From Sulfurimonas sp. (lineage in GTDB: Bacteria; Campylobacterota; Campylobacteria; Campylobacterales; Sulfurimonadaceae), in contig JAMORO010000064.1 in assembly GCA_027063505.1 (NCBI GenBank), forward strand, positions 4,343 through 68,342: a DNA stretch of 64,000 bases. The letters are read 5' to 3'. How positions within the stretch are numbered: position 1 is the first letter of the stretch; each line of letters begins with the position of its first letter. Made by a program: the position numbers and the translations under genes. The notes under the pieces are model-generated. The model had not been told where the DNA came from. It searched no databases and was given only the letters and a program-made list of their open reading frames with translations. Shown piece by piece: positions 1 through 64,000 of the stretch.

Positions 1-1093
1 TGTTTTTGGAATGTCACATGATCAGATAAAACGTGAAATTATGGATAAATACATCTTTATTAATCGCTTATCAGAACAACTTCAAGACTTAATTATGGGT
101 ATGCGAATGTTACCTATCTCTTATGTATTTGACCGTTATCCTAAACTTGTTCGTGATATCGCAAAAACTTTAAATAAAAAAGTAAAACTTGAGATGATTG
201 GTGGGGAGACTAAGTTAGATAAAAATATGATTGAGATGCTTGCTGATCCAATGATTCATATTATGAGAAACTCACTTGATCATGGAATAGAGATGCCAGA
301 TGTTCGTGAGCAAAAAGGAAAAAACCCTATAGGAATAGTTTCATTAAACGCTTATGCTCAGTCAGATAGAATTATCATTGAGATTACTGATGATGGAGCA
401 GGGATTAATGTTGAGAGAGTTGCAAGTAAGGTTCTAGAAAAAGGTCTTATGACACCAGATCAGATTGATGCACTGAGTGAAAAAGAGATGGCTGAACTAG
501 TGTTACTTCCAGGTCTTTCAACTGCAGAAGAGATTACAGAATTTAGTGGCCGTGGTGTTGGTATGGATGTTGTGAAAAAATCTATAGAGAGTTTTGGTGG
601 AAGTATTGGGATAACAACAAAAGCAAATGAAGGTACGGTTATTACTTTAGCAATACCGATGTCATTAGCAGTTACTTCTCTTCTTCATATTGAGATGAAC
701 TCTATTCATTATGGTATTCCTATGGATAGTGTCTCAGAAACTGTAAAAATTGAGCATAACGAGATAGAGTATCTTCATAATGAACCGTTTGTATATATAA
801 GAGGGGATGTTATTCCTCTCTTATTTATAAAAAGTATGTTAAATGAAGAGAATATGACTGATAAACCTCTCTCTATTGTTGTATTAAATATTAAAGATAA
901 TTTATTAGCAGTAGTTGTAAATGAGTTTCTTGGACAACTCGATGTAGTTCAAAAACCACTTGTTGGAATAATGGAAGGACATCCTCTCTTTAGCGGAACT
1001 GCACTTCTTGGAAATGGACAAATAATTATGGCTATGGATCCATTAGGACTTTTAGGTATCAGTAAGAAACTTAAAGAAGAGATACAGTTATGA
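1..1093 (+). CDS. cheA: Chemotaxis histidine kinase CheA, 5'-truncated by window edge (dimerisation, HATPase and CheW-like domains; no C-terminal receiver)
   Basis: Frame is open from base 2 into the ORF at 11. Motifs RMLPISYVFDRYPKLVRDIA, HIMRNSLDHGIE, DDGAGI, GRGVGMDVVK and a C-terminal CheW-like domain (SGTALLGNG). Confidence 0.95.
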   Translation, partial: VFGMSHDQIKREIMDKYIFINRLSEQLQDLIMGMRMLPISYVFDRYPKLVRDIAKTLNKKVKLEMIGGETKLDKNMIEMLADPMIHIMRNSLDHGIEMPDVREQKGKNPIGIVSLNAYAQSDRIIIEITDDGAGINVERVASKVLEKGLMTPDQIDALSEKEMAELVLLPGLSTAEEITEFSGRGVGMDVVKKSIESFGGSIGITTKANEGTVITLAIPMSLAVTSLLHIEMNSIHYGIPMDSVSETVKIEHNEIEYLHNEPFVYIRGDVIPLLFIKSMLNEENMTDKPLSIVVLNIKDNLLAVVVNEFLGQLDVVQKPLVGIMEGHPLFSGTALLGNGQIIMAMDPLGLLGISKKLKEEIQL

Positions 1094-1854
1094 TAGATTT
1101 AATAGTATTTAGTGTCGGTGATAATAAATATGCTATGGATATAGAGTATGTGCAACGTATAATCCAAGCAAAAGGTTTAACAAGTATTCCTAATGCCCAT
1201 ATTTACCTTGATGGAATGATGTCTTATGAAGATAAAGTAATTAAAGTTTTAAATTTTCGTAAGCTTATAGGTATGACTACTTATGAAGATGAGTTAGATG
1301 CGCTTTTTAACTCTTTAGTTAAAGCACATGCTGCTTGGGTAGATGCACTTCGTGTCTCTTTAGAAACAGGATCTGAGTTTACAAAAACATTTGACCCTCA
1401 TGCTTGTGGTTTAGGAAAATGGATAGACTCTTTTACTGCCTATGATGATCATGTTTTAGAAGTTTTAAATGAATTAGTTGAGTATCATAAGCAGCTTCAC
1501 ATTACGGGTGGTATGGCTTATGATATAAGAGCAGATGATAGGGAAAAAGCACTAGAAATATTTAATGTTGATATAATGAATATCTATCAACATACAATGG
1601 GTGCATTAGAAATATTTATAAATGAGTTAGATATTGTAGCTGACTCATTACAGAAATTTCTTATTTATGAGAACAGTGGTTCTGTTTTTGCAATAAAAGT
1701 TGATGCAATAGAAGATATAGCACATGTTCAAGAGAGTGAGTTTACAAACATTAGTGGAGAGAATGAAACAAGCGAATTCTTGGATTTAGATGGAGTGCTT
1801 GACTTTAAAGGTGTTTTAATAAATGTTATTAAAACAGTAAAACTACCTAAGTAA
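1090..1854 (+). CDS. cheW: CheW-family coupling protein with an inserted CZB zinc-binding domain
   Basis: CheW N-half (LIVFSVGDNKYAMDIEYVQRII...IPNA...LDGMM) and C-half (VFAIKVDAIEDI) flank HAAW...HACGLGKW...HKQLH. ATGA overlap with cheA. Confidence 0.85.
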   Translation: MIDLIVFSVGDNKYAMDIEYVQRIIQAKGLTSIPNAHIYLDGMMSYEDKVIKVLNFRKLIGMTTYEDELDALFNSLVKAHAAWVDALRVSLETGSEFTKTFDPHACGLGKWIDSFTAYDDHVLEVLNELVEYHKQLHITGGMAYDIRADDREKALEIFNVDIMNIYQHTMGALEIFINELDIVADSLQKFLIYENSGSVFAIKVDAIEDIAHVQESEFTNISGENETSEFLDLDGVLDFKGVLINVIKTVKLPK

Positions 1855-1864
1855 AGGGGATAGA

Positions 1865-2137
1865 ATGTCGATTACATATGAAAATAATGAAGCAAATTTT
1901 ACATCAGTAATTTATGAAGATGAGGTCGTCTCATTTAGAGATTTTTTACAAGAGAAAGCTGGTGAAGAAGTTTCTATTAAATTTACAGAGTGCGAAGATA
2001 TACATTTTGCAATTATTCAACTTATTATGGCATATAAAAAGAGTTATAGCTGTAGTTATGTTTTTGGAGAGAAAAAGAGATTGTATCAAACTGTTTTAGA
2101 AGGATTTACAACTAGTGAAAACTATTGTAGTAAGTAA
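1865..2137 (+). CDS. Small STAS-like protein
   Basis: 90 aa with a GGGGA ribosome-binding site. VSIKFTECEDIHFAIIQLIMAYKK resembles the STAS core hDhsxvxxhDsaglQlLl. Confidence 0.55.
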   Translation: MSITYENNEANFTSVIYEDEVVSFRDFLQEKAGEEVSIKFTECEDIHFAIIQLIMAYKKSYSCSYVFGEKKRLYQTVLEGFTTSENYCSK

Positions 2138-2855
2138 TCGAAAAGGAGGCTCTGCAAAGACAACAACTGCTGTTAATATTGCAAGTGGTTTAGCAAAGCA
2201 TGGTTCAGTCCTTTTACTTGATTTTGATACACAAGGGCATGCTTCTATAGGGGTAGGGTGCGAACCAGATGAAAATATAGGAGTTCACTCTATCTTTGAT
2301 GGTTCTACTCTTAGTGAGACATTTATACCCACTGTACATGAAAATCTTACTCTCTCTCCTGCATTAGTAAATTTTGATGTATATGAGTATGCTGACTTAA
2401 GAGGGATACTTAAAAATCGATTTAAACGTGAAAAGATAGCAGATTTTTTTGACTACTGTGTCATAGATACTCCTCCTACTTTTGATGCACTGTTGAAAAA
2501 TTCTCTCGAAGTTGCAGATAGTGTAGTCATTCCTTTTGTGCCACATCATTTAGGTGTTGTTGCTGTTGGACAGATGCTTCGAGCACTTTATCAAAGTGCT
2601 AAAGTACAGGAGAGAGAGATTGCAGATGTATCTATTCTCCCCGTAATGTATAATCCTCATATTAATGAGCACAAAGAATCTGTTGAAAAAGTAAAAATAT
2701 CTTTTGGTAAAGAGAAACTCTTAAAACCAATAGGTGTAGATATTAAGCTTGCACAACAGTTTGAATCTGGAAAACCTATTATCTTAGATGTAAAGAGATC
2801 TAAGGGAATGAAAGATTACAAACAGTGTGTTGATGACCTATTAAAAAGAATTTAA
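2115..2855 (+). CDS. ParA/Soj-family ATPase inside the chemosensory cluster
   Basis: Deviant Walker A NRKGGSAKTTT, DFDTQG, DTPP. GTG start overlapping the STAS gene. Confidence 0.9.
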   Translation: MKTIVVSNRKGGSAKTTTAVNIASGLAKHGSVLLLDFDTQGHASIGVGCEPDENIGVHSIFDGSTLSETFIPTVHENLTLSPALVNFDVYEYADLRGILKNRFKREKIADFFDYCVIDTPPTFDALLKNSLEVADSVVIPFVPHHLGVVAVGQMLRALYQSAKVQEREIADVSILPVMYNPHINEHKESVEKVKISFGKEKLLKPIGVDIKLAQQFESGKPIILDVKRSKGMKDYKQCVDDLLKRI

Positions 2856-2856
2856 G

Positions 2857-4365
2857 ATGCAAGAAGTACAGAAACTAAAAATTCTTGCGTGTGAAGCAGA
2901 TATAAGAATTTTAAGTCGACTAGAGTCTTGGATTTTAGCAATAAACCATGATGTGATTATTACTAGCGATGGAGTTGCTGCTTTAGAGGTATTTAAAAAT
3001 GAGAAGCCAGATATAGTACTCCTTTCGCAAGAACTTAAAAATATGGGTGGACTTGAGCTTTTAGCAAGTATAAAAGAAGTTGTTCCTACTCAAGCAACAA
3101 TCTTGATGCTTGGTGATAATGATATGAGTATTTTTAAACGTACTATTGAACTTCAAGTTGATAAATACTTAAATAAACCCATTGAAGCAAAATATCTGTT
3201 TCAAGCAGTCGATAGTCTCTCTGAAGAGAAGATTTGGCATAAAGAGTTTCGCACACAGAAGAAAGAACTCCAAGATTATAAAGATGCGATAGATCTCTCT
3301 TTTAGTGTTTCTCAACATGATAAAAATGGAAATATAATCTATGTAAATGATCTTTTCTGTGCAACTACGAAACTAGAGTATTCTGACGCAATGGCAGGAA
3401 TAATCAATCCTTTAAATAATCCTAACACAGATATGAAAGTAGTATGGGATGTATTAGAAAAGGAGTTTATCTATAGAGGAAGACAAATCTTTAAATCATC
3501 GAATGGTGAAGAACATATTATTGATATAACAGCGGTTGCATTAAGAGATGAAGAGAATGAAGTATATGAGTATCTTGTTTTTTCAGATGATGTGAGTGAT
3601 ATTATATATGCTGCACGTAAAATTAAAGATCAAGAACTTGACAATAGACTTGAAAAACTTAATCATGCAAGAGAACTTAATAAAGTAAAAGACTCTTTTT
3701 TAACTGTTTTTACACATGAACTTAAGACACCTCTTAATGCAATTATTAATTTTTCAGAGTATGTAGGGAAACATCTTGCAAGAGAAGATTTAAAAAAAAG
3801 AGATAGACTCTTATCTCAAGTAGAAGAGATCAATAAAAGTGGCCACTTCATGCTTGGTATGATTTCAAATCTTATGGATGCTATAAAATTTAGAGATTTA
3901 AAGATAGAGCTTAAGGTAAAACAGATAAATATTGTAAATATTATAGAAAATTCCATTCTCTATAATAAAAAAAATGAATATGATATAAAAGTGATTTTTG
4001 AAAAGAGAGAGGATGTGATTGTTTTTTCAGATCCTGAATATTTTTTAAGTATTTGTAATCATTTACTATCAAATGCTATGAAATATGCTGCAAAAACAGT
4101 GAAAATAAGATTAGTTCAAGAGAATGATGTATGTAGTATTATAATAGAAGATGATGGAGTTGGCTTTAGTAATACTGAACATGTGTTTGAGTTGTTCGAG
4201 CAAGATGATACTGATAGTCTAACCCGAAATGCGACAGGTACAGGTGTTGGGCTTTACATAGTTAAGAAACTTTGTGATAGAATGTCTTACAATTTAGAGT
4301 TACTCTCTAGTGAAGAATTAGGTGGGGCAAAAGTAATCTTAAAAGTCAAAATGGATATTAGATAA
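2857..4365 (+). CDS. Cytoplasmic hybrid histidine kinase (pseudo-REC, PAS, HisKA, HATPase)
   Basis: H-box FTHELKTPLNAI, N-box LLSNAMKY, G1 IEDDGVGF, G2 GTGVGL; PAS-like DKNGNIIYVNDLFC; REC-fold N-terminus; no hydrophobic span seen. Confidence 0.9.
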   Translation: MQEVQKLKILACEADIRILSRLESWILAINHDVIITSDGVAALEVFKNEKPDIVLLSQELKNMGGLELLASIKEVVPTQATILMLGDNDMSIFKRTIELQVDKYLNKPIEAKYLFQAVDSLSEEKIWHKEFRTQKKELQDYKDAIDLSFSVSQHDKNGNIIYVNDLFCATTKLEYSDAMAGIINPLNNPNTDMKVVWDVLEKEFIYRGRQIFKSSNGEEHIIDITAVALRDEENEVYEYLVFSDDVSDIIYAARKIKDQELDNRLEKLNHARELNKVKDSFLTVFTHELKTPLNAIINFSEYVGKHLAREDLKKRDRLLSQVEEINKSGHFMLGMISNLMDAIKFRDLKIELKVKQINIVNIIENSILYNKKNEYDIKVIFEKREDVIVFSDPEYFLSICNHLLSNAMKYAAKTVKIRLVQENDVCSIIIEDDGVGFSNTEHVFELFEQDDTDSLTRNATGTGVGLYIVKKLCDRMSYNLELLSSEELGGAKVILKVKMDIR

Positions 4366-5721
4366 ATGAATATACTTATAGTTGATGATAATAAAAACAA
4401 TAGAATGATCTTACAACTTCTTTTAGAAGATTATATGGAAGATAATGAACTTGATGGAATAGAATTTCTTATAGATGAAGCCTCTGATGGCCTTGAAGCT
4501 ATTCGTAAAACAGATGAAAAAGAGTATGATATTGTTTTTATGGACATTATGATGCCAAACATGGATGGAATTGAAGCAACAAAGCGAATTCGTCAAAAAC
4601 ATAATAAACTACTTATTATTACAGTAAGTGCAGTTGATGATTCAGAAAGACAGAAAGAGATACTTAGTAATGGTGCGGAAGATTATATTTCAAAACCTGT
4701 AAATTCTGATATCTTTAATAGCCGTATGGCAAACTACTTAACACTAATTCACTCAAGACACAAAAAAAAATTACTGAACATAGAGATTATTAAAGTAGTT
4801 AATATCTTTACAAATGATATTTATAGTAGATATACAAACTTTATACTCTCTTCAGAAGATGCTCTCTCTGAACTTTGGGAATATTACCTTTTAGATTTAG
4901 AAAATAAATGTGAAAACTTAAGTGATGTGATTCGAATGGTATTCTCAATTGCTGAAGTACAATTAAAATTGGAGATGGATAGTAATCTTTTTGTTGAAGA
5001 ATCAGAAAATTTTAAATATTTTACAGTTACAAACATTACTGATGTACCAGCAGCCATTATACAGTTGTTACTGAAAAAAAATGAGATTAAATGTGAGTAT
5101 AAAATTGAAAATGATAAGATCTCTTTTAAACTTGTAAAACAGATGGAAAATTTTACAGCATTAGAGGAGCCTATTACTCTTCTAAATAATTCTCCTATTT
5201 CAGCAGAACCTAAAGAGACAATACCTTCTTTTGAAAACTCTTCTTTATCATTAGATTATGCGTCAACACAGTTAGAAGTATTTGACTATATCGAGTCTTA
5301 TGATATGGAAGATATGGAAGAGTATGCTAAGCGACTTCGTTCTTTAATGCTTATTGTTGGAAGTGGTAATGTAAGTGAAGATGAAGTTGTTGAGATATAT
5401 ACCTATATAGAAAAAATCGGAGCTATCCTCTCTGGTTACTCAGAAGTGTATCCTATATCTACCGCATTAAGTGCACTAGCATCTGATATGTCAGCACATA
5501 CCGTTGAATTTATAGAAAATTCGGAAGCACTTGGACCAATGTGTGCCGCATTTAGTAAAGATCTCTCAAACTGGATAGAGCAGTCTTTTTATACAGGGGC
5601 ACCAAGTATAGACTTTATGAATGATACGATAGTTGTAAATTGTCAAACAATAGGAGGGATGCTTAAAATGGATGAAGCACCTGCTGATAGTGATGATTTT
5701 GATGATATATTTGATTTTTAG
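4366..5721 (+). CDS. Response regulator: intact REC plus unrecognised central and C-terminal domains
   Basis: ILIVDD, VFMDIMMP, ITVSA, YISKP. C-terminus ends DDFDDIFDF. Confidence 0.85.
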   Translation: MNILIVDDNKNNRMILQLLLEDYMEDNELDGIEFLIDEASDGLEAIRKTDEKEYDIVFMDIMMPNMDGIEATKRIRQKHNKLLIITVSAVDDSERQKEILSNGAEDYISKPVNSDIFNSRMANYLTLIHSRHKKKLLNIEIIKVVNIFTNDIYSRYTNFILSSEDALSELWEYYLLDLENKCENLSDVIRMVFSIAEVQLKLEMDSNLFVEESENFKYFTVTNITDVPAAIIQLLLKKNEIKCEYKIENDKISFKLVKQMENFTALEEPITLLNNSPISAEPKETIPSFENSSLSLDYASTQLEVFDYIESYDMEDMEEYAKRLRSLMLIVGSGNVSEDEVVEIYTYIEKIGAILSGYSEVYPISTALSALASDMSAHTVEFIENSEALGPMCAAFSKDLSNWIEQSFYTGAPSIDFMNDTIVVNCQTIGGMLKMDEAPADSDDFDDIFDF

Positions 5722-5732
5722 AAGGAGTTTTT

Positions 5733-5939
5733 ATGTATAAAGTAAATGTTATGAATCCATGTAGCTGTTTTGTAAAGAATGGTTTTGTTAATGAACAAGA
5801 GTTTAAAGAGAAAGAAGAAGCAAAAACGGAGGCTCAATTCCTTATGGAAACAATGCAAACAAAATTTTGTAAAAAGCATGACTTCTCTATGATAGAACAG
5901 TTTGGTAACTATACTATCTATATAAAACCTAGGAGCTAG
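5733..5939 (+). CDS. Small hypothetical protein with CxC and CxxH motifs
   Basis: 68 aa, AGGAG ribosome-binding site at good spacing, NPCSCF...FCKKH. Confidence 0.75.
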   Translation: MYKVNVMNPCSCFVKNGFVNEQEFKEKEEAKTEAQFLMETMQTKFCKKHDFSMIEQFGNYTIYIKPRS

Positions 5940-6652
5940 AGAAAAATCTCTATAGCTCTTTGCAAATCTTCTATCGTGTCTATTCCAAAGCCAGTACTGG
6001 CAACTTTTACCATCGCTATATTTTTTTGATGGTAAATTGCTCGGAGTTGCTCTAGCTTTTCTATATCTTCAATAGGTGCATCTTTTAATGAACAGAACTC
6101 TTTTAGACTCTTTTTCGAGAAACCATATATTCCAATATGTCCGAAATATTTTGCACCGCCACCTTGGTTGTATGGAATAGCAGAACGTGAAAAGTAGATA
6201 GCATTATCTGCATCATTAAGTACTACTTTAACTAAGTTAGGATCTTGTGCTGCATCAGCATTTATGGCATTGTAACAACTTCCCATAATAAAAGGCTCAT
6301 CTATATTTTGCAGTGATTTTAACTTTCTCATTAGTGATTCAACAACATCAGGTTCTATAAAAGGTTCGTCAGCTTGAACATTAATAATAAGTTCATTATC
6401 ATCAAGTTTAAGAATGGTTGCACATTCGTGAATACGATCTGTACCACTTTTATGTGTAGTCGATGTAAGCATCGCCTCCACACCATAGCTTTTACAAACT
6501 TCAATGATCTTTTCATCATCAGCTGCTACAACAACTCTATCTAAATGTGCTACTCTTTTTGCAGTCCTAACAACCATTGGAAGTCCCCCAATGTCAGCTA
6601 GAACTTTTTGAGGAAATCTTGTGGATGCTAAACGTGCAGGAATAATAATCAT
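5936..6652 (-). CDS. kdsB: 3-deoxy-manno-octulosonate cytidylyltransferase (CMP-Kdo synthetase)
   Basis: IIIPARLASTRFPQKVL, SGTDR, NVQADEP, HIGIYG, EKLEQLR. Confidence 0.97.
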   Translation of the reverse strand: MIIIPARLASTRFPQKVLADIGGLPMVVRTAKRVAHLDRVVVAADDEKIIEVCKSYGVEAMLTSTTHKSGTDRIHECATILKLDDNELIINVQADEPFIEPDVVESLMRKLKSLQNIDEPFIMGSCYNAINADAAQDPNLVKVVLNDADNAIYFSRSAIPYNQGGGAKYFGHIGIYGFSKKSLKEFCSLKDAPIEDIEKLEQLRAIYHQKNIAMVKVASTGFGIDTIEDLQRAIEIFL

Positions 6653-6670
6653 AATTTAATGCCTCTTTGA

Positions 6671-6688
6671 TATAATTACGAAATTATA
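6671..6688. promoter_or_regulatory. Overlapping divergent sigma70 -10 boxes for the trmN6-like gene (+) and kdsB (-)
   Basis: TATAAT at 6671-6676 (+) and ATTATA (TATAAT on minus) at 6683-6688 in a 71-bp divergent gap. Confidence 0.45.
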
Positions 6689-6723
6689 TCTAAACAAATT
6701 TATAAAAGGTCTTTATTTATCCT

Positions 6724-7419
6724 ATGACACTCTATCAGCCTGAATCTGGTTACTGTTATAACAGTGACTCTCTATTCCTACACGATTTTATTAATAGTTT
6801 CTCTCCTAAGGGAAGAGTTCTTGATGTTGGAGCAGGCTGTGGAATAGTTGGGTTGTTAGTGGCAAGAGATAATAAAAAAGTAGTGATTGAAGCTGTTGAA
6901 AAACAAGAAGCTTTTATCGCATATGCAAAGAAAAACGCTATCGAAAATGCTATTGGTTATAAACTCTATGAAGTGGATTTTTTAGCATTAGAGGTAGTTG
7001 AAAAGTATGACTATATCATTTCAAATCCTCCTTTTTATCCATTAGGTGCTAGAAAAAGTGAGAATGAGATGCTTATTCATGCTCGTTACAACACCTCCCT
7101 ACCTATGCATTCATTTTTTAAAAAAGTATCACAGCTTTTAAAGCCACAAGCACATTTTATTTTTTGTTATGATGCAACACAGTTTGGGCTTATCTGTAGT
7201 GAACTTGAAAAGGTAAAAATGCGAGTAGTAGATGTTAAATTTGTACACTCAAAAGTTGATAAGCCTGCCTCCCTTGTTTTAGTACATGCAAGGAATAGTT
7301 CAAAGTCTATGATGAGAGTTTTAGCACCTACTTTTAATTTTATAGGTAGTGAGTACTCAAAAGAGGCTGAAAAGATTTTTAAAAATGCAAACACAGAGAG
7401 TATAAAATGTCAACTATAA
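6724..7419 (+). CDS. tRNA1(Val) A37 N6-methyltransferase family (TrmN6/YfiC-like)
   Basis: YQPESGYCYNSDS, SAM motif LDVGAGCG, ISNPPFY. Confidence 0.85.
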   Translation: MTLYQPESGYCYNSDSLFLHDFINSFSPKGRVLDVGAGCGIVGLLVARDNKKVVIEAVEKQEAFIAYAKKNAIENAIGYKLYEVDFLALEVVEKYDYIISNPPFYPLGARKSENEMLIHARYNTSLPMHSFFKKVSQLLKPQAHFIFCYDATQFGLICSELEKVKMRVVDVKFVHSKVDKPASLVLVHARNSSKSMMRVLAPTFNFIGSEYSKEAEKIFKNANTESIKCQL

Positions 7420-7787
7420 TAAAAAAAGAGGGTTATCCTTATGTCTTTAATCAGGATGCCTGTTCGACTTGTGAGGGAAGATGTTGTACGGGAGAGAGTG
7501 GATACATCTATGTAAGTAAAGATGAGATATTTAAAATAGCAGCACTTTTAAATCTAAGTGTTAATGATTTTGGAGTAAAATATCTCTTTAAAAATGGTTA
7601 TAAATACTCTATAAAAGAGCACAAACATGGGGACTCTTATGAGTGTGTTTTTTACGATAGAGAGACAAATGGCTGTAAAATTTATGAGGCACGACCATCA
7701 CAGTGTATAACTTTTCCCTTTTGGGATTATTTCAAGACACGAGTAGATGAGTTAAAAGAAGAGTGCCCTGGGATAATTGATGATTAA
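7407..7787 (+). CDS. YkgJ-family cysteine-cluster protein (putative Zn/Fe-S)
   Basis: CSTCEGRCC, CVFY, CKIYEARPSQCITFPFW, ECPG. Confidence 0.88.
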   Translation: MSTIIKKEGYPYVFNQDACSTCEGRCCTGESGYIYVSKDEIFKIAALLNLSVNDFGVKYLFKNGYKYSIKEHKHGDSYECVFYDRETNGCKIYEARPSQCITFPFWDYFKTRVDELKEECPGIIDD

Positions 7788-9060
7788 AATAGTTCTATTA
7801 CTTGTTATATCTCTTTTTTTTGTGTCATGTTCACAACAAGAGCCTACACCAAGAGGCATTAATAAGAAAGCTTTTGCTGAAGAAGATACTTATATCTTAT
7901 TTGCTTTAAGAGCAGAACAGATACAAGATCATAAAACAGCATCAGATCTTTTTATGACACTCTATGTAAAATCAGATAAAAAAGAGTATCTTTATCGCTC
8001 ATTTGAGAATGATTTGATTGCAAAAAAATATAAAAAAGTTATAGAACGGGTAGATATTCTATCTAAAGATGAACCTTTTGACGCTTTTTTAACTCGTTTT
8101 AAAGTTGTTTCCCTTTTTGAATTAGGAGAGCTTGATAAAGCAATAAATCTCTCTGTTACATTGGCGGCAACTACAAAAGATCCACAAGATTATCTTTTAA
8201 CAAGTGATATCTATGTAAAACAACATGAGTATGACCTCGCTGTTCGGTATCTTGAGAGTGCTTATGTGAAAGAGCATAATGCAAAGATTTTAGATAAAAT
8301 GTCGATAGTTCTATATGTTAACTTGAACCGTAAAAAGGAAGCTATCGCACATCTGGAGACACACTCTAGAATGCTTGGATGTTCAAAGTTAGTCTGTTCT
8401 AGATTAATAGCATTTTATAGTAATGAGAATGATATAGAGGGTTTATTAGGGACTTATTTACGCCTTTATGAGGTTGAAAAAACAGATAAAATAGCAAAGA
8501 AGATTATTCAAATATATACATATAAACAAGACTATATGTCATTAATGAGTTTTTTAGAGAAATCTAAAGCGGATAATGCTGTGTTACTACAACTTTATGC
8601 TTCTACAAAGAATTATGAAAAGGCATACCCTTTAGCAGATATACTTTATGAAGAGAGTTCTGATCCAGAGTATGTAGGCCAAAGTGCTATATTTGAGTAT
8701 GAGAGTGCCGTAGATAAAAATAGTACAACTATGCTTTTAAGTGTAGTATCAAAGTTAGAGAGTGCTATAAGTAGTGAAAAAAAACCCATTTACTTAAACT
8801 ACTTGGGATATATTTTGATAGATCATGAGTTAGATGTTTTAAAAGGAATCAAATATATTAAAGAAGTTTTACTCTTAAGACCAGATTCTGCTTACTATCT
8901 TGATTCACTTGCTTGGGGATATTATAAACTTGGAAAATGTAAAAAGGCTAAGGACGTAATGAATGAAGTTATAAGACTAGAGGGTTCGGATGAGCCTGAA
9001 GTACTTTTACACATAGATGCAATAGATAGATGTAATAAAAAAAAGAAAGGTAAGAAATAA
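7777..9060 (+). CDS. Tetratricopeptide-repeat lipoprotein
   Basis: Lipobox LFFVSC; TPR-like [11 protein letters not shown] and [13 protein letters not shown]. Confidence 0.8.
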
Positions 9061-9061
9061 G

Positions 9062-9853
9062 ATGATTTTAGATGACATAATTAAAAAAACAAAAGAAGAT
9101 TTAGTAAAACGTGAAAAAGAGTTTTCACTTGATTGGTTAGGACGTTCGTTAGCATTTAATGCAAGAGTTCCTCGGGATGTTTTTCCATTTTTACAGGCAA
9201 CAGAAGAGGATCCTTATAGAATTATATCTGAGGTGAAAAAAGCTTCTCCATCAAAGGGTGTTATTCGGGAAGATTTTGATCCACTTGCTATTGCTCAAGC
9301 TTATGAAAGAGGGGGTGCAAGTGCCATCTCTATTCTTACTGAGCCACATTTTTTTCAAGGAAATTTGGAGTATCTTGGTGGTATTCGTCGTTATGTGGGT
9401 GTACCTCTTCTTCGAAAAGATTTTATAGTTTCAAAGTATCAAGTTTTAGAGGCTTTGGTTCATGGTGCTGATTTTATTTTACTTATTGCTGCTGCACTCT
9501 CAAAAGCTGAATTAAAAGATCTGCTTAATTACACACGTCATTTAGGTATGGAAGCACTTGTTGAGGTTCACGATAAAACTGACCTTACAAAAGCGATCTA
9601 TGCAGGGAGTGATATCATAGGTATTAATCATAGAAATCTTCAAACATTTGAGATGAATATGAACTTATGTTATGAACTTATTCCTTTAATTCCTAATGGA
9701 AAAATTATTGTAGCAGAGAGTGGTATTTATGAGCATGGACAGTTAGAAGATTTAAGTAAGGCTGGTGTTGATGCCTTCTTAGTAGGTGAGTCTCTTATGC
9801 GAACAGATAATGAAGAAGAAGCTCTCAGATTATTAAAAAATGGAGTAGCATAA
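9062..9853 (+). CDS. trpC: Indole-3-glycerol phosphate synthase
   Basis: [45 protein letters not shown]. Confidence 0.97.
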
Positions 9854-10200
9854 TGAAAAAAATAATTACATTAGCGATAGTTACATCAATAGTGCTCTTT
9901 ACTGCATGTACACAAGAGACACAAAATAAAATAGGTCGTAGTATTCAAAACTGGACAGGTACGAATGGTGTTTTAGATATCTATATGGGTGAAAAACTAG
10001 TACAGCGTTATATTAAGATAGATAAACTTTCAACTGCTGTTGCAACAGATGGTTCAGGTATTTCTCGCAACTATCGATATGCTTATGGATACCTCGATCT
10101 AAATCAAAATTATAAAGTTGATGAGGGTGAAAAAAAGCTCTATTTTGAAGTAAGTAACTTTTCAACTTCATATATCTTTTATGATAATCCAGGAAAGTAA
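9853..10200 (+). CDS. Hypothetical lipoprotein
   Basis: Signal peptide with lipobox LFTAC; TAATG coupling to trpC. Confidence 0.75.
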   Translation: MKKIITLAIVTSIVLFTACTQETQNKIGRSIQNWTGTNGVLDIYMGEKLVQRYIKIDKLSTAVATDGSGISRNYRYAYGYLDLNQNYKVDEGEKKLYFEVSNFSTSYIFYDNPGK

Positions 10201-10202
10201 AT

Positions 10203-11303
10203 ATGGATGTTGTAGAGCTTTTTAAACATTTTGTAAATACAAAAAGTGAAACACCCGATGATGGTGGGTTACTGGATTTTATTGAAGAGTATCTTGAAGG
10301 CTTTGATGCAGTTCGTGTAGATGTTGCAGATGTAAAAAATCTCTTTATATATAAAAAGTTTGGAGAGGGTGAACATCTCTGTTTTGCTGGGCATGTAGAT
10401 GTAGTTCCTGCTGGTAATAATTGGGATACGAACCCTTATGAAGCGGTAGAAAAAGATGGCTATATTTATGGTCGTGGTACACAAGATATGAAGAGTGGTC
10501 TTGCTGCCTTTACTCAGGCTGTAAAAGAGACAGAAGAGTTCAAAGGAACACTCTCTCTTCTACTTACTTCTGATGAAGAGGGTGAAGCTATAAACGGAAC
10601 TGTAAAAGTTCTAGAATTTTTAGAGAACAACGATATGCTTCCTGATGCTTGTGTTGTTGCAGAACCTACTTGTGAAGAGAGATTTGGTGATGCTATAAAA
10701 GTGGGGCGTCGAGGATCCATAAATGGCTACCTTACACTCAAAGGAAAACAGGGGCATGCAGCGTATCCTGAAAAGGCTATAAACCCTATCCATAATATTT
10801 CAAAAATTTTAGGGAATATGGCCGGTGTTGATTTAGATAATGGTGATGAGTTTTTTGCTCCAAGTAAGTTTGTAGTAACAGATATTCGTTCGGGTATGCA
10901 GGTGACAAATGTAACACCAAATGATTTAGAGATGATGTTTAATGTACGAAACAATACTAAAACAACACAAAAAGAGATACTTGCATTTGTAGCGAAGCAT
11001 TTTGAAGGTTTAGAGTATGAGTTACGTTTAACACAGGGCTCTTACCCTTTTAAAACAGATACAGATACAAAGCTTGTAAAGCATATAGATAGTGCTATAG
11101 AGTCTGTTACGGGACTCAAACCAAAACACTCAACTGCCGGTGGTACAAGTGATGCTCGTTTTATTGCACCTATGGGTGTGAATGTAATAGAGTTTGGTGT
11201 TCGCAATGACACTATTCACTCTGTGAATGAACGAACAACAAGAGCAGAGGTGGAAGCACTCTATAGCATTTTTAAAAAATTGATTGAAGCATGGGAGAAA
11301 TAA
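10203..11303 (+). CDS. dapE: Succinyl-diaminopimelate desuccinylase
   Basis: FAGHVDVVP, GRGTQDMK, SDEEG, GRRGS, GHAAYP, GGTSDARF. Confidence 0.96.
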   Translation: MDVVELFKHFVNTKSETPDDGGLLDFIEEYLEGFDAVRVDVADVKNLFIYKKFGEGEHLCFAGHVDVVPAGNNWDTNPYEAVEKDGYIYGRGTQDMKSGLAAFTQAVKETEEFKGTLSLLLTSDEEGEAINGTVKVLEFLENNDMLPDACVVAEPTCEERFGDAIKVGRRGSINGYLTLKGKQGHAAYPEKAINPIHNISKILGNMAGVDLDNGDEFFAPSKFVVTDIRSGMQVTNVTPNDLEMMFNVRNNTKTTQKEILAFVAKHFEGLEYELRLTQGSYPFKTDTDTKLVKHIDSAIESVTGLKPKHSTAGGTSDARFIAPMGVNVIEFGVRNDTIHSVNERTTRAEVEALYSIFKKLIEAWEK

Positions 11304-11704
11304 TGAGATACATAATTAGTTTATTTATTGTAACAACAGCACTTTTTAGTATGGATTTAGGTTGGTCAGATGATTATAAGCAAACACTTAAAAATGCACA
11401 AAAGAGTGGTAAGTTAGTTTATGTACTCATCACTTCTGATAACTGTAAATGGTGTAGAAAATTTGAAAAGACAACACTTCAAGATAAAGAGATTCAAAAA
11501 AGATTATATTCAGAGTTTGAGGTAGTACATCTCTCACGTGAGCGAGACTTTATTCCTGAAAATTTTGAAACAGCACCGATTCCTAGACACTATTTCGTTG
11601 ATGCAAAGGGAACTATACTCTATAACTCTCTTGGGCATCGCGGATTGGAGTGTTTTGATGCGTTTATGGATAATGCGCAAGACAAGTTAGAAGTAAGTCA
11701 ATAA
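11303..11704 (+). CDS. Exported thioredoxin-fold protein (CxxC)
   Basis: Signal peptide and CKWC motif. Start moved to the ATG at 11303 (TAATG overlap with dapE). Confidence 0.8.
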   Translation: MRYIISLFIVTTALFSMDLGWSDDYKQTLKNAQKSGKLVYVLITSDNCKWCRKFEKTTLQDKEIQKRLYSEFEVVHLSRERDFIPENFETAPIPRHYFVDAKGTILYNSLGHRGLECFDAFMDNAQDKLEVSQ

Positions 11705-11719
11705 TAAAGGAGATAAAAG

Positions 11720-12100
11720 ATGAAATTTGTACAGACAGAAGATGCACCTTCAGCTATAGGACCATACTCTCAAGCAGTAGTAGTAAATGGTATGGTATAT
11801 ACATCGGGTCAAATTGCTTTAACACCAGAAGGTGGAGATGAGCTTTTAAGTGAGGATGTAGTTGTTCAAGCAGTACGTGTAATGAAAAACCTTGAGGCTG
11901 TATTAAAAGCCTCAGGAAGCTCGCTAGAGAGTGTTATAAAGACAACAATATTTCTAGCAGACATGAATGACTTTGCAACTGTAAATGAAATATATGCTGA
12001 ATCATTCGGTTCTCATAAGCCTGTTCGTTCAACTGTAGCAGTAAAAACATTACCTAAAAATGCACTAGTAGAGATAGATGCTATCGCTTTAGTTAAGTAA
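11720..12100 (+). CDS. ridA: RidA/YjgF family enamine/imine deaminase
   Basis: APSAIGPYSQA, SGQI, RSTVAV..LPKNALVEIDAIA. Confidence 0.92.
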   Translation: MKFVQTEDAPSAIGPYSQAVVVNGMVYTSGQIALTPEGGDELLSEDVVVQAVRVMKNLEAVLKASGSSLESVIKTTIFLADMNDFATVNEIYAESFGSHKPVRSTVAVKTLPKNALVEIDAIALVK

Positions 12101-12127
12101 TTAAACAAAACTTAAAGCTAAGTTGGA

Positions 12128-12133
12128 TATAAT
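12128..12133 (+). promoter_or_regulatory. Sigma70 -10 box upstream of rplU
   Basis: TATAAT 44 bp before the ATG; AAGGA ribosome-binding site downstream. Confidence 0.6.
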
Positions 12134-12176
12134 TCCGAACTTTTTGTAGAAATACATACATATTTAAGGACCGTAG

Positions 12177-12485
12177 ATGTACGCAATAATTAAAAATGGT
12201 GGTAAGCAGTATAAAGTAACAGAGGGTGATGAATTATCACTTGATAAAATGTCACTTGAAGCTGGTACTACTTTAGAAATCAAAGAAGTTTTAGCAGTTA
12301 ACGCTGGTGAGCTTAAAATGGGAGCTCCTTTTGTTGAAGGCGCTGTAGTTACTGCTGAAGTTATCAGAGAAGGCCGTGATAGAAAAGTTATTACTTTCAA
12401 AAAACGTCGTCGTAAAGATAGTAAAGTTAAACGTGGTTTCAGAAGAGACTTCACTCGTGTTCGTATCACGAAAATAGCTGCATAA
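12177..12485 (+). CDS. rplU: 50S ribosomal protein L21
   Basis: [14 protein letters not shown]; [20 protein letters not shown]. Confidence 0.98.
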
Positions 12486-12510
12486 GCTAATATAACTCAA
12501 GGAGCATAGT

Positions 12511-12768
12511 ATGGCACATAAGAAAGGACAGGGTAGTACACAGAATAATCGTGACTCAGCTGGTAGAAGACTTGGTGTGAAGAAATATGGTGGAGAATCA
12601 GTAATCGCTGGTAACATCATTATTCGTCAACGTGGAACTAAAGTTCACCCAGGTAAAAATATGGGTATGGGTAAAGATCATACTTTATACGCTTTAGTTG
12701 ATGGTGTTGTTGCATTCGAAAGAAAAGACAAAAAGCGTCAACAAGTTTCAATTATACCTGCAGTATAA
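12511..12768 (+). CDS. rpmA: 50S ribosomal protein L27
   Basis: [24 protein letters not shown]. Confidence 0.98.
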
Positions 12769-12776
12769 CTCTACAT

Positions 12777-12801
12777 TATTTGGACTTCGGTCCAGATATT
12801 T
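12777..12801 (+). terminator. Probable intrinsic terminator after rpmA with a cUUCGg tetraloop
   Basis: TATT-TGGAC-TTCG-GTCCA-GATA stem followed by TTT and a pyrimidine-rich tract. Confidence 0.7.
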
Positions 12802-12816
12802 CACTTCACTTTAATA

Positions 12817-12836
12817 TATTAGGTTTAAACCTAATA
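12817..12836. repeat. 20-bp perfect palindrome TATTAGGTTTAAACCTAATA
   Basis: Self-complementary over 20 bp, checked by hand; lies between rpmA and obgE. Confidence 0.85.
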
Positions 12837-12918
12837 ATAACTTCAAAAATTTAACAATTTACTTTTTATTGTCAGAGAGTGAGTTTTTAAGTTTTTATAA
12901 TAAATACTAGGAGATCAT

Positions 12919-14019
12919 TTGTTTACAGATAGCGTAGAATTAACAGTTTCATCAGGAAAGGGTGGACAAGGGTGTGTAGCATTTCGTCGTGAAAAATTTG
13001 TACTCAATGGTGGTCCAAATGGTGGTGATGGTGGAAAAGGTGGTGACATCTATTTTAAGTGTGATAATAACACGCATACACTTTCTCATTTTCAGAGAAA
13101 GATGCATATTAAAGCTGATGGTGGAAAACCAGGAGAGGGTAGAAACTGTAGTGGAAAATCTGGAAGTAAAAAAGTCATTATAGTTCCACCTGGAACTCAA
13201 ATTATTGATATGGAAACAGGTGATATCCTTTTTGATATGACTACTGATGGCCAAGAGGAAAAATTTCTTCAGGGTGGTAAAGGTGGACTTGGAAATACTC
13301 ACTTTAAGTCACCAACAAATCAACGTCCAACCTATGCACAACCAGGGGAAAAAGGTGAGACTAGAGCTATTAAGCTTGATCTTAAACTTATCGCAGATAT
13401 AGGTTTAGTTGGTTTTCCAAATGTTGGAAAGTCTACACTTATCTCAACTGTTTCAAATGCGAGACCAGAGATAGCAAACTATGAGTTTACAACACTAACG
13501 CCTAAGCTTGGTCAAGTAAATATTGGAGATTATGAATCATTTGTAATGGCTGATATTCCTGGAATTATCGGTGGTGCTCATGAGGGTAAAGGTCTTGGTA
13601 TTAAATTTTTACGTCATATCGAGCGTACAAAGATTCTTCTTTATATGGTGGATTTAGGAAACTATAGAGACCTTAAAGAGCAGATAGAAGTTTTAAAAGA
13701 TGAAATAGCTTCTTTCTCAGAAGTATTGGGTTCTAGTAAGTTTGCTATCGCTCTTACTCGTTCAGATGTAATTGCTCCAGATGAGTTACCCGAATTAGTA
13801 AATGGTTTTATAGAGATGCTTGGACTAAAAGCAACTTATAATAATGAGTTTGACTTTGATGCTAAACTCCCTTTTTACATTCAAGAGAGTGCTGATAAAG
13901 AGTTAGGGTTTGATGAAACACTGCCATACTTAATCGCACCAATCTCTTCAGCAACACATAAAAATATTGATCCACTGAAGCATGCACTCTTTAACTTAGT
14001 ACAGTCTGATAGAAAGTAG
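12919..14019 (+). CDS. obgE: GTPase ObgE/CgtA
   Basis: TTG start with GGAG ribosome-binding site; [35 protein letters not shown]. Confidence 0.97.
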
Positions 14020-14024
14020 TAAAA

Positions 14025-14789
14025 ATGAGTAGAATTGTAGTTAAAGTTGGTAGTGCAGTTTTAACACAAGATGGAGCTATTGCACTAGAAAGAATGCAAA
14101 CTCTTGTTACTTTTTTAAGTGAACTCAAAAAAGAGAATGAAGTAATACTTGTATCTTCAGGTGCTGTTTCAGCTGGTTATACAGAACTACAACTCGACAG
14201 AAATATCATCAGAAACAAACAAGCATTAGCCTCAATAGGGCAACCAATACTTATGAACAAGTACGCGAAAAAGTTTGCAATGTATAATCTTTTATGTTCT
14301 CAAGTTTTAGTGACTTCTGCAAATCTTAGTAAAAAAGATGATATTGAAAGAATTCGTAACACTATAGAAGTTCTTATAGATAATAGTGTAATTCCAATCG
14401 TAAATGAAAACGATGCTACTTCTACTGATGAGTTAGAAGTAGGGGATAATGACCAACTCTCAGCATATATAGCTAAACATATAAATGCAGACCTTCTTAT
14501 TATACTCTCAGATATTGATGCTTATTATGATGCAGATCCAAGAGAAGATAGTAATGCTCAAGTTTTAAAAATAGTGCATACGATAAGTAAAGAAGAACTC
14601 TCTAAAGAAGCAACACCAAATAATGTTTTTGCAACAGGTGGTATTGTTACAAAGCTTAAAGCTGCTTCATATTTACTAGAGGCAAATATAGATATGTTTT
14701 TAGCAAGTGGATTTGATTTGAGTGATGCTAAAAGTTTTACATTAGAAAAAACTCATAAGGGTGGAACACTCTTTACTAAAGGAAAATAA
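14025..14789 (+). CDS. proB: Glutamate 5-kinase (no PUA domain)
   Basis: RIVVKVGS, VSSGAV, NENDA, GDNDQL, TGGIVTKLKAA. Confidence 0.95.
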   Translation: MSRIVVKVGSAVLTQDGAIALERMQTLVTFLSELKKENEVILVSSGAVSAGYTELQLDRNIIRNKQALASIGQPILMNKYAKKFAMYNLLCSQVLVTSANLSKKDDIERIRNTIEVLIDNSVIPIVNENDATSTDELEVGDNDQLSAYIAKHINADLLIILSDIDAYYDADPREDSNAQVLKIVHTISKEELSKEATPNNVFATGGIVTKLKAASYLLEANIDMFLASGFDLSDAKSFTLEKTHKGGTLFTKGK

Positions 14790-15697
14790 TGAAAGTTATT
14801 TTTATGGGAACACCTGATTATGCACAGAAGATTTTAGAAAGACTCATATCTGAGTCAGGTATTGATGTTGTAGCTGTATACACACAACCTGATAAACCTG
14901 TTGGTCGTAAAAAAATTATGACTGCTCCAGAAGTTAAAGTTCTCGCTGAAACTAAAAATATAGCAGTATATCAACCAACAAGACTTCGTGATGAAGAGAC
15001 AGTAAAAGAACTTTTAAAAATAGAGTGTGATTATATAGTTGTAGCTGCATATGGTCAAATACTGCCTCGTGCTATTTTAGATCATGCACCATGTATAAAT
15101 CTTCATGCTTCAATACTACCACAATATCGAGGTGCAAGCCCGATTCAACAGACACTTTTAAATGATGATAAAGTTACGGGTGTTACAGCTATGCTTATGG
15201 AAGAGGGATTAGATACAGGTGACATACTTAAAATAGATACAATTGATGTTCCTAAAGATATGATGGTATCTACTCTTTTTGATGCTCTTACAGAGATAGC
15301 AAGCTCTTTAACAGTAGATGTTTTACAAAATTTTGAAAAATACACACCTGTAAAACAAAATGATGCAGAGTCTACACACTGTAAAAAGATAATGAAACAA
15401 GATGGATTAGTTAAATTTGATGATGCCCACACTCTTTACAGTAAGTATCGTGCATTTACTCCTTGGCCTGGGATATATTTAGAGAGTGGTCTGAAGTTGA
15501 AAAAAATAGAATTGATAGAGAAGTGTGCTTTAGGCAAGAGTGGTTCTATTTTAGAGATAAATACAGATAATATTTTAGTCGCTTGTTCTAAGGGTGTTAT
15601 TAAAATTTATACTGTGCAACCACAATCAAAGAAAGAGATGAGTGTTATAGCTTATATAAATGGAAAAAGATTAGTACTTGAAGACACTTTTCTTTAA
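14789..15697 (+). CDS. fmt: Methionyl-tRNA formyltransferase
   Basis: IFMGTPDYA, QPDKPVGR, INLHASILPQYRGASPIQ. Confidence 0.97.
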   Translation: MKVIFMGTPDYAQKILERLISESGIDVVAVYTQPDKPVGRKKIMTAPEVKVLAETKNIAVYQPTRLRDEETVKELLKIECDYIVVAAYGQILPRAILDHAPCINLHASILPQYRGASPIQQTLLNDDKVTGVTAMLMEEGLDTGDILKIDTIDVPKDMMVSTLFDALTEIASSLTVDVLQNFEKYTPVKQNDAESTHCKKIMKQDGLVKFDDAHTLYSKYRAFTPWPGIYLESGLKLKKIELIEKCALGKSGSILEINTDNILVACSKGVIKIYTVQPQSKKEMSVIAYINGKRLVLEDTFL

Positions 15698-16313
15698 GAG
15701 TCTCCCCTCAACACAAATATACCTAAGAGATCTGCTTAAAGCTAAGGAGCAAGAACTCCCTCTAGCTATAGTAGCAGATATACAGACAAAAGGGATAGGA
15801 AGTCGTGATAATCGTTGGATATCAAAAGAGGGAAATCTTTTTTTATCTTTTGCTATAAAACTTGAAAAACTTCCCAAAGATTTAAAACTAGAGTCTGCTT
15901 CTATATATTTTTCATATATATTAAAAGAGACACTCGAAGAGTTTGGTTCAAAAGTTTTTGTAAAGTGGCCAAATGATCTCTATGTTGGTGAGAGTAAAAT
16001 TGGTGGTATGATTACAAATATTGTTGGAGAGTCTCTTATCTGTGGTGTTGGTATCAACATACAAAAGGGAGATAGTATATTTGGAAGTTTAGATATAGAT
16101 ATTGATAAAAAAACTCTCTTAGAAAAATATTTTATAAATATTGAAAAAGTGTGTTTATGGAAGCAAGTTTTTAGTAAATATAAGCTAAACTTTCAGACTA
16201 ATCAAAAATTCTTTACACATATAAATGGCGAAAAAGTTTCACTGAGTGAAGCAGTACTTGAAGATGATGGAAGTTTAAATATAAATGGGCAAAAGGTGTA
16301 TAGTTTAAGATGA
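15678..16313 (+). CDS. birA: Biotin-protein ligase (class I, no HTH)
   Basis: QTKGIGSRDNRW, VKWPNDL, KIGG, GVGIN. TTG start. Confidence 0.92.
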   Translation: MKTLFFKSLPSTQIYLRDLLKAKEQELPLAIVADIQTKGIGSRDNRWISKEGNLFLSFAIKLEKLPKDLKLESASIYFSYILKETLEEFGSKVFVKWPNDLYVGESKIGGMITNIVGESLICGVGINIQKGDSIFGSLDIDIDKKTLLEKYFINIEKVCLWKQVFSKYKLNFQTNQKFFTHINGEKVSLSEAVLEDDGSLNINGQKVYSLR

Positions 16314-17092
16314 GTGAAGTAATCGTAATTGCAAATCAAAAAGGTGGTGTAGGTAAGACTACTACTGCCGTAAACTTAGCAGCCTCTCTTGCCGTGGCAG
16401 AAAAAAAAGTTCTTTTAATAGACTCAGATCCACAAGCAAATGCAACTACCTCTTTAGGGTTTCATCGAAATGACTATGAATTTAATATTTATCATGTCCT
16501 TATTGGGACTAAAAAACTTAAAGATATTATTTTAAAATCAGATTTACCAACACTTCACCTAGCTCCATCAAATATAGGTCTAGTTGGAATAGAAAAAGAG
16601 TATTATGATGCAGATAAGGCTAAAGGACGAGAGCTTGTTCTTAAAAACGCTATTGCAAATGTCAAGAAAGATTATGATTATATTATAATTGACTCTCCAC
16701 CTGCACTTGGTCCCATGACTATTAATGCACTTTCAGCATCAAACTCTGTTATTATTCCTATTCAGTGTGAATTTTTTGCACTTGAGGGTCTTGCACAACT
16801 TTTAAACACAGTTAAGTTAGTACGAAAATCAATAAATACAAAACTCACTATTAAAGGTTTTTTACCAACAATGTTTAGTTCTCAGAATAATCTTTCAAAA
16901 CAAGTATTCGCAGATCTAAAACAACACTTTAAGGGAAAACTTTTTAAAGATGAAAAAAATAAATACATTGTAGTTCCTAGAAATGTAAAGTTAGCAGAAT
17001 CTCCATCTTTTGGAAAACCAGCCATATTGTATGATGTAAAATCAAGCGGTTCTATCGCGTATCAAAATTTAGCACAGGCAATTATAAGATAA
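16310..17092 (+). CDS. parA: Chromosome partitioning ATPase ParA/Soj
   Basis: ANQKGGVGKTTT, DSDPQANAT, DSPPALG, PRNVKLAESPSFG; adjacent to parB. Confidence 0.96.
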   Translation: MSEVIVIANQKGGVGKTTTAVNLAASLAVAEKKVLLIDSDPQANATTSLGFHRNDYEFNIYHVLIGTKKLKDIILKSDLPTLHLAPSNIGLVGIEKEYYDADKAKGRELVLKNAIANVKKDYDYIIIDSPPALGPMTINALSASNSVIIPIQCEFFALEGLAQLLNTVKLVRKSINTKLTIKGFLPTMFSSQNNLSKQVFADLKQHFKGKLFKDEKNKYIVVPRNVKLAESPSFGKPAILYDVKSSGSIAYQNLAQAIIR

Positions 17093-17934
17093 TGAAGACA
17101 CAAAAATTAGGACGTGGTTTAGATGCACTACTGGGTGAAATAGATGAAGCTTATGAGAATGAAGGTTCACAACGTGATGAGATCTTAGAAATACCACTTA
17201 AAGAGATCCGTCCAAATCCTTTTCAACCAAGAAAATCATTTGATGAAGTATCACTATATGAGCTAGCTGAGTCAATCAAAAATGATGGCTTATTGCAGCC
17301 AATTGTCGTGACTGAAGATATTGATGGTTATGTTCTTATTGCAGGGGAGAGACGATTTCGTGCAAGTAAGATAGCAAAATTAAAAGAGATTCGTGCAATC
17401 GTTTTAAATTCTGATGAACAGAAGATGCGACAGTTTGCACTTATTGAGAATATACAACGAGAAGAGTTAAATGCTATAGAACTAGCAGAAGCCTATGGTG
17501 AGCTTATTAAAATTCATGAGTTTACACATGATGAATTGGCAAATATGATTCATAAAAGTCGTACAAATATTACAAATACTTTACGACTTCTTCAGCTTTC
17601 ATCTAAAACACAAAAAGCACTTTTAGAGAAAAAAATAACGGCTGGACATGCAAAAGTCTTAGTTGGACTTGATGATAAAGAACAGCAGCTTATGGTTAAT
17701 TCAATAATAGGTCAAAAATTAAGTGTTCGTGAAGTTGAAGCAATGATAAAATCGATGAAGTCTACAGAATCACTTCCAACGGTAAAGAAATCAGACTATT
17801 CATATAACTTTGATTCTATTAAAAATATATTTAGTAACTATGGAATAAAAATAAAAACAAGTAAAAAGTCTTTAACTTTAGAGTTTAATTCTCAAGAAGA
17901 GATAGAGAATTTTATGTCACATCTTAGAGCCTAA
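17092..17934 (+). CDS. parB: Chromosome partitioning protein ParB/Spo0J
   Basis: LGRGLDALL, PNPFQPRK, AGERRFRA, ENIQREEL. Confidence 0.96.
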   Translation: MKTQKLGRGLDALLGEIDEAYENEGSQRDEILEIPLKEIRPNPFQPRKSFDEVSLYELAESIKNDGLLQPIVVTEDIDGYVLIAGERRFRASKIAKLKEIRAIVLNSDEQKMRQFALIENIQREELNAIELAEAYGELIKIHEFTHDELANMIHKSRTNITNTLRLLQLSSKTQKALLEKKITAGHAKVLVGLDDKEQQLMVNSIIGQKLSVREVEAMIKSMKSTESLPTVKKSDYSYNFDSIKNIFSNYGIKIKTSKKSLTLEFNSQEEIENFMSHLRA

Positions 17935-17956
17935 ATTTAGAAATTTCTAAATTTAG
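17931..17956. repeat. 26-bp perfect palindrome CTAAATTTAG-AAATTT-CTAAATTTAG
   Basis: Two copies of the self-complementary 10-mer CTAAATTTAG around a self-complementary AAATTT; overlaps the parB stop codon. Confidence 0.9.
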
Positions 17957-17991
17957 CACTTCATTTAACTATCCTTTCAATTTAATAATAG

Positions 17992-17997
17992 TATAAT
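17992..17997 (+). promoter_or_regulatory. Sigma70 -10 box of the atp operon
   Basis: TATAAT, followed by AGGAGG at 18010-18015. Confidence 0.6.
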
Positions 17998-18019
17998 CTC
18001 GCAACTTTTAGGAGGTGCT

Positions 18020-18442
18020 ATGTTAGATATAAACCCGATACTACTTTTGGTTACATTTGTTGTATTTGTTTCGCTTATAGCCGTTCTAAATAGTTGGCTT
18101 TATAATCCTTTATTCGCTTACATGAATGATCGTGATGCAGACATCAAGAAGAACCTAGATAAGGTGAACTCAAATGATGATGAAATTAACGAACTTACAG
18201 AAAAAGCAGATAAAATTATTATGAATGCTAAACTAGAAGCTGCGGCCCTAAGAGAAAAAGTTATTGCGGATGCTAAGGAATTAGCCGAAAGTAAGTTAGA
18301 AGCAAAACGTGCTGAACTTGCTAGTGAATATTTAGAGTTTGAGCAATCTCTTGCGAAATCTCAAGATGAGTTGACTACTGACTTAATGTCACAAGTTCCA
18401 GTATTTAAAGAAGCTGTAAAAGCTAAATTTAGTCAAATATAA
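18020..18442 (+). CDS. atpF': F0F1 ATP synthase subunit b'
   Basis: N-terminal transmembrane span, LYNPL..YM..RD, coiled coil; first gene of the atp cluster. Confidence 0.88.
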   Translation: MLDINPILLLVTFVVFVSLIAVLNSWLYNPLFAYMNDRDADIKKNLDKVNSNDDEINELTEKADKIIMNAKLEAAALREKVIADAKELAESKLEAKRAELASEYLEFEQSLAKSQDELTTDLMSQVPVFKEAVKAKFSQI

Positions 18443-18451
18443 GGGTGTAAT

Positions 18452-18964
18452 GTGAGTAGAATTTTAGTATTAATGCTAATGATATCAACTTATGCATTTG
18501 CATCTGAAGCTGGGCATGGTGAGACTGATATCGTACAACGTACGGTTAACTTCTTGCTTTTTGCTGGGCTTGTTTGGTATCTAGTTGGGGAGCCTGCAAA
18601 GAATTACTTTGCTTCACGCAGTCAAGCAATTGCTGATGAATTTAAGAAGGCTCAAGATAGACTTGATGAATCAATTGCTCTAAAAGAGACAGCACTAGCT
18701 AAGATCTCTGCTGCAGAAAAATTTGCAGAAGAGTTAGTTGTTACATCAAAGAAAGAGAATAAGATTATTAATGACAACATTATGTCACAATGTGAATTGG
18801 ACTTAGAAACATTAGTGAAGCAAGTCTCTACTGGTAGAGAGTATGCACAACGTAAAATGGTTCGTACTGTTGTTGAAAATGTAATCAAAGAGACACTTGC
18901 TCAAAGTTCTGGTGACTTTGACAAAGAAGCTATGGCTAATGTTATTTTGAAAAAGGTTGCTTAA
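18452..18964 (+). CDS. atpF: F0F1 ATP synthase subunit b
   Basis: DIVQRTVNFLLF transmembrane span plus coiled coil. GTG start. Confidence 0.88.
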   Translation: MSRILVLMLMISTYAFASEAGHGETDIVQRTVNFLLFAGLVWYLVGEPAKNYFASRSQAIADEFKKAQDRLDESIALKETALAKISAAEKFAEELVVTSKKENKIINDNIMSQCELDLETLVKQVSTGREYAQRKMVRTVVENVIKETLAQSSGDFDKEAMANVILKKVA

Positions 18965-18965
18965 C

Positions 18966-19499
18966 ATGAAAGAACTTATTGCAAAAAAATACATTAAAGC
19001 TTTAAAAACAGGTTCTGATTTAGCATCTATGCAGAATATTACAGAAGTTTTTTCTGTATTAGCTGATTCATTTGCTGATGAAAAATTCGTTAGCATACTT
19101 GTTAATCCACATGTTGATGCAAAAGATAAGTCAGAAATTCTTTTAGCAGCAGTTAAATCTGCAGAGTCAGAAAAGATTAACAATTTAATTAAATTATTAG
19201 TAGAAAATAAGCGTATTAATATAATTCCTGCAATTGCTGCAGAATTAAAAAAAGATATTGCTAATACTACAAAAACTTACAATGGGGTTATATATAGCAA
19301 CGATAATATCGATGCAAAAGTAATAACAGAATTAAGTGATGGTTTAAATAAAAAATTTGATTCTACTATTACATTAACATTTGTACAAAATGATTTTAAT
19401 GGTATTAAAGTAGAAGTAGCGGGTCTTGGAATTGAGATTAACTTCTCTAAAGATAGAATCGATAGTCAAATTATAGAACATATAATTAAAGCAATTTAA
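18966..19499 (+). CDS. atpH: F0F1 ATP synthase subunit delta
   Basis: IAKKYIKAL, LLVENKR, GIKVEV. ATG at 18966 preferred over the TTG at 18957. Confidence 0.9.
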   Translation: MKELIAKKYIKALKTGSDLASMQNITEVFSVLADSFADEKFVSILVNPHVDAKDKSEILLAAVKSAESEKINNLIKLLVENKRINIIPAIAAELKKDIANTTKTYNGVIYSNDNIDAKVITELSDGLNKKFDSTITLTFVQNDFNGIKVEVAGLGIEINFSKDRIDSQIIEHIIKAI

Positions 19500-19520
19500 C
19501 TTCATAAGAGGAGAACAATA

Positions 19521-21038
19521 GTGGTAGCAAAAATTCAAGCTGATGAAATCAGCTCAATAATTAAAGAACGTATTGACAATTTTGAACTAAATGTTGATAT
19601 TAACGAAACGGGTAAGATTGTTTCTTATGCTGATGGTGTTGCACAAGTTTACGGACTTAGCAATGTTATGGCTGGAGAAATGGTTGAATTTGAAGACGGG
19701 ACACAAGGTCTTGTAATGAACCTTGAAGAGAGTAGTGTAGGTGTTGTTATCTTAGGTGCTGGTACAGCTCTTCGTGAGGGTATGAGTGTTAAGCGTCTTG
19801 GAAAACTTTTACGTGTTCCAGTTGGTGATGCACTTCTTGGTCGTGTTGTAAATGCACTTGGAGAGCCTATAGATGGTAAAGGTCCAATTGAAACTACTGA
19901 AACTCGTTTCGTAGAAGAAAAAGCACCTGGAATCATGAATCGTAAATCTGTTCATGAACCACTAGCTACTGGTATTAAAGCAATTGATGCACTTGTTCCA
20001 ATTGGTCGTGGTCAACGTGAGCTTATCATTGGTGACAGACAGACTGGTAAAACTACAGTTGCATTAGATGCTATCATTAACCAAAAAGGTAATGGTGTTG
20101 TTTGTGTATACGTAGCTATCGGTCAAAAAGAGTCAACTGTTGCACAAATTGTTCGTCGTTTAGAGGAACATGGTGCATTAGAGTACACAATAATCGTATC
20201 TGCAACTGCTGCTGAAGCTGCTGCACTACAGTTCTTAGCTCCATATACTGGTGTTACTATGGGAGAGTATTTCCGTGATAATGCACGCCATGGTTTAATT
20301 GTTTATGATGATTTATCTAAGCATGCCGTTGCATACCGTGAAATGTCACTTATCCTTCGTCGTCCTCCGGGTCGTGAAGCTTATCCTGGTGATGTTTTCT
20401 ATGTTCACTCTCGTTTACTTGAGCGTGCTGCAAAAATGTCAGATGAAGAGGGTGCAGGTTCTTTAACTGCTCTTCCAATTATTGAGACTCAAGCGGGTGA
20501 TGTTGCGGCTTATATCCCAACTAATGTTATCTCAATTACTGATGGTCAAATTTTCTTAGAAACAGATCTTTTTAACTCGGGTGTTCGTCCAGCAATTAAT
20601 GTTGGTCTTTCAGTTTCTCGTGTTGGTGGTGCTGCTCAGATTAAAGCTACAAAGCAAGTTGCAGGTACACTACGTCTAGACCTTGCTCAGTATCGTGAAC
20701 TTCAAGCATTTGCTCAGTTCGCTTCTGACCTTGATGAAGTTTCTCGTAACCAACTAGAGCGTGGACAACGAATGGTTGAAGTTCTTAAACAAGGGCCATT
20801 TTCTCCTCTTTCAGCTGAGAAACAAGTTGCTATCATTTTTGCTGGTAATGAAGGTTTCTTAGATGATATGGATGCATCAAATGTAGTACGTTTCGAGTCT
20901 GAAATGTATCCATTTATTGAAGCATCTTATCCTCAAATCTTTGAGAACATAAGAAGTGCAAGTAAAGTTGATGACGATACTAAAGCACTTTTAATGAAAG
21001 CACTTGAAGAGTTCAAAGCTAGCTTTGTAGCTAACTAA
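19521..21038 (+). CDS. atpA: F0F1 ATP synthase subunit alpha
   Basis: [33 protein letters not shown]. Confidence 0.99.
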
Positions 21039-21048
21039 GGGATAACTA

Positions 21049-23342
<2,294 letters not shown>

Positions 23343-23366
23343 GCATTTGCTTATTAAAGGACTATA

Positions 23367-23759
23367 ATGGATACATTAAATCTTGAAATCCTAACTCCTA
23401 ATGGTGAGATCTATAACGGTCAAGCTCTTAGTGTAGTTCTTCCTGGTGAAGAGGGAGAGTTCGGAGTACTTGCTGGTCATGCATCTCTTACAACACTTTT
23501 AACAAGTGGTGTAGTTGATGTTGAGAAAGAAGATAAATCAGTTGAAGCTATTGTTATCAACTGGGGTGTCGTTCAAGTAGATGAAGAGAAAGTTATTATT
23601 TTAGTTGAGGGTGCTGCTGCTATCCGTGGTTCTAATGAATCTGAAATTGCGAAAGCTCTTGAAGATGCGAAGAAACTTATAGCTGATGTTGCAGACTCAA
23701 GTTCTGCAATAGCATCTGTTTCAGCTAGAATAGAGTCAGCTGCTCAGAAGTTAATATAA
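23367..23759 (+). CDS. atpC: F0F1 ATP synthase subunit epsilon
   Basis: LEILTPNG, GEFGVLAGHA. Confidence 0.95.
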   Translation: MDTLNLEILTPNGEIYNGQALSVVLPGEEGEFGVLAGHASLTTLLTSGVVDVEKEDKSVEAIVINWGVVQVDEEKVIILVEGAAAIRGSNESEIAKALEDAKKLIADVADSSSAIASVSARIESAAQKLI

Positions 23760-23763
23760 TAAT

Positions 23764-24330
23764 ATGTTCAACAATTTAATAGATTTTTATCTTAAAAGTC
23801 ATCCAGTTACTATAGGTGTTTTGGCTCTTTTGTCAATTTACTTTATAGTACTTAACTGGGTTTTCTTCTATAGATACTTTTCTATTAATAGTTGGTTAAA
23901 TAGAGAAAGTAACTCCTTAGAATCACTACTAATGGGTGCAACAACTGTCAATGAAAACTCTTTTTTAAATAATTTTATAAAAACAAGTAATACTATTTCA
24001 AAAGAAGTTTTAGCACTCGGAATGCTTGCTGCAACGAAAGAGGCTACAAAAGGTCTCTCTATACTCTCTATTTTTGCTTCTACAACACCCTTTATTGGCC
24101 TTTTTGGTACAGTAGTTTCCATTTTAGATACTTTTACACATATTGGTCAAACATCAGGAAGTATGTCTATTATATCAAGTGGTGTATCAGATGCACTTGT
24201 TGCAACTGCATCAGGAATATTTGTCGCTATTTTTGCTTATACATATCATCAGGTACTTAAAAGAAAATCATTTGAACTTATCTCTTTTCTTCAAATGCAA
24301 AGTGATGCGATCTTAGCTCGAAAGGCATAG
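23764..24330 (+). CDS. tolQ: MotA/TolQ/ExbB proton-channel protein
   Basis: STTPFIGLFGTV, ALVATASG; precedes tolR, tolB and pal. Confidence 0.85.
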   Translation: MFNNLIDFYLKSHPVTIGVLALLSIYFIVLNWVFFYRYFSINSWLNRESNSLESLLMGATTVNENSFLNNFIKTSNTISKEVLALGMLAATKEATKGLSILSIFASTTPFIGLFGTVVSILDTFTHIGQTSGSMSIISSGVSDALVATASGIFVAIFAYTYHQVLKRKSFELISFLQMQSDAILARKA

Positions 24331-24334
24331 TAAT

Positions 24335-24724
24335 ATGTATGATTGGGAAGATACTCCAGAGTTAAATATAACACCCCTTGTGGATGTAATGCTTGTACTT
24401 CTTGCGATATTAATGGTTATAGCTCCAAATATTATATATGAAGAAAATATTAAATTACCACAGGGTTCAACTTCTCAACAACTTTCTAAAATTCCTCCTG
24501 TTCATATAAGCATTGACAAAGATAAAAATGTAAAAATAAACAGAGATAGATATCTTTTAAATGCCTTTATGGATAACTTCTTGCTCTACTCTTCAAAATT
24601 AGATAAAAAAGCAACTGTACTAATAAGTGCAGATAAATCTCTTGATTATGGAATTGTTATGTCAGTTCTAGCGGCTGTTAAACAGGCCGGTTTTTCTGAA
24701 GTTTCATTAGCTACCAATGGATAA
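24335..24724 (+). CDS. tolR: TolR/ExbD
   Basis: ELNITPLVDVMLVLLAI, ADK...YG. Confidence 0.85.
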   Translation: MYDWEDTPELNITPLVDVMLVLLAILMVIAPNIIYEENIKLPQGSTSQQLSKIPPVHISIDKDKNVKINRDRYLLNAFMDNFLLYSSKLDKKATVLISADKSLDYGIVMSVLAAVKQAGFSEVSLATNG

Positions 24725-25439
24725 AGAAAATAAATATTTTTATATAAGTGGACTCCTCTCTTTTTCACTTTTTACTCTTGTAATACTACTTTTTATTATG
24801 CTACTTTTCAAGCCATCTAAGAGTAATACTTTCGGCTTAAAAAAAGAGAATTATATTTCAATTTCACTTGAAGTTCCTAAGATTGTTTCATCAAAGCAAA
24901 AAAAACAGGTAAAAATGGCAAAGGTAAGTGAATCTGTTGAGAGTGAAATCGAAAACATTGATGTAAACAATTTATTTAGCGATGTTTGGACAAAAAAAAT
25001 TACTGCGAAGAAAGAGAAACCAAAACCACAAAATACTCGAAGAATTCTAGAGATTCAAAAACAGCTCAAAACAACGCATAGTAATAAGGTTGATTCTATT
25101 GCTGAGAAAGTAAATAACCTTGATAGTGTAAAAACAAAAAGTGAGAGTGATACTACTTCTACTGCTAATCAGGTTAATGAATATTTGGCTAAAATTCAGG
25201 CAATTGTTTACCAGTATTTTCATGTACCTCCTAACTCTGCGGGGAATAGTGTTAAAACTGTAATAGAATTAAATGCTTTAGGTAAAGTACTTGATTTTAG
25301 AGTATTAAGTTACTCAGCGAATGATCGTTTAAATGCTGAAGTTGATAAAATTAAAGAGAGAATAAGACATGTTGTTTTCCCTGTTAATCCTCAAAATAGT
25401 TCAAGTAGAACTGTTGTTATATTGATATCCAAGGAGTAG
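24717..25439 (+). CDS. TolA/TonB-like energy transducer
   Basis: Single N-terminal transmembrane span, charged linker, TonB-C-like tail; sits in the tolA position. Confidence 0.75.
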   Translation: MDKENKYFYISGLLSFSLFTLVILLFIMLLFKPSKSNTFGLKKENYISISLEVPKIVSSKQKKQVKMAKVSESVESEIENIDVNNLFSDVWTKKITAKKEKPKPQNTRRILEIQKQLKTTHSNKVDSIAEKVNNLDSVKTKSESDTTSTANQVNEYLAKIQAIVYQYFHVPPNSAGNSVKTVIELNALGKVLDFRVLSYSANDRLNAEVDKIKERIRHVVFPVNPQNSSSRTVVILISKE

Positions 25440-25441
25440 AT

Positions 25442-26692
25442 GTGAGAGTTATATTTTCGTTACTATTATTTGTAAGTTTAATGTTTGGTAGCGATGCTAC
25501 AATAGAAGTGATTAAAAAAGTAGATGCACTCCCAACAATTGCTGTTGAAGATGCTTCAGAAAGCTATGATGATACATTTAAATTAAAATTTTTTAAATCT
25601 ATAATTGCTGACTTAAATGTTATCAGTCTCTTTAATGTTGATCGTTTTCACAGAACTATCTCCTTTGATGCATCGAGTGTTGCTGTTGAAAATAAAGATA
25701 TGAATTATGTATTACGATATAAGATGAGTGAAGGTGATGATGGTCACTTATCTATTGAAATGAAACTTCTTCAAGAGAATGAAACAGTTTTTACTAAAAA
25801 TTATAAGGTAAATCGTAGTAACATTTATATGTTTATAAGTCATGCAATAGCATATGATATAAATGAGTTTATGGGTGAGTCCTCAGTTGAGTGGATGAAA
25901 CGTAAAGTTATTTTTTCTCGTATTGTAGGGCCTAAAAAAAGTGAAATAGTTATTTCAGACTACTCATTGTCTTATCAACATGTTATTTTAAAGGGTGGGT
26001 TTAATATCTTTCCAAAATGGGCTAATAAGGCACAAAATGCTTTTTACTATACTTCACTGGATGGTAAAAAACCTACTTTAAAACATGTAAACATTAAAAA
26101 TGTAACAGTGAAAAAGGTTATCTCTTCTGATGGGATGATGATCTGCTCTGATGTTAGTAGTGATGGAAAAACTCTTCTATTAACCATGGCAAAAAATGGA
26201 CAACCCGATATATATACTTATAATATTGATAGTAAAACATATAAAAGAGAGACTACCTATGGTGGTATCGATGTTAATGCTCAATTTATGAGTAATAATA
26301 AGATTATATTTATATCTTCAAGATTAGGTTATCCAAATGTGTTTTCTAAAAGACTTGACACTCATGAAATAGAGCAAATGGTTTACTATGGTAAAAGTAA
26401 TTCAGCCTGTAGTTCTAATGGAGAGTATATAGTTTATAAAGCAAGAGAAAGTTCTAATGCTTTTGAGAAAAATACATTTAATTTACATCTTATTTCGATG
26501 AAAACAGATTTTATTCGTCGTTTAACTGCGACAGGGATAAATGAATTTCCAAGATTTTCCAAAGATGGTGATGCAATTCTTTTTATTAAAAACTATAAAA
26601 ATCAAAGTAGTATAGGAATTATCAGACTAAAACATAATAAAAACTATCTCTTTCCACTTGCATATGGAAAAGTTCAGTCGATGGACTGGTAG
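25442..26692 (+). CDS. tolB: Tol-Pal beta-propeller protein TolB
   Basis: Signal peptide, PD40-like repeats (FISSRLGYPNVF, PRFSKDG); upstream of pal. Confidence 0.88.
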   Translation: MRVIFSLLLFVSLMFGSDATIEVIKKVDALPTIAVEDASESYDDTFKLKFFKSIIADLNVISLFNVDRFHRTISFDASSVAVENKDMNYVLRYKMSEGDDGHLSIEMKLLQENETVFTKNYKVNRSNIYMFISHAIAYDINEFMGESSVEWMKRKVIFSRIVGPKKSEIVISDYSLSYQHVILKGGFNIFPKWANKAQNAFYYTSLDGKKPTLKHVNIKNVTVKKVISSDGMMICSDVSSDGKTLLLTMAKNGQPDIYTYNIDSKTYKRETTYGGIDVNAQFMSNNKIIFISSRLGYPNVFSKRLDTHEIEQMVYYGKSNSACSSNGEYIVYKARESSNAFEKNTFNLHLISMKTDFIRRLTATGINEFPRFSKDGDAILFIKNYKNQSSIGIIRLKHNKNYLFPLAYGKVQSMDW

Positions 26693-26742
26693 AAATTTTT
26701 TAATAAAGAGTCACTTGTTTAATTATATTAATATTTTTTTGA

Positions 26743-26748
26743 TATAAT
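26743..26748 (+). promoter_or_regulatory. Sigma70 -10 box upstream of pal
   Basis: TATAAT preceded by a T-tract; AAGGA ribosome-binding site downstream. Confidence 0.55.
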
Positions 26749-26781
26749 AGCCTAATTTAAAAAAATCTAAGGATATCGAAT

Positions 26782-27345
26782 ATGAAAAGCATAGTACTTT
26801 CAAGTGTTGTAGTAGCACTTTTAGTTTTTAGTGGGTGTAGTGGTAAAGAACCTGCAGTAGATACAAAAAAATCTGAAGTGGAAAAATCAGCAGCACAAGA
26901 AGTTGCAGCAGTAGAAACTGAGACTGTAGCAGCAGAAGATAGCATGGTTGATTCAGATTCTAATGCAAATGCTAATACTGGTTCAGGAATGAGTATGTCG
27001 GATGTTGAATCTGAACTCTCTTCTATATATTTTGGGTTTGATAAATTTGATATAAATAGTGACATGGAAGATAAAATTTCTAAAGCTGCTGAACTTGGCA
27101 AAACTACTGCAGTTAACTATAATGTAAAACTTGAAGGTAACTGTGATGAGTGGGGTAGCGATGAGTATAACTTCGCACTTGGTCTTAAACGTGCAAATGC
27201 TGTTAAAAAAGCTTTAGTAGCAGAGGGAATTGATGGTAGTCGTATCTCTATGGTGAGTTATGGTGAGTCTAACCCAACATGTTCAGATAAAACACAGGCA
27301 TGTTATGCACAAAATCGTCGTGTAGACTTTAAAATTTTACCATAA
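26782..27345 (+). CDS. pal: Peptidoglycan-associated lipoprotein
   Basis: Lipobox FSGC; IYFGFDK, EGNCDEWGSDEYNFALG, SYGE, NRRV. Confidence 0.95.
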   Translation: MKSIVLSSVVVALLVFSGCSGKEPAVDTKKSEVEKSAAQEVAAVETETVAAEDSMVDSDSNANANTGSGMSMSDVESELSSIYFGFDKFDINSDMEDKISKAAELGKTTAVNYNVKLEGNCDEWGSDEYNFALGLKRANAVKKALVAEGIDGSRISMVSYGESNPTCSDKTQACYAQNRRVDFKILP

Positions 27346-27362
27346 GTTTATAGAGTAATTTA

Positions 27363-28283
27363 ATGAAATGCTTCAAGGTAGTAATCTTACTCTCTTGTGC
27401 TCTTCCTATCTTCCTTACTGGGGCTGAACCTTCTGCGTTTGGTGCCGGTGATCTTACTAGTTCATCCCCTTATGGACTCACTTCCAATGAAAAAGTCATA
27501 TTAGACACAAAGAAAAAGCTTAATAAAGTTGCTGTAAAAAGTAATAATCAAGCAAATGAACTTGACTCATTACGTGAAAGAATTGATGGCTTACAGAGTG
27601 TAATAGAGAGTTTAAGCAGAAAAGCACACAACAATAAAATAAATATACAGAGAAGAGATGAGCTAGACTCACTCAAAAGTAAAAGTAGTAGTGAATATGA
27701 AGAGCGATTAAGTGTCATTGTTCAATCAAACTCAAAAAGTATTGAACAACAAAAAGTTGTTCTGACTGAAATGTCACTACTGTTAGATTCAATCAATAGT
27801 AAATATGTATCAAAAGAGGAGTTCAATACTCTTGTTAATGATGTAAATAATTTTAAGCTACTTATAGCTAAAGAGTTAAAAGCAAATACAAAGAAGAAAT
27901 CACCAAAAAATAAGTTACATAAACTAAGCTCATCTGAGGTGTATAAAAAAGCGGAGGCATTTTATAAAAAGAAATATTATACTGACTCTATAAAATATTT
28001 TGAAGAGTTAATTAAGAGGAACTATAAACCCTCTTATTCACACTATATGATTGGTGAAATGAACTATAGACGAAAGAATTATGCTAATGCTATCTCCTAC
28101 TATAAAAAAAGTTCAGCTCTTTATTCAAAAGCAAAATGGATGCCTCGTTTAATGCTTCATACTGCAATAAGTATGAGTAAAACTGGTGATAAAGATCATG
28201 CACATAGTTTTTTTAAAGCAGTAGTTGCAAAGTATCCAGATTCGGCTGAGGCGAAAGATGCTAGAGAGTATCTTCAGCCATAA
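27363..28283 (+). CDS. CpoB/YbgF-like coiled-coil plus TPR protein
   Basis: Signal peptide, coiled coil, C-terminal TPR (VAKYPDSAEA); follows pal. Confidence 0.8.
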   Translation: MKCFKVVILLSCALPIFLTGAEPSAFGAGDLTSSSPYGLTSNEKVILDTKKKLNKVAVKSNNQANELDSLRERIDGLQSVIESLSRKAHNNKINIQRRDELDSLKSKSSSEYEERLSVIVQSNSKSIEQQKVVLTEMSLLLDSINSKYVSKEEFNTLVNDVNNFKLLIAKELKANTKKKSPKNKLHKLSSSEVYKKAEAFYKKKYYTDSIKYFEELIKRNYKPSYSHYMIGEMNYRRKNYANAISYYKKSSALYSKAKWMPRLMLHTAISMSKTGDKDHAHSFFKAVVAKYPDSAEAKDAREYLQP

Positions 28284-28334
28284 TATATAAAATTATGTTA
28301 AAATCGCGCAATTAAAATTATTGAAGGAAAAAAA

Positions 28335-28844
28335 ATGGCAATAGAAGCAAATCAAATCGTATCAATTGAGTATGAAGTAAAAGATGGTGATAAAGTAGTA
28401 GATAGTAATGTTGGTGGTGCACCACTAGTTTTTATGTTTGGTAAAGGTCAAATAATTCCAGGTTTAGAGAATGGAATTGTTAATATGGCTATTGGTGAAA
28501 AAGCTGATGTTCTTGTAGAACCTGCTGATGCTTATGGTGAGTATAATGCTGAAGCTATTCAAGAAGTACCTGCTGATCAGTTTTCTGGAATTGATTTAGA
28601 ACTAGGTATGACTCTTTATGGTCAAGCAGAAGATGGTGGTACGACACAAGTAACTGTAAAAGAGATAGGTGCTGAAAGTGTAACTATTGACTTTAATCAT
28701 CCTTTAGCTGGTAAATCACTTATGTTTACAGTTACAGTAAATAACATTAGAGAAGCTACTGCAGAAGAAGCAATGACAGGTGTTCCAGCTGAGAATAAAC
28801 CTGCTGAGGGTGAGAGTTGTGGTACAGGCTGTGGATGTCACTAG
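28335..28844 (+). CDS. slyD: FKBP-type peptidyl-prolyl isomerase SlyD
   Basis: GQIIPGLE, DFNHPLAGK; short metal-binding tail SCGTGCGCH. Confidence 0.95.
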   Translation: MAIEANQIVSIEYEVKDGDKVVDSNVGGAPLVFMFGKGQIIPGLENGIVNMAIGEKADVLVEPADAYGEYNAEAIQEVPADQFSGIDLELGMTLYGQAEDGGTTQVTVKEIGAESVTIDFNHPLAGKSLMFTVTVNNIREATAEEAMTGVPAENKPAEGESCGTGCGCH

Positions 28845-29592
28845 TTTTGTAACGACATCAAAAGCTTCATATCAAGCTTTTAAAACAGCTACACTTTTAA
28901 AAACACTAACTGTAAATGCTCTCATAATGGGTGAAGTTGGTGTAGGTAAGAAAAGTTTAGCATCATTTATACTTCCAGATGCATCTACTGTTGATGCATC
29001 GAATTATGATGAACTTCTTGCAACTCTTGAGAGTTGCAATGAGATTATTATTACTAATATAGAAAACTCACCAAATATTAAACGATTAATTGAAACTATT
29101 AAAATAAATAATATACGAGTGATTGCAACTTCCAAACAATCTTTTAGCAATGAATTTACAGATGACATTTTTAGTGTTAAATTTGACATTCCTCCTTTAA
29201 GTGAACGAGAAGAGGATCTTAAAGAGTTAGTAGGAATGTTTGAGATTGAAGCAGCAGAACTTTTTGGTGGCAATCAAGTTTTAGATCTCACACACTTTTC
29301 CCCAGATTTAAAAAAAAATGCAAAATCGTTAAAACGCCAAGTGATGATAAATTACCTACTTCAAGGTGTTAAAGATAATGAATTAATGGAAATTATAGAA
29401 AATTATCTTTATGAAAAGTTAGGTTCAAATAGTGACTATAGAAACTTTTTATATCTCTATGAGGTACCTCTTATAAAAGCTGGATTAAGTCGTTTTAAGT
29501 CACAACTACAGCTTTCAGATAAACTAGGTTTAAATAGAAATACGTTAAGAAAAAAGATAGCAGATAATAAACAATATTTACAAGGAAAATAG
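28831..29592 (+). CDS. Degenerate sigma54-activator-like AAA+ domain fused to a Fis-type HTH
   Basis: GEVGVGK, IPPLSEREED, LGLNRNTLRKK; no GAFTGA. Start moved to the GTG at 28831. Confidence 0.8.
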   Translation: MDVTSFVTTSKASYQAFKTATLLKTLTVNALIMGEVGVGKKSLASFILPDASTVDASNYDELLATLESCNEIIITNIENSPNIKRLIETIKINNIRVIATSKQSFSNEFTDDIFSVKFDIPPLSEREEDLKELVGMFEIEAAELFGGNQVLDLTHFSPDLKKNAKSLKRQVMINYLLQGVKDNELMEIIENYLYEKLGSNSDYRNFLYLYEVPLIKAGLSRFKSQLQLSDKLGLNRNTLRKKIADNKQYLQGK

Positions 29593-29593
29593 T

Positions 29594-30532
29594 ATGAGTA
29601 AAGTAGCAATGATATTCGCTGGACAAGGTAGTCAAGCAGTAGGTATGGGTCAAGACTTTTATGATAATAGTGAAGTAGCACGTGAAATGTTTGAAAAAGC
29701 TGGTGAGAGAATAGGGGTAGACTTTAAAGCGTTAATCTTTGAAGAGAATGAGAAGTTAGGTCAGACTGCTTTTACACAACCTGCTATTCTTTTAGTTCAG
29801 ATGGTAGCTTACAAGCTTTTTAGTGATGCTTGTCCGGACATTAAAGCGGAACTTTTCTTAGGTCACTCTCTTGGTGAGTTTTCAGCTTTATGTGCATCAG
29901 GTGCTATAGACTATGTAGATGCAGTTGAGTTGGTTCATAACCGTGGTGCATTTATGCAGTCAGCTTGTGACTCTGTTGAAGCAGGAATGATGGTTTTAGT
30001 TGGTCTTGATGATGTAAGTGTTGAAAAAATATGTGCTGATGCACAAGCGGAAGGTAAAAAAGTATGGCCTGCTAACTATAACCAAGATGGACAACTTGTT
30101 GTCGCTGGTATGAAGTCCGACCTTCAGAGTTTAGAGCAGACTTTTAAAGATGCAGGTGCTAAACGTGCACTACTTTTAGATATGTCAGTTGCATCTCACT
30201 GTGAGATTTTAGCTCCTGCACAAGCACCCCTTGCTGAGTTAATGGAGAAGATGGTTTCTGATAACTTTTCTGCACCAGTTGTATCTAATGTTACAACACA
30301 GATGTACTCTTCTAAAGAGGAAGCTGTTGCACTACTTAAAGACCAACTTGTTAAACCTGTAAAATATAAACAGTCTATTTTAGCTGTAGCTCCTGAGTTA
30401 GATATGGCAATAGAATTTGGTAATGGAATTACACTTAAAGGTCTTAATCGTCGAATTGCTAAAGGGCTTAAAACTTTAAATATCTCTGATATGGCATCTT
30501 TAGAAAAAGTAAAAGAAGAAATCTGTTCATAG
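29594..30532 (+). CDS. fabD: Malonyl-CoA:ACP transacylase
   Basis: FAGQGSQ, GHSLGE, ANYNQDGQ, SVASHC. Confidence 0.97.
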   Translation: MSKVAMIFAGQGSQAVGMGQDFYDNSEVAREMFEKAGERIGVDFKALIFEENEKLGQTAFTQPAILLVQMVAYKLFSDACPDIKAELFLGHSLGEFSALCASGAIDYVDAVELVHNRGAFMQSACDSVEAGMMVLVGLDDVSVEKICADAQAEGKKVWPANYNQDGQLVVAGMKSDLQSLEQTFKDAGAKRALLLDMSVASHCEILAPAQAPLAELMEKMVSDNFSAPVVSNVTTQMYSSKEEAVALLKDQLVKPVKYKQSILAVAPELDMAIEFGNGITLKGLNRRIAKGLKTLNISDMASLEKVKEEICS

Positions 30533-30533
30533 T

Positions 30534-31256
30534 ATGAGAATAACTCTAGCACAAACTGCACCTAAGTTAAATAGAACTAACTTAGGTGATATTATTAGCA
30601 TTATTAAAGAGAATAGAGATGAGAGTGATTTGATTATTTTTCCTGAACTCTCTTTGAGTGGTTACATGCTTCAAGATAAACTCATTGAAGATGCATGGCT
30701 TTTAGAAGAGCTAGATCAACTCAGAGAGCTTAGTAAAGATATTGATATTGTTGTTGGGGCTGCTTTAAAAGAGGATAAGCACTTTAGAAATGTAGCTCTC
30801 TACTTTAGTAAGGGAGAGTTAGTTAGCAGACATATTAAAGTGCATCTTCCAAACTATGGTATGTTTGAGGAAGCTCGTTATTTTGAAGCAGGGAATATAT
30901 TTGAGAGTTTTACTTTAGGAACACAAAAAATCTCTATGGTGGTATGTGAAGATTTATGGCATAAAAATGTACATCATGATTTAATTGAACAAAACCCAGA
31001 TATGATTATTGCTCTTGTGGCATCTCCTGCTCGAGGCTTTAATGATAATGGATTAGAGATAGAAAAGAAGTGGTATAAGATAATAGAGTCTGTTGGACAA
31101 GAGTGTAATGCGAATCTTATCTTTGTTAACCGTGTTGGCTTTGAAGATGGTCTTGGATTTTGGGGTGGTAGCTGTATTGTCAATAAAGAAGGACATATTA
31201 AGCATAAACTCAAAAAGTTTAAAAAAATAGTTAAAACATTTAATATAGAGGAATAG
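30534..31256 (+). CDS. Carbon-nitrogen hydrolase (nitrilase superfamily)
   Basis: Catalytic E-K-C triad in FPELS, KVHLPNYGMFEE and VCEDLW; VNRVG. Confidence 0.88.
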   Translation: MRITLAQTAPKLNRTNLGDIISIIKENRDESDLIIFPELSLSGYMLQDKLIEDAWLLEELDQLRELSKDIDIVVGAALKEDKHFRNVALYFSKGELVSRHIKVHLPNYGMFEEARYFEAGNIFESFTLGTQKISMVVCEDLWHKNVHHDLIEQNPDMIIALVASPARGFNDNGLEIEKKWYKIIESVGQECNANLIFVNRVGFEDGLGFWGGSCIVNKEGHIKHKLKKFKKIVKTFNIEE

Positions 31257-31955
31257 ATGATGCAAAAAATAGCAATAATGGGTGCAATGCCAGAAGAGAT
31301 AGCACCTATACTAGAAATTATCGGTGAGTATAAGAGTACTGAATATGCAGGAAACATTTACTATGAAGCGACCTATAAAGGATGTGAAATTGTGGTTGCT
31401 TACTCTAAAATAGGAAAAGTTTTTTCTACATTAACAGCGGCAACAATGATAGAACATTTTGCTTGTACAACACTCCTTTTTTCTGGAGTTGCTGGTGGTA
31501 TTAATCCCTCTTTAAAAATAGGTGATTTAATAGTTGCAACAAAACTTTCACAACATGATTTAGATATTACTGCATTTGGTCATCCTATGGGCTATGTTCC
31601 TGGTGGGAGTGTTTTTATTGATACGAGTAAAGAGTTGATCAGTATTGCAAAAACTGTAGCTTCTGAACTAGAAAAAACTCTAAAAGAGGGTGTTATAGCG
31701 ACTGGAGATCAGTTTGTACATAATGAAACTATCAAAGAAAATATTGTAAAACATTTTAATGCAGATGCTTTAGAAATGGAGGGTGGTAGTGTTGCTGTTG
31801 TATGTGATGCACTCAACATTCCATTTTTTATCCTTCGTGCAATTAGTGATACAGCTGATACTGATGCCTCTTTTTCATTTGATGAGTTTATGGAATCAAG
31901 TGCAGTTATTAGTGCTGAGTTTGTAATGAAAATGGTAGATAAAATCATTGAGTAA
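31257..31955 (+). CDS. mtnN: 5'-methylthioadenosine/SAH nucleosidase
   Basis: IMGAMPEE, SKIGKV, TGDQF, EMEGG, RAISD. Confidence 0.95.
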   Translation: MMQKIAIMGAMPEEIAPILEIIGEYKSTEYAGNIYYEATYKGCEIVVAYSKIGKVFSTLTAATMIEHFACTTLLFSGVAGGINPSLKIGDLIVATKLSQHDLDITAFGHPMGYVPGGSVFIDTSKELISIAKTVASELEKTLKEGVIATGDQFVHNETIKENIVKHFNADALEMEGGSVAVVCDALNIPFFILRAISDTADTDASFSFDEFMESSAVISAEFVMKMVDKIIE

Positions 31956-32706
31956 AGATAGCATAAAACTCTCTAAAAAAATCATGTCTAAGCTTGGTAA
32001 AACAAATGCCGCGTTTAAACTTATAGAAGAGGGTGATAAGATACTAGTGGGCTTGAGTGGTGGTAAAGATTCTCTCACTATGATTCATGCGATGAAAGAG
32101 CAGCAGCGGCGTGCTCCTTTTGAGTTCGAGTTTATTGCCGTAACTGTTGGTTATGGTATGGGTGAGAATTTTGATGCATTAGCTAAACATTGTGAAGAGA
32201 ATGGGATTAAACATCTTATTCGTGATACAAAAACATATGAACTTGCAAAAGAAAAGATTCGTAAGAACTCCTCTTTTTGCAGCTTTTTTTCACGAATGAG
32301 AAGAGGCTACCTCTACTCTGTAGCACAAGAGTTAGGGTGTAATAAAGTAGCCCTTGGGCATCATATGGATGATGCGGCTGAGAGCTTTTTTATGAACTTC
32401 ATCTACAATGGACAGCTGCGAAGTTTAGCACCTAAATATACAGCTGCAAATGGACTAGTAGTTATTCGTCCTTTAATTCAGATGCGAGAACGCCAACTTC
32501 GAGCATTTGTAGTTGATAATAATATAGAAGCCATAGGGGATGAAGCTTGTCCTGCCATGCGATTTGATGTTAAAATGCCACATGCAAGAGAGAATACAAA
32601 AAAGATGCTCTCTAAGATGGAACTAGAGTTTCCTCAACTTTTTACTTCCCTCAATGCAGCATTTAAAAATATTAGTGTAGATAGCTTTTTTATGCAAGAG
32701 GATTAA
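31948..32706 (+). CDS. ttcA: TtcA-family tRNA 2-thiocytidine biosynthesis PP-loop protein
   Basis: LSGGKDS, SRMRRG, ALGHHMDD, IRPL. TTG start. Confidence 0.85.
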   Translation: MSKDSIKLSKKIMSKLGKTNAAFKLIEEGDKILVGLSGGKDSLTMIHAMKEQQRRAPFEFEFIAVTVGYGMGENFDALAKHCEENGIKHLIRDTKTYELAKEKIRKNSSFCSFFSRMRRGYLYSVAQELGCNKVALGHHMDDAAESFFMNFIYNGQLRSLAPKYTAANGLVVIRPLIQMRERQLRAFVVDNNIEAIGDEACPAMRFDVKMPHARENTKKMLSKMELEFPQLFTSLNAAFKNISVDSFFMQED

Positions 32707-32714
32707 GAAGCTAT

Positions 32715-34565
32715 CTATTCGATAGCTTCAACTCTATTTCTTCCGTTCTCTTTCGCTTTATAGAGAGCTTCATCTGCTCGTGTCATCCATGTCTCTTGAT
32801 CATCATTCTTTCTAAATTCACTTATTCCAATACTACATGTAATCTGGCCAACTCCAGGAAAATCAACTTCAGAGATAATTTGTACTAGATTTTGTGCAAC
32901 TTTTTTTGCAGTCTCTATATTAGTAGAACAGAGTAGGAGAACAAACTCTTCTCCACCCCATCTAGCAAAGATATCATTTGTACGGATATTTTGAGAGATA
33001 GTCTGTGCAAATTTTATAAGAACATCATCACCCACTTGGTGTCCGTAGGTATCATTTACTTTTTTGAAGAAGTCAATATCTAACATTAAAAGAGAAGAGA
33101 GTTTATGGTTGTTTGTCGCTTCAAAGATACCTTTAGAAATCGACTGGTTGAAGTACTGTCGATTATATATATCTGTTAGATTATCATGATAAGCCATATA
33201 CTCATCTTTCTTTGATTTTTTAAAGAGTGTGGAAATATTTGAAAAGATAACAATAATAGTATTTGGTTGACTTGGAATAACTTTTGTTTTTACACTGAAG
33301 TAGTTTAGACCAAAACGTTTGTTCTTTATAGCAACTACACGCTTCTCTTCACTTAGTTGTGAGAGTTCATGTATCCACTCTATATTTCCATGTGAATCAG
33401 GTGCACTAAATGTTGCTTCATTCATCTCAAAAACATCACTTAGGTTTGTATGCTTTTTTAGTAATTCTTCTAGGTTAGGAAACTCTGTAAAAGAGAGGAG
33501 GGTATTGTTAGCAACGACAAGTTTTCCTTTTTCAAAGAGTGTAATAAGATTATTACTATTATCCATAATAACTTGCATTTGACCTCTTTTAATTGCCAGT
33601 TCCCCCTCCTCTTTGAGAAGAACATTTATAAGTTTCGTAAAGAGAATATAGATTAGAAAATAGACAAAGAGTAAGATACCAAAAGAGATAAGGAGTGACT
33701 TTATAGATGTCTCTTGATTCTCTTTTATATATTTGGTGACATCTGTTGCCATAAGTACCTGTGCAAAGTTTGGTTCAAAAGGTCTTTCTATATCAAACTG
33801 GTGAAAGAGATAATATTTCTCTTTATATTCAAGAACTTTATTATTATTTGCATACTCATAGATAAATTTTTGATCAATTTTTAAATCTGTAAATAGTTTT
33901 GAGTTTGCAGCAGTTGGAAGAGTTATTTTTCTCTCTCCAATACTTGAATCATCGTTGAAGTATAGAGCATACTTAAACCTTCCTGCTTTACTTATAATTT
34001 TAAAGAGATTATCTGCTTTAAGTCCAAACTCAATATATCCAATGATTTTTTTATGCTTTTTTATTGGGCTAATCATACTATAGTAGTAGACAGATTCATT
34101 GAGTAAAACATAACCCGTTATAAGTTTTTTTTGTTTCATACTCTCTTTGAGTACAAGGTTGTTTTTCGCATAAACTTTAGTTGATCGTACTCTTTTTTCT
34201 GAATTGTAAAGATATATACCTTTTTTGTCATAAACATTAAAGTGATCGAGATTTGGAGTGAATTTTTTATATGATTTATATAAGTTTCTGCTATAGATAC
34301 GTATATAGTTTAAGTCACGACTTTTAATAACATTTTTTAATTTACTGTTATTGTTAAGGTTTTTAAAGCGTCCTTTATAAAGTGCAACTTGTTTATGCTC
34401 GTACGTTCTTGTGAGCTTTGTAAGAATAAGAAGTTTTTCTATAGAGACATTATAGAGTACTTCTTCTTTCTCTTTGTAATTGGTAAAGTTTATAAAAAAG
34501 AAAAGGGCAAGTGTTAGAAGTATAATAAAAAATAAAATTCTATTACGAAGTTTTTTATAAATCAT
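32715..34565 (-). CDS. Membrane sensory diguanylate cyclase (TM, Cache-like, TM, PAS-like, GGDEF)
   Basis: Two hydrophobic spans; HDNLTDIYNR, DIDFFKKVND.YGH..GD, RxxD I-site (RTND), GGEEF. Confidence 0.9.
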   Translation of the reverse strand: MIYKKLRNRILFFIILLTLALFFFINFTNYKEKEEVLYNVSIEKLLILTKLTRTYEHKQVALYKGRFKNLNNNSKLKNVIKSRDLNYIRIYSRNLYKSYKKFTPNLDHFNVYDKKGIYLYNSEKRVRSTKVYAKNNLVLKESMKQKKLITGYVLLNESVYYYSMISPIKKHKKIIGYIEFGLKADNLFKIISKAGRFKYALYFNDDSSIGERKITLPTAANSKLFTDLKIDQKFIYEYANNNKVLEYKEKYYLFHQFDIERPFEPNFAQVLMATDVTKYIKENQETSIKSLLISFGILLFVYFLIYILFTKLINVLLKEEGELAIKRGQMQVIMDNSNNLITLFEKGKLVVANNTLLSFTEFPNLEELLKKHTNLSDVFEMNEATFSAPDSHGNIEWIHELSQLSEEKRVVAIKNKRFGLNYFSVKTKVIPSQPNTIIVIFSNISTLFKKSKKDEYMAYHDNLTDIYNRQYFNQSISKGIFEATNNHKLSSLLMLDIDFFKKVNDTYGHQVGDDVLIKFAQTISQNIRTNDIFARWGGEEFVLLLCSTNIETAKKVAQNLVQIISEVDFPGVGQITCSIGISEFRKNDDQETWMTRADEALYKAKENGRNRVEAIE

Positions 34566-34576
34566 CGAATGTACTT

Positions 34577-34987
34577 CTATTTGAATGATATATTTTCATA
34601 ATGATCATAAAGCCACTCTGCAACTGCTTGTTTTTCATCTTCAGAAAGCTTTCCTTTTAGTGATGGCATAGTACCAAATTTTTCAATTGCTCCTGTATTA
34701 CACATGCTGTTTTCTAAATTTGGATTTACAATATAGTCTTTAACAAAAAGTATAAATAAGTAACGATCTACATCATCTTCTTCATCAGTTGTTTTTATAT
34801 TTTCTTTAAGTCTTCCTGCAACTTCTACCATAGGAGGGGCTACAAGCTCATTAAAATGTTTTAGGGCATAACTTTTATCCATAACCTCTACATGACAAGT
34901 CTGACAGTTTTTTTTATAGACTTTATAACCATCAATAGCGAATAGAGATGAGGCAAGTAGTATAGATGATAGTAGTAGTTTTTTCAT
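34577..34987 (-). CDS. Periplasmic monoheme c-type cytochrome
   Basis: Signal peptide, CQTCH, candidate distal Met (APPM or GTMP). Confidence 0.9.
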   Translation of the reverse strand: MKKLLLSSILLASSLFAIDGYKVYKKNCQTCHVEVMDKSYALKHFNELVAPPMVEVAGRLKENIKTTDEEDDVDRYLFILFVKDYIVNPNLENSMCNTGAIEKFGTMPSLKGKLSEDEKQAVAEWLYDHYENISFK

Positions 34988-35151
34988 AGAGAATACCTTA
35001 TTATTAATTGTATGAATTATAACATATTTATATAAGTCTACTCTTGTACTTTAAATAAAATAAAATTGTAAAACTAATATTATGCTCTTTTCATAATAGA
35101 ATAATATTTACAATATAATTAAAGCAAATAAAAATTATAAGGAAATATATT

Positions 35152-35343
35152 ATGAGCGAACCGACATTAGAAGAGATTGGAGACTATGATACTTTAAAAG
35201 GTGAAAAGAAGAGTATTGTTTGGAGTGTAGTTATAGGAGGCCTTTTTCTGGGAGTTATCTATGTTGTTTCAAGTAGCTACTTCTCTGAAGTTGATGATAA
35301 AATTAAAACAGAAGATAGTATTAAATATATACCATTAAAGTAA
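35152..35343 (+). CDS. Small single-pass membrane protein
   Basis: 63 aa, AAGGA ribosome-binding site, one hydrophobic span. Confidence 0.7.
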   Translation: MSEPTLEEIGDYDTLKGEKKSIVWSVVIGGLFLGVIYVVSSSYFSEVDDKIKTEDSIKYIPLK

Positions 35344-35389
35344 TAATTTAATGTTAAAATAGCACTCTTAAAAAATATGAAGGTTTTCA

Positions 35390-36646
35390 ATGTTAATGAC
35401 AATAGTAGGAATTTATACATTTTATGTTCTTGTAAACATATATACGAGTGTTATGCAGATAGGGTATATAAATCAAGTAAAAAGAAAAGCACCTGTTCTT
35501 TTAGGTGCTACAGATTTTTTAAAAGCTGGAAATTATGCTGTGTCAAAAGAGAAACTTGCAATTGTGAGCTCTTTTTTTGATTATCTTGTTTTCATAGCAT
35601 GGATGGGTGTTGGCGTAAAAGCACTTCAAGAGAACATACATTTTGATAATAGTGTTCTCCTTAATATAGCTATTGTTATGGGCTTTGTTATAGTCAACTC
35701 ACTGCTCTCTTTACCATTTGGATATTATGAAAAATTTGTGCTAGATAAAGAGTTTGGATTTAATAAATCCTCTGTAGGACTCTGGATAAAAGATACTTTA
35801 ATCTCATTTGTAATGACACTTGTTTTTGGTTCTTTAGTTGTTTGGGGTATTTATGCAATTATTACAAACTTTACACTTTGGTGGCTATGGAGCTTTGTCT
35901 TTATATTTGCAGTGGTGATTATGATTAATATGCTTTATCCTGCTTTTCGTGCAATGTTTTTTGACAAATTAACACCGCTAGAGGATGAAACCCTCGATAG
36001 TGAGATAAAAATCCTTATGGATAAAACAGGTTTTGTGAGTAGTGGCGTTTTTGTAAGTGATGCAAGTAAACGTGACGCAAGACTCAATGCTTACTTTGGT
36101 GGTTTTGGAAAGGCTAAGCGAGTTGTTCTTTTTGACACATTAATTGAAAAACTGACAACAAAAGAGCTTTTAGCTGTTTTAGGCCATGAGCTTGGACATT
36201 TCGCTCATGGAGATATTTATAAAAATATTGCACTCGTTGGTGGCATGTTATTTGCAATGTTTGGGATATTTGGAAATTTACCAGAGTCTCTTTACTTAGA
36301 GATGGGTATAGCACAAGAACCTTATGTTCTGATGATTTTACTTATGCTATTTATGCCAGTGTTAGGGTTTGTTATGATGCCAATTATGGGTATAGTAAGT
36401 CGACATAATGAGTATGAAGCAGACAGAATGGGAAGTGAGCTTGGTGGTCCTGCAGGAGCGATAGAACTTGCAAATGCACTGCAAAAGTTAGTGACTGAAA
36501 ATAAAAGTTTTCCACTCTCTCACCCCTTATATATATTTTTTCACTATACACACCCCCCTGTTTTAGAGCGTTTAAAAGAGCTTGGTGTAGATATTAAAAA
36601 TGGTGACAGTAGTGCCTTAGAGGGAAAATGCGAAGCAAATATATAA
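35390..36646 (+). CDS. M48-family (Ste24/HtpX-like) membrane zinc protease
   Basis: NAYFGG, LGHELGH (HExxH), SRHNEYEAD, THPP..ERL. Confidence 0.93.
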   Translation: MLMTIVGIYTFYVLVNIYTSVMQIGYINQVKRKAPVLLGATDFLKAGNYAVSKEKLAIVSSFFDYLVFIAWMGVGVKALQENIHFDNSVLLNIAIVMGFVIVNSLLSLPFGYYEKFVLDKEFGFNKSSVGLWIKDTLISFVMTLVFGSLVVWGIYAIITNFTLWWLWSFVFIFAVVIMINMLYPAFRAMFFDKLTPLEDETLDSEIKILMDKTGFVSSGVFVSDASKRDARLNAYFGGFGKAKRVVLFDTLIEKLTTKELLAVLGHELGHFAHGDIYKNIALVGGMLFAMFGIFGNLPESLYLEMGIAQEPYVLMILLMLFMPVLGFVMMPIMGIVSRHNEYEADRMGSELGGPAGAIELANALQKLVTENKSFPLSHPLYIFFHYTHPPVLERLKELGVDIKNGDSSALEGKCEANI

Positions 36647-37461
36647 TAAAAGAACTTCTTAGGGAGATAACTACAAGGCTTAAAAATGCCAATATTGAAC
36701 GTGCTTCTCGTGAGGCACAGCTTCTTTTAATGGCGTTTCTTGATAAAGATGAGTTATGGCTAATCTCAAATCAATCAAGTGAAGTTGCTAATGAAGCAGA
36801 ACTTTTTACATGGGTTGCGCGTCGTGTTAAAAATGAACCTTTTGAGTATATAACAAATAGTGTAAGTTTTTATAGTGAAGAGTTTTTTATAAAAGAGGGA
36901 GCACTAATTCCTCGACCTGAAACAGAACTTTTGATTGATGAAGTCGTCAAAACTTTTCCAGATTTTCAAACAAAGTTTACTTTTGTAGAAGTTGGTGTTG
37001 GTAGTGGTATTATCTCAATTATTCTTGCACAAAAGTATAAAAATGCTAAGTTTATAGCAGTGGATATTTCTCAAGCAGCTTTAGAAATAGCAGCTGTTAA
37101 TATAAAAAAGTTTGATTTACAAGAGAGAATAGAGTTGCGATTGGGTTCTCTTCTTGATGAAGTCAGTGAGAAGATAGATTACCTAGTCTCTAATCCTCCT
37201 TATATAGAAGATGGTGTGTTATTAGAGTCGAATCTCTCTTATGAACCTCAAAATGCACTTTTTGGTGGTAAAGTTGGTGATGAGATTATTCAGCAACTTC
37301 TTGATGAAGTCTTAAAGCGAGAGATTAAGTTTTTTAGCTGTGAGATAGGTTATGACCAAGAAGATAAAATACGGAACTACTTAATAAATAAAACTTATAC
37401 AAGTTTAGAGTTTTATAAAGACTATAGTGATTTTGATAGAGGTTTTACCCTAAAGGTTTAA
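36628..37461 (+). CDS. prmC: Release factor glutamine methyltransferase
   Basis: EPFEYI, LIPRPETE, EVGVGSG, VSNPPY. Confidence 0.95.
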   Translation: MRSKYIIKELLREITTRLKNANIERASREAQLLLMAFLDKDELWLISNQSSEVANEAELFTWVARRVKNEPFEYITNSVSFYSEEFFIKEGALIPRPETELLIDEVVKTFPDFQTKFTFVEVGVGSGIISIILAQKYKNAKFIAVDISQAALEIAAVNIKKFDLQERIELRLGSLLDEVSEKIDYLVSNPPYIEDGVLLESNLSYEPQNALFGGKVGDEIIQQLLDEVLKREIKFFSCEIGYDQEDKIRNYLINKTYTSLEFYKDYSDFDRGFTLKV

Positions 37462-37463
37462 AG

Positions 37464-37943
37464 ATGAAAAGAAATATTTACATTGATTTTAGTTATTTCA
37501 TTGTTTTAGCAGCATCATTTGGTGCTGTATTAGTTTTAGGTGCTTTTGTTGCACCTGTAGTTTTCCATACAGATAAGATTTTAGTTGCAATGATTATAGA
37601 TAATTATAATGCAGGTATTATAATGGGAGAAATTTTTCATAGATTCTCTTACTGGATTTATTTTTTAGCACTGTTTGTTGCAGTGTATGAAGCTGCGAAG
37701 TATAAAACAGGTGAGCGGGATGCTGTGAGTTTTGCATCAGCAGTTACTGTCCTCTTTAGCGCTTTAATGTTTAGTAGTGTATATGCTCCAAAGATTCTTG
37801 CTATGCAGGCTATGGGGATAGAAGCGACACAAAGCGATACATTTTCTAATATACATATAGCAAGTGAAATTGATTTTAAGATTTTAGCAGTTGCACTTCT
37901 TGTTCTTTTTGTAAGAAGATTGATGCTTCTTCGTATCTCTTAA
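37464..37943 (+). CDS. Four-TM membrane protein (DUF4149-like)
   Basis: LGAFVAPVVF, AG.IMG.IF, F..IH..SE; four hydrophobic spans. Confidence 0.75.
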   Translation: MKRNIYIDFSYFIVLAASFGAVLVLGAFVAPVVFHTDKILVAMIIDNYNAGIIMGEIFHRFSYWIYFLALFVAVYEAAKYKTGERDAVSFASAVTVLFSALMFSSVYAPKILAMQAMGIEATQSDTFSNIHIASEIDFKILAVALLVLFVRRLMLLRIS

Positions 37944-37961
37944 CACTTTTTTAACACTTTT
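37940..37961 (+). promoter_or_regulatory. 11-bp tandem direct repeat (TTAACACTTTT x2), candidate OmpR/PhoB-type operator
   Basis: Exact copies at 37940-37950 and 37951-37961, followed by a TACCAT -10-like box at 37966-37971 and an AAGGA ribosome-binding site. Confidence 0.55.
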
Positions 37962-37999
37962 TTGTTACCATCTACTTACTAAATTATAAAGGAAAGTAG

Positions 38000-38659
38000 A
38001 TGACTTTTTTAAAACTTTTAACCCTCTTAACACTGACTTATAACCTCTATGCAACACCATCCATCTCTGATACTATAAAGGAGAAAAAAATTTACCCTAT
38101 GGGTGAAAAAATATATACTAAAAAATGCCCTACATTAACGATAGATAAGTATAAAAATTATGAACTTCTTCTTCATTCTATAAAAAAAGATGCCATCTGT
38201 ACAAAACTTAATGAAAAACATTCACAAGCATTAGCGATATATCTTTGGGATAAAAAAAGAACACACCATAAAGAGTATAAAAAACTAACAGTTACAAAAG
38301 ATGAGAAATGCCAAGTCTGTGGTATGTATCTTCACTACTACCCAACATGGGTATCTCAAATAAACTATCCAAATAATGAAACATATAAGTTTGATGGTAT
38401 TAAAGATATGATGAAGTTCTATTTTAATAACAAAGAGGGAATAGTAGATATATTAGTACAGGATTACTACTCTCTTAAAACTTTAAATGCACGAGAGGCA
38501 TTTTTTGTTATAGGTAGTGATGTTACAGGACCAATGGGCTATGAGCTTATAGCCTTTAGTGATAAGAAAAAAGCTATGAGTTTCTCTTTAGAGCATAAGG
38601 GGAAAAAAGTACTCAGTTTTGATAAAGTGACTGAGTATATGGTTAGAAGTCTTGACTAA
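38000..38659 (+). CDS. NosL-family exported metal-binding protein with an N-terminal extra domain
   Basis: CQVCGM, FDGIKDM, FFVIGSDVTGPMGYELIAF; signal peptide. Confidence 0.88.
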   Translation: MTFLKLLTLLTLTYNLYATPSISDTIKEKKIYPMGEKIYTKKCPTLTIDKYKNYELLLHSIKKDAICTKLNEKHSQALAIYLWDKKRTHHKEYKKLTVTKDEKCQVCGMYLHYYPTWVSQINYPNNETYKFDGIKDMMKFYFNNKEGIVDILVQDYYSLKTLNAREAFFVIGSDVTGPMGYELIAFSDKKKAMSFSLEHKGKKVLSFDKVTEYMVRSLD

Positions 38660-39827
38660 GGGATTTAATTTTTATCTACTAGAGTATACATTTAAACATA
38701 TAATCCGAAATGGATTTAAAAACCTATTTTTAACTGTAGTCATGACACTTCTTGTCGCTCTTTTAGCTAGTACATTTTTTCTCTCAAATGCGCTCAAACT
38801 AGAGTATACGAAAAAAATACAGAACACTCCCGATATAATTATTACAGATACAAAAGCGATGAGAGAGACTTTAATAGATGAAAATCTTGTTTCTGACCTT
38901 CTCTCCATAAATGGTGTTAGTTTAGCACTGCCAAGGGTTTATGGGGCTTACTACTTCTCTAAGGCTGATACTATTTTTAAAGTTATAGGTGTTGATGAGT
39001 TTGAGACATATCCAGATAAGAGTTTAAATGCACTTCTTTTAAAAAACACTTTAGATGAAAATTCTATGCTTGTTAGCAAGAGTGTTGCTAAGATACTTAA
39101 AGAGAACTATTACGACAGTTATTTTAATTTTGTAAACGCTGATGGAACACTTAAAAAGGTGATAATTGATAAGACTTTTGAGAGTAAAAATAGTTTTAGA
39201 GAGGAGTATCTTATAGTAATGCCTAAGTGCACTGCAAAAGAGATTTTTTCCTACCCTTCATCAATGGTAACAGATATTGCAGTTATGGTTGCTAACGGTG
39301 AAGAGATAGGTTTTATTGCAAAAAAGATAGAGACACTTCTACCAAATGCTAAAGTAAATATAAAAGAAGACCTTTTAGTAGAATATGAGAATCGTATTAA
39401 TTTTAAGAGTGGCTTTTTTCTTACTATATTTATTATCAGTTTTTTTACCTATTTTGTCATAATCTACGACAAAATAAGTGGTTTAAGTAGTGAAGAAAAA
39501 CGAGAAGTAGGGATACTTAAAGCTATAGGTTGGAGAGTAAGTGATATTTTAAATGCAAAACTTTATGAGGGACTTATTATCTCTTTGAGTGCTTATGTAA
39601 TTGGTATTATTATTGCATTTATATATGTTTATATATTAGGTGCACCACTTTTAAAGAGTATATTTCTAAATGCCATTTCACTCTTAGATGATTGTGAGTT
39701 ACTCTTTCGTGTAGATTATGAGACTTTAGCACTTCTTTTCTTCTTAAGTGTACCGCTCTATATTGCTGCAACTATTATTCCCTCTTGGAGTGTAGCAACA
39801 CATGAGGCTGATGAGGTAATGCGATGA
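38652..39827 (+). CDS. FtsX/MacB/LolC-type ABC permease
   Basis: One N-terminal TM, large periplasmic loop, three C-terminal TMs; EKREVGILKAIGW. Confidence 0.88.
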   Translation: MTKGFNFYLLEYTFKHIIRNGFKNLFLTVVMTLLVALLASTFFLSNALKLEYTKKIQNTPDIIITDTKAMRETLIDENLVSDLLSINGVSLALPRVYGAYYFSKADTIFKVIGVDEFETYPDKSLNALLLKNTLDENSMLVSKSVAKILKENYYDSYFNFVNADGTLKKVIIDKTFESKNSFREEYLIVMPKCTAKEIFSYPSSMVTDIAVMVANGEEIGFIAKKIETLLPNAKVNIKEDLLVEYENRINFKSGFFLTIFIISFFTYFVIIYDKISGLSSEEKREVGILKAIGWRVSDILNAKLYEGLIISLSAYVIGIIIAFIYVYILGAPLLKSIFLNAISLLDDCELLFRVDYETLALLFFLSVPLYIAATIIPSWSVATHEADEVMR

Positions 39828-40480
39828 TAGAGTTACAAAGTGTAAGAAAAGAGTACAAGGGTGGTATTGTTGCATTAGATGGTGTTGATTTAAAGCTATT
39901 AGAAGGTGAACTTGTTGTTCTTCGTGGAGTAAGTGGAAGTGGTAAGAGCAGTATACTCTCTCTTATTGCTGGACTCTCAAAACCAACAACAGGTGAAGTT
40001 ATCGTAGATAAGAAACGTATTTCAAAACTAGCAGATCACTTCTCTACACTCTATAGAAGAGAGAATATTGGTTTTATATTTCAAAAGTATAATCTTATTC
40101 CAACATTAAGTGTTCAAGAAAACATTTTACTCCCTCTTGTACCACAAAACCTTCCAAAAAAGGAGTTAGAGTCTCGCCTACAGAGAGAGTTAATTAACTT
40201 TAATATAGAGAGTAAAAGAGATGTTATGGTGAGAAATCTCTCTGGAGGCGAACAGCAACGATGTGCAATAGCCCGTGCAAATATTAATAATCCCAAAATA
40301 ATCTTAGCAGATGAACCAACTGCTAATTTAGATGAAAAACTCTCTTTAGAGTTTATTAAACTTATAAAGGAGATGAAGTCGCAGAGTCGTACTATAGTAA
40401 TAGCGACACATGATCCTCTTTTCTTTGATTTAGCATGTGTTGATAGGGTTATAACCGTAAAAAATGGAAAACTCCTTTAG
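39824..40480 (+). CDS. LolD/MacB-type ABC ATP-binding protein
   Basis: GVSGSGKS, GFIFQ, LSGGEQQR, LADEPTANLD, IATHD. Confidence 0.93.
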   Translation: MIELQSVRKEYKGGIVALDGVDLKLLEGELVVLRGVSGSGKSSILSLIAGLSKPTTGEVIVDKKRISKLADHFSTLYRRENIGFIFQKYNLIPTLSVQENILLPLVPQNLPKKELESRLQRELINFNIESKRDVMVRNLSGGEQQRCAIARANINNPKIILADEPTANLDEKLSLEFIKLIKEMKSQSRTIVIATHDPLFFDLACVDRVITVKNGKLL

Positions 40481-41441
40481 TATGCTTATAAATCCAGAGA
40501 TATTGACTCTATATATTTTAAATATACTATTTTTTATTTTTATGAGTCTCGCTTTTGTAATGAGCTTTAAAATTGTTCTTAGATGGGATAGTAGTGCAAC
40601 TACAGAGTTACAATATACTTTAGAGAAGAGAAGTTATCTCAGTGCAACCATTATTAAGTATATTTTTTATATTAAGATTCCGCTATTCCTTTTTTTCATA
40701 TTTACACTTGATAAGATCTCTTTTGTTCTTCCTGGAGCTATGTGTGGGGCAGGGGTTGTAAATGCCAGTGAGTATGCAACACCACTTCTTTTTTTAAAGG
40801 TGATAAATCTTTACCTTTTTGCATACTGGATTACGCTTGATAGTGAAGATATGAAAAGAGAGTCTCAACCCTATCTTAAACAGAAATTTAGCCTCTTTTT
40901 AGTTTTCTATCTGCTTTTTATTATTGAGATAGCTCTTGAGACTACAATGTTTTTAAATATAGACATTAAAAGTGTTGTAGATTGCTGTGGTGCTATTTTT
41001 TCTAATAATGATGACACATACCTTTCTTTAGTATTAAGTATGCCTCATAGCCTTCTTTTATCGCTTTTTTATGGAAACTTTATTCTTATGTATCTAGCAA
41101 GTAGATTCTCTCAGGTGACACTCTTCGCTTTTTTAAATCTTACATTTATTTTTATCTCTCTTATCTCTTTAGTGTCTTTTTTTGGAACATATATTTATGA
41201 GCTGCCTACACATCACTGCCCCTTCTGTCTTTTGCAGCAGGATTATAACTATGTTGGTTATCTTCTGTATGGAGTACTATTTATAGGAACATTTAGAGGT
41301 CTTGTAATAGGATTTATAGAGTTGAGAAAGAATGAACGAGAAAATTCGTATAGAATTTCTCTTTTTTTTAATTCTCTTTTTTTAGTAATAGTGAGTAGTT
41401 ATACACTCCTCTATTTTATAAAAAATGGGGTTTGGCTTTAA
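40464..41441 (+). CDS. Polytopic membrane protein with GAMC, CC and HHCPFC motifs
   Basis: About 8 hydrophobic spans by eye; motifs at 40734-40754, 40983-40988 and 41211-41228. Alternative ATG at 40482. Confidence 0.8.
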   Translation: MENSFSMLINPEILTLYILNILFFIFMSLAFVMSFKIVLRWDSSATTELQYTLEKRSYLSATIIKYIFYIKIPLFLFFIFTLDKISFVLPGAMCGAGVVNASEYATPLLFLKVINLYLFAYWITLDSEDMKRESQPYLKQKFSLFLVFYLLFIIEIALETTMFLNIDIKSVVDCCGAIFSNNDDTYLSLVLSMPHSLLLSLFYGNFILMYLASRFSQVTLFAFLNLTFIFISLISLVSFFGTYIYELPTHHCPFCLLQQDYNYVGYLLYGVLFIGTFRGLVIGFIELRKNERENSYRISLFFNSLFLVIVSSYTLLYFIKNGVWL

Positions 41442-41731
41442 CGACCACCAAATTTATCATGCCACCACTCTGAGGGTGAATATGTCGTTTTTTTGATACT
41501 CTCTTCATCAAAAGGATACTCAAAACTGTTACAGTAATCCATGACTATCTCATAAGCATCATTTATCTGCATACTCATTTTTGTAGCTTTATCAGGATTA
41601 TCTGTATGTTTATCGGGATGCCATCTCTTCATAAGGTTTTTGTAGGAGTTTTTTATCTCTTTAAGGGAAGATGTTTGTCGAAGACCAAGGAGTGTTTTGG
41701 CCTTCATAAGTTTTTCGTAAGGAGTAGACAC
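41438..41731 (-). CDS. Small J-domain protein
   Basis: LLGL....SLKEIK..YK.LMKRWHPDK, QINDAYE. Confidence 0.88.
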   Translation of the reverse strand: MSTPYEKLMKAKTLLGLRQTSSLKEIKNSYKNLMKRWHPDKHTDNPDKATKMSMQINDAYEIVMDYCNSFEYPFDEESIKKTTYSPSEWWHDKFGGR

Positions 41732-41733
41732 TT

Positions 41734-42849
41734 TTAGTCTTGTTGTTGTCTCATATATGCAGGAATATCAAGATAGTCAGGATCTAAATCACCACCAACT
41801 ACTAAACGAGGTCTTACTTTTGCACGTGGTGGTGCAATAGGAGTCTCAGGTTCATATGTTGGCTCATTAGATAACTCTTTTTCAAATCCTGTAGCAACAA
41901 TAGTGATCTTGATAAAATTTTCTGGAAGTTCTGTATCTGTTGATGTTCCCCAGATAACTTCAGCCTCTTCATGAGCACTATCGTGAACAACTTCCATAGC
42001 CTCTGCTAACTCAAGCATAGGAAAGTCTGGATGCATATTAAAGTGTACAAGTACACCCATTGCTCCATTTATACTCATGTTATCAAGAAGAGGAGACTCT
42101 ATAGCAGCTTTGATCGCCTCATAAGCAGCATTGTCACCTACATGCTCACCAACACCCATAAGGGCCATACCTTTGTGACTCATTACAGTTTGTAAATCTG
42201 CGAAGTCAAGGTTGATATCATTATCTCCACTAGAGAGAATCACACCTGAAGTACCACTCACTGCTTGTGCTAAAACGCTATCAACTATTTTAAAGCTCTC
42301 TTTCATACCGAGTTTACGGTCTATGATAGAGAGAAGTTTATCGTTTGGAATCACAACAATAGAGTCAGACTCTTTTTTTAGTTCACTTAGACCTGCTTCT
42401 GCAAGTTTAAGACGTTTACGACCCTCAAACATAAAAGGTTTTGTAACTATAGAGATAGTCAGTGCACCAACTTCTTTAGCGATCTGTGCAACAACTGGTG
42501 CTGCACCAGTTCCTGTACCACCACCAAGTCCAGCAGAGATAAATACGATATCTGCACCCTCTAAGGCTGCACGAATTTCATCGTAGTTCTCTAAGGCAGA
42601 ATCTTTACCAATCTCTGGTTTCATCCCTGCACCAAGACCTTTTGTAAGCTTCGCACCTATTTGGATTTTTGATGCTGCTGAGTTTTCGTTTAAAACTTGA
42701 GCATCAGTGTTTATAAGCATCATCTCTATGCCTGTAACACCCTCTTTAAGCATATGTCCGATCATGTTTCCACCACCGCCACCAACACCAACAGCTATAA
42801 TTCTTGCACCATTAAGGTTGCTTGATTCTTCTACTACAAATGGTTCCAT
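41734..42849 (-). CDS. ftsZ: Cell division protein FtsZ
   Basis: GVGGGGGN, AGLGGGTGTG, INLDFADL. Confidence 0.99.
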   Translation of the reverse strand: MEPFVVEESSNLNGARIIAVGVGGGGGNMIGHMLKEGVTGIEMMLINTDAQVLNENSAASKIQIGAKLTKGLGAGMKPEIGKDSALENYDEIRAALEGADIVFISAGLGGGTGTGAAPVVAQIAKEVGALTISIVTKPFMFEGRKRLKLAEAGLSELKKESDSIVVIPNDKLLSIIDRKLGMKESFKIVDSVLAQAVSGTSGVILSSGDNDINLDFADLQTVMSHKGMALMGVGEHVGDNAAYEAIKAAIESPLLDNMSINGAMGVLVHFNMHPDFPMLELAEAMEVVHDSAHEEAEVIWGTSTDTELPENFIKITIVATGFEKELSNEPTYEPETPIAPPRAKVRPRLVVGGDLDPDYLDIPAYMRQQQD

Positions 42850-42861
42850 TACTTTACTCCT

Positions 42862-44226
42862 TTAAAATAACTGGGTTGCCCAGTTCCAAAACTTACTAAT
42901 TCCACTCGCTTCATCACTCTTCTTCTCTTTTTTATCACCAAGTGTAACCATACTTGGCTTTTTACTCTCTTCTTCTGATGGAGCGACAGGAATCTCTATG
43001 CTACTTGGAGCAGAAAAGTTAACTTCTGTTTCACCTGTTGGCATCTCATTTGTATGACGAACTCGTTTATTTGCATCTATCTCATAAGGAGTATAAGCAA
43101 AGGCTGAGTACATTACAAGACCAATAGCACTTGAAAATTCAGCACTACGAAGTTCATCAAAGAGCCCATTCATCTCTACTGGACGAGCGAGACGAACAGG
43201 AATAGAACCAAAAGTTGCTATTGCTAACTCACGAATACCTTCCATTTTTGAGAAACCACCCGTTAGAACGATTCCCGCTCCAATCTGATCTTTTAAACCA
43301 CTATTTTCAATAAACTGTGCGAGAATCATAAGTGTCTCTTCCACTCTAGCATAGATTACATTATGTACAACATCAAGAGATACTTCATGTGTAGTATCTA
43401 CATCCCCAATAACAGGAATCTCAATAAGTTCATTTGATTGGTTTGTTAGAGAACCATATGTAAGCTTTACTTTATCTGCAATATTAAGTGGTGTATGTAG
43501 TGCCATTGAGAGGTCTGATGTGACATGGTTTGAACCTACACCGAGAAACTCATTGTATCTTATAGCATTTCCAGAGTGAATAGCAATATTACTTGTATTA
43601 CCACCCATATCAATAACAGCAGCACCGAGCTCTTTCTCATCGTCGTTAAGTGTTGCAATAGATGAAGCATAAGAGTTTAAAACAATATTTTCTACCTCTA
43701 CACCTGCACCAAGAACAGCTTTTTTAAGGTTGTTGAGATTTGACTTTTGTGTTGTGATGATATGTGTTTCAACTTCTAAACGTGAAGCATTCATCCCTAA
43801 TGGATCTTCTATAAAGTCTTGATCATCAACTTTGAAGTTGAATGGGAGAGTATGAAGAACTTCATACTCATTTGGAATATTTGCATTATAAAGAGAGGTG
43901 TGCATTACCCGTTCTATCTCTTTAAAGCTAATCTCTTTTGTCTGTATATTTACTATACCGTTTGAGTTGAGGCTTTTTGTATAAGCACCACTCATAGAGA
44001 CTATAGCAGATTTAACATCACTTCCAGAGACGCGTTTTGCATCTTCTACGGCAGTTTTGATACTTCTTGATGCTAACTCTATATTTGTTATACTACCACG
44101 TTTAAGACCCTGTGCACGAGTTGTACCAGCACCAGTGATAGATATGGTGTTGTCATTTGCAATCTCTGCAATAACAGCACATATTTTAGTAGAGCCAATA
44201 TCTATGGCTAAAACAGTTCTACTCAA
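42862..44226 (-). CDS. ftsA: Cell division protein FtsA
   Basis: AIDIGSTKI, VIDMGG, IVLTGG; upstream of ftsZ. Confidence 0.97.
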   Translation of the reverse strand: MSRTVLAIDIGSTKICAVIAEIANDNTISITGAGTTRAQGLKRGSITNIELASRSIKTAVEDAKRVSGSDVKSAIVSMSGAYTKSLNSNGIVNIQTKEISFKEIERVMHTSLYNANIPNEYEVLHTLPFNFKVDDQDFIEDPLGMNASRLEVETHIITTQKSNLNNLKKAVLGAGVEVENIVLNSYASSIATLNDDEKELGAAVIDMGGNTSNIAIHSGNAIRYNEFLGVGSNHVTSDLSMALHTPLNIADKVKLTYGSLTNQSNELIEIPVIGDVDTTHEVSLDVVHNVIYARVEETLMILAQFIENSGLKDQIGAGIVLTGGFSKMEGIRELAIATFGSIPVRLARPVEMNGLFDELRSAEFSSAIGLVMYSAFAYTPYEIDANKRVRHTNEMPTGETEVNFSAPSSIEIPVAPSEEESKKPSMVTLGDKKEKKSDEASGISKFWNWATQLF

Positions 44227-44227
44227 T

Positions 44228-45691
44228 TTAGAGTCCTTGGATAAATATCTCAGTTTTATACTTGCTCTCTAATCTTTTGATAAGAGCCTCGTTAAACATA
44301 GCAGTTTTTATTTTATTCATTGATTGCATCAAATCATTATTGGTTTTAGAAAGCAATTTTTGTTCCAAAATATAGTATAAAACAATTTTTCCACTGTTTA
44401 ATGTTATGTAAGAACGTTTCTTGTCACTACTAAAGAGTTGTTGTAAAAACTCACTAGCTTCAGCTTCTGAAAGCTGCTGTAGTAATAGGGTGTCTTGTGA
44501 AGTGATAAAAGGTGTATTTGTACCACTAAAAGTAGCAAGTGAGTTATTTGCGAGTTCTTGTAGTTTTGTTTTTTTTGTTTCAGATGTGTAAGCTAAGAGT
44601 ATAGCTTCTTTTGCTTCTTCAAAACTTTTAGGTGCTGCTGGAATAATTTTCACAAGTTCAAAAGTATGGTAAATTCCATTTACTTGTAGTGGTTTCATAT
44701 AGGGAGCAGTTAAAGAGAGTGCTGCTATTTTCTCTAAAGCTTCTGCATTAAAAGGATTGTTTGTAGCAGAGATGATTTTTGTAGAGATAGTGATATTCTC
44801 TAGTTTTCCTTTTTTGTATGCAATGTATGCACGGAGTGCTTTATCTTTTGTAGCCTTTGCATTTAACTCTTTTGTAACGGCAGCTTTAGCAGACTCTAGT
44901 GGAAGAATTTTCCCTTCACTATCTTTAAAGTGTGTTTTATTTTCATTGTAATATTTTGAGAGTTTAGCATCATCATAAGAAGCATTTATAACATTTTGTG
45001 TAATATATTTCACTTCGTAAGCAGTATCACTCATGTAGTTCTGCTTTCTAGTTTCCCAAAAAGCTTTGAGCTCATCTTCTGTTGGTGAAACTGTAATATC
45101 TTCTGTTGTTAAAACTTTATAGTTTATCTTATCCGCGATATTTAAAATAGTTTCAAGCACTTTTGTCTCATTCTCTGTCGCATTACTTGGAAGTAGTGCT
45201 AATGTTTTTCTAATTAAAAGGTCTTTTTTAAGACCCGCTTCAAACTCTTTTGTACTAAGTCTGTTTTGAGAGAGTACCTGTTTATAAGTCTCTTTGTCAA
45301 AAACACCATCTTTGAAAAAATATGTCTGTTTTTTAAGTTCAGCAATAAGTTCAGCATCGCTTACTTGAAGATCATAAGATGCTGCAAGGTTTAAGATAAG
45401 TGCTTGTTGTGTTAGCTGATTAAGTGCCTGTTTTTGAAGACCAAACTGTTTTGCTTTCTCTTCATCAAAGTTTCCTTGAAACATTTTGTTATACTGTACA
45501 TAAAGATTTGAGTAACTTTTCTGAAGTTCACCTTGAGTAATCTCTACATCACCAACTTTAGCAATTGCTCCAGCTTTATCGCCATAACTATACTGACCCC
45601 AGCCAACGAAACCTGCTCCAACAAACGCGATAGTTGAAATCCATATAGTAATAATTAGCCACTTCTTGTGTCTCTGCATCCATGTAATCAT
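44228..45691 (-). CDS. ppiD: PpiD-like membrane-anchored periplasmic chaperone
   Basis: MITWMQRHKK plus TM, AKVGDVEIT (SurA-N-like); precedes ftsAZ. Confidence 0.8.
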   Translation of the reverse strand: MITWMQRHKKWLIITIWISTIAFVGAGFVGWGQYSYGDKAGAIAKVGDVEITQGELQKSYSNLYVQYNKMFQGNFDEEKAKQFGLQKQALNQLTQQALILNLAASYDLQVSDAELIAELKKQTYFFKDGVFDKETYKQVLSQNRLSTKEFEAGLKKDLLIRKTLALLPSNATENETKVLETILNIADKINYKVLTTEDITVSPTEDELKAFWETRKQNYMSDTAYEVKYITQNVINASYDDAKLSKYYNENKTHFKDSEGKILPLESAKAAVTKELNAKATKDKALRAYIAYKKGKLENITISTKIISATNNPFNAEALEKIAALSLTAPYMKPLQVNGIYHTFELVKIIPAAPKSFEEAKEAILLAYTSETKKTKLQELANNSLATFSGTNTPFITSQDTLLLQQLSEAEASEFLQQLFSSDKKRSYITLNSGKIVLYYILEQKLLSKTNNDLMQSMNKIKTAMFNEALIKRLESKYKTEIFIQGL

Positions 45692-45794
45692 ATAAAAAAA
45701 ACCTTACTTCTTGATATTTATGTAATAATAGGTAAATTACCATTAATTCTTGATAAAAAGGGTTCTATTTACGAAAAGAAAGGCTTTTGTAACA

Positions 45795-46385
45795 CTACTC
45801 AGTATCGAAATTTGTTTGGGAGTTGTCTAGCATAAGAAGTCTACAGCTTTTTTCTAAAATTGCAAGTTTTTTTGCCATTTCATGAATATCGCGACTATAT
45901 GCATAAACGCCATATCCCCGAATAACCATTAGATTTGTTTTATTTGTTTGTAGATAATAGGCTATCTCACTATCTGCTCTATCATACCAATCTTCAAACT
46001 GTTTTGGGTCAATAACTTCAATAGTTCCAATCTCTTTGAATCCAAAGTAATCCTTAGGTGTAATTAAGTCGTGCTTAAGTGAGTAAGCTGTGGTAAACTG
46101 TGGCATTGAAAAACAGATAAATTTTGCTTCACTGATTTGAGAGTAGATACTAAAGTGAATCTTAGCATCTATACTTGCTTGATTCCATCGGTAATCTTTT
46201 TTAAAGTAGAGCTCAATCAGACTTAAATCATCAAGCGCATCAAAAACAGCCTCTTTTGTGTTTATAAGAAAACGGCTAGATTCCGTTTTAGCAGAGATAC
46301 TTCCATGGTAGATACCAAAGAAGTCTTTTCTAAACATAGAGAGTGCTAATGTTTCAAGACGATGTTTAAGATTTGTTTTATTCAT
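45795..46385 (-). CDS. Class II aldolase/adducin-fold protein lacking the Zn-binding histidines
   Basis: GSIS, ASIDAKIH..IY, RGYG. The HxH motif position reads FSM. Confidence 0.75.
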   Translation of the reverse strand: MNKTNLKHRLETLALSMFRKDFFGIYHGSISAKTESSRFLINTKEAVFDALDDLSLIELYFKKDYRWNQASIDAKIHFSIYSQISEAKFICFSMPQFTTAYSLKHDLITPKDYFGFKEIGTIEVIDPKQFEDWYDRADSEIAYYLQTNKTNLMVIRGYGVYAYSRDIHEMAKKLAILEKSCRLLMLDNSQTNFDTE

Positions 46386-46389
46386 CTCT

Positions 46390-47520
46390 CTATTTGAACC
46401 AGCTTTTCATCTTATCTATCGCTGATTCTAAAACACCCTCATGTGGTGTTGATTCAATACCAAAAGAGGATTGTAGTTTTGCGATTAGATCTTTCTGTTC
46501 ATCATTGAGTTTTTCAGGGTACTGAATGTTGATGATTGCAATTAAATTTCCTTTGCCGTGTCCATGAACATCTTCAATTCCTTCACTTCTAAAGGTAAAA
46601 CGCTGTTTATCTCTAGTTCCTACTTGTAGTTTCAGCTCAAGTTCACCAGTGAGTGATGGGATAGTAATCGTTTCACCTGTTATGGCTTGTGTGAAAAATA
46701 CAGGAATTTCTATGTAAACATCATTGTCATCACGAATAAAATGTTTATCTTGTGCTACTTCAAATGTTACATAAAGGTCACCACGACTTCCATTTTTACC
46801 AATGTTCCCTTTTCCAGAAACTCTTAAACGGTTACCCGTATCAATTCCTGCTGGAATTTTAACACTGACACTCTCTTTAACTTCATCGTAACCACGACCT
46901 TTACAAGATTTACATTTGTCAGTTGCTGCAGTTCCTGTTCCTTGACATGCTGGACATGTTTGTGCAAATGTCATAAAGCCTTGTTGCATTGCTACTTGAC
47001 CTTGACCGCCACACTGTTTACAAGTTGAGAGTTTACCGTTTTTAGCACCGGTTCCCTTACAGTCTTTACATGCTTTTTTATACTTAAAAGTTACCTCTTT
47101 TTCACAGCCAAAGATAGCTTCATCAAAAGAGAGTCTCATGTCTACATTCATATCTAATGGATACTTATCCACATCTGCTGGGTTTCTACGACGACGAGAT
47201 CCACCGCCACCAAAGCCATTAAACATCTCTTCAAACATAGAACCTAAGTCATCAAAGCCAGCAGAAGAGCGACGGCCACCGCCACCACCCATACCTTGAA
47301 GTCCCTCTTTCCCATAACGGTCATAGATACTTTTTTGCTGCTCATCACTTAAACACTGGTATGCTTCATTACAGAGTTTAAACTTGTGCTCTGCTTCTTT
47401 GTCCCCTGGATTTTTATCAGGATGATACTTTTTAGCCATAGCTCTGTAGGCTTTTTTTATAGTTGTTTTATCTGCGCTCTGCGATACTTCTAGTATTTCA
47501 TAGTAACTTAAATCTTCCAT
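46390..47520 (-). CDS. dnaJ: Chaperone DnaJ
   Basis: J domain with HPD, G/F region, four CxxCxGxG repeats. Confidence 0.97.
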
Positions 47521-47598
47521 TTTTCACCTATAACTTATAAAAATATTTTTGGAATTATACCCATAAAAAATAAATACTATAAACGCTATAATCCATTT

Positions 47599-48705
47599 AT
47601 GATTAAAGGTTTCCTAATTTTACTTATAAGTTTGCTTTTTTTGAGCTGTTTAAAGAGAGAATCTACCACTCTTTTCGATACATTACCGCATACTTACCTA
47701 AAAAAAAGTGAGTTTAAAGAGCTTGATAGATATGATAGTGAGCACTTTGATACAGTTTTAGAAAGTTTTATAAATAACTGTACTACTAAAAAAGCTCGTA
47801 AAATATATGGTGACCTATGCATCGATGCTAAGTATGTAGTTGATTCAGAATCTTTTTTTAAGAAGAACTTTACCCCTTACCGTATCTATACTAAAGAGCA
47901 GGAAGATGAAGGACTCTTGACCGGTTACTATGAGCCACACCTTTTTGCTTCTCTTAAAAAGAGTAAACGCTATAAATATCCACTTTATGAGACACCAAAT
48001 GATCTGATAATAGTGGATTTGAGTTCAATCTATCCTGCACTTAAAAAGTATAGACTTAGAGGGAGAATAGAAGGGAATAGACTTGTTCCTTATGATACAC
48101 GAGCAGAGAGTAAAAGAAAAAAAGTAGATGCTGCTGTTATCTGTTACTGTGATTCAAAAATAGATAGGTTTTTTTTAGAGATACAGGGTTCGGGTAGAGT
48201 AGAACTTAATGATGGAAATACAATGTTCATAGGTTATGATAATCAAAACGGGCACAAGTATAGAGCAATTGGGCGTTACCTTGTAAAGATAGGAGCACTT
48301 AAACTACAAGATGTTTCTCTTCAAAGTATTCGTGCATGGCTGAGTACCCATCCAAAGAGAGTGGATGAAGTACTTAACTTTAATAAATCTCTAGTCTATT
48401 TTAAAGAGCGATCACAAGGGGCTACCGGAGCTTTAGGTTTAGAACTTACTCCTAAAAGATCTGTTGCCGTAGATAGAAGTTTTATCCCTTTAGGGAGTAT
48501 GCTTTATCTGAATGCTGATGTAAATGCTAGCTCTTTTAGTCAGACAGTTTTTGCACAAGATACAGGTGGTGCTATAAAGGGTGCTATACGAGCAGACCTT
48601 TTTTTAGGAGCAGGTAAAAGTGCTTTAGAAATTGCAGGAAAGTTAAAATCCCCTCTGAAAATTTGGATATTTTTACCAAAAAAATTAAAAAAGAGTAGTA
48701 AATGA
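47599..48705 (+). CDS. mltA: Membrane-bound lytic murein transglycosylase A
   Basis: Lipobox FLSC; TGYYEP, EIQGSG, QDTGGAIKG.IRADLF.G. Confidence 0.93.
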   Translation: MIKGFLILLISLLFLSCLKRESTTLFDTLPHTYLKKSEFKELDRYDSEHFDTVLESFINNCTTKKARKIYGDLCIDAKYVVDSESFFKKNFTPYRIYTKEQEDEGLLTGYYEPHLFASLKKSKRYKYPLYETPNDLIIVDLSSIYPALKKYRLRGRIEGNRLVPYDTRAESKRKKVDAAVICYCDSKIDRFFLEIQGSGRVELNDGNTMFIGYDNQNGHKYRAIGRYLVKIGALKLQDVSLQSIRAWLSTHPKRVDEVLNFNKSLVYFKERSQGATGALGLELTPKRSVAVDRSFIPLGSMLYLNADVNASSFSQTVFAQDTGGAIKGAIRADLFLGAGKSALEIAGKLKSPLKIWIFLPKKLKKSSK

Positions 48706-49271
48706 ATCGTTCTTTAGAAAAATTTAATCGTCTTGTTGATTCCCTTCAAGAGTTACCAACCATCGGAAAAAAATCTGCTACGAGACTCGCATATCATATG
48801 ATAATGAATGATACTTTTGTTGGAATGAGAATTTCACATGCTATAGAAGATGCTTTGAGAAACTTGAAGAAATGTGAAGAGTGTGGGGGAATGAGTGAGG
48901 ATGAACTCTGTTATATCTGCACAGATGATGGTCGTGATGCAACACTTTTATGTATTGTTGAAAATGCTAAAGATATTCTTCTTTTAGAGGAGAATGGACT
49001 CTTTGATGGTCGCTATTTTGTTTTAGAGAATCTAGATGAAGTAAGTATCGCAAAGTTAGAATATTTAGTAGATAATGGTGTTAATGAAGTACTCTTTGCA
49101 CTCACACCATCCATAGCAAATGACGCAGTAATTCTTTACATAGAGGATAAGCTTGGAGCTTATAGTGTAAACTTCTCCAAAATAGCACAGGGTGTACCAA
49201 CTGGAGTAAGTTTAGAAAATATAGACTTACTCTCGCTCACTCGGGCTTTAGAAGATCGAGTGAGGGTTTAA
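48702..49271 (+). CDS. recR: Recombination protein RecR
   Basis: LPTIGKKSATRLAY, C4 zinc finger, IAQGVPTG. Confidence 0.95.
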   Translation: MNRSLEKFNRLVDSLQELPTIGKKSATRLAYHMIMNDTFVGMRISHAIEDALRNLKKCEECGGMSEDELCYICTDDGRDATLLCIVENAKDILLLEENGLFDGRYFVLENLDEVSIAKLEYLVDNGVNEVLFALTPSIANDAVILYIEDKLGAYSVNFSKIAQGVPTGVSLENIDLLSLTRALEDRVRV

Positions 49272-49307
49272 TAGTTAAGTTATACTCTCTTATTGTAGGA
49301 TAAGTCC

Positions 49308-49607
49308 TTAGCTGGCACTTGCTGCAGATGCCATGCCAAGCATTCCAAGTAATACAGGTGATGTCATAAAACCAATAATGGCAAAAACAATTCCTAGTGA
49401 ACTCCAAATAAATTGTTTTTTTATAATTCCAATAACACCAAATAGTAAAGATAGTGGAACAAATAATATAGAGAACATAAATATACTAATAAGTCCAAAA
49501 ATAAATGATGCAATTCCCATTGCACTTGAGGCATTTTGAATAATAATTGTTTGTTGGGCAGTAGCTTGACCGCTTAGTGGTTGTGTAGTTTCTTGAGTTT
49601 CAGACAT
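49308..49607 (-). CDS. Small membrane protein (DUF4190-like)
   Basis: AMGIASFIFGLIS...LLFGVIG; GGAG ribosome-binding site; 2-3 TMs. Confidence 0.65.
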   Translation of the reverse strand: MSETQETTQPLSGQATAQQTIIIQNASSAMGIASFIFGLISIFMFSILFVPLSLLFGVIGIIKKQFIWSSLGIVFAIIGFMTSPVLLGMLGMASAASAS

Positions 49608-49786
49608 AGTGTCTCCTTAGGTATATTACCAATTATAATCACAAATAAGTAAATTTAATACTACAGAGTAGAACTAAATATAACTATTTAATGTGTAGTG
49701 TAATAGTACATTAGAAGTGTGTATTAAATGTGTACTTTTATATTTTTTTTGTTAAAAAAAGTGTAAATTTTGAGAGGTGGGAAAGT

Positions 49787-50578
49787 TTAAAGTAAAAAAC
49801 TTTTTTGCATAGCGTTTTTTATTTTTTCTTTAGCTAGGGTTTTATTCACAAAAAGTTCATTCGCTAAAACTCCTTGACCTAAGAGCATATCTGCACCATC
49901 TTTATAGATAAGGTTTCTTTTTTTCGCTTCTTTTAAAAAAGGTGTGAGTTTCCCATAAATTGCATCTGCAACATATGAGGTGTTGTTTAAGATAGTGTTT
50001 ATGATATCGAGAGGTGCTGGAAGCTCTTCATCTTTAAGTCCGGCACTTGTTGTGTTGACTACCAGGTCATAGTCTGTTTGTAAAAATGTTTGCCATGTGT
50101 AAGTAGTACAACCTATATTTTCAAAGTAATTAAGTCTACCTTCACTTCTATTGATAACATTCACTTCTATATGCTCTTGCAGAAAACGACTTGCAAGTGC
50201 TTTTGCTGTACCACCAGCTCCAAGAATAAGAATTTTTTTGATTTCTTGAAACTCTTTAATAGCATACATAAAGCCATCTGCATCTGTGTTATAGCCAATG
50301 AGTTTACCATTTTCGTTGATAAGAGTGTTTACAACACCTACAGTTTTTGCAAAACCTCTTACTTCATCGCAAGCATTAAAAGCTGCTTCTTTATGGGGAA
50401 CGGTAACATTCGCACCACTGAGACCTAGTTCAAAAAAAGTCTCTTTGAGTCTACTACCATCCTCTAAGTGAGTTCTTGTATAACAAGCATTGTAGTTACA
50501 GTTTTTAAAAACGCTATTATGCATAAGTGGAGAGCGTGAGTGTGAGACTGGATCCCCAAAAATAGAAAAGAGCTGCAT
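49787..50578 (-). CDS. aroE: Shikimate dehydrogenase
   Basis: SRSPLMH, NVTVPHK, GYNTD, GAGGTA. Confidence 0.96.
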   Translation of the reverse strand: MQLFSIFGDPVSHSRSPLMHNSVFKNCNYNACYTRTHLEDGSRLKETFFELGLSGANVTVPHKEAAFNACDEVRGFAKTVGVVNTLINENGKLIGYNTDADGFMYAIKEFQEIKKILILGAGGTAKALASRFLQEHIEVNVINRSEGRLNYFENIGCTTYTWQTFLQTDYDLVVNTTSAGLKDEELPAPLDIINTILNNTSYVADAIYGKLTPFLKEAKKRNLIYKDGADMLLGQGVLANELFVNKTLAKEKIKNAMQKSFLL

Positions 50579-50583
50579 ATCTA

Positions 50584-51993
50584 CTACTTTTTATCTAAAT
50601 CATGGAGAGAATGAATGAGTGCACCGAGTTTGTTCTCAACCTCTTGGTACTCTGACTCATTTACACTATCAGCTACTATTCCTGCACCTGCTTGAAGGAT
50701 GACTTTATCCTCTTTTACCATTGCTGTACGAATGGTAATTGCAGAGTCCATATTTCCATCAAAACCAAAGTAACCGATACTTCCACTATAAAAACCACGT
50801 TTAAGACCCTCATACTCTGCTATAAGCTCCATTGCTCGTATTTTAGGTGCACCTGTCATTGTTCCTGCTGTAAAAGTTGCCATAAAAAGGTCAAACATAT
50901 CTTTATCATCTGCAAGCTGAGCAACTACATCTGTAACGATATGCATAACATGGCTATAGCGTTCTATATGCATCATATCTTCTACTTTTACAGTTCCGGT
51001 TTTTGCAACACGACCGATGTCATTACGACCTAAATCTATAAGCATTAGATGTTCAGCAAGCTCTTTAGGATCAGCTAAAAGGTCAAGTTCTAGCTCATGA
51101 TCTTTCTCTTTTGTCTCACCCCGTTTACGCGTTCCAGCAATTGGGCGAAGGAGTAGTTCCCCATCATCTAGTCTTACCATAACTTCTGGTGAACTCCCTA
51201 CTATACTAAAATCTTCGTACTCCATTAAAAACATATAGGGAGAGGGGTTTTTTGCTCTTAAGATTCTGTAAAAACTAAAAGGATCCACTTTTATGTTTCT
51301 TGTAAAACGATTTGTCATAAGGATTTGAAATACATCACCACTCTTAATCATCTCTTTTGACTTCTCTATCATCTCAAAAAACTGCTCTTTAGAGTGTGCA
51401 AAACTTCCTTTATCACTACCGATATTATGCACTCTGTGTTGATAAGTGTATGAGCCTTTAAGGTCATCATGTATATTCATAAACTTCTCTTCATACTCTT
51501 TGAGTGTACTAATGAGAGTGATTTTATGGTCTTTATGTGCATAAACTAAAATCATTTTAGGAAGGATGAGGTCTAAGTCTGGTGTATTGAGTTCATCTTT
51601 GAGATGATCCATACTCGAACCTAGTTTTGGTTCAAATACTTTTACCATATCGTAACCTATATAGCCTATAAAACCATCAACATAACCGACTTTTAGTTTT
51701 TTAACAGCCTCTTTATAGAGTGCAGTATCTCTATTTTTGTAGTACTCTTTTAAAAATGTAAAAGGATTCTCATCTTTGAAATGTTTTTGGCCTTTGGCAT
51801 CTGTATAGATAGTCTGCTCATTTATGTACTGAAGGCGCTCTCTTGCACCAACACAGATAATACTGTAGTTCCCTTCACTCGCTCCCGCAGACTCAAAAAG
51901 GTAAGTTATCTCACCTTTAAACATGGATTTTAGTTTTGAGTAAACAGCAATAGGTGCAAGTTGGTCTAGTGTAAATTGTTTAGAGTGTATCAT
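50584..51993 (-). CDS. trpE: Anthranilate synthase component I
   Basis: LFES, NPSPYM, RPIAGT, EHLMLIDLGRND, TGAPKIRAME, QAGAGIV. Confidence 0.85.
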   Translation of the reverse strand: MIHSKQFTLDQLAPIAVYSKLKSMFKGEITYLFESAGASEGNYSIICVGARERLQYINEQTIYTDAKGQKHFKDENPFTFLKEYYKNRDTALYKEAVKKLKVGYVDGFIGYIGYDMVKVFEPKLGSSMDHLKDELNTPDLDLILPKMILVYAHKDHKITLISTLKEYEEKFMNIHDDLKGSYTYQHRVHNIGSDKGSFAHSKEQFFEMIEKSKEMIKSGDVFQILMTNRFTRNIKVDPFSFYRILRAKNPSPYMFLMEYEDFSIVGSSPEVMVRLDDGELLLRPIAGTRKRGETKEKDHELELDLLADPKELAEHLMLIDLGRNDIGRVAKTGTVKVEDMMHIERYSHVMHIVTDVVAQLADDKDMFDLFMATFTAGTMTGAPKIRAMELIAEYEGLKRGFYSGSIGYFGFDGNMDSAITIRTAMVKEDKVILQAGAGIVADSVNESEYQEVENKLGALIHSLHDLDKK

Positions 51994-51996
51994 AGA

Positions 51997-52662
51997 TTAT
52001 AGCTTTACTAAAAATGCACCCGGTTCTACTTTTGATCTCAGAGTACGTTTTGCATTGTTTGCTTCTTCTCTTGTTTTAAATGGACCAACAAGAACTTTGT
52101 TTAGGTTTTTAATTTTATGGTATTTGTAGTTATATCCTAAAGATGTAATAGAATGTAAGAATTTTTTATTTGGTTCATATTTTGAAAAACTTCCAACTTG
52201 AATATAGTAAGATCCCGTTGCTACTGCTTGTTTTTGAGTATGTTTCTTTGGAGTCTGTTTTTTTGCTACAACAGCTCTTTTTACAACTTTCTTTGTTTGT
52301 ACTTTTTGAGGAGCCACTACTACAGTTTCTTGAGTGATAATCTCCTCTTGCATACTCTCTTGTTTAAGTTTTTGAGCTATTTTATCAAGGTCTGAGTCAC
52401 TGCTGCTCTCCTCTTCAACTACTTCAATCTCTTCAAAAAGAGGTTCCTCTTCAACTTGATTCGCAAGTTGTGACTGTGGTTCAGGAGGGAGTACTGCTTG
52501 TGGAAGATTATCTGTTCCACTAGAGCTTAAAGAGTTCATTAGCATTACTACTATGATGAGTATAACACCAAGTGTAGCAACTGCTAAAATAATCTTTTTA
52601 TTGGAATTTGTAGATCCACCCTTGTTGAGTATAATATCATTTAGTTCATTCTTTTCATTCAT
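51997..52662 (-). CDS. SPOR-domain membrane protein (FtsN/DedD-like)
   Basis: TM, Glu/Lys-rich linker, YYIQVGSF...VLVGPF. Confidence 0.88.
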   Translation of the reverse strand: MNEKNELNDIILNKGGSTNSNKKIILAVATLGVILIIVVMLMNSLSSSGTDNLPQAVLPPEPQSQLANQVEEEPLFEEIEVVEEESSSDSDLDKIAQKLKQESMQEEIITQETVVVAPQKVQTKKVVKRAVVAKKQTPKKHTQKQAVATGSYYIQVGSFSKYEPNKKFLHSITSLGYNYKYHKIKNLNKVLVGPFKTREEANNAKRTLRSKVEPGAFLVKL

Positions 52663-52791
52663 AATTTTCCCCTACTGTTTATTTTAGTATCATAACTAAA
52701 AAAGTATAAATTTTTATACCTTTGGAGTTAGGATGTTTTTTAAGAGATGCTTGGCAGTCTATGCCTCACATATTTTCTTTAATTTTAACCT

Positions 52792-52815
52792 AAAAATGCC
52801 AAAAAAATTGGCATT
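52792..52815 (-). terminator. Probable intrinsic terminator after the DUF1882 gene
   Basis: AATGCCAA-N5-TTGGCATT stem (52795-52815) followed by TTT on the minus strand. Confidence 0.55.
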
Positions 52816-53356
52816 ACATGTGTTTTGACCAAGATGCTCCACGCTCTTTTGCATACACTTCATATGGAAGAGTGAGTATATTATATTCATCTGGCATATC
52901 AGCATTTGGAAACATTCTCCACTGTTTTGGTTGCTTTGCAGCTAGTTTCATACTTATCATTTTACCAAGTTGGATAGCCTCTTGCAAAGTTGTGTGTCCT
53001 TTATGGATGTAAACATGAAGATGACCATCTGTTTTTGTCTTATATGCTGTAAAGTTTATGTAACCCTCTTCACGAAGAAGAAGTTGTGTTTTATGGTAAA
53101 AACGTTCAGGGTCTCTACCATTATAATCTATAACAATATTCTCAACTTTATTATGTTTATTAACAAGTGAATGGGCAACTGTTATGTCCCCTTTTATATG
53201 TTGGTTAATAATAGACTGACTTAAAGTGGCATTTATTTTTTCAAACTTGTTGTAAAAAGTACGCCCTTTAAAGGAGAGTTTATGGACTACGGTATCACGC
53301 TTAATCCAGTAGTGGTCACTCACCATTTTAATAAGTTTTAGATCCATAGAAGTCAA
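52814..53356 (-). CDS. DUF1882-family protein (primase-polymerase-like fold)
   Basis: MDLKLIKM, VIDYNG, TKTDGHLHVY, LTLPY; located after glyA as in Campylobacter. Confidence 0.8.
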   Translation of the reverse strand: MTSMDLKLIKMVSDHYWIKRDTVVHKLSFKGRTFYNKFEKINATLSQSIINQHIKGDITVAHSLVNKHNKVENIVIDYNGRDPERFYHKTQLLLREEGYINFTAYKTKTDGHLHVYIHKGHTTLQEAIQLGKMISMKLAAKQPKQWRMFPNADMPDEYNILTLPYEVYAKERGASWSKHM

Positions 53357-53375
53357 GATAATCCCCTTTTTTGTA

Positions 53376-54623
53376 CTAGTAAGTTGGTTGGTTATAGATT
53401 ACAAAGTTTTGAGCAAGCTCTTTTAACTCTGCTTTAATAGTCGCTTGAAGCTCAGTGTTGTTAATGTCATCTAAAACATCAGCCATTCTGTTGGCAATTA
53501 ATTCAAACTCTTTCTCTTTCATACCACGAGAAGTTAAAGCAGCTGAACCAACACGAATACCTGAAGTTACAAATGGACTTCTTGTCTCACCTGGAACAGT
53601 GTTCTTGTTAATAGTTATACCTGCATTTCCAAGAGCTGCATCAGCATCTTTACCAGAAATCTCAGTACCTACAAAAGATACAAGGATTAGGTGGTTATCT
53701 GTTCCACCTGAAACTACATCATAACCACGTTTAACCATTACTTCTCCAAGTATTTTAGCATTTGCTTTTACTTGTTTTGCATAGTCTTTCCACTCTGGGC
53801 TTAGATTGTATTTGAAACCAACAGCTTTTGCAGCGATAACATGAACAAGTGGTCCACCTTGAAGTGCTGGGAAGATAGCAGAGTTTAATTTCTTTGCTAA
53901 ATCTTCATCATTAGTCATAATCATACCACCACGAGGTCCTGCAAGAGTCTTGTGTGTAGTAGTAGTTACAACATCAGCATAAGGGAATGGGCTAGGGTGC
54001 TCACCAGCTGCAACTAAACCAGCGATGTGTGCGATATCAGCAAAAAGAATTGCACCAACTGCATCAGCAATCTCACGGAATTTTTTGAAATCAATTTCAC
54101 GAGCATAAGCAGAAGCACCACAAACGATGATTTTAGGCTTAACAATTTGAGCGATGTCCATAACTCTATCGTAGTTAATTCTACCGTCTAACTCAACACC
54201 ATAGTAAAATGGAGAGTAGTTTTTACCAGAAAAAGATGGTTTAGAACCGTGTGTTAAGTGTCCACCATGGCTTAAATCCATACCTAAAATTTTATCACCA
54301 GCTTTAAGAAGTGCTGCATAAACTGCACCATTTGCTTGGCTTCCTGAGTGTGGTTGTACATTTGCAAAGTTACATCCAAAAAGTTCACAAGCTCTATCGA
54401 TAGCTAACTGCTCAACACCATCAGCATACTCACAACCACCATAGTAGCGTTTTTTAGGATAACCCTCTGCATACTTGTTAGTAAATACAGAACCCATAGC
54501 TTCCATTACTGCTGGAAGTGTAAAGTTCTCAGATGCAATCATCTCTAAGTGGTCAGTTTGACGCTCTAACTCTTTTTCACATAAATCAAATATTTCACTA
54601 TCATACTCTTTTAAAAAACTCAT
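53376..54623 (-). CDS. glyA: Serine hydroxymethyltransferase
   Basis: [30 protein letters not shown]. Confidence 0.99.
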
Positions 54624-54625
54624 TC

Positions 54626-56146
54626 TTAATTCTCCTCATCTTGTGTAGTTTGTTCTTCGTTACTTACTGGTTTCATTGCTGGAAATAATAGCACATCTCT
54701 GATTGAATGTTCATTAGTTAAAAGCATAACTAGTCTATCTATACCTATACCTTGACCCGCTGTTGGAGCCATACCATAGCTCAGTGCTTCAACAAAGTCA
54801 CTATCCATTTCATGTGCTTCATCATCACCACAATCTTTAGCTTCCATTTGACCTTCAAAACGTGAAAGTTGGTCTATCGGATCATTTAACTCTGAGAATG
54901 CATTTGCTATCTCACGACCAGCTATAAAAAGCTCAAAACGCTCAGTAATTGCTGGATTTTCATCACTTCTACGAGCAAGTGGAGAGATCTCAACTGGATA
55001 CTCAGTAATGAAAGTAGGGTCTATTAGTTTTTCTTCAACGAACTCATCAAAAAGTTCACCTTGAAGTTGCCCAAAATTCATTCCTGGTTTAACAGAGATG
55101 TTTTTAGATTTTAAGTAAGCGATTATAGACTCTTTATCGTTACAAGATTCTGCAGGAACACCACCAATAGTAGTGAGTGACTCAATAAGTGGGATCTCTT
55201 GAAAGTTTTCAAAGTTTACTTCCATATCTCCATAAGGAAGAACAGTTGGAAGGTCTAAGTGCTCAAAAAGGTACTGAAAGTACTCTTTTGTAATGTCGAT
55301 TAAATCTTTGTAAGTTTTGTAAGCCCAGTAGAACTCAATAGATGTAAACTCAGGATTGTGAGTTGCATCCATACCTTCATTTCTAAAGTTACGGTTGATT
55401 TCAAAAACTGCCTCAAATCCACCAACGATTAAACGTTTAAGATATAACTCTGGAGCAATTCTTAAAAATCTATCAATTCCAAGTGCATTATGATGAGTTA
55501 CAAATGGTTTAGCATTTGCTCCACCAGCAATTGGGTGCATCATTGGCGTTTCAACTTCTAAGAAACCCTTGTCTTCGAAGAAACGACGAGTAAGGCTAAT
55601 AACTTTTGAGCGTGTTTGAAAAGTTTTACGTACTTCAGCATTCATAATTAAATCTAAGTAGCGTTTACGGTAACGAATCTCTTTATCTGTAATTCCGTGA
55701 AATTTTTCAGGAAGAGGACTAATTGCTTTTGTTAGTATACTCAGACTATCAGCATGAAGTGAAAGCTCTCCTTTACCAGTTACAAATGGGTATCCACCAA
55801 CCTCGATGATATCTCCAACTTCAATATTCTTTTTAAACATAGTGTTGTAAAAATCTTTAGGTAGATTATCACGAGCTACATAAATTTGTAGCATTCCAGA
55901 CTCATCTTCTATTTTAACAAAAGATGCTTTTCCCATAATACGTAGAAGTTTAATACGACCACTTACTATATAGTGACGTTTCTCATCACGTTTTTCTTCC
56001 ATATCAACTACATCTGAGTTTACATTTAAGTACTTCTCTACAGTAGTGTTCCGTTTTGAATCGTTTGAGTATGGATTGTGTCCAGCCTCTTTTAGTAGTT
56101 TTGCTTTTTCTATTCTTTGTTGAATAAATTTATTTTCAAAAATCAA
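54626..56146 (-). CDS. lysS: Lysine-tRNA ligase (class II)
   Basis: [26 protein letters not shown]. Start moved to the TTG at 56146, which has a GAAGGA ribosome-binding site. Confidence 0.98.
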
Positions 56147-56174
56147 TAATTTTCCTTCGTTAAATTTAGTAGTT

Positions 56175-56651
56175 TTAGTTGTTTTGGCACTCTGCACAGA
56201 TACCATAGATCTGCATAGAATGGTCACTCATTTTAAAGCCAAGCTCTTCAGTTATAGAGTGTTGACGTCGCTCAATTTCAGCATCTACAAACTCTGTTAT
56301 TTTACCACACTCAGTACAGATAAGATGGTCATGATGCTCTTTTGCTCCTAACTCATATTTCTTACCCTGTGCACCAAAAGAGAGTGAGGTAACAACATTT
56401 GACTCCTCTAGAAGCGCTAAAGTTCTATATACTGTTGCTATTCCTGTTTTTAGGTCAGGCTGCTTATCTTGGATAAGATGATGTAAGCCTTCTGGTGTTA
56501 AATGCTCATCAGAGTTATAAAGTGTCTCTAAAATCACTTCACGTTGGATAGTGAATTTTAAATTATTCTTTTTTAAAAGAAGTTTGAAATCATTTAAAAG
56601 TTGTTCATACTCTATAGTTCTATCATTAAAGTTTGTGTTTACATTACTCAT
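56175..56651 (-). CDS. fur: Ferric uptake regulator family protein
   Basis: [29 protein letters not shown]; cvpA-fur-lysS-glyA order as in C. jejuni. Confidence 0.93.
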
Positions 56652-57294
56652 TTGTTTTCTCTTTTAGTTGTTTATTTATCTGTTCACTTAACTGTTTTTT
56701 TACTTTTTCTATCTCTTCTTTAGAAGAAGTTTTGACAAGCTCTTCTGTTTTTACTTTGAGTGCTTCACTTCCTTTGGAGATAGTAGTATTGATATCTTCA
56801 CTTATACTGACAGGATCTATCTTCATGATAAAGGCACCAGTTTCAACCATAATAGGGAAAAGAACACTTGTTTTCATAGTAGAGTCAAGAGTCGTTTTCA
56901 CTGCTTTTATACTATATGCAGCATGTGCTATAACAGCGGCGATAAGAAAAAATTTACTTGCACCAAATACAAACCCTAAAATCTTATCTATTGGACCGAG
57001 TCCACTCATAATACTTAGTTTTTTAAAGGCATAACCTATAAGAATCATTAGAAACCAAAAAATTGCTAAAGTAGTAAGAAACCCCATAAAACTAACGGCT
57101 GATGGTGAAGAGAAGTTGAAGATAAGAGTGTTGAGATACTCTCCAACACCATCACCAAAACGTGAAGCTATAAAGAGACCACCTACAATTCCAATAAGAC
57201 CAAAAACTTCTTTAAAGAAGCCGTTTAAAATACCTTTAAGCCCAAGTAATAAGATAATTACAGCAGCGACTAAGTCAAAATAATTAATTTCCAT
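56644..57294 (-). CDS. cvpA: CvpA-family membrane protein
   Basis: GILNGFFKEVFGL, IDKILGFVFG. Confidence 0.9.
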   Translation of the reverse strand: MEINYFDLVAAVIILLLGLKGILNGFFKEVFGLIGIVGGLFIASRFGDGVGEYLNTLIFNFSSPSAVSFMGFLTTLAIFWFLMILIGYAFKKLSIMSGLGPIDKILGFVFGASKFFLIAAVIAHAAYSIKAVKTTLDSTMKTSVLFPIMVETGAFIMKIDPVSISEDINTTISKGSEALKVKTEELVKTSSKEEIEKVKKQLSEQINKQLKEKTNE

Positions 57295-58210
57295 CTGTTA
57301 TAACCTCTGAGCTCATTCTATTTTTTCCAGCCTTTTTTGATCTGTAGAGTGCTTTATCTGCTCGAGCAATAATATCATCAGGTGTATCGCCCTGATAGTA
57401 TTTTGTAGCACCTATACTCATAGTTACATTGAGTGTTTTGCCTTTATATATAAGTTGATTAGAACTTATAAGTTTAAGGAGTCTCTGTGTTACTTTCTCA
57501 CATGTTTCTTTATCTATTCTATTGAGGATAATGATAAACTCCTCCCCTCCATATCTAAATATTTTATCACCATCACGAAGTGTTCTTCGTAAAATATTTG
57601 CAATAAAAATTAAAATTTTATCTCCAGCAATATGTCCATATGTATCATTAACAACTTTAAAATCATCAATATCTAAAATTAATAGGTGGAGTTCATATGC
57701 AATCTCTTTCTTTGAACATATTTTATCAAGATAACTTGTAAGTGCACGTCTATTAAACACTTTTGTTAAGGCATCAAGGTTTGAGTTGCGTTCTAACTCT
57801 TTTACCTGAGTAGAAAGATCAGTAATGATATTGTTTGCTCTTTCTACTTCTGTAGACATCTGCTCTTGAATTAGGTTGAATTTCTCTCTAATTTCAGGAA
57901 AGTTAATATGGATTTCAGAACACTCAGCTACAGTCTCTTGGTGAACTTTAGCTAACTCTTCAAAAACATCATTTGTGTCTTTGTAAGAAGAGAGGGTCGT
58001 AGTAGCAACATCTTTAAAGGCATTCGTAAATGCTAGTTTTGCATGCTCTGTAGAATCAAGCTTATTCTCTTCTAAACTCGCAATTGTATTCGCTGAGTCT
58101 TGAAGAAATGTTACTACTTGGTCTTTTGTAGCATCTTTTTGCATATCAATATTGCTTAATAGCTCTTCGTACATCTGTGTAACGAGAGATTTTAGATCTT
58201 CTTTTCGCAT
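57284..58210 (-). CDS. Cytoplasmic diguanylate cyclase (helical N-terminus plus GGDEF)
   Basis: DALTKVFNRR, DIDDFKVVND, RDGD I-site, GGEEF. Confidence 0.92.
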   Translation of the reverse strand: MRKEDLKSLVTQMYEELLSNIDMQKDATKDQVVTFLQDSANTIASLEENKLDSTEHAKLAFTNAFKDVATTTLSSYKDTNDVFEELAKVHQETVAECSEIHINFPEIREKFNLIQEQMSTEVERANNIITDLSTQVKELERNSNLDALTKVFNRRALTSYLDKICSKKEIAYELHLLILDIDDFKVVNDTYGHIAGDKILIFIANILRRTLRDGDKIFRYGGEEFIIILNRIDKETCEKVTQRLLKLISSNQLIYKGKTLNVTMSIGATKYYQGDTPDDIIARADKALYRSKKAGKNRMSSEVITDGN

Positions 58211-58361
58211 TCAAGTTCCCATGCTGTAAAATTACGTAATTATACTGTTTTAAGCATAAATAAAACTTTTATATTAACTTTGTGTGAAATCAGAGATATG
58301 TAATAACACTTTTAGCTATTTTTAGATAAAATCCTGCAAAATTATATATTAAGGTATTATT

Positions 58362-59726
58362 ATGAGTACATGGAGCCCCCAAAGTTGGAGAGAAAAACCG
58401 ATTTTACAACAACCAACTTATCCAGATCAAGTAGCATTAAAGAGAGTTTTAGCAGAACTTAAAAACTATCCGCCACTTGTATTTGCTGGAGAAGCTCGTT
58501 CACTAAAAGCACAGCTTGCTAATGTTGCAAATGGGAATGCTTTTTTACTTCAAGGTGGAGATTGTGCTGAGAGTTTTAGCGAATTTCATGCTGATAATAT
58601 TCGCGATACTTTTAAAGCTATGATGCAGATGGCAGTAGTTATGACTTACTCGGGTGGTCTTCCTGTTGTTAAAGTTGGACGAATGGCTGGGCAGTTTGCT
58701 AAACCTCGTTCAAGTGATACTGAAACATTTGATGGTGTAGAGCTTGCTTCATACCGAGGAGATATCATAAACGGTACTGAGTTTACTGCTGCAGCACGTA
58801 TTCCAGATCCTGAGCGTATGATTAAAGCTTATAATCAAGCATCAGCTACTCAAAACTTACTTCGTGCTTTTGCATCAGGTGGTTTAGCAGATTTACACCA
58901 AGTACATAAATGGACACTTGATTTTGCACATCAAGGTGAAGTAAGTAAAAAATATGAAGAGATGGCTGAAGAGATTGAAAAATCTTTACAGTTTATGGAA
59001 GCTTGTGGTGTTACATCTAAAACATATAGAACACTAAGAGAGACTGATTTTTATACTTCACATGAAGCTCTTTTACTTCCATATGAAGAGGCATTTACTC
59101 GTAAAGACTCTATAACTGGTGAGTGGTATGATACATCTGCACACATGTTATGGATAGGAGATCGTACTCGTCAACTTGATGGTGCGCATGTTGAGTATCT
59201 TAAAGGTGTGAAAAACCCTATTGGTGTGAAAGCTGGTCCATCTATGGATCCTGAAGATTTAGTAAGATTATGTGCTGAGCTTAACCCAGAAAATGAAGCA
59301 GGTCGCCTAAATGTTATCGTTCGTATGGGTGCTGGAAAAGTTGGTGGGGATAAGGAAAATGGTGGTATGCCAGCACTTATCAAAGCTATAGAAAAAGAGG
59401 GAATGAAAGTAGTATGGTCATGTGATCCTATGCATGGTAATACTATCAAATCTTCTAACAACTATAAAACTCGTCCAGTAGATAATATTTTAACTGAGAT
59501 GAAAGAGTTTTTCCAGATTCATAAAGCAGAGGGAACTCATGCAGGTGGTGTTCACTTAGAGATGACTGGTAAAAATGTTACTGAGTGTATCGGTGGTAGT
59601 TTTACTGTAACTGAAGAGGATTTATCTTCTCGTTACCATACTCACTGTGATCCTCGTTTAAATGCTGATCAATCTTTAGAACTTGCATTTTTAATTGCAG
59701 ACTCACTCAAAGAAGCTAGAAAGTAA
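58362..59726 (+). CDS. aroF: Class II DAHP synthase
   Basis: LPPL-like [45 protein letters not shown]. Confidence 0.95.
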
Positions 59727-59744
59727 ATACTCACAGAGTATTTA
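59724..59744. terminator. Hairpin spanning both convergent stop codons (aroF and uup)
   Basis: TAAATACTC-ACA-GAGTATTTA: 9-bp stem, 3-nt loop. Confidence 0.45.
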
Positions 59745-61677
59745 TCTCTTCTTCTTTCTCCTGTATAGTTAAAAGTTCTTCAACTTTTAACTCATAGAGT
59801 TCTTCAAGAGTAGCTAACTCTTGAGCTATCACAGTAATCCCTCTCTCTTCATAACATTTTGGATCAGCTAAGCACTCATTTTTCTGTTCTATTTTTTCTT
59901 CAAGTTCATCTATCTCTGTTGGTAAAGATTCTAATGCCATTTTCTCTTTGAAAGTGAGTTTAAGAGTTTTTATTTTCTCTCTTTTTGGCTCTACTACTTT
60001 GGGTGCACTAGCTGCTTCTTTCTCCATTTGTGCGAGTTCTTTAACCTCTTTTTCCATATCAAGATACTCACTATACTGCTGATGAGACTCTTCTATCCGT
60101 TTATCTGCTTGAAATATAAAGAGTTTCTTTGCGATTTTGTCTACAAAGTATCTATCATGGCTTACGATTATAACAGCACCAGGGAAGTTTGTAAGCTGCT
60201 CTTCTAAGATGTTAATAGTTGGAATATCAAGATCATTAGTAGGTTCATCTAAAATAAGGATATCGACATCTTTCGTAAAGAGTAGGGCAAGTGCTACACG
60301 GTTTTTCTCACCACCACTCAGTACACCCACTTTTTTATCTAAAAACTCACGAGGAAATAAGAAGTTTTTCAGGTAACCATAGACATGCAGGTCCGCACCA
60401 CGAACACTTACTCTGTCGCCACCATGAGGACAGAAAGTCTCTATGAGGTTTTTATCATCATCGAGCATCTCACGATGCTGGTCAAAGTAACCCACTTTAA
60501 ATTCACCACGTTTTATAACTCCAGTAGTAGGTTCTATGCGACCTAAAAGAGCTTTAAGCAGTGTTGATTTTCCACTTCCATTTGGTCCAACTATAGCTAT
60601 AACATCTTTTTGCAGTATACGAGTAGTAAAGTCTCTGAGTAGCTCTTTATCTCCAAGAGTAAGTCCAAGATTTTCTACCTCAAAAAGCATCTTCTGTTTG
60701 TTTATACTTTTGTCACGGTTGAAGTGTTTTGCTTCACGTTGAAGTTCTACACTCATTTTACGAATTTTAGCAGGGTTTGTTTTTGCCTCTTCTCTGAGGT
60801 TCATAAGTCTCTCTTTACGACCTTCGTTGCGTTTAAGACGAGCTCTAACACCCCGAGCAAACCACTCATTTTCTCGTTTAAGGACACCAAGTAAGTTGTC
60901 ATGCTGTTTTTGAAGTGTACGAATATACTCTGCTTTTTGAGTGAGGTAGTTAGAGTAACCACCGCTATACTCTTTTAAAACGCAGTCATCAACCTCTACA
61001 CTTTTTGTAGCGATACGATCTATAAAGTATCTATCATGAGAGATAAAAACAAGAGTAAACTTCTCTCGTAAAAGAAGCTCTTCTAAGAACTCAACCATAT
61101 AAACATCAAGGTGATTGGTAGGCTCATCTAAAAGTAAAATATCTGGTTTTTGAAGGAGTAGAGAGGCGAGGGCAACACGACGCTGCTCACCACCACTGAG
61201 AAGAGATATAGGTTTGTCCTCATAGCGTTTTAGGTCAAAGTGCTGGATAATACGTTCTATCTTATCATCTAAGTTCCAAGCATTATGATGTTCAATGTAG
61301 CGTGAGAGTTGCTCATGCTCATCAAGAAGAGTTCTATTCTCAAAGTCATCAGCTAGAAGTAGTGAGAGTTCACTATATCGCTCTTTTGCACGATTTAACT
61401 CTTTGAGTCCATGCTCTACAGCTTGGCGAACATTGTGTCCCTCTACAAAAGCAGGACGTTGGTCTAGCATCTTTATCTCAAGATCATTTTTAGTGATTCT
61501 TCGACCACCATCAGGAGTAAGTGTTCCGTTAACTATCTTCATAAGAGTAGATTTTCCACTCCCATTTTTACCGATGATAACTATACGTTCACCCTCATCT
61601 ACATGAAAGTTTACTTCTGTGAGAATTTTCTGTGCTGAGTAGTGCTTTGAGATGTTTTGGAGATTTACAAGTGCCAT
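59731..61677 (-). CDS. uup: ABC-F family ATPase (Uup-like)
   Basis: Two ABC cassettes (GKNGSGKS/LSGGEQRR and GPNGSGKS/LSGGEKNR), LDEPTN twice, no TMs, C-terminal coiled coil. Confidence 0.88.
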   Translation of the reverse strand: MALVNLQNISKHYSAQKILTEVNFHVDEGERIVIIGKNGSGKSTLMKIVNGTLTPDGGRRITKNDLEIKMLDQRPAFVEGHNVRQAVEHGLKELNRAKERYSELSLLLADDFENRTLLDEHEQLSRYIEHHNAWNLDDKIERIIQHFDLKRYEDKPISLLSGGEQRRVALASLLLQKPDILLLDEPTNHLDVYMVEFLEELLLREKFTLVFISHDRYFIDRIATKSVEVDDCVLKEYSGGYSNYLTQKAEYIRTLQKQHDNLLGVLKRENEWFARGVRARLKRNEGRKERLMNLREEAKTNPAKIRKMSVELQREAKHFNRDKSINKQKMLFEVENLGLTLGDKELLRDFTTRILQKDVIAIVGPNGSGKSTLLKALLGRIEPTTGVIKRGEFKVGYFDQHREMLDDDKNLIETFCPHGGDRVSVRGADLHVYGYLKNFLFPREFLDKKVGVLSGGEKNRVALALLFTKDVDILILDEPTNDLDIPTINILEEQLTNFPGAVIIVSHDRYFVDKIAKKLFIFQADKRIEESHQQYSEYLDMEKEVKELAQMEKEAASAPKVVEPKREKIKTLKLTFKEKMALESLPTEIDELEEKIEQKNECLADPKCYEERGITVIAQELATLEELYELKVEELLTIQEKEEEINTL

Positions 61678-61679
61678 AT

Positions 61680-62357
61680 TTACTCTGCTTTATCTAGGTT
61701 TTCTTTTTGCTTCTCAACTGGAATCCACTTTGATTTTATTTCAGCTTTTTTCTTTGCTCTCTGTGCTACTTTTTTATGACGTGGTTTTTTTGTTTTGTCT
61801 TTAACTGAAGTTTGAGCACGGTTTGTATGTGTAAAATCTTTAAGCTCTTGCTCTTTCATCTCACACTTCATCATAAGTTCTATAGTAGCTAGTTGCCCTT
61901 CATCTTCAGGGTCTATAAGTGAAATAGCTTCCCCTATCTCATCAACAGTGCGAAGACGTTTAAAGTAGTCTGGTGCTTCAAAAGGGAGGTCGTAGTTTAT
62001 AAGAGCCTCTATACCTTTAAGTTCCATCGTCTCAAAAATTCTATCTGTAGTGATAAGAATTTGTAATGCTTTAGTATTAAACGCTATCTGTGCATCTTCT
62101 ATTTGTGAGCTTCTATGATTCCCATGAATACCAAGTGCTTTAAAGGTGTTCTCTTTAAGTGTAGTCTCTAAAGTGTCAGCACTCTTTTTACTTTTAACTA
62201 TAAGTAAAATTTGTTTATCCTTTAGAGGTTTAAGTAACTCTAGTAACATGCTGTTTTTATCATGTTGTTGGACAAAGTAGGCTTCTTGTTTGGTGCGGTT
62301 TCCAACGCTAATATAGTCGTAATACTTTTTAGGTGCAGATGTGTTCTCTTCGCTCAA
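61680..62357 (-). CDS. Stand-alone, degenerate DEAD-box helicase C-terminal (RecA2) domain protein
   Basis: GIHGN...R, ILITTD, INYDLP. TTG start with AAGGAG ribosome-binding site. Confidence 0.78.
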   Translation of the reverse strand: MSEENTSAPKKYYDYISVGNRTKQEAYFVQQHDKNSMLLELLKPLKDKQILLIVKSKKSADTLETTLKENTFKALGIHGNHRSSQIEDAQIAFNTKALQILITTDRIFETMELKGIEALINYDLPFEAPDYFKRLRTVDEIGEAISLIDPEDEGQLATIELMMKCEMKEQELKDFTHTNRAQTSVKDKTKKPRHKKVAQRAKKKAEIKSKWIPVEKQKENLDKAE

Positions 62358-62390
62358 AAAAGGCTCCTTGTAATTTTAAAAGAATTATAG

Positions 62391-63479
62391 CTAATTATAT
62401 TCTTTAATGTTCAAAAGAAGAGCTTTGAGATGTTTTGTGTAACTATCCATAAGTGATATATAGCTTTTACTATGTGTGTCGCTAAGAGAGTCTTTTATTT
62501 TTAAGGCAATATCATTGAGTTTATCTGCCCCAATATTAGCAGATACACCTAAAATATCTAACAGAAGTTGATCTGCTTTTTTAAACTCTTGGTTAGAGAG
62601 AAGAATATGAAGTTTATGATCTGAGTCACTATATGTTGCAACAAACTCGGCAAGTATCTCATGGTAAAACTCCTCATCTCCTCCACAGATACTAAGTCCT
62701 TTATCTCCATCTAGCTCTTCTGTCATTATAACTTCTATATACTCTGAGTCCTCTACTTCTTCATCTCCTGTATATGCATACAATATATCATAGAGAGCTT
62801 CCATTCTTAGTGGTTTTTCAAGTTGCTCAGCCATTCCTGCTTCTCGCATTTTTGCTATGTCATCGGCAGCAGTATCTCCACTCAGTGCTACTACTAAAAT
62901 GTGATTGTAGTTTGGATTTTTTCTTATCTCTCTTGTCGCTTGAAAACCATCAACCCTAGGCATGTGAGCATCCATAAGAACCATTAAAAAGTCATTGTCT
63001 TTTTCTAAAATATCAAGGGCCTCTTGACCATCATTTGCTATGATAAGATCCATGCCACTCTCTCCAAGAAGACCGAGAAGAACTTTTTGATTAATTAGAT
63101 TATCTTCTGCTATAAGAACTCTCTCTCCTTCAAACTCTTTAAAACTCTCTTTTGTGATTTTATCATGTGGGGGAACAGAGCGTTTTTTAATCTGTCGTGT
63201 TGGAGTGAGTGTCTCCTCCTCTTCTTCAATCTCCTCTTGGAGAGTACCAAAGTCTCCCTCTTCACTACCCGCTAAATCATCATACTCATCTTCGATAATG
63301 GTGCTCTCTTGAAGATCATCTATGGGTTCTCGAAGAGTCTCCTCCTCTATATCTTTTTTTTCAGAGCTTAAACTCTTTGCAGGATTTTTCTTATTTTTCT
63401 TTTTAATAAGTATAAATGATAGAAGAGCAATCACTACTACAGATAATGCTATAAATTCATATAAATATTCATTTAACAT
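62391..63479 (-). CDS. Membrane-anchored response regulator with a C-terminal Hpt-like domain
   Basis: N-terminal TM, acidic linker, LIAEDN..NQ, LMDAHMP, LEKP, then LLDILGVSANIGA. Confidence 0.85.
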   Translation of the reverse strand: MLNEYLYEFIALSVVVIALLSFILIKKKNKKNPAKSLSSEKKDIEEETLREPIDDLQESTIIEDEYDDLAGSEEGDFGTLQEEIEEEEETLTPTRQIKKRSVPPHDKITKESFKEFEGERVLIAEDNLINQKVLLGLLGESGMDLIIANDGQEALDILEKDNDFLMVLMDAHMPRVDGFQATREIRKNPNYNHILVVALSGDTAADDIAKMREAGMAEQLEKPLRMEALYDILYAYTGDEEVEDSEYIEVIMTEELDGDKGLSICGGDEEFYHEILAEFVATYSDSDHKLHILLSNQEFKKADQLLLDILGVSANIGADKLNDIALKIKDSLSDTHSKSYISLMDSYTKHLKALLLNIKEYN

Positions 63480-63585
63480 ATAATTCTCTTTTTTTTTCTT
63501 TATGATACCTAATTGAAAATTTAAATTAGCTTTATGTTATATAAGTTTTTGTATAATAAATCCATATTATTACAGAGGTGTTTTT

Positions 63586-64000
63586 GTGCAAGATATTCCA
63601 CATGTTCCAGTACTTTATAGAGAAGTTATAGCAGCGTTTGAAGATATTGAGAGTGGTATAATTATAGACTGCACTATGGGGTATGGTGGACACTCTTCTA
63701 TGATTCTTGAAGCAAATCCAAATATCAAACTCATAGCGATAGATCAAGATCAAACAGCGATAGATTTCTCAACAGAGCGTTTAGCTAAGTATGGTGATCG
63801 TGTAAGTATTAGAAAAGGTCGTTTTTCAAATGTCATAAAAGAGATATTAGAAGAGTATGAACCAAATGAGATTAAAGGACTTTTAGCTGACATTGGTGTC
63901 TCATCACTACAACTCGATCAAAAAGAGAGAGGTTTTTCATATGAGAGTGAAAACCTTGATATGAGAATGGATAAAGATGCACCTCTAAGTGCTGAAAATG
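63586..64000 (+). CDS. rsmH: 16S rRNA m4C1402 methyltransferase RsmH, 3'-truncated by window edge
   Basis: Not in the ORF track. Hand translation from GTG 63586 gives MQDIPHVPVLYREV...IDCTMGYGGHS...IDQD...LADIGVSSLQLD..ERGFS...LDMRMD. TATAAT at 63552-63557. Confidence 0.95.
   Translation, partial: MQDIPHVPVLYREVIAAFEDIESGIIIDCTMGYGGHSSMILEANPNIKLIAIDQDQTAIDFSTERLAKYGDRVSIRKGRFSNVIKEILEEYEPNEIKGLLADIGVSSLQLDQKERGFSYESENLDMRMDKDAPLSAEN

Follow-up and report, generated by a model that had tools for sequence, protein, structure and literature searches.

A CZB domain nested within a CheW coupling protein encoded in an F9-class chemotaxis gene cluster of Sulfurimonas

The original paper on the CZB domain is said to be that of Draper et al. 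in 2011. CZB domains are described as switches responding to zinc and HOCl, and sensing via a domain fused to CheW is described for the protein CheWS (PMC8262984, PMC10653840). In DgcZ and TlpD, the output joined to the CZB domain is switched when zinc is bound and when HOCl oxidises a cysteine (PMC8262984, PMC6715182). A class of CheW-CZB proteins is listed by both Perkins et al. (2021, mBio, PMC8262984), where it is given as most abundant in the Clostridia, and Muok et al. (2023, mBio, PMC10653840). The class is therefore already catalogued, its members being known from sequence. In the accessible text of these two papers CheW is fused or "CZB-regulated", and nesting of CZB inside the CheW fold goes unmentioned; the supplements of Perkins et al. 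contain nothing on CheW.

Chemotaxis scaffolds are usually seen as passive couplers, and CheWS of Treponema is the only known case in which a domain joined to CheW does the sensing. In CheW itself the Glu38-Arg62 salt bridge aligns the two binding sites of the protein (Ortega et al. 2013, PMC3828127). Systems of the F9 class have DosM and CheW3 as their signatures, and their arrays, which have no membrane support, depend on extra linkers such as these two proteins (PMC9321776, PMC7534058). The DosM receptor of F9 arrays has no recognisable ligand-binding domain.

The window analysed here is a stretch of 64,000 nucleotides from Sulfurimonas sp. Near its beginning lies a gene, the product of which we call CheW::CZB, in which a single, complete CheW domain encloses an entire CZB domain that has the full 3His/1Cys set (Table 1). 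The start codon of this gene overlaps the stop codon of cheA in the sequence ATGA; cheA itself begins on this contig before the first position of the window.

Table 1. Positions in the window of the CheW::CZB gene, its parts and its neighbours
Feature	Position	Strand	Remarks
Whole gene, CheW with nested CZB	1090..1854	+	254 aa plus stop
CheW N-terminal half, residues 1-64	1090..1281	+	five strands and short helix 56-59 (Pfam, HMM, DSSP of model)
Inserted CZB bundle, residues 65-187	1282..1650	+	helices 65-93, 107-114, 120-146, 151-187
CheW C-terminal half, residues 188-254	1651..1851	+	five strands
His80, putative zinc ligand	1327..1329	+	CZB helix 1
Cys106 in CGLGKW, putative zinc ligand and putative redox-reactive thiol	1405..1407	+	
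His133 and His137, HxxxH, putative zinc ligands	1486..1500	+	helix 3; His133 at 1486-1488, His137 at 1498-1500
Arg23, at the position of E. coli CheW Glu38	1156..1158	+	
Glu47, at the position of E. coli CheW Arg62	1228..1230	+	
cheA, 3' part	2..1093	+	917 aa in full, Hpt-dimerisation-HATPase-P5
STAS-like protein	1865..2137	+	90 aa; conserved neighbour of the CheW gene throughout the related loci (synteny)
ParA/MinD-like P-loop ATPase	2115..2855	+	23-nt overlap with STAS-like gene

A preliminary description of this DNA held that the CheW sequence is broken after KVLNFRKLIG (residues 52-61) and taken up again at KFLIYE (189-194), and this register proved to be as claimed. With the whole protein, Pfam CheW (PF01584) gave a match of 59.6 bits in two stretches against a gathering cut-off of 23.5 bits, residues 4-67 corresponding to profile positions 2-65 of 138 (E 1.9e-13); the CZB profile (PF13682) matched residues 80-140 with 36.2 bits, or 37.9 bits with the insert alone (cut-off 29.4). 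Both of the domains proposed at the outset are hence found above their gathering scores. The C-terminal half alone matched Pfam weakly (E 0.021), which is insufficient to establish a complete CheW fold, and a custom HMM and a structural model were needed. An HMM of 142 positions built from uninterrupted CheW proteins aligns its positions 1-68 with residues 1-68 at 83 bits, and its positions 70-141 with residues 183-254 at 64 bits. Since the two halves cover this HMM, the CheW domain has no missing part. Uninterrupted close relatives of 140-149 aa are colinear with both halves, one of them (P0152) being 54% identical. A search of CheW::CZB against NCBIfam returned sub-threshold matches only.

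An AF2 model computed from an alignment of 118 sequences replaced a run with a shallow set of 29 homologues (pLDDT 60.5, CheW halves below 50). It has a pLDDT of 96.3 and a pTM of 0.88, with strands at 2-55 and 189-250 and helices at 65-187, and in the insert the pLDDT is 94-99. The two-domain fold and the relative orientation of CheW and CZB are thus predicted with confidence, and the CheW part is predicted to have the fold of two intertwined beta-barrels. Over model residues 1-254 the superposition on CheW chain 2qdl_B gives Z 17.3 and an rmsd of 2.1 A for 136 of 146 residues; against CheA P5 Z is 14-15, and Foldseek matches to CheW chains reach TM 0.74-0.80 over 246-250 columns. Together with the custom HMM, this model upholds the earlier proposal of a CheW fold completed by the C-terminal segment. 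Residues 65-182 superimpose on the CZB domain of DgcZ (3t9o_B) with Z 14.0 and an rmsd of 2.5 A (116 of 120 residues), and Foldseek gives TM 0.75-0.79 for the insert. As other four-helix sensor bundles also reach scores of 10-13.5, the fold match is unspecific by itself, and it is the motif which gives specificity for CZB.

The codons of His80, Cys106, His133 and His137, the full 3His/1Cys set, lie exactly where they had been placed beforehand. These four residues are invariant among 29 close homologues; in this genome and those nearest to it, so are G109 and W111. The full tetrad occurs in 104 of 112 insert-bearing wider relatives and, among 45 Sulfurimonadaceae sequences (the protein of the window and 44 orthologues), in 39, the other six having degenerate sets; in these alignments conservation of the ligands is far beyond chance. 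Besides the His ligands, the reactive-Cys motif CxLGxW is conserved across phyla. By mean identity in the Sulfurimonadaceae the insert is less conserved than the rest of the protein (51% vs 58-68% for the CheW halves). Zinc or redox sensing by CheW::CZB is a property that we infer by analogy with TlpD and DgcZ.

The insertion is located in the loop joining the two beta-barrel halves, at about residues 77-86 of E. coli CheW, and directly after the insert comes the strand that corresponds to the E. coli receptor contacts T86/V87/V88. At the salt-bridge positions, as assigned from sequence, the protein has Arg23 and Glu47, so that the charges are exchanged relative to Glu38/Arg62 of E. coli. Across relatives the pair is R/E in 44 cases, E/R in 23 and like-charged in none, and it is R/E in all 45 Sulfurimonadaceae. 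By this covariation the bridge is probably retained in charge-swapped form. The swap is a new observation and argues, independently and on evolutionary grounds, that the Glu38-Arg62 bridge matters for function.

The gene order of the cluster is PAS, DosM-like MCP, CheW3, CheB and, on a second contig, HEAT, CheR, CheY, X130, CheY, CheA, CheW::CZB, STAS-like, ParA. Here it is divided between the ends of contigs C59 and C64; in S. aquatica and more than 40 related loci it forms one uninterrupted cluster. The DosM-like MCP (629 aa) contains two MCPsignal stretches and no transmembrane segment (maximum KD19 hydropathy 1.40), while CheW3 (452 aa) contains three CheW stretches. Judged by these genes, this Sulfurimonas from a hydrothermal vent has a chemosensory system of the F9 class with a putative cytoplasmic array, and CheW::CZB is its second coupling protein. 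The STAS-like protein had no match in a Pfam search; its Atlas model matches STAS clusters with TM 0.67-0.80, which is a lead only. In a vent metatranscriptome, exact-match contigs span positions 1012-1441, that is, the end of cheA, the N-terminal half of CheW and CZB up to Cys106. DNA carry-over being possible, these RNA-library contigs are only a weak hint of transcription; they leave parts of the operon uncovered, which has no bearing on expression.

By way of the scaffold, CheW::CZB may inform the F9-class cytoplasmic array of a metal or redox state. The best explanation overall, to which we would give a probability of roughly 60%, is that the nested CZB domain tunes CheA in a DosM/CheW3 array by zinc- or redox-dependent strain. 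Zn2+ would staple together helix 1 (His80), the turn carrying Cys106, and helix 3 (His133/His137). In the model helix 1 begins some five residues past the N-terminal half, and the last helix runs into the strand at 189-195 with no flexible linker; with junctions as rigid as these, the strain between the CheW halves would shift once zinc is lost or Cys106 is oxidised, on the pattern of TlpD and DgcZ. Such strain would alter the alignment of the receptor-binding surface relative to the surface binding CheA P5, and CheA activity would be tuned within the array. The signal would be cytoplasmic labile zinc or the thiol-redox state, a plausible cue for a sulfur-oxidising organism whose habitat is redox interfaces.

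Alternatively, CZB might be mainly a structural or oligomerisation module, a dimerising bundle which cross-links CheW and so contributes to the assembly or stability of the two-layer F9 array, which has no membrane, zinc playing a purely structural role. The characterised CZB domains of DgcZ and TlpD are dimeric (PMC8262984), F9 arrays rely on extra linking elements in place of membrane support, and the bundle is predicted to be attached rigidly. An essential architectural role is, however, hard to square with the repeated deletion of CZB from operons that are otherwise intact, and conservation across phyla extends beyond the His ligands to the reactive-Cys motif; we therefore regard this explanation as unlikely, though deserving of attention.

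The preliminary description had the signal passing to CheA without going through a receptor. In its developed form this would mean that CheW::CZB binds CheA P5 alone and switches the kinase directly, outside the receptor array. The translational coupling of the gene to cheA by the ATGA overlap fits with this, as does the presence of the intact CheW3 in the same operon, which could fill the whole scaffolding role; moreover, the genome contains a second, orphan paralogue far from any receptor gene. But nothing is missing from the CheW core, the residue pair whose salt bridge keeps the receptor and kinase sites in line is conserved, the insert lies right next to the receptor-contact strand, and each of the at least 40 complete loci has genes for a cognate receptor, CheR and CheB in this operon. 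A route to CheA without a receptor is thus unsupported and in our opinion improbable. Given the receptor in the operon and the location of the insert at the T86/V87/V88 strand, modulated coupling between receptor and kinase is the more economical reading.

The same locus carries an orthologue without CZB in 9 of 60 Sulfurimonadaceae species, both helix-end remnants being kept at the junction. These losses of CZB with retention of CheW, described here for the first time, are independent and number at least two to three and up to five, and they show CZB to be an ancestral, removable module at this locus. Taken together with the six degenerate ligand sets, they mean that the sensor is dispensable in some lineages. 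It might further be supposed that in the present lineage the insert is a decaying relic with no sensory role, a view which could draw on the deletions, the degenerate sets and the lower identity of the insert. Against it, the four ligands as well as G109 and W111 never vary in this genome and those nearest to it, most Sulfurimonadaceae and wider relatives keep the tetrad intact, and the bundle is confidently predicted; we consider this view very improbable. That the gene is an assembly or annotation artefact, a gene fusion or a frameshift, with two genes or fragments wrongly joined, can be dismissed, as it is a single uninterrupted ORF with several hundred colinear homologues in independent assemblies, one contig from an independent DNA run covers positions 703-1958 with a single difference, and the two-domain model is confident.

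It had also been suggested that an internal insertion, rather than a terminal fusion, is unusual. This did not hold, for CheW-CZB proteins are already present in two papers and, in a survey in which the genome-locus comparison covered Sulfurimonadaceae and the wider taxonomic range a few named cluster members, the split falls at one and the same point of CheW in every CZB-bearing relative examined (Campylobacterota, Lachnospiraceae, Phycisphaeraceae). For this reason the CheW-CZB class of the literature appears to be of the insertion type. The middle domain of many triple-CheW proteins is split by CZB at this position too.

If the strain mechanism is correct, a redox- or zinc-sensitive bundle within the CheW fold would constitute a second signal input at the level of the scaffold, structurally more intimate than that of CheWS. 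We raise tentatively, as a possibility that may well go too far, the broader idea that CZB nested in CheW or CheW3 is the long-sought sensory input of the F9 cytoplasmic arrays, which host CheW::CZB, the scaffold reading the zinc or thiol-redox state and straining the CheW half-barrels to act on CheA, with the alleles with and without CZB as an evolutionary on/off switch. The orthologous Sulfurimonas operons with and without CZB, and those with naturally mutated ligands, amount to a ready-made experiment, by which the question of sensing is directly testable by reconstitution.

Among known systems, the CheW-CZB class shares with the Sulfurimonas protein a CheW-like and a CZB domain in one polypeptide, the lack of MCP, GGDEF and EAL domains, and an intact 3His/1Cys site; its Lachnospiraceae members are colinear with it and split at the same CheW position. 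The difference is that the Sulfurimonas protein belongs to an F9 cluster of a vent organism. The V. cholerae cluster I/F9 (DosM VC1403, triple CheW VC1402, CheA VC1397) likewise combines a DosM-like receptor without transmembrane segments and with two signalling domains, a triple CheW, and clustered CheA, CheB, CheR and CheY, whereas the Sulfurimonas cluster adds the single-domain CheW with CZB, the STAS-like protein and the ParA-like ATPase. In other organisms CZB is found inside the middle domain of CheW3 and not, as in Sulfurimonas, in a separate CheW. With E. coli DgcZ (YdeH, PDB 3T9O/4H54) and H. pylori TlpD the insert has in common the bundle fold, the ligand set and CxLGxW, at an identity of only about 17%; their CZB domains are terminal, on a GGDEF domain or an MCP coiled coil, while both ends of the Sulfurimonas CZB are welded into a beta-barrel scaffold. 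Finally CheWS of Treponema denticola, which combines CheW with a CheR-like sensor of SAM (Muok et al. 2023), also gives the array an input through a sensor attached to CheW, but as a terminal fusion and with another sensor fold and ligand.

The protein encoded directly behind cheA is a CheW with a nested CZB domain (CheW::CZB), and the ATG of its gene overlaps the preceding cheA stop as ATGA. In a Pfam scan, as the preliminary description had anticipated, the CheW-like domain appeared in two stretches (59.6 bits), the best of which pairs residues 4-67 with positions 2-65 of the 138-position profile, and residues 80-140 scored as a CZB domain with 36.2 bits, above the cut-off of 29.4. Scanned alone, the N-terminal piece was a strong CheW match (E 1.9e-13), the middle piece was CZB (E 2.4e-9) and the C-terminal piece matched CheW only weakly, at profile positions 68-112 (E 0.021). 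The CheW break after KVLNFRKLIG, its resumption at KFLIYE, and the four putative zinc ligands, His80, Cys106 (in CGLGKW), His133 and His137, all lie exactly where that description had placed them.

Features of the CheW::CZB locus and related loci (plain positions are those of the window; L, related locus; G000:C54, contig of the same genome)
Feature	Position	Strand	Remarks
CheW::CZB gene	1090-1854	+	one uninterrupted ORF, 254 aa
Arg23	1156-1158		position of Glu38, E. coli numbering
Glu47	1228-1230		position of Arg62, E. coli numbering
STAS-like protein and ParA/MinD-like ATPase	1865-2855		90-aa STAS-like gene overlaps ATPase gene start by 23 nt
Receiver-PAS-histidine kinase gene	2857-4365		between parA and last receiver gene
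Conserved 130-aa protein	L001:1905-2294	+	between two cheY genes; upstream of window, same contig
Second nested CheW::CZB paralogue	G000:C54:9109-9915 = L004:2113-2916	-	268 aa, 27% identical, ligands present
CZB-less loci	L057-L061, L063-L066		e.g. L058:8001-8429
Genes upstream, same contig, in order			HEAT-repeat protein, CheR, CheY, 130-aa unknown, CheY, 917-aa CheA
Genes downstream			90-aa protein, ParA-like ATPase, receiver-PAS-histidine kinase, receiver protein with unknown C-terminal part

In an exhaustive representative search, 1704 clusters matched the query at E <= 1e-3, of which 587 reached E <= 1e-10. They include close relatives that are just 140-149 aa long, match both query ends and carry a short loop in place of the CZB; one of them (P0152) is 54% identical to the query. 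Against an HMM of uninterrupted CheWs, built from these relatives and the canonical CheWs of the same genome, query residues 1-68 aligned with positions 1-68 (83 bits) and residues 183-254 with positions 70-141 (64 bits). At the level of sequence, the CheW domain is cleanly split with no part missing. With 29 close homologues AlphaFold2 modelled only the CZB well; with 118 diverse sequences it reached a pLDDT of 96.3 and a pTM of 0.88, predicting strands within 2-55, a short helix 56-59, helices 65-93, 107-114, 120-146 and 151-187, and strands within 189-250. When the model was compared with 48,161 PDB representatives using VIA-align, the top match was the CheW of T. tengcongensis (Z 17.3, rmsd 2.1 Å, 136 residues aligned, model 1-254), followed by CheA P5 domains (Z 14-15); the DgcZ CZB matched model residues 65-182 (Z 14.0, rmsd 2.5 Å, 116 residues). 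Foldseek gave TM values of 0.74-0.80 over 246-250 columns against CheW chains and of 0.75-0.79 against 3T9O. The model, both structural comparisons and the HMM agree that the C-terminal segment completes the CheW fold. Since Pfam also matches the CZB, both a CZB and a whole CheW are therefore predicted, two of the points on which the preliminary description had staked its reading.

The model places the two domains relative to each other with confidence. About five residues separate the last element of the N-terminal half from the first insert helix, and the last insert helix runs directly into strand 189-195; His80 belongs to the first helix, His133 and His137 to the third, and Cys106 to the turn that precedes the short helix. 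Aligned with E. coli CheW, the insertion takes the place of the loop at about 77-86, immediately before T86, V87 and V88, which are implicated in receptor contact (PMC13098124). In CheW the receptor and kinase sites are held in alignment by an E38-R62 salt bridge (PMC3828127). As read from the sequence alignment, the two positions of this conserved bridge carry swapped charges in the query, a probable compensatory double change: among 118 relatives 44 have the pair R/E and 23 have E/R, and like-charged pairs (E/E, R/R) are absent.

The preliminary description had regarded an internal insertion as unusual, a view that did not hold: the best 150 representatives include 96 relatives 240-300 aa long, nearly all with the same split. 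About 30 proteins of 600-770 aa with three CheW domains each have it in the middle one, and in several of these Pfam confirmed the CZB; members from Lachnospiraceae and Phycisphaeraceae likewise have a Pfam N-half that stops at profile position 65-66. Of 112 insert-bearing relatives, 104 retain the His/Cys/His/His tetrad. No terminal CheW and CZB fusion was found among the relatives, in a search seeded with the nested protein. In one metagenomic triple-CheW protein (P0155, 768 aa) the second and third CheW domains are both split by inserts of about 120 aa, and of these inserts Pfam recognises only the first as a CZB. Perkins et al. (2021, PMC8262984) name "CheW-CZB" as a class comprising 1.4% of CZB proteins and most abundant in Clostridia, and Muok et al. 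(2023, PMC10653840) list it as previously identified; the passages of these texts dealing with it do not mention a nested topology. The feature is real and well supported, and the query is a further member of this catalogued but unstudied class.

The window begins inside cheA. At the end of a second contig of this genome lie the genes for a PAS protein, a 629-aa MCP, a triple CheW (452 aa) and CheB; the MCP shows two stretches of signalling domain and lacks a hydrophobic segment. The two gene blocks are contiguous, in exactly the same order, in S. aquatica and more than 40 related loci. A double-signalling-domain receptor (DosM) and a triple CheW (CheW3) are signatures of the F9 class, which forms membrane-free two-layer arrays in V. 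cholerae (PMC9321776, PMC7534058). The 90-aa protein has no Pfam family and its Atlas model resembles STAS clusters; together with ParA it adjoins the CheW gene in all loci, and the pair may position the membrane-free array. The 130-aa protein also lacks a Pfam family, and an Atlas feature search gave weak leads to CheZ-like phosphatase clusters (scores 0.77-0.79). Only about one third of the 60 related loci have the receiver-PAS-histidine kinase gene, which makes it a variable cassette; within it, one low-depth contig from DNA run X2 lacks 660 nt (2885 to 3546).

The CZB is present at this locus in 51 of 60 Sulfurimonadaceae species. In the other nine, cheA and the STAS-like/ParA pair flank, at the same position, a gene for an orthologous CheW of about 143 aa without CZB, which retains at the junction remnants of the first and last helix ends. 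When a CheA+ParA tree is rooted with its most divergent loci, from Sulfuricurvum and Sulfurimonadaceae/"Helicobacteraceae" MAGs, the outgroup rows are all CZB-plus and the CZB-minus state needs five changes; a tree built from just the CheW halves requires three, and well-supported branches force two of these. The two trees thus indicate that the locus originally had the CZB and that deletions occurred two or three times at the least, up to five, and allele exchange in place of deletion may account for some of the CZB-minus cases. In the CZB-less L066 (3796-4218) the frame from the tblastn start stops after 21 codons, which may reflect a frameshift or misassembly of that MAG. Ligand sets are degenerate in six of 45 Sulfurimonadaceae sequences (the window protein and 44 full-length orthologues). 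Four of them (L034, L036, L037, L067), with for example Cys/Ser/His/His or Tyr/Ser/His/His in place of His/Cys/His/His, belong to a Sulfurimonas clade of five loci, including L062, in which the STAS-like gene has moved upstream of the CheW::CZB gene; the others are L009 and L044. From the loss series and the degenerate ligand sets it follows that CheW function is the constant and the CZB an accessory module.

The genome has 13 CheW-like and nine CZB matches. The second nested paralogue is not part of a che cluster; it directly follows a thioredoxin gene of the same strand, a hint of a thiol-redox link. Hydrothermal-vent metagenomes are the source of the DNA. Two metatranscriptome libraries of one hydrothermal-vent sample contain contigs that match 1012-1441 and 1048-1198 exactly and bridge the cheA/cheW and CheW/CZB junctions; this presence in RNA libraries is compatible with co-transcription, and with DNA carry-over.

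Zinc binding and Cys oxidation are described as switching the attached output in DgcZ and TlpD (PMC8262984, PMC6715182). By analogy zinc would staple the CZB bundle, and its loss or oxidation of Cys106 would alter the strain between the two CheW halves and so receptor-to-kinase coupling in the array, the signal being cytoplasmic labile zinc or thiol-redox state. Nothing supports the receptor-bypassing route to CheA proposed in the preliminary description. What is added here is the proof of register, the natural deletion series, the charge swap at the salt-bridge positions and the F9 context with an intact CheW3 alongside. In the F9-type cluster of another organism the CZB sits in the middle domain of CheW3, whereas in Sulfurimonas CheW3 is intact and the CZB is carried by a separate single-domain CheW.

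Follow-up and report, generated by a model that had tools for sequence, protein, structure and literature searches.

A conserved cassette of a NosL-family protein, a type VII ABC transporter and a Cys-rich membrane protein in Sulfurimonas: a candidate system for periplasmic copper handling

N2O is a greenhouse gas whose only known biological sink, to our knowledge, is N2O reductase, and copper loading of this enzyme limits its activity in many settings. The closest described system to the locus reported here is NosL-NosDFY (P. stutzeri, PDB 7osf-7osj and 7znq; S. denitrificans NosL, 7og7). Characterised NosL is a delivery chaperone whose Cys62, Met64 and Met145 (S. denitrificans numbering) are strictly conserved Cu(I) ligands essential for copper delivery, and its Zn(II) site varies among proteins (PMC8457098). 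The cassette described below likewise combines NosL and an ABC pair in one cluster and shares the Cys-x2-Cys-Gly-Met and Gly-x-Met-Gly ligands. However, its permease is of type VII, whereas NosY is of the ABC-2 type; it lacks NosD and has an unrelated Cys-rich protein with eight transmembrane helices (8-TM protein) in place of the periplasmic acceptor; its NosL has no lipid anchor and is instead soluble, has a further domain with two Cys residues and occurs in tandem in most relatives; and it is often found inside nos clusters, yet also in genomes without nosZ.

In permease fold, periplasmic domain and ATPase clade, the cassette is similar to LolCDE/LolDF, MacAB-TolC, HrtBA and FtsEX, but its scores do not come near the family cut-offs for LolCE and MacB, it has no adaptor, LolA-type or EnvC-type partner, and it has NosL and a Cys-rich membrane protein as its constant partners. 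By description alone, it may also be likened to the P19/Ftr1-linked system of C. jejuni (cj1658-cj1665) and to FetMP-FetABCDEF, in which a periplasmic metal-binding protein is accompanied within one cluster by FtsX-type permeases, an ATPase, an extra membrane protein and thioredoxin-like genes, although P19 and Ftr1 belong to families other than those of NosL and the 8-TM protein. Literature on NosL together with FtsX, MacB, LolC or Campylobacterota genera yielded no functional study, and the only mention was a passing one in a 2016 paper, which noted a five-gene insertion, including an ABC permease and an ATPase, in the nos cluster of S. cavolei and assigned no function to it. Based on gene content and on the arrangement in a Sulfurospirillum-like genome (G065), where the cassette is immediately upstream of nosY-nosL-nosZ, this insertion appears to be the same module, although in the present genome, which lacks nos genes, the module occurs on its own. 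The S. multivorans NosL protein SMUL_3232, which is induced during fermentation, could not be tied to the cassette: its nearest detected neighbours are MobA and a Dabb-family protein, and SMUL_3230 and SMUL_3231 were not detected.

The locus was examined in a window (the whole stretch of DNA analysed) of 64,000 nt from Sulfurimonas sp. GCA_027063505.1, an assembly that is 93% complete (contig JAMORO010000064.1, positions 4,343-68,342, forward strand). It comprises four intact genes on the + strand (38000-41441) encoding NosL, a type VII permease, an ATPase and the 8-TM protein, all of which were scanned against Pfam and NCBIfam. The first-pass annotation had described an exported NosL-family protein with CQVCGM and GPMG motifs, an FtsX/LolC/MacB-type permease, an ATPase and an 8-TM protein rich in Cys, His and Met, encoded by genes with overlapping or abutting ends, and all of these parts were borne out. 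The nosL and permease reading frames overlap by 8 nt and those of the permease and ATPase by 4 nt; the ATPase and 8-TM frames are 1 nt apart, or overlap by 17 nt if an earlier start is used. The cassette is flanked by genes for DUF4149, PrmC and M48 proteins at one end and for FtsZ and a DnaJ-domain protein at the other (Pfam and NCBIfam).

The first gene (38000-38659, +) encodes a 219-aa exported protein that matches Pfam NosL (PF05573) with 107.3 bits (cut-off 24) over residues 96-215. A Sec-type signal peptide ending ...NLYA/TPS is followed by a middle domain of about 65 aa and a C-terminal NosL domain; there is no Cys before residue 43 and therefore no lipobox Cys. The middle domain (38063-38269, +; GEKIY..C ... 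C ... ALYLW) contains two Cys residues, C43 and C67, that are invariant across the alignment of 18 cassette NosL proteins. The NosL domain (38285-38644, +) contains C104-x2-C107-G-M109 and G-P-M179-G, and an orthologue profile of the protein matches P. stutzeri NosL (7osf_H) with an E-value of 2e-16. C107, M109 and M179 are invariant in the 18 proteins and align with the CGM and GxMG of P. stutzeri NosL, and C104, C107, M109 and M179 are the counterparts of Cys59, Cys62, Met64 and Met145 of S. denitrificans NosL (PMC8457098), which indicates, at the level of sequence, that the cassette NosL keeps all three strictly conserved Cu(I) ligands. As for the Zn(II) site (Cys-x2-Cys...Cys-x3-Asp), C104 and C107 are kept, and D132/D136 align with Cys/Glu of P. 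stutzeri NosL.

The permease (38652-39827, +, TTG start) matches Pfam FtsX with 40.5 bits over residues 259-385, and its AlphaFold2 model (pLDDT 81) consists of one transmembrane helix, a periplasmic domain of about 200 aa and three further helices. Foldseek matches of this model include LolE, LolC, MacB, HrtB, YbbP and BceB with E-values down to 4e-14 (4e-14 to 1e-10 for full-length LolE, LolC and MacB), and the isolated periplasmic domains of LolC and LolE also match it at about 1e-6 to 1e-7. The model has a mechanotransmitting type VII (LolC/LolE/MacB) fold, periplasmic domain included, in line with the earlier claim that NosDFY, with its ABC-2-type NosY, represents another ABC class. No Cys or His is invariant among 20 permease orthologues, and scores against TIGR02212, the LolC/E equivalog, are 33-35 bits (cut-off 362). 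The ATPase (39824-40480, +; Pfam ABC_tran, 114 bits) belongs to the FtsE/LolD/MacB clade and has intact Walker A, Q-loop, LSGGEQQR signature, Walker B and H-loop motifs; its top NCBIfam matches, FtsE (194 bits) and LolD (178 bits), are each below the equivalog cut-off.

The fourth gene encodes a 319-aa protein of an unnamed family (40482-41441, +, start as in database records, the frame also being open from an ATG at 40464), which models as eight transmembrane helices (pLDDT 88). Searches for a known family were empty or insignificant: the protein has no Pfam or NCBIfam match, the family profile matches no PDB sequence, and none of 111 Foldseek matches of the model in the PDB reaches an E-value of 0.001 or lower. 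The family, which has no annotation, comprises about 1,000 clusters. M87, C88, C168, C169, H244, C246 and C249 are invariant in 21 orthologues, within the motifs GAMC, CC and HxCPxC, and all of these five Cys, one His and one Met are located in loops 2, 4 and 6. By the positive-inside rule these loops point outward, since Lys and Arg average 7.8 in the short odd loops versus 3.7 elsewhere; Cys, Met and His average 10.1 in loops 2, 4 and 6 versus 1.1 in the loops on the other side.

The cassette is a distinct module conserved in at least two phyla. The gene order is the same in 16 of 20 sampled Campylobacterota loci, the trio of FtsX-type permease, ATPase and membrane protein is found in 19 of the 20, and two Desulfobulbales genomes have the cassette in the same order. 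Among the best 80 loci of the contig search only Campylobacterota were present, and the wider taxonomic reach is taken from a representative search and cluster names. Extra NosL paralogues flank the cassette in several loci of relatives. Most relatives have tandem NosL domains, and 14 of the 15 with a gap between nosL and ftsX have a gene for a small transmembrane protein there, whereas the source genome has neither the first NosL domain nor such a gap, and gave no genome-wide tblastn match for the small protein. The cassette in the window is therefore a minimal version.

Based on these in silico features, we consider that there is about an even chance that the cassette is an ATP-driven machine handling Cu(I) on the periplasmic side of the inner membrane. 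The 8-TM protein would hold Cu(I) on an outward cluster of thiolate, thioether and imidazole ligands provided by the GAMC, CC and HxCPxC loops. The type VII ABC pair, which has no conserved metal ligand, would turn cytoplasmic ATP hydrolysis into movement of the periplasmic domain, and this movement would dock soluble NosL and drive transfer of the metal between it and the 8-TM protein, by analogy with NosFY driving the relay from NosL through NosD to NosZ. NosL would then serve periplasmic copper proteins, namely NosZ in genomes with a nos cluster and perhaps the single cupredoxin in the source genome. From the evidence at hand we infer the metal to be copper, the four proteins to act as one complex and transfer to run toward supply rather than removal. 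The Cu(I) relay is favoured because of the translational coupling, the conserved order, the NosL ligands, the permease fold and the outward Cys/His/Met loops, together with the copper context in relatives (G065, the congener G245 and the NosL paralogues) and the co-occurrence with nosZ. Several findings count against it: the Cys motifs of the 8-TM protein, CPxC especially, would suit a thiol-disulfide oxidoreductase equally well; two parts common to most relatives, the first NosL domain and the small transmembrane protein, are missing from the source genome; the single cupredoxin is the only periplasmic copper protein detected there; and 20 nosZ-positive genomes do without the cassette. A more far-reaching version, which we put forward tentatively and regard as rather less than probable, is that the cassette represents a new class of metallochaperone machine, in which a type VII motor and a Cys-rich protein of new fold mobilise Cu(I), possibly out of sulfide-bound copper in the sulfidic environments where carriers live, and load NosL. 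Such a machine would supply NosL with metal for copper enzymes of the periplasm, N2O reductase among them, as a second ATP-driven route of copper insertion besides NosDFY.

An unlikely but credible alternative to the Cu(I) relay is detoxification of copper or another soft metal, in which a MacB-type pump and the Cys-rich protein would clear the periplasm or outer leaflet of Cu(I), with NosL as the scavenger that feeds them. Many type VII ABC systems export or extrude (MacB and HrtBA, both of which the fold matches), a multicopper oxidase adjoins the cassette in G245, and the Desulfobulbales neighbourhood contains an ArsR-type regulator, an ArsP-like permease and a two-component system. However, Pfam and NCBIfam scans of the window revealed neither a MacA/HlyD adaptor gene nor one for an outer-membrane factor within or next to the cassette, the cassette is repeatedly located inside copper-consuming nos clusters, and characterised NosL delivers copper (PMC8457098).

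It is also improbable, though compatible with the Cu(I) relay, that the cassette is a thiol-disulfide redox module, in which a DsbB/VKOR/CcdA-like 8-TM protein would set the redox state of Cys residues in NosL or a client and metal would be secondary. In its favour, CPxC and CC are on the periplasmic side, the first gene of the Desulfobulbales cassette is thioredoxin-like, and a DsbD_2 gene adjoins the cassette in G065 and G273. One of the 21 orthologues has a sub-threshold VKOR match spanning the CC loop to CPxC (18.7 bits, cut-off 27.5, E 0.002), which we keep as a lead; the other 20 have none, and no DsbB, VKOR or CcdA structure is present among the 50 best of the 111 fold matches. This reading would also leave the constant coupling to an ABC motor unexplained.

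Somewhat more doubtful is the view that the cassette is a dedicated accessory of N2O reductase maturation, providing copper or sulfide for CuZ and CuA, and that the window copy is a leftover of a lost nos island. Among 301 Campylobacterota genomes, 85 have both the cassette and nosZ, 35 (the source genome included) the cassette only, 20 nosZ only and 161 neither, such that nosZ is present in 85 of 120 carriers; the two lie within about 25 kb of each other in 14 genomes from six families, and the nos island of G245 lies in the interval from the cassette to ftsZ, the very position at which the source genome has none. On the other hand, the 35 carriers without nosZ, from at least 16 genera, keep intact genes, the window copy retains every invariant residue, 20 nosZ genomes lack the cassette, and in the large g10 genus cassette and nosZ are about 100 kb apart. 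Strict dependence on nosZ can therefore be rejected.

The absence of nosZ, nosD and nosY noted for the window extends to the whole 93%-complete assembly, in which no nosZ was found and tblastn gave no match for nosD, nosY, nosB or a multicopper oxidase. The idea of a separate ABC-chaperone module thus stands in that the cassette is distinct, conserved, not a Lol system and not tied to nosZ, whereas calling it an orphan was an overstatement, given its proximity to nosZ in relatives, and its client is not altogether unknown: the co-occurrence, the proximity in 14 genomes and the arrangement in G065 suggest that NosZ is very probably one of its clients.

Finally, it is highly improbable that the ABC pair is the housekeeping lipoprotein-release system of the genome (LolDF or LolCDE): although its permease is the sole TIGR02212 match in the assembly, which is only 93% complete, and LolE and LolC are its best structural matches, it scores 34.6 bits where 362 are required, each of the 12 further congeneric genomes searched carries a separate 406-aa LolC/E-like (LolF) gene with 239-258 bits (fragmentary in one low-completeness assembly), most of them with weak cassette-type matches beside it, and no cassette was detected in 181 of the 301 genomes, an absence that an essential system would not permit.

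Sulfide makes copper scarce in the habitats of Sulfurimonas, Sulfurovum, Arcobacter-like bacteria, the Campylobacter-like g10 and Desulfobulbales, and an ATP-driven NosL module would explain how periplasmic enzymes are provisioned with copper under such conditions. It would also add a new type of client to type VII ABC systems and provide a function for the 8-TM family. The carrier genera include cultured species, and Sulfurospirillum and Wolinella, the latter with W. succinogenes as a presumed carrier, are described as genetically tractable.

The cassette is separated from the DUF4149 gene by a gap of 56 nt. A promoter-like region of its own, as proposed in the first-pass annotation, was not confirmed, in that a sigma-70 consensus scan of this gap found no site. 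The gap does contain a direct repeat, TTAACACTTTT in two copies (TTAACAC-N4-TTAACAC; 37940-37971, +), 5' of the cassette, which is a candidate regulator site. No such repeat is present in the upstream gap of G245, but it is identical in one other Sulfurimonas-like genome (G010) and still recognisable, with substitutions, in G011 and in the S. autotrophica-like G169.

The ORF map of the window bears out the arrangement of four overlapping or abutting genes that the first-pass annotation had read at 38000–41441, and puts all four on the plus strand. A 219-aa NosL protein (38000–38659), a 391-aa permease with a TTG start (38652–39827), a 218-aa ATPase (39824–40480) and a membrane protein are encoded in this order, with overlaps of 8 nt between the NosL and permease genes and 4 nt between the permease and ATPase genes. 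The membrane protein gene (40464/40482–41441) encodes 325 or 319 aa depending on the start chosen, and either overlaps the ATPase gene by 17 nt from the earlier ATG or lies 1 nt from it; the identical protein in public records starts at the later Met. The flanks are housekeeping genes according to Pfam and NCBIfam, namely an M48 protease, PrmC and a DUF4149 protein upstream in the same orientation, and, downstream and convergent, a DnaJ-domain protein, FtsZ and FtsA. The promoter-like region previously assigned to the cassette was not confirmed, as a scan for sigma-70 consensus sites gave none in the 56-nt gap upstream, and the cassette may be co-transcribed with the DUF4149 gene. This gap contains two tandem copies of TTAACACTTTT (37940–37971) with an 11-bp period, a candidate operator judging from the sequence. 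The repeat is identical in a Sulfurimonas-like genome (G010), still recognisable with substitutions in two more such genomes (TTAACGC...TTAACAC and TGTAACGC...TGTAATAT), and absent from the congener G245.

The first protein matches Pfam NosL over residues 96–215 (107 bits) and should be soluble in the periplasm, because it begins with a Sec signal peptide in which the lipobox Cys is absent. A profile built from 18 NosL proteins of the cassette recovers the solved NosL of P. stutzeri (7osf_H, E 2e-16) as well as those of S. denitrificans (7og7) and A. cycloclastes. In the S. denitrificans structure, Cu(I) is bound by Cys62, Met64 and Met145, which are strictly conserved and essential, and Zn(II) by Cys59, Cys62, Cys88 and Asp92 (PMC8457098). 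The motifs C104-x2-C107-G-M109 and G-P-M179-G are invariant in the alignment of the 18 cassette proteins, and the window protein has D132 and D136 at the last two Zn positions. In all 18 orthologues the NosL domain is preceded by a conserved middle domain (GEKIY..C ... C ... ALYLW; 38063–38269, plus strand), which follows the signal peptide, is roughly 65 aa long and contains two invariant Cys. In most relatives the protein is 340–400 aa long and has a further NosL domain at its N-terminus (pattern C-x2-C-G-M ... C-x3-C), which is missing from the window protein and likewise from those of some Sulfurimonas and family f4 genomes. Two relatives carry Cys-rich inserts in the linker that precedes their second NosL domain (L053:12204–12503 and L056:5554–5805), consisting of a run of CKC/CKCN-type repeats or of GCRCC, and these inserts look like extra soft-metal sites.

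The permease has a Pfam FtsX domain at residues 259–385 (40.5 bits), and its AF2 model (pLDDT 81) matches LolE, LolC, MacB, Spr0695, YtrF, HrtB, YbbP and BceB over the full length (E down to 4e-14), in addition to the isolated periplasmic domains of LolC and LolE. No Cys or His is invariant in this protein among 20 orthologues. The ATPase (Pfam ABC_tran, 114 bits) has every catalytic motif intact, and the NCBIfam models nearest to it (FtsE, a bacteriocin exporter and LolD) each score under cut-off. Other FtsX-type systems in the same genome are a MacB_PCD permease with an ATPase (contig 61) and FtsEX (contig 86). In one relative (L048 6385–7702, contig 62 of G232), ORFs of 174 and 217 aa, not one permease of about 390 aa, stand upstream of the ATPase, and they may represent a frameshifted or split ftsX.

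The fourth protein has no match in Pfam or NCBIfam, and its closest matches are Sulfurimonas proteins named 'hypothetical'. Its description as a protein of about eight TM segments with clustered Cys, His and Met agrees with the AF2 model (eight TM helices, pLDDT 88, pTM 0.82) and with an alignment of 21 orthologues, in which M87-C88, C168-C169 and H244-x-C246-P-x-C249, among others, are invariant and located in loops 2, 4 and 6. Across the alignment, the odd loops (1, 3, 5 and 7) have means of 7.8 K+R and 1.1 C+M+H, and the even loops have 10.1 C+M+H and, with both termini added, 3.7 K+R; in the topology predicted from these counts, the even, Cys-bearing loops are placed outside the cell. Neither Foldseek of the model against the PDB (E ≤ 0.001) nor the family profile against PDB sequences (even at E ≤ 10) returned a match. 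A profile search retrieved 1,070 members at E ≤ 0.001, 307 of them at E ≤ 1e-30, from 1.84 billion cluster representatives.

Among 301 sampled Campylobacterota genomes, the membrane protein is present in 120 (one weak match left out), including all 13 of the window's genus and all 11 of family f11, only 4 of the 90 in family f2, and none in two genera of 34 genomes each. Most of the 120 carriers have a NosL match 2–3 kb from its gene on the same strand. When 20 diverse Campylobacterota loci were excised for comparison, 16 showed the order NosL-FtsX-ATPase-membrane protein; NosL was downstream in one, the trio lacked an adjacent NosL in two, and an intact permease ORF was undetectable in one. 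Fifteen of the loci have a gap between nosL and ftsX, and 14 of these gaps carry an ORF of 62–112 aa whose N-terminal part includes a single hydrophobic stretch; the window has no gap here, and no homologue of the small ORF was found elsewhere in its genome. Outside the phylum, longer family members (335–345 aa) occur in Desulfocapsaceae, Desulfopila, Desulforhopalus and Desulfobulbaceae, and two of these genomes encode a thioredoxin-like protein, NosL, MacB_PCD/FtsX, the ATPase and the membrane protein in that order, with a small ORF between NosL and MacB_PCD/FtsX in the two loci that have a called gene at this position. Because the order is shared by the Campylobacterota loci and by genomes of a second phylum, the objection that these genes are rarely found together fails, and the proposal of a separate four-gene module stands. 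A functional study of the cassette was not found in the literature, where the sole mention encountered is a 2016 note on a five-gene insertion in the S. cavolei nos cluster that appears to be this module.

We give about even chances to the cassette being a Cu(I) relay that works at the periplasmic face and is powered by ATP, in view of its bona fide NosL metal site, its mechanotransmitting ABC pair, which lacks metal ligands, and a membrane protein whose predicted outward face bears a dense Cys/Met/His cluster. This reading is likened to the established NosL-NosDFY relay, in which the ABC transporter, as Müller et al. reportedly described in 2022, is the conformational motor for copper hand-over.

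The repeated embedding of the cassette in nos clusters favours copper supply over removal as the direction of the relay, and copper detoxification is an unlikely function. In 14 genomes belonging to six families, no more than about 25 kb separates the cassette from nosZ, and the distance is mostly 9–13 kb, roughly the length of a nos cluster; the link to nosZ is real. One operon (G065) comprises tandem NosL, the small ORF, FtsX, ATPase, membrane protein, a NosY-like ABC-2 permease, NosL and NosZ. In the congener G245 (contig 4; L040 9120–18001 and L146 1–10408), the cassette and ftsZ are separated by an island in which genes for a NosL-like protein, a Crp regulator, a multihaem cytochrome and a multicopper oxidase precede the complete nos cluster. 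In the window's genome the cassette is followed directly by the DnaJ-domain gene and ftsZ, occupying a housekeeping locus where a congener has a nos island.

A thiol-redox role of the membrane protein is slightly less probable than detoxification; a VKOR match was seen in only one of the 21 orthologues, where it was sub-threshold. Such a role and the Cu(I) relay could both be true.

More doubtful still is a cassette that serves NosZ only and has been left behind in the window's genome. The absence of nosZ, nosD and nosY near the cassette extends to the whole source assembly (2.10 Mb, 86 contigs, 93% complete, with the window on contig 64), in which tblastn found no match to NosZ, NosD, NosB, NosY or multicopper oxidase, and the window contributes a minimal form of the cassette, with four genes, from a genome without the congener's nos island and multicopper oxidase. 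Using TIGR04246 (E ≤ 1e-30), nosZ was called in 105 of the same 301 genomes; 85 have both nosZ and the cassette, 35 the cassette only, 20 nosZ only and 161 neither, counts that include non-independent kin, with one genus accounting for over 50 of the genomes that have both. The 35 cassette-only genomes span at least 16 genera and include that of the window. Since both features separate within genera, the cassette is not strictly tied to nosZ: their frequencies are 13/13 and 8/13 in g1, 12/14 and 6/14 in g22, 11/11 and 4/11 in family f11, and 1/10 and 8/10 in g17, respectively. A separate observation concerns a family f2 genome (G216, a 2.11-Mb single contig), which encodes the Cys-rich membrane protein twice, gives six NosL matches and has a nosZ in two pieces 1.3 kb apart.

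Identity of the ABC pair with the housekeeping LolCDE system is rejected, as the cassette permease, the sole TIGR02212 match in the window's assembly, scores 34.6 bits where the cut-off is 362, and a separate 406-aa LolC/E-like gene at 239–258 bits occurs in each of the 12 congeners searched (as a fragment in one assembly of low completeness). Most of these congeners also give weak TIGR02212 matches of the cassette-permease kind (25–54 bits). The LolC/E-like (LolF) gene was not found in the window's 93%-complete assembly, which is best explained by incompleteness, the gene probably being in the unassembled 7%.

As regards candidate clients and partners, the window's genome encodes one haem-copper oxidase subunit I, and no Sco homologue was found in it. 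The only periplasmic copper protein detected is a 102-aa cupredoxin, whose minus-strand operon also encodes a di-haem cytochrome c peroxidase and a di-haem cytochrome c (L153, contig 68, 43500–50500; ORFs 2554–4571). Also encoded on the minus strand is a divergent NosL-like protein with a membrane anchor (single CGM, PMGYG), followed by a DsbD_2 protein (L154, contig 86, 10500–17000; ORFs 2976–3479 and 2266–2976), adjoining an HD-domain gene and a tyrosine recombinase. A pair of this kind, with 50% identity to that on contig 86, lies beside the cassette in the relatives G065 and G273.
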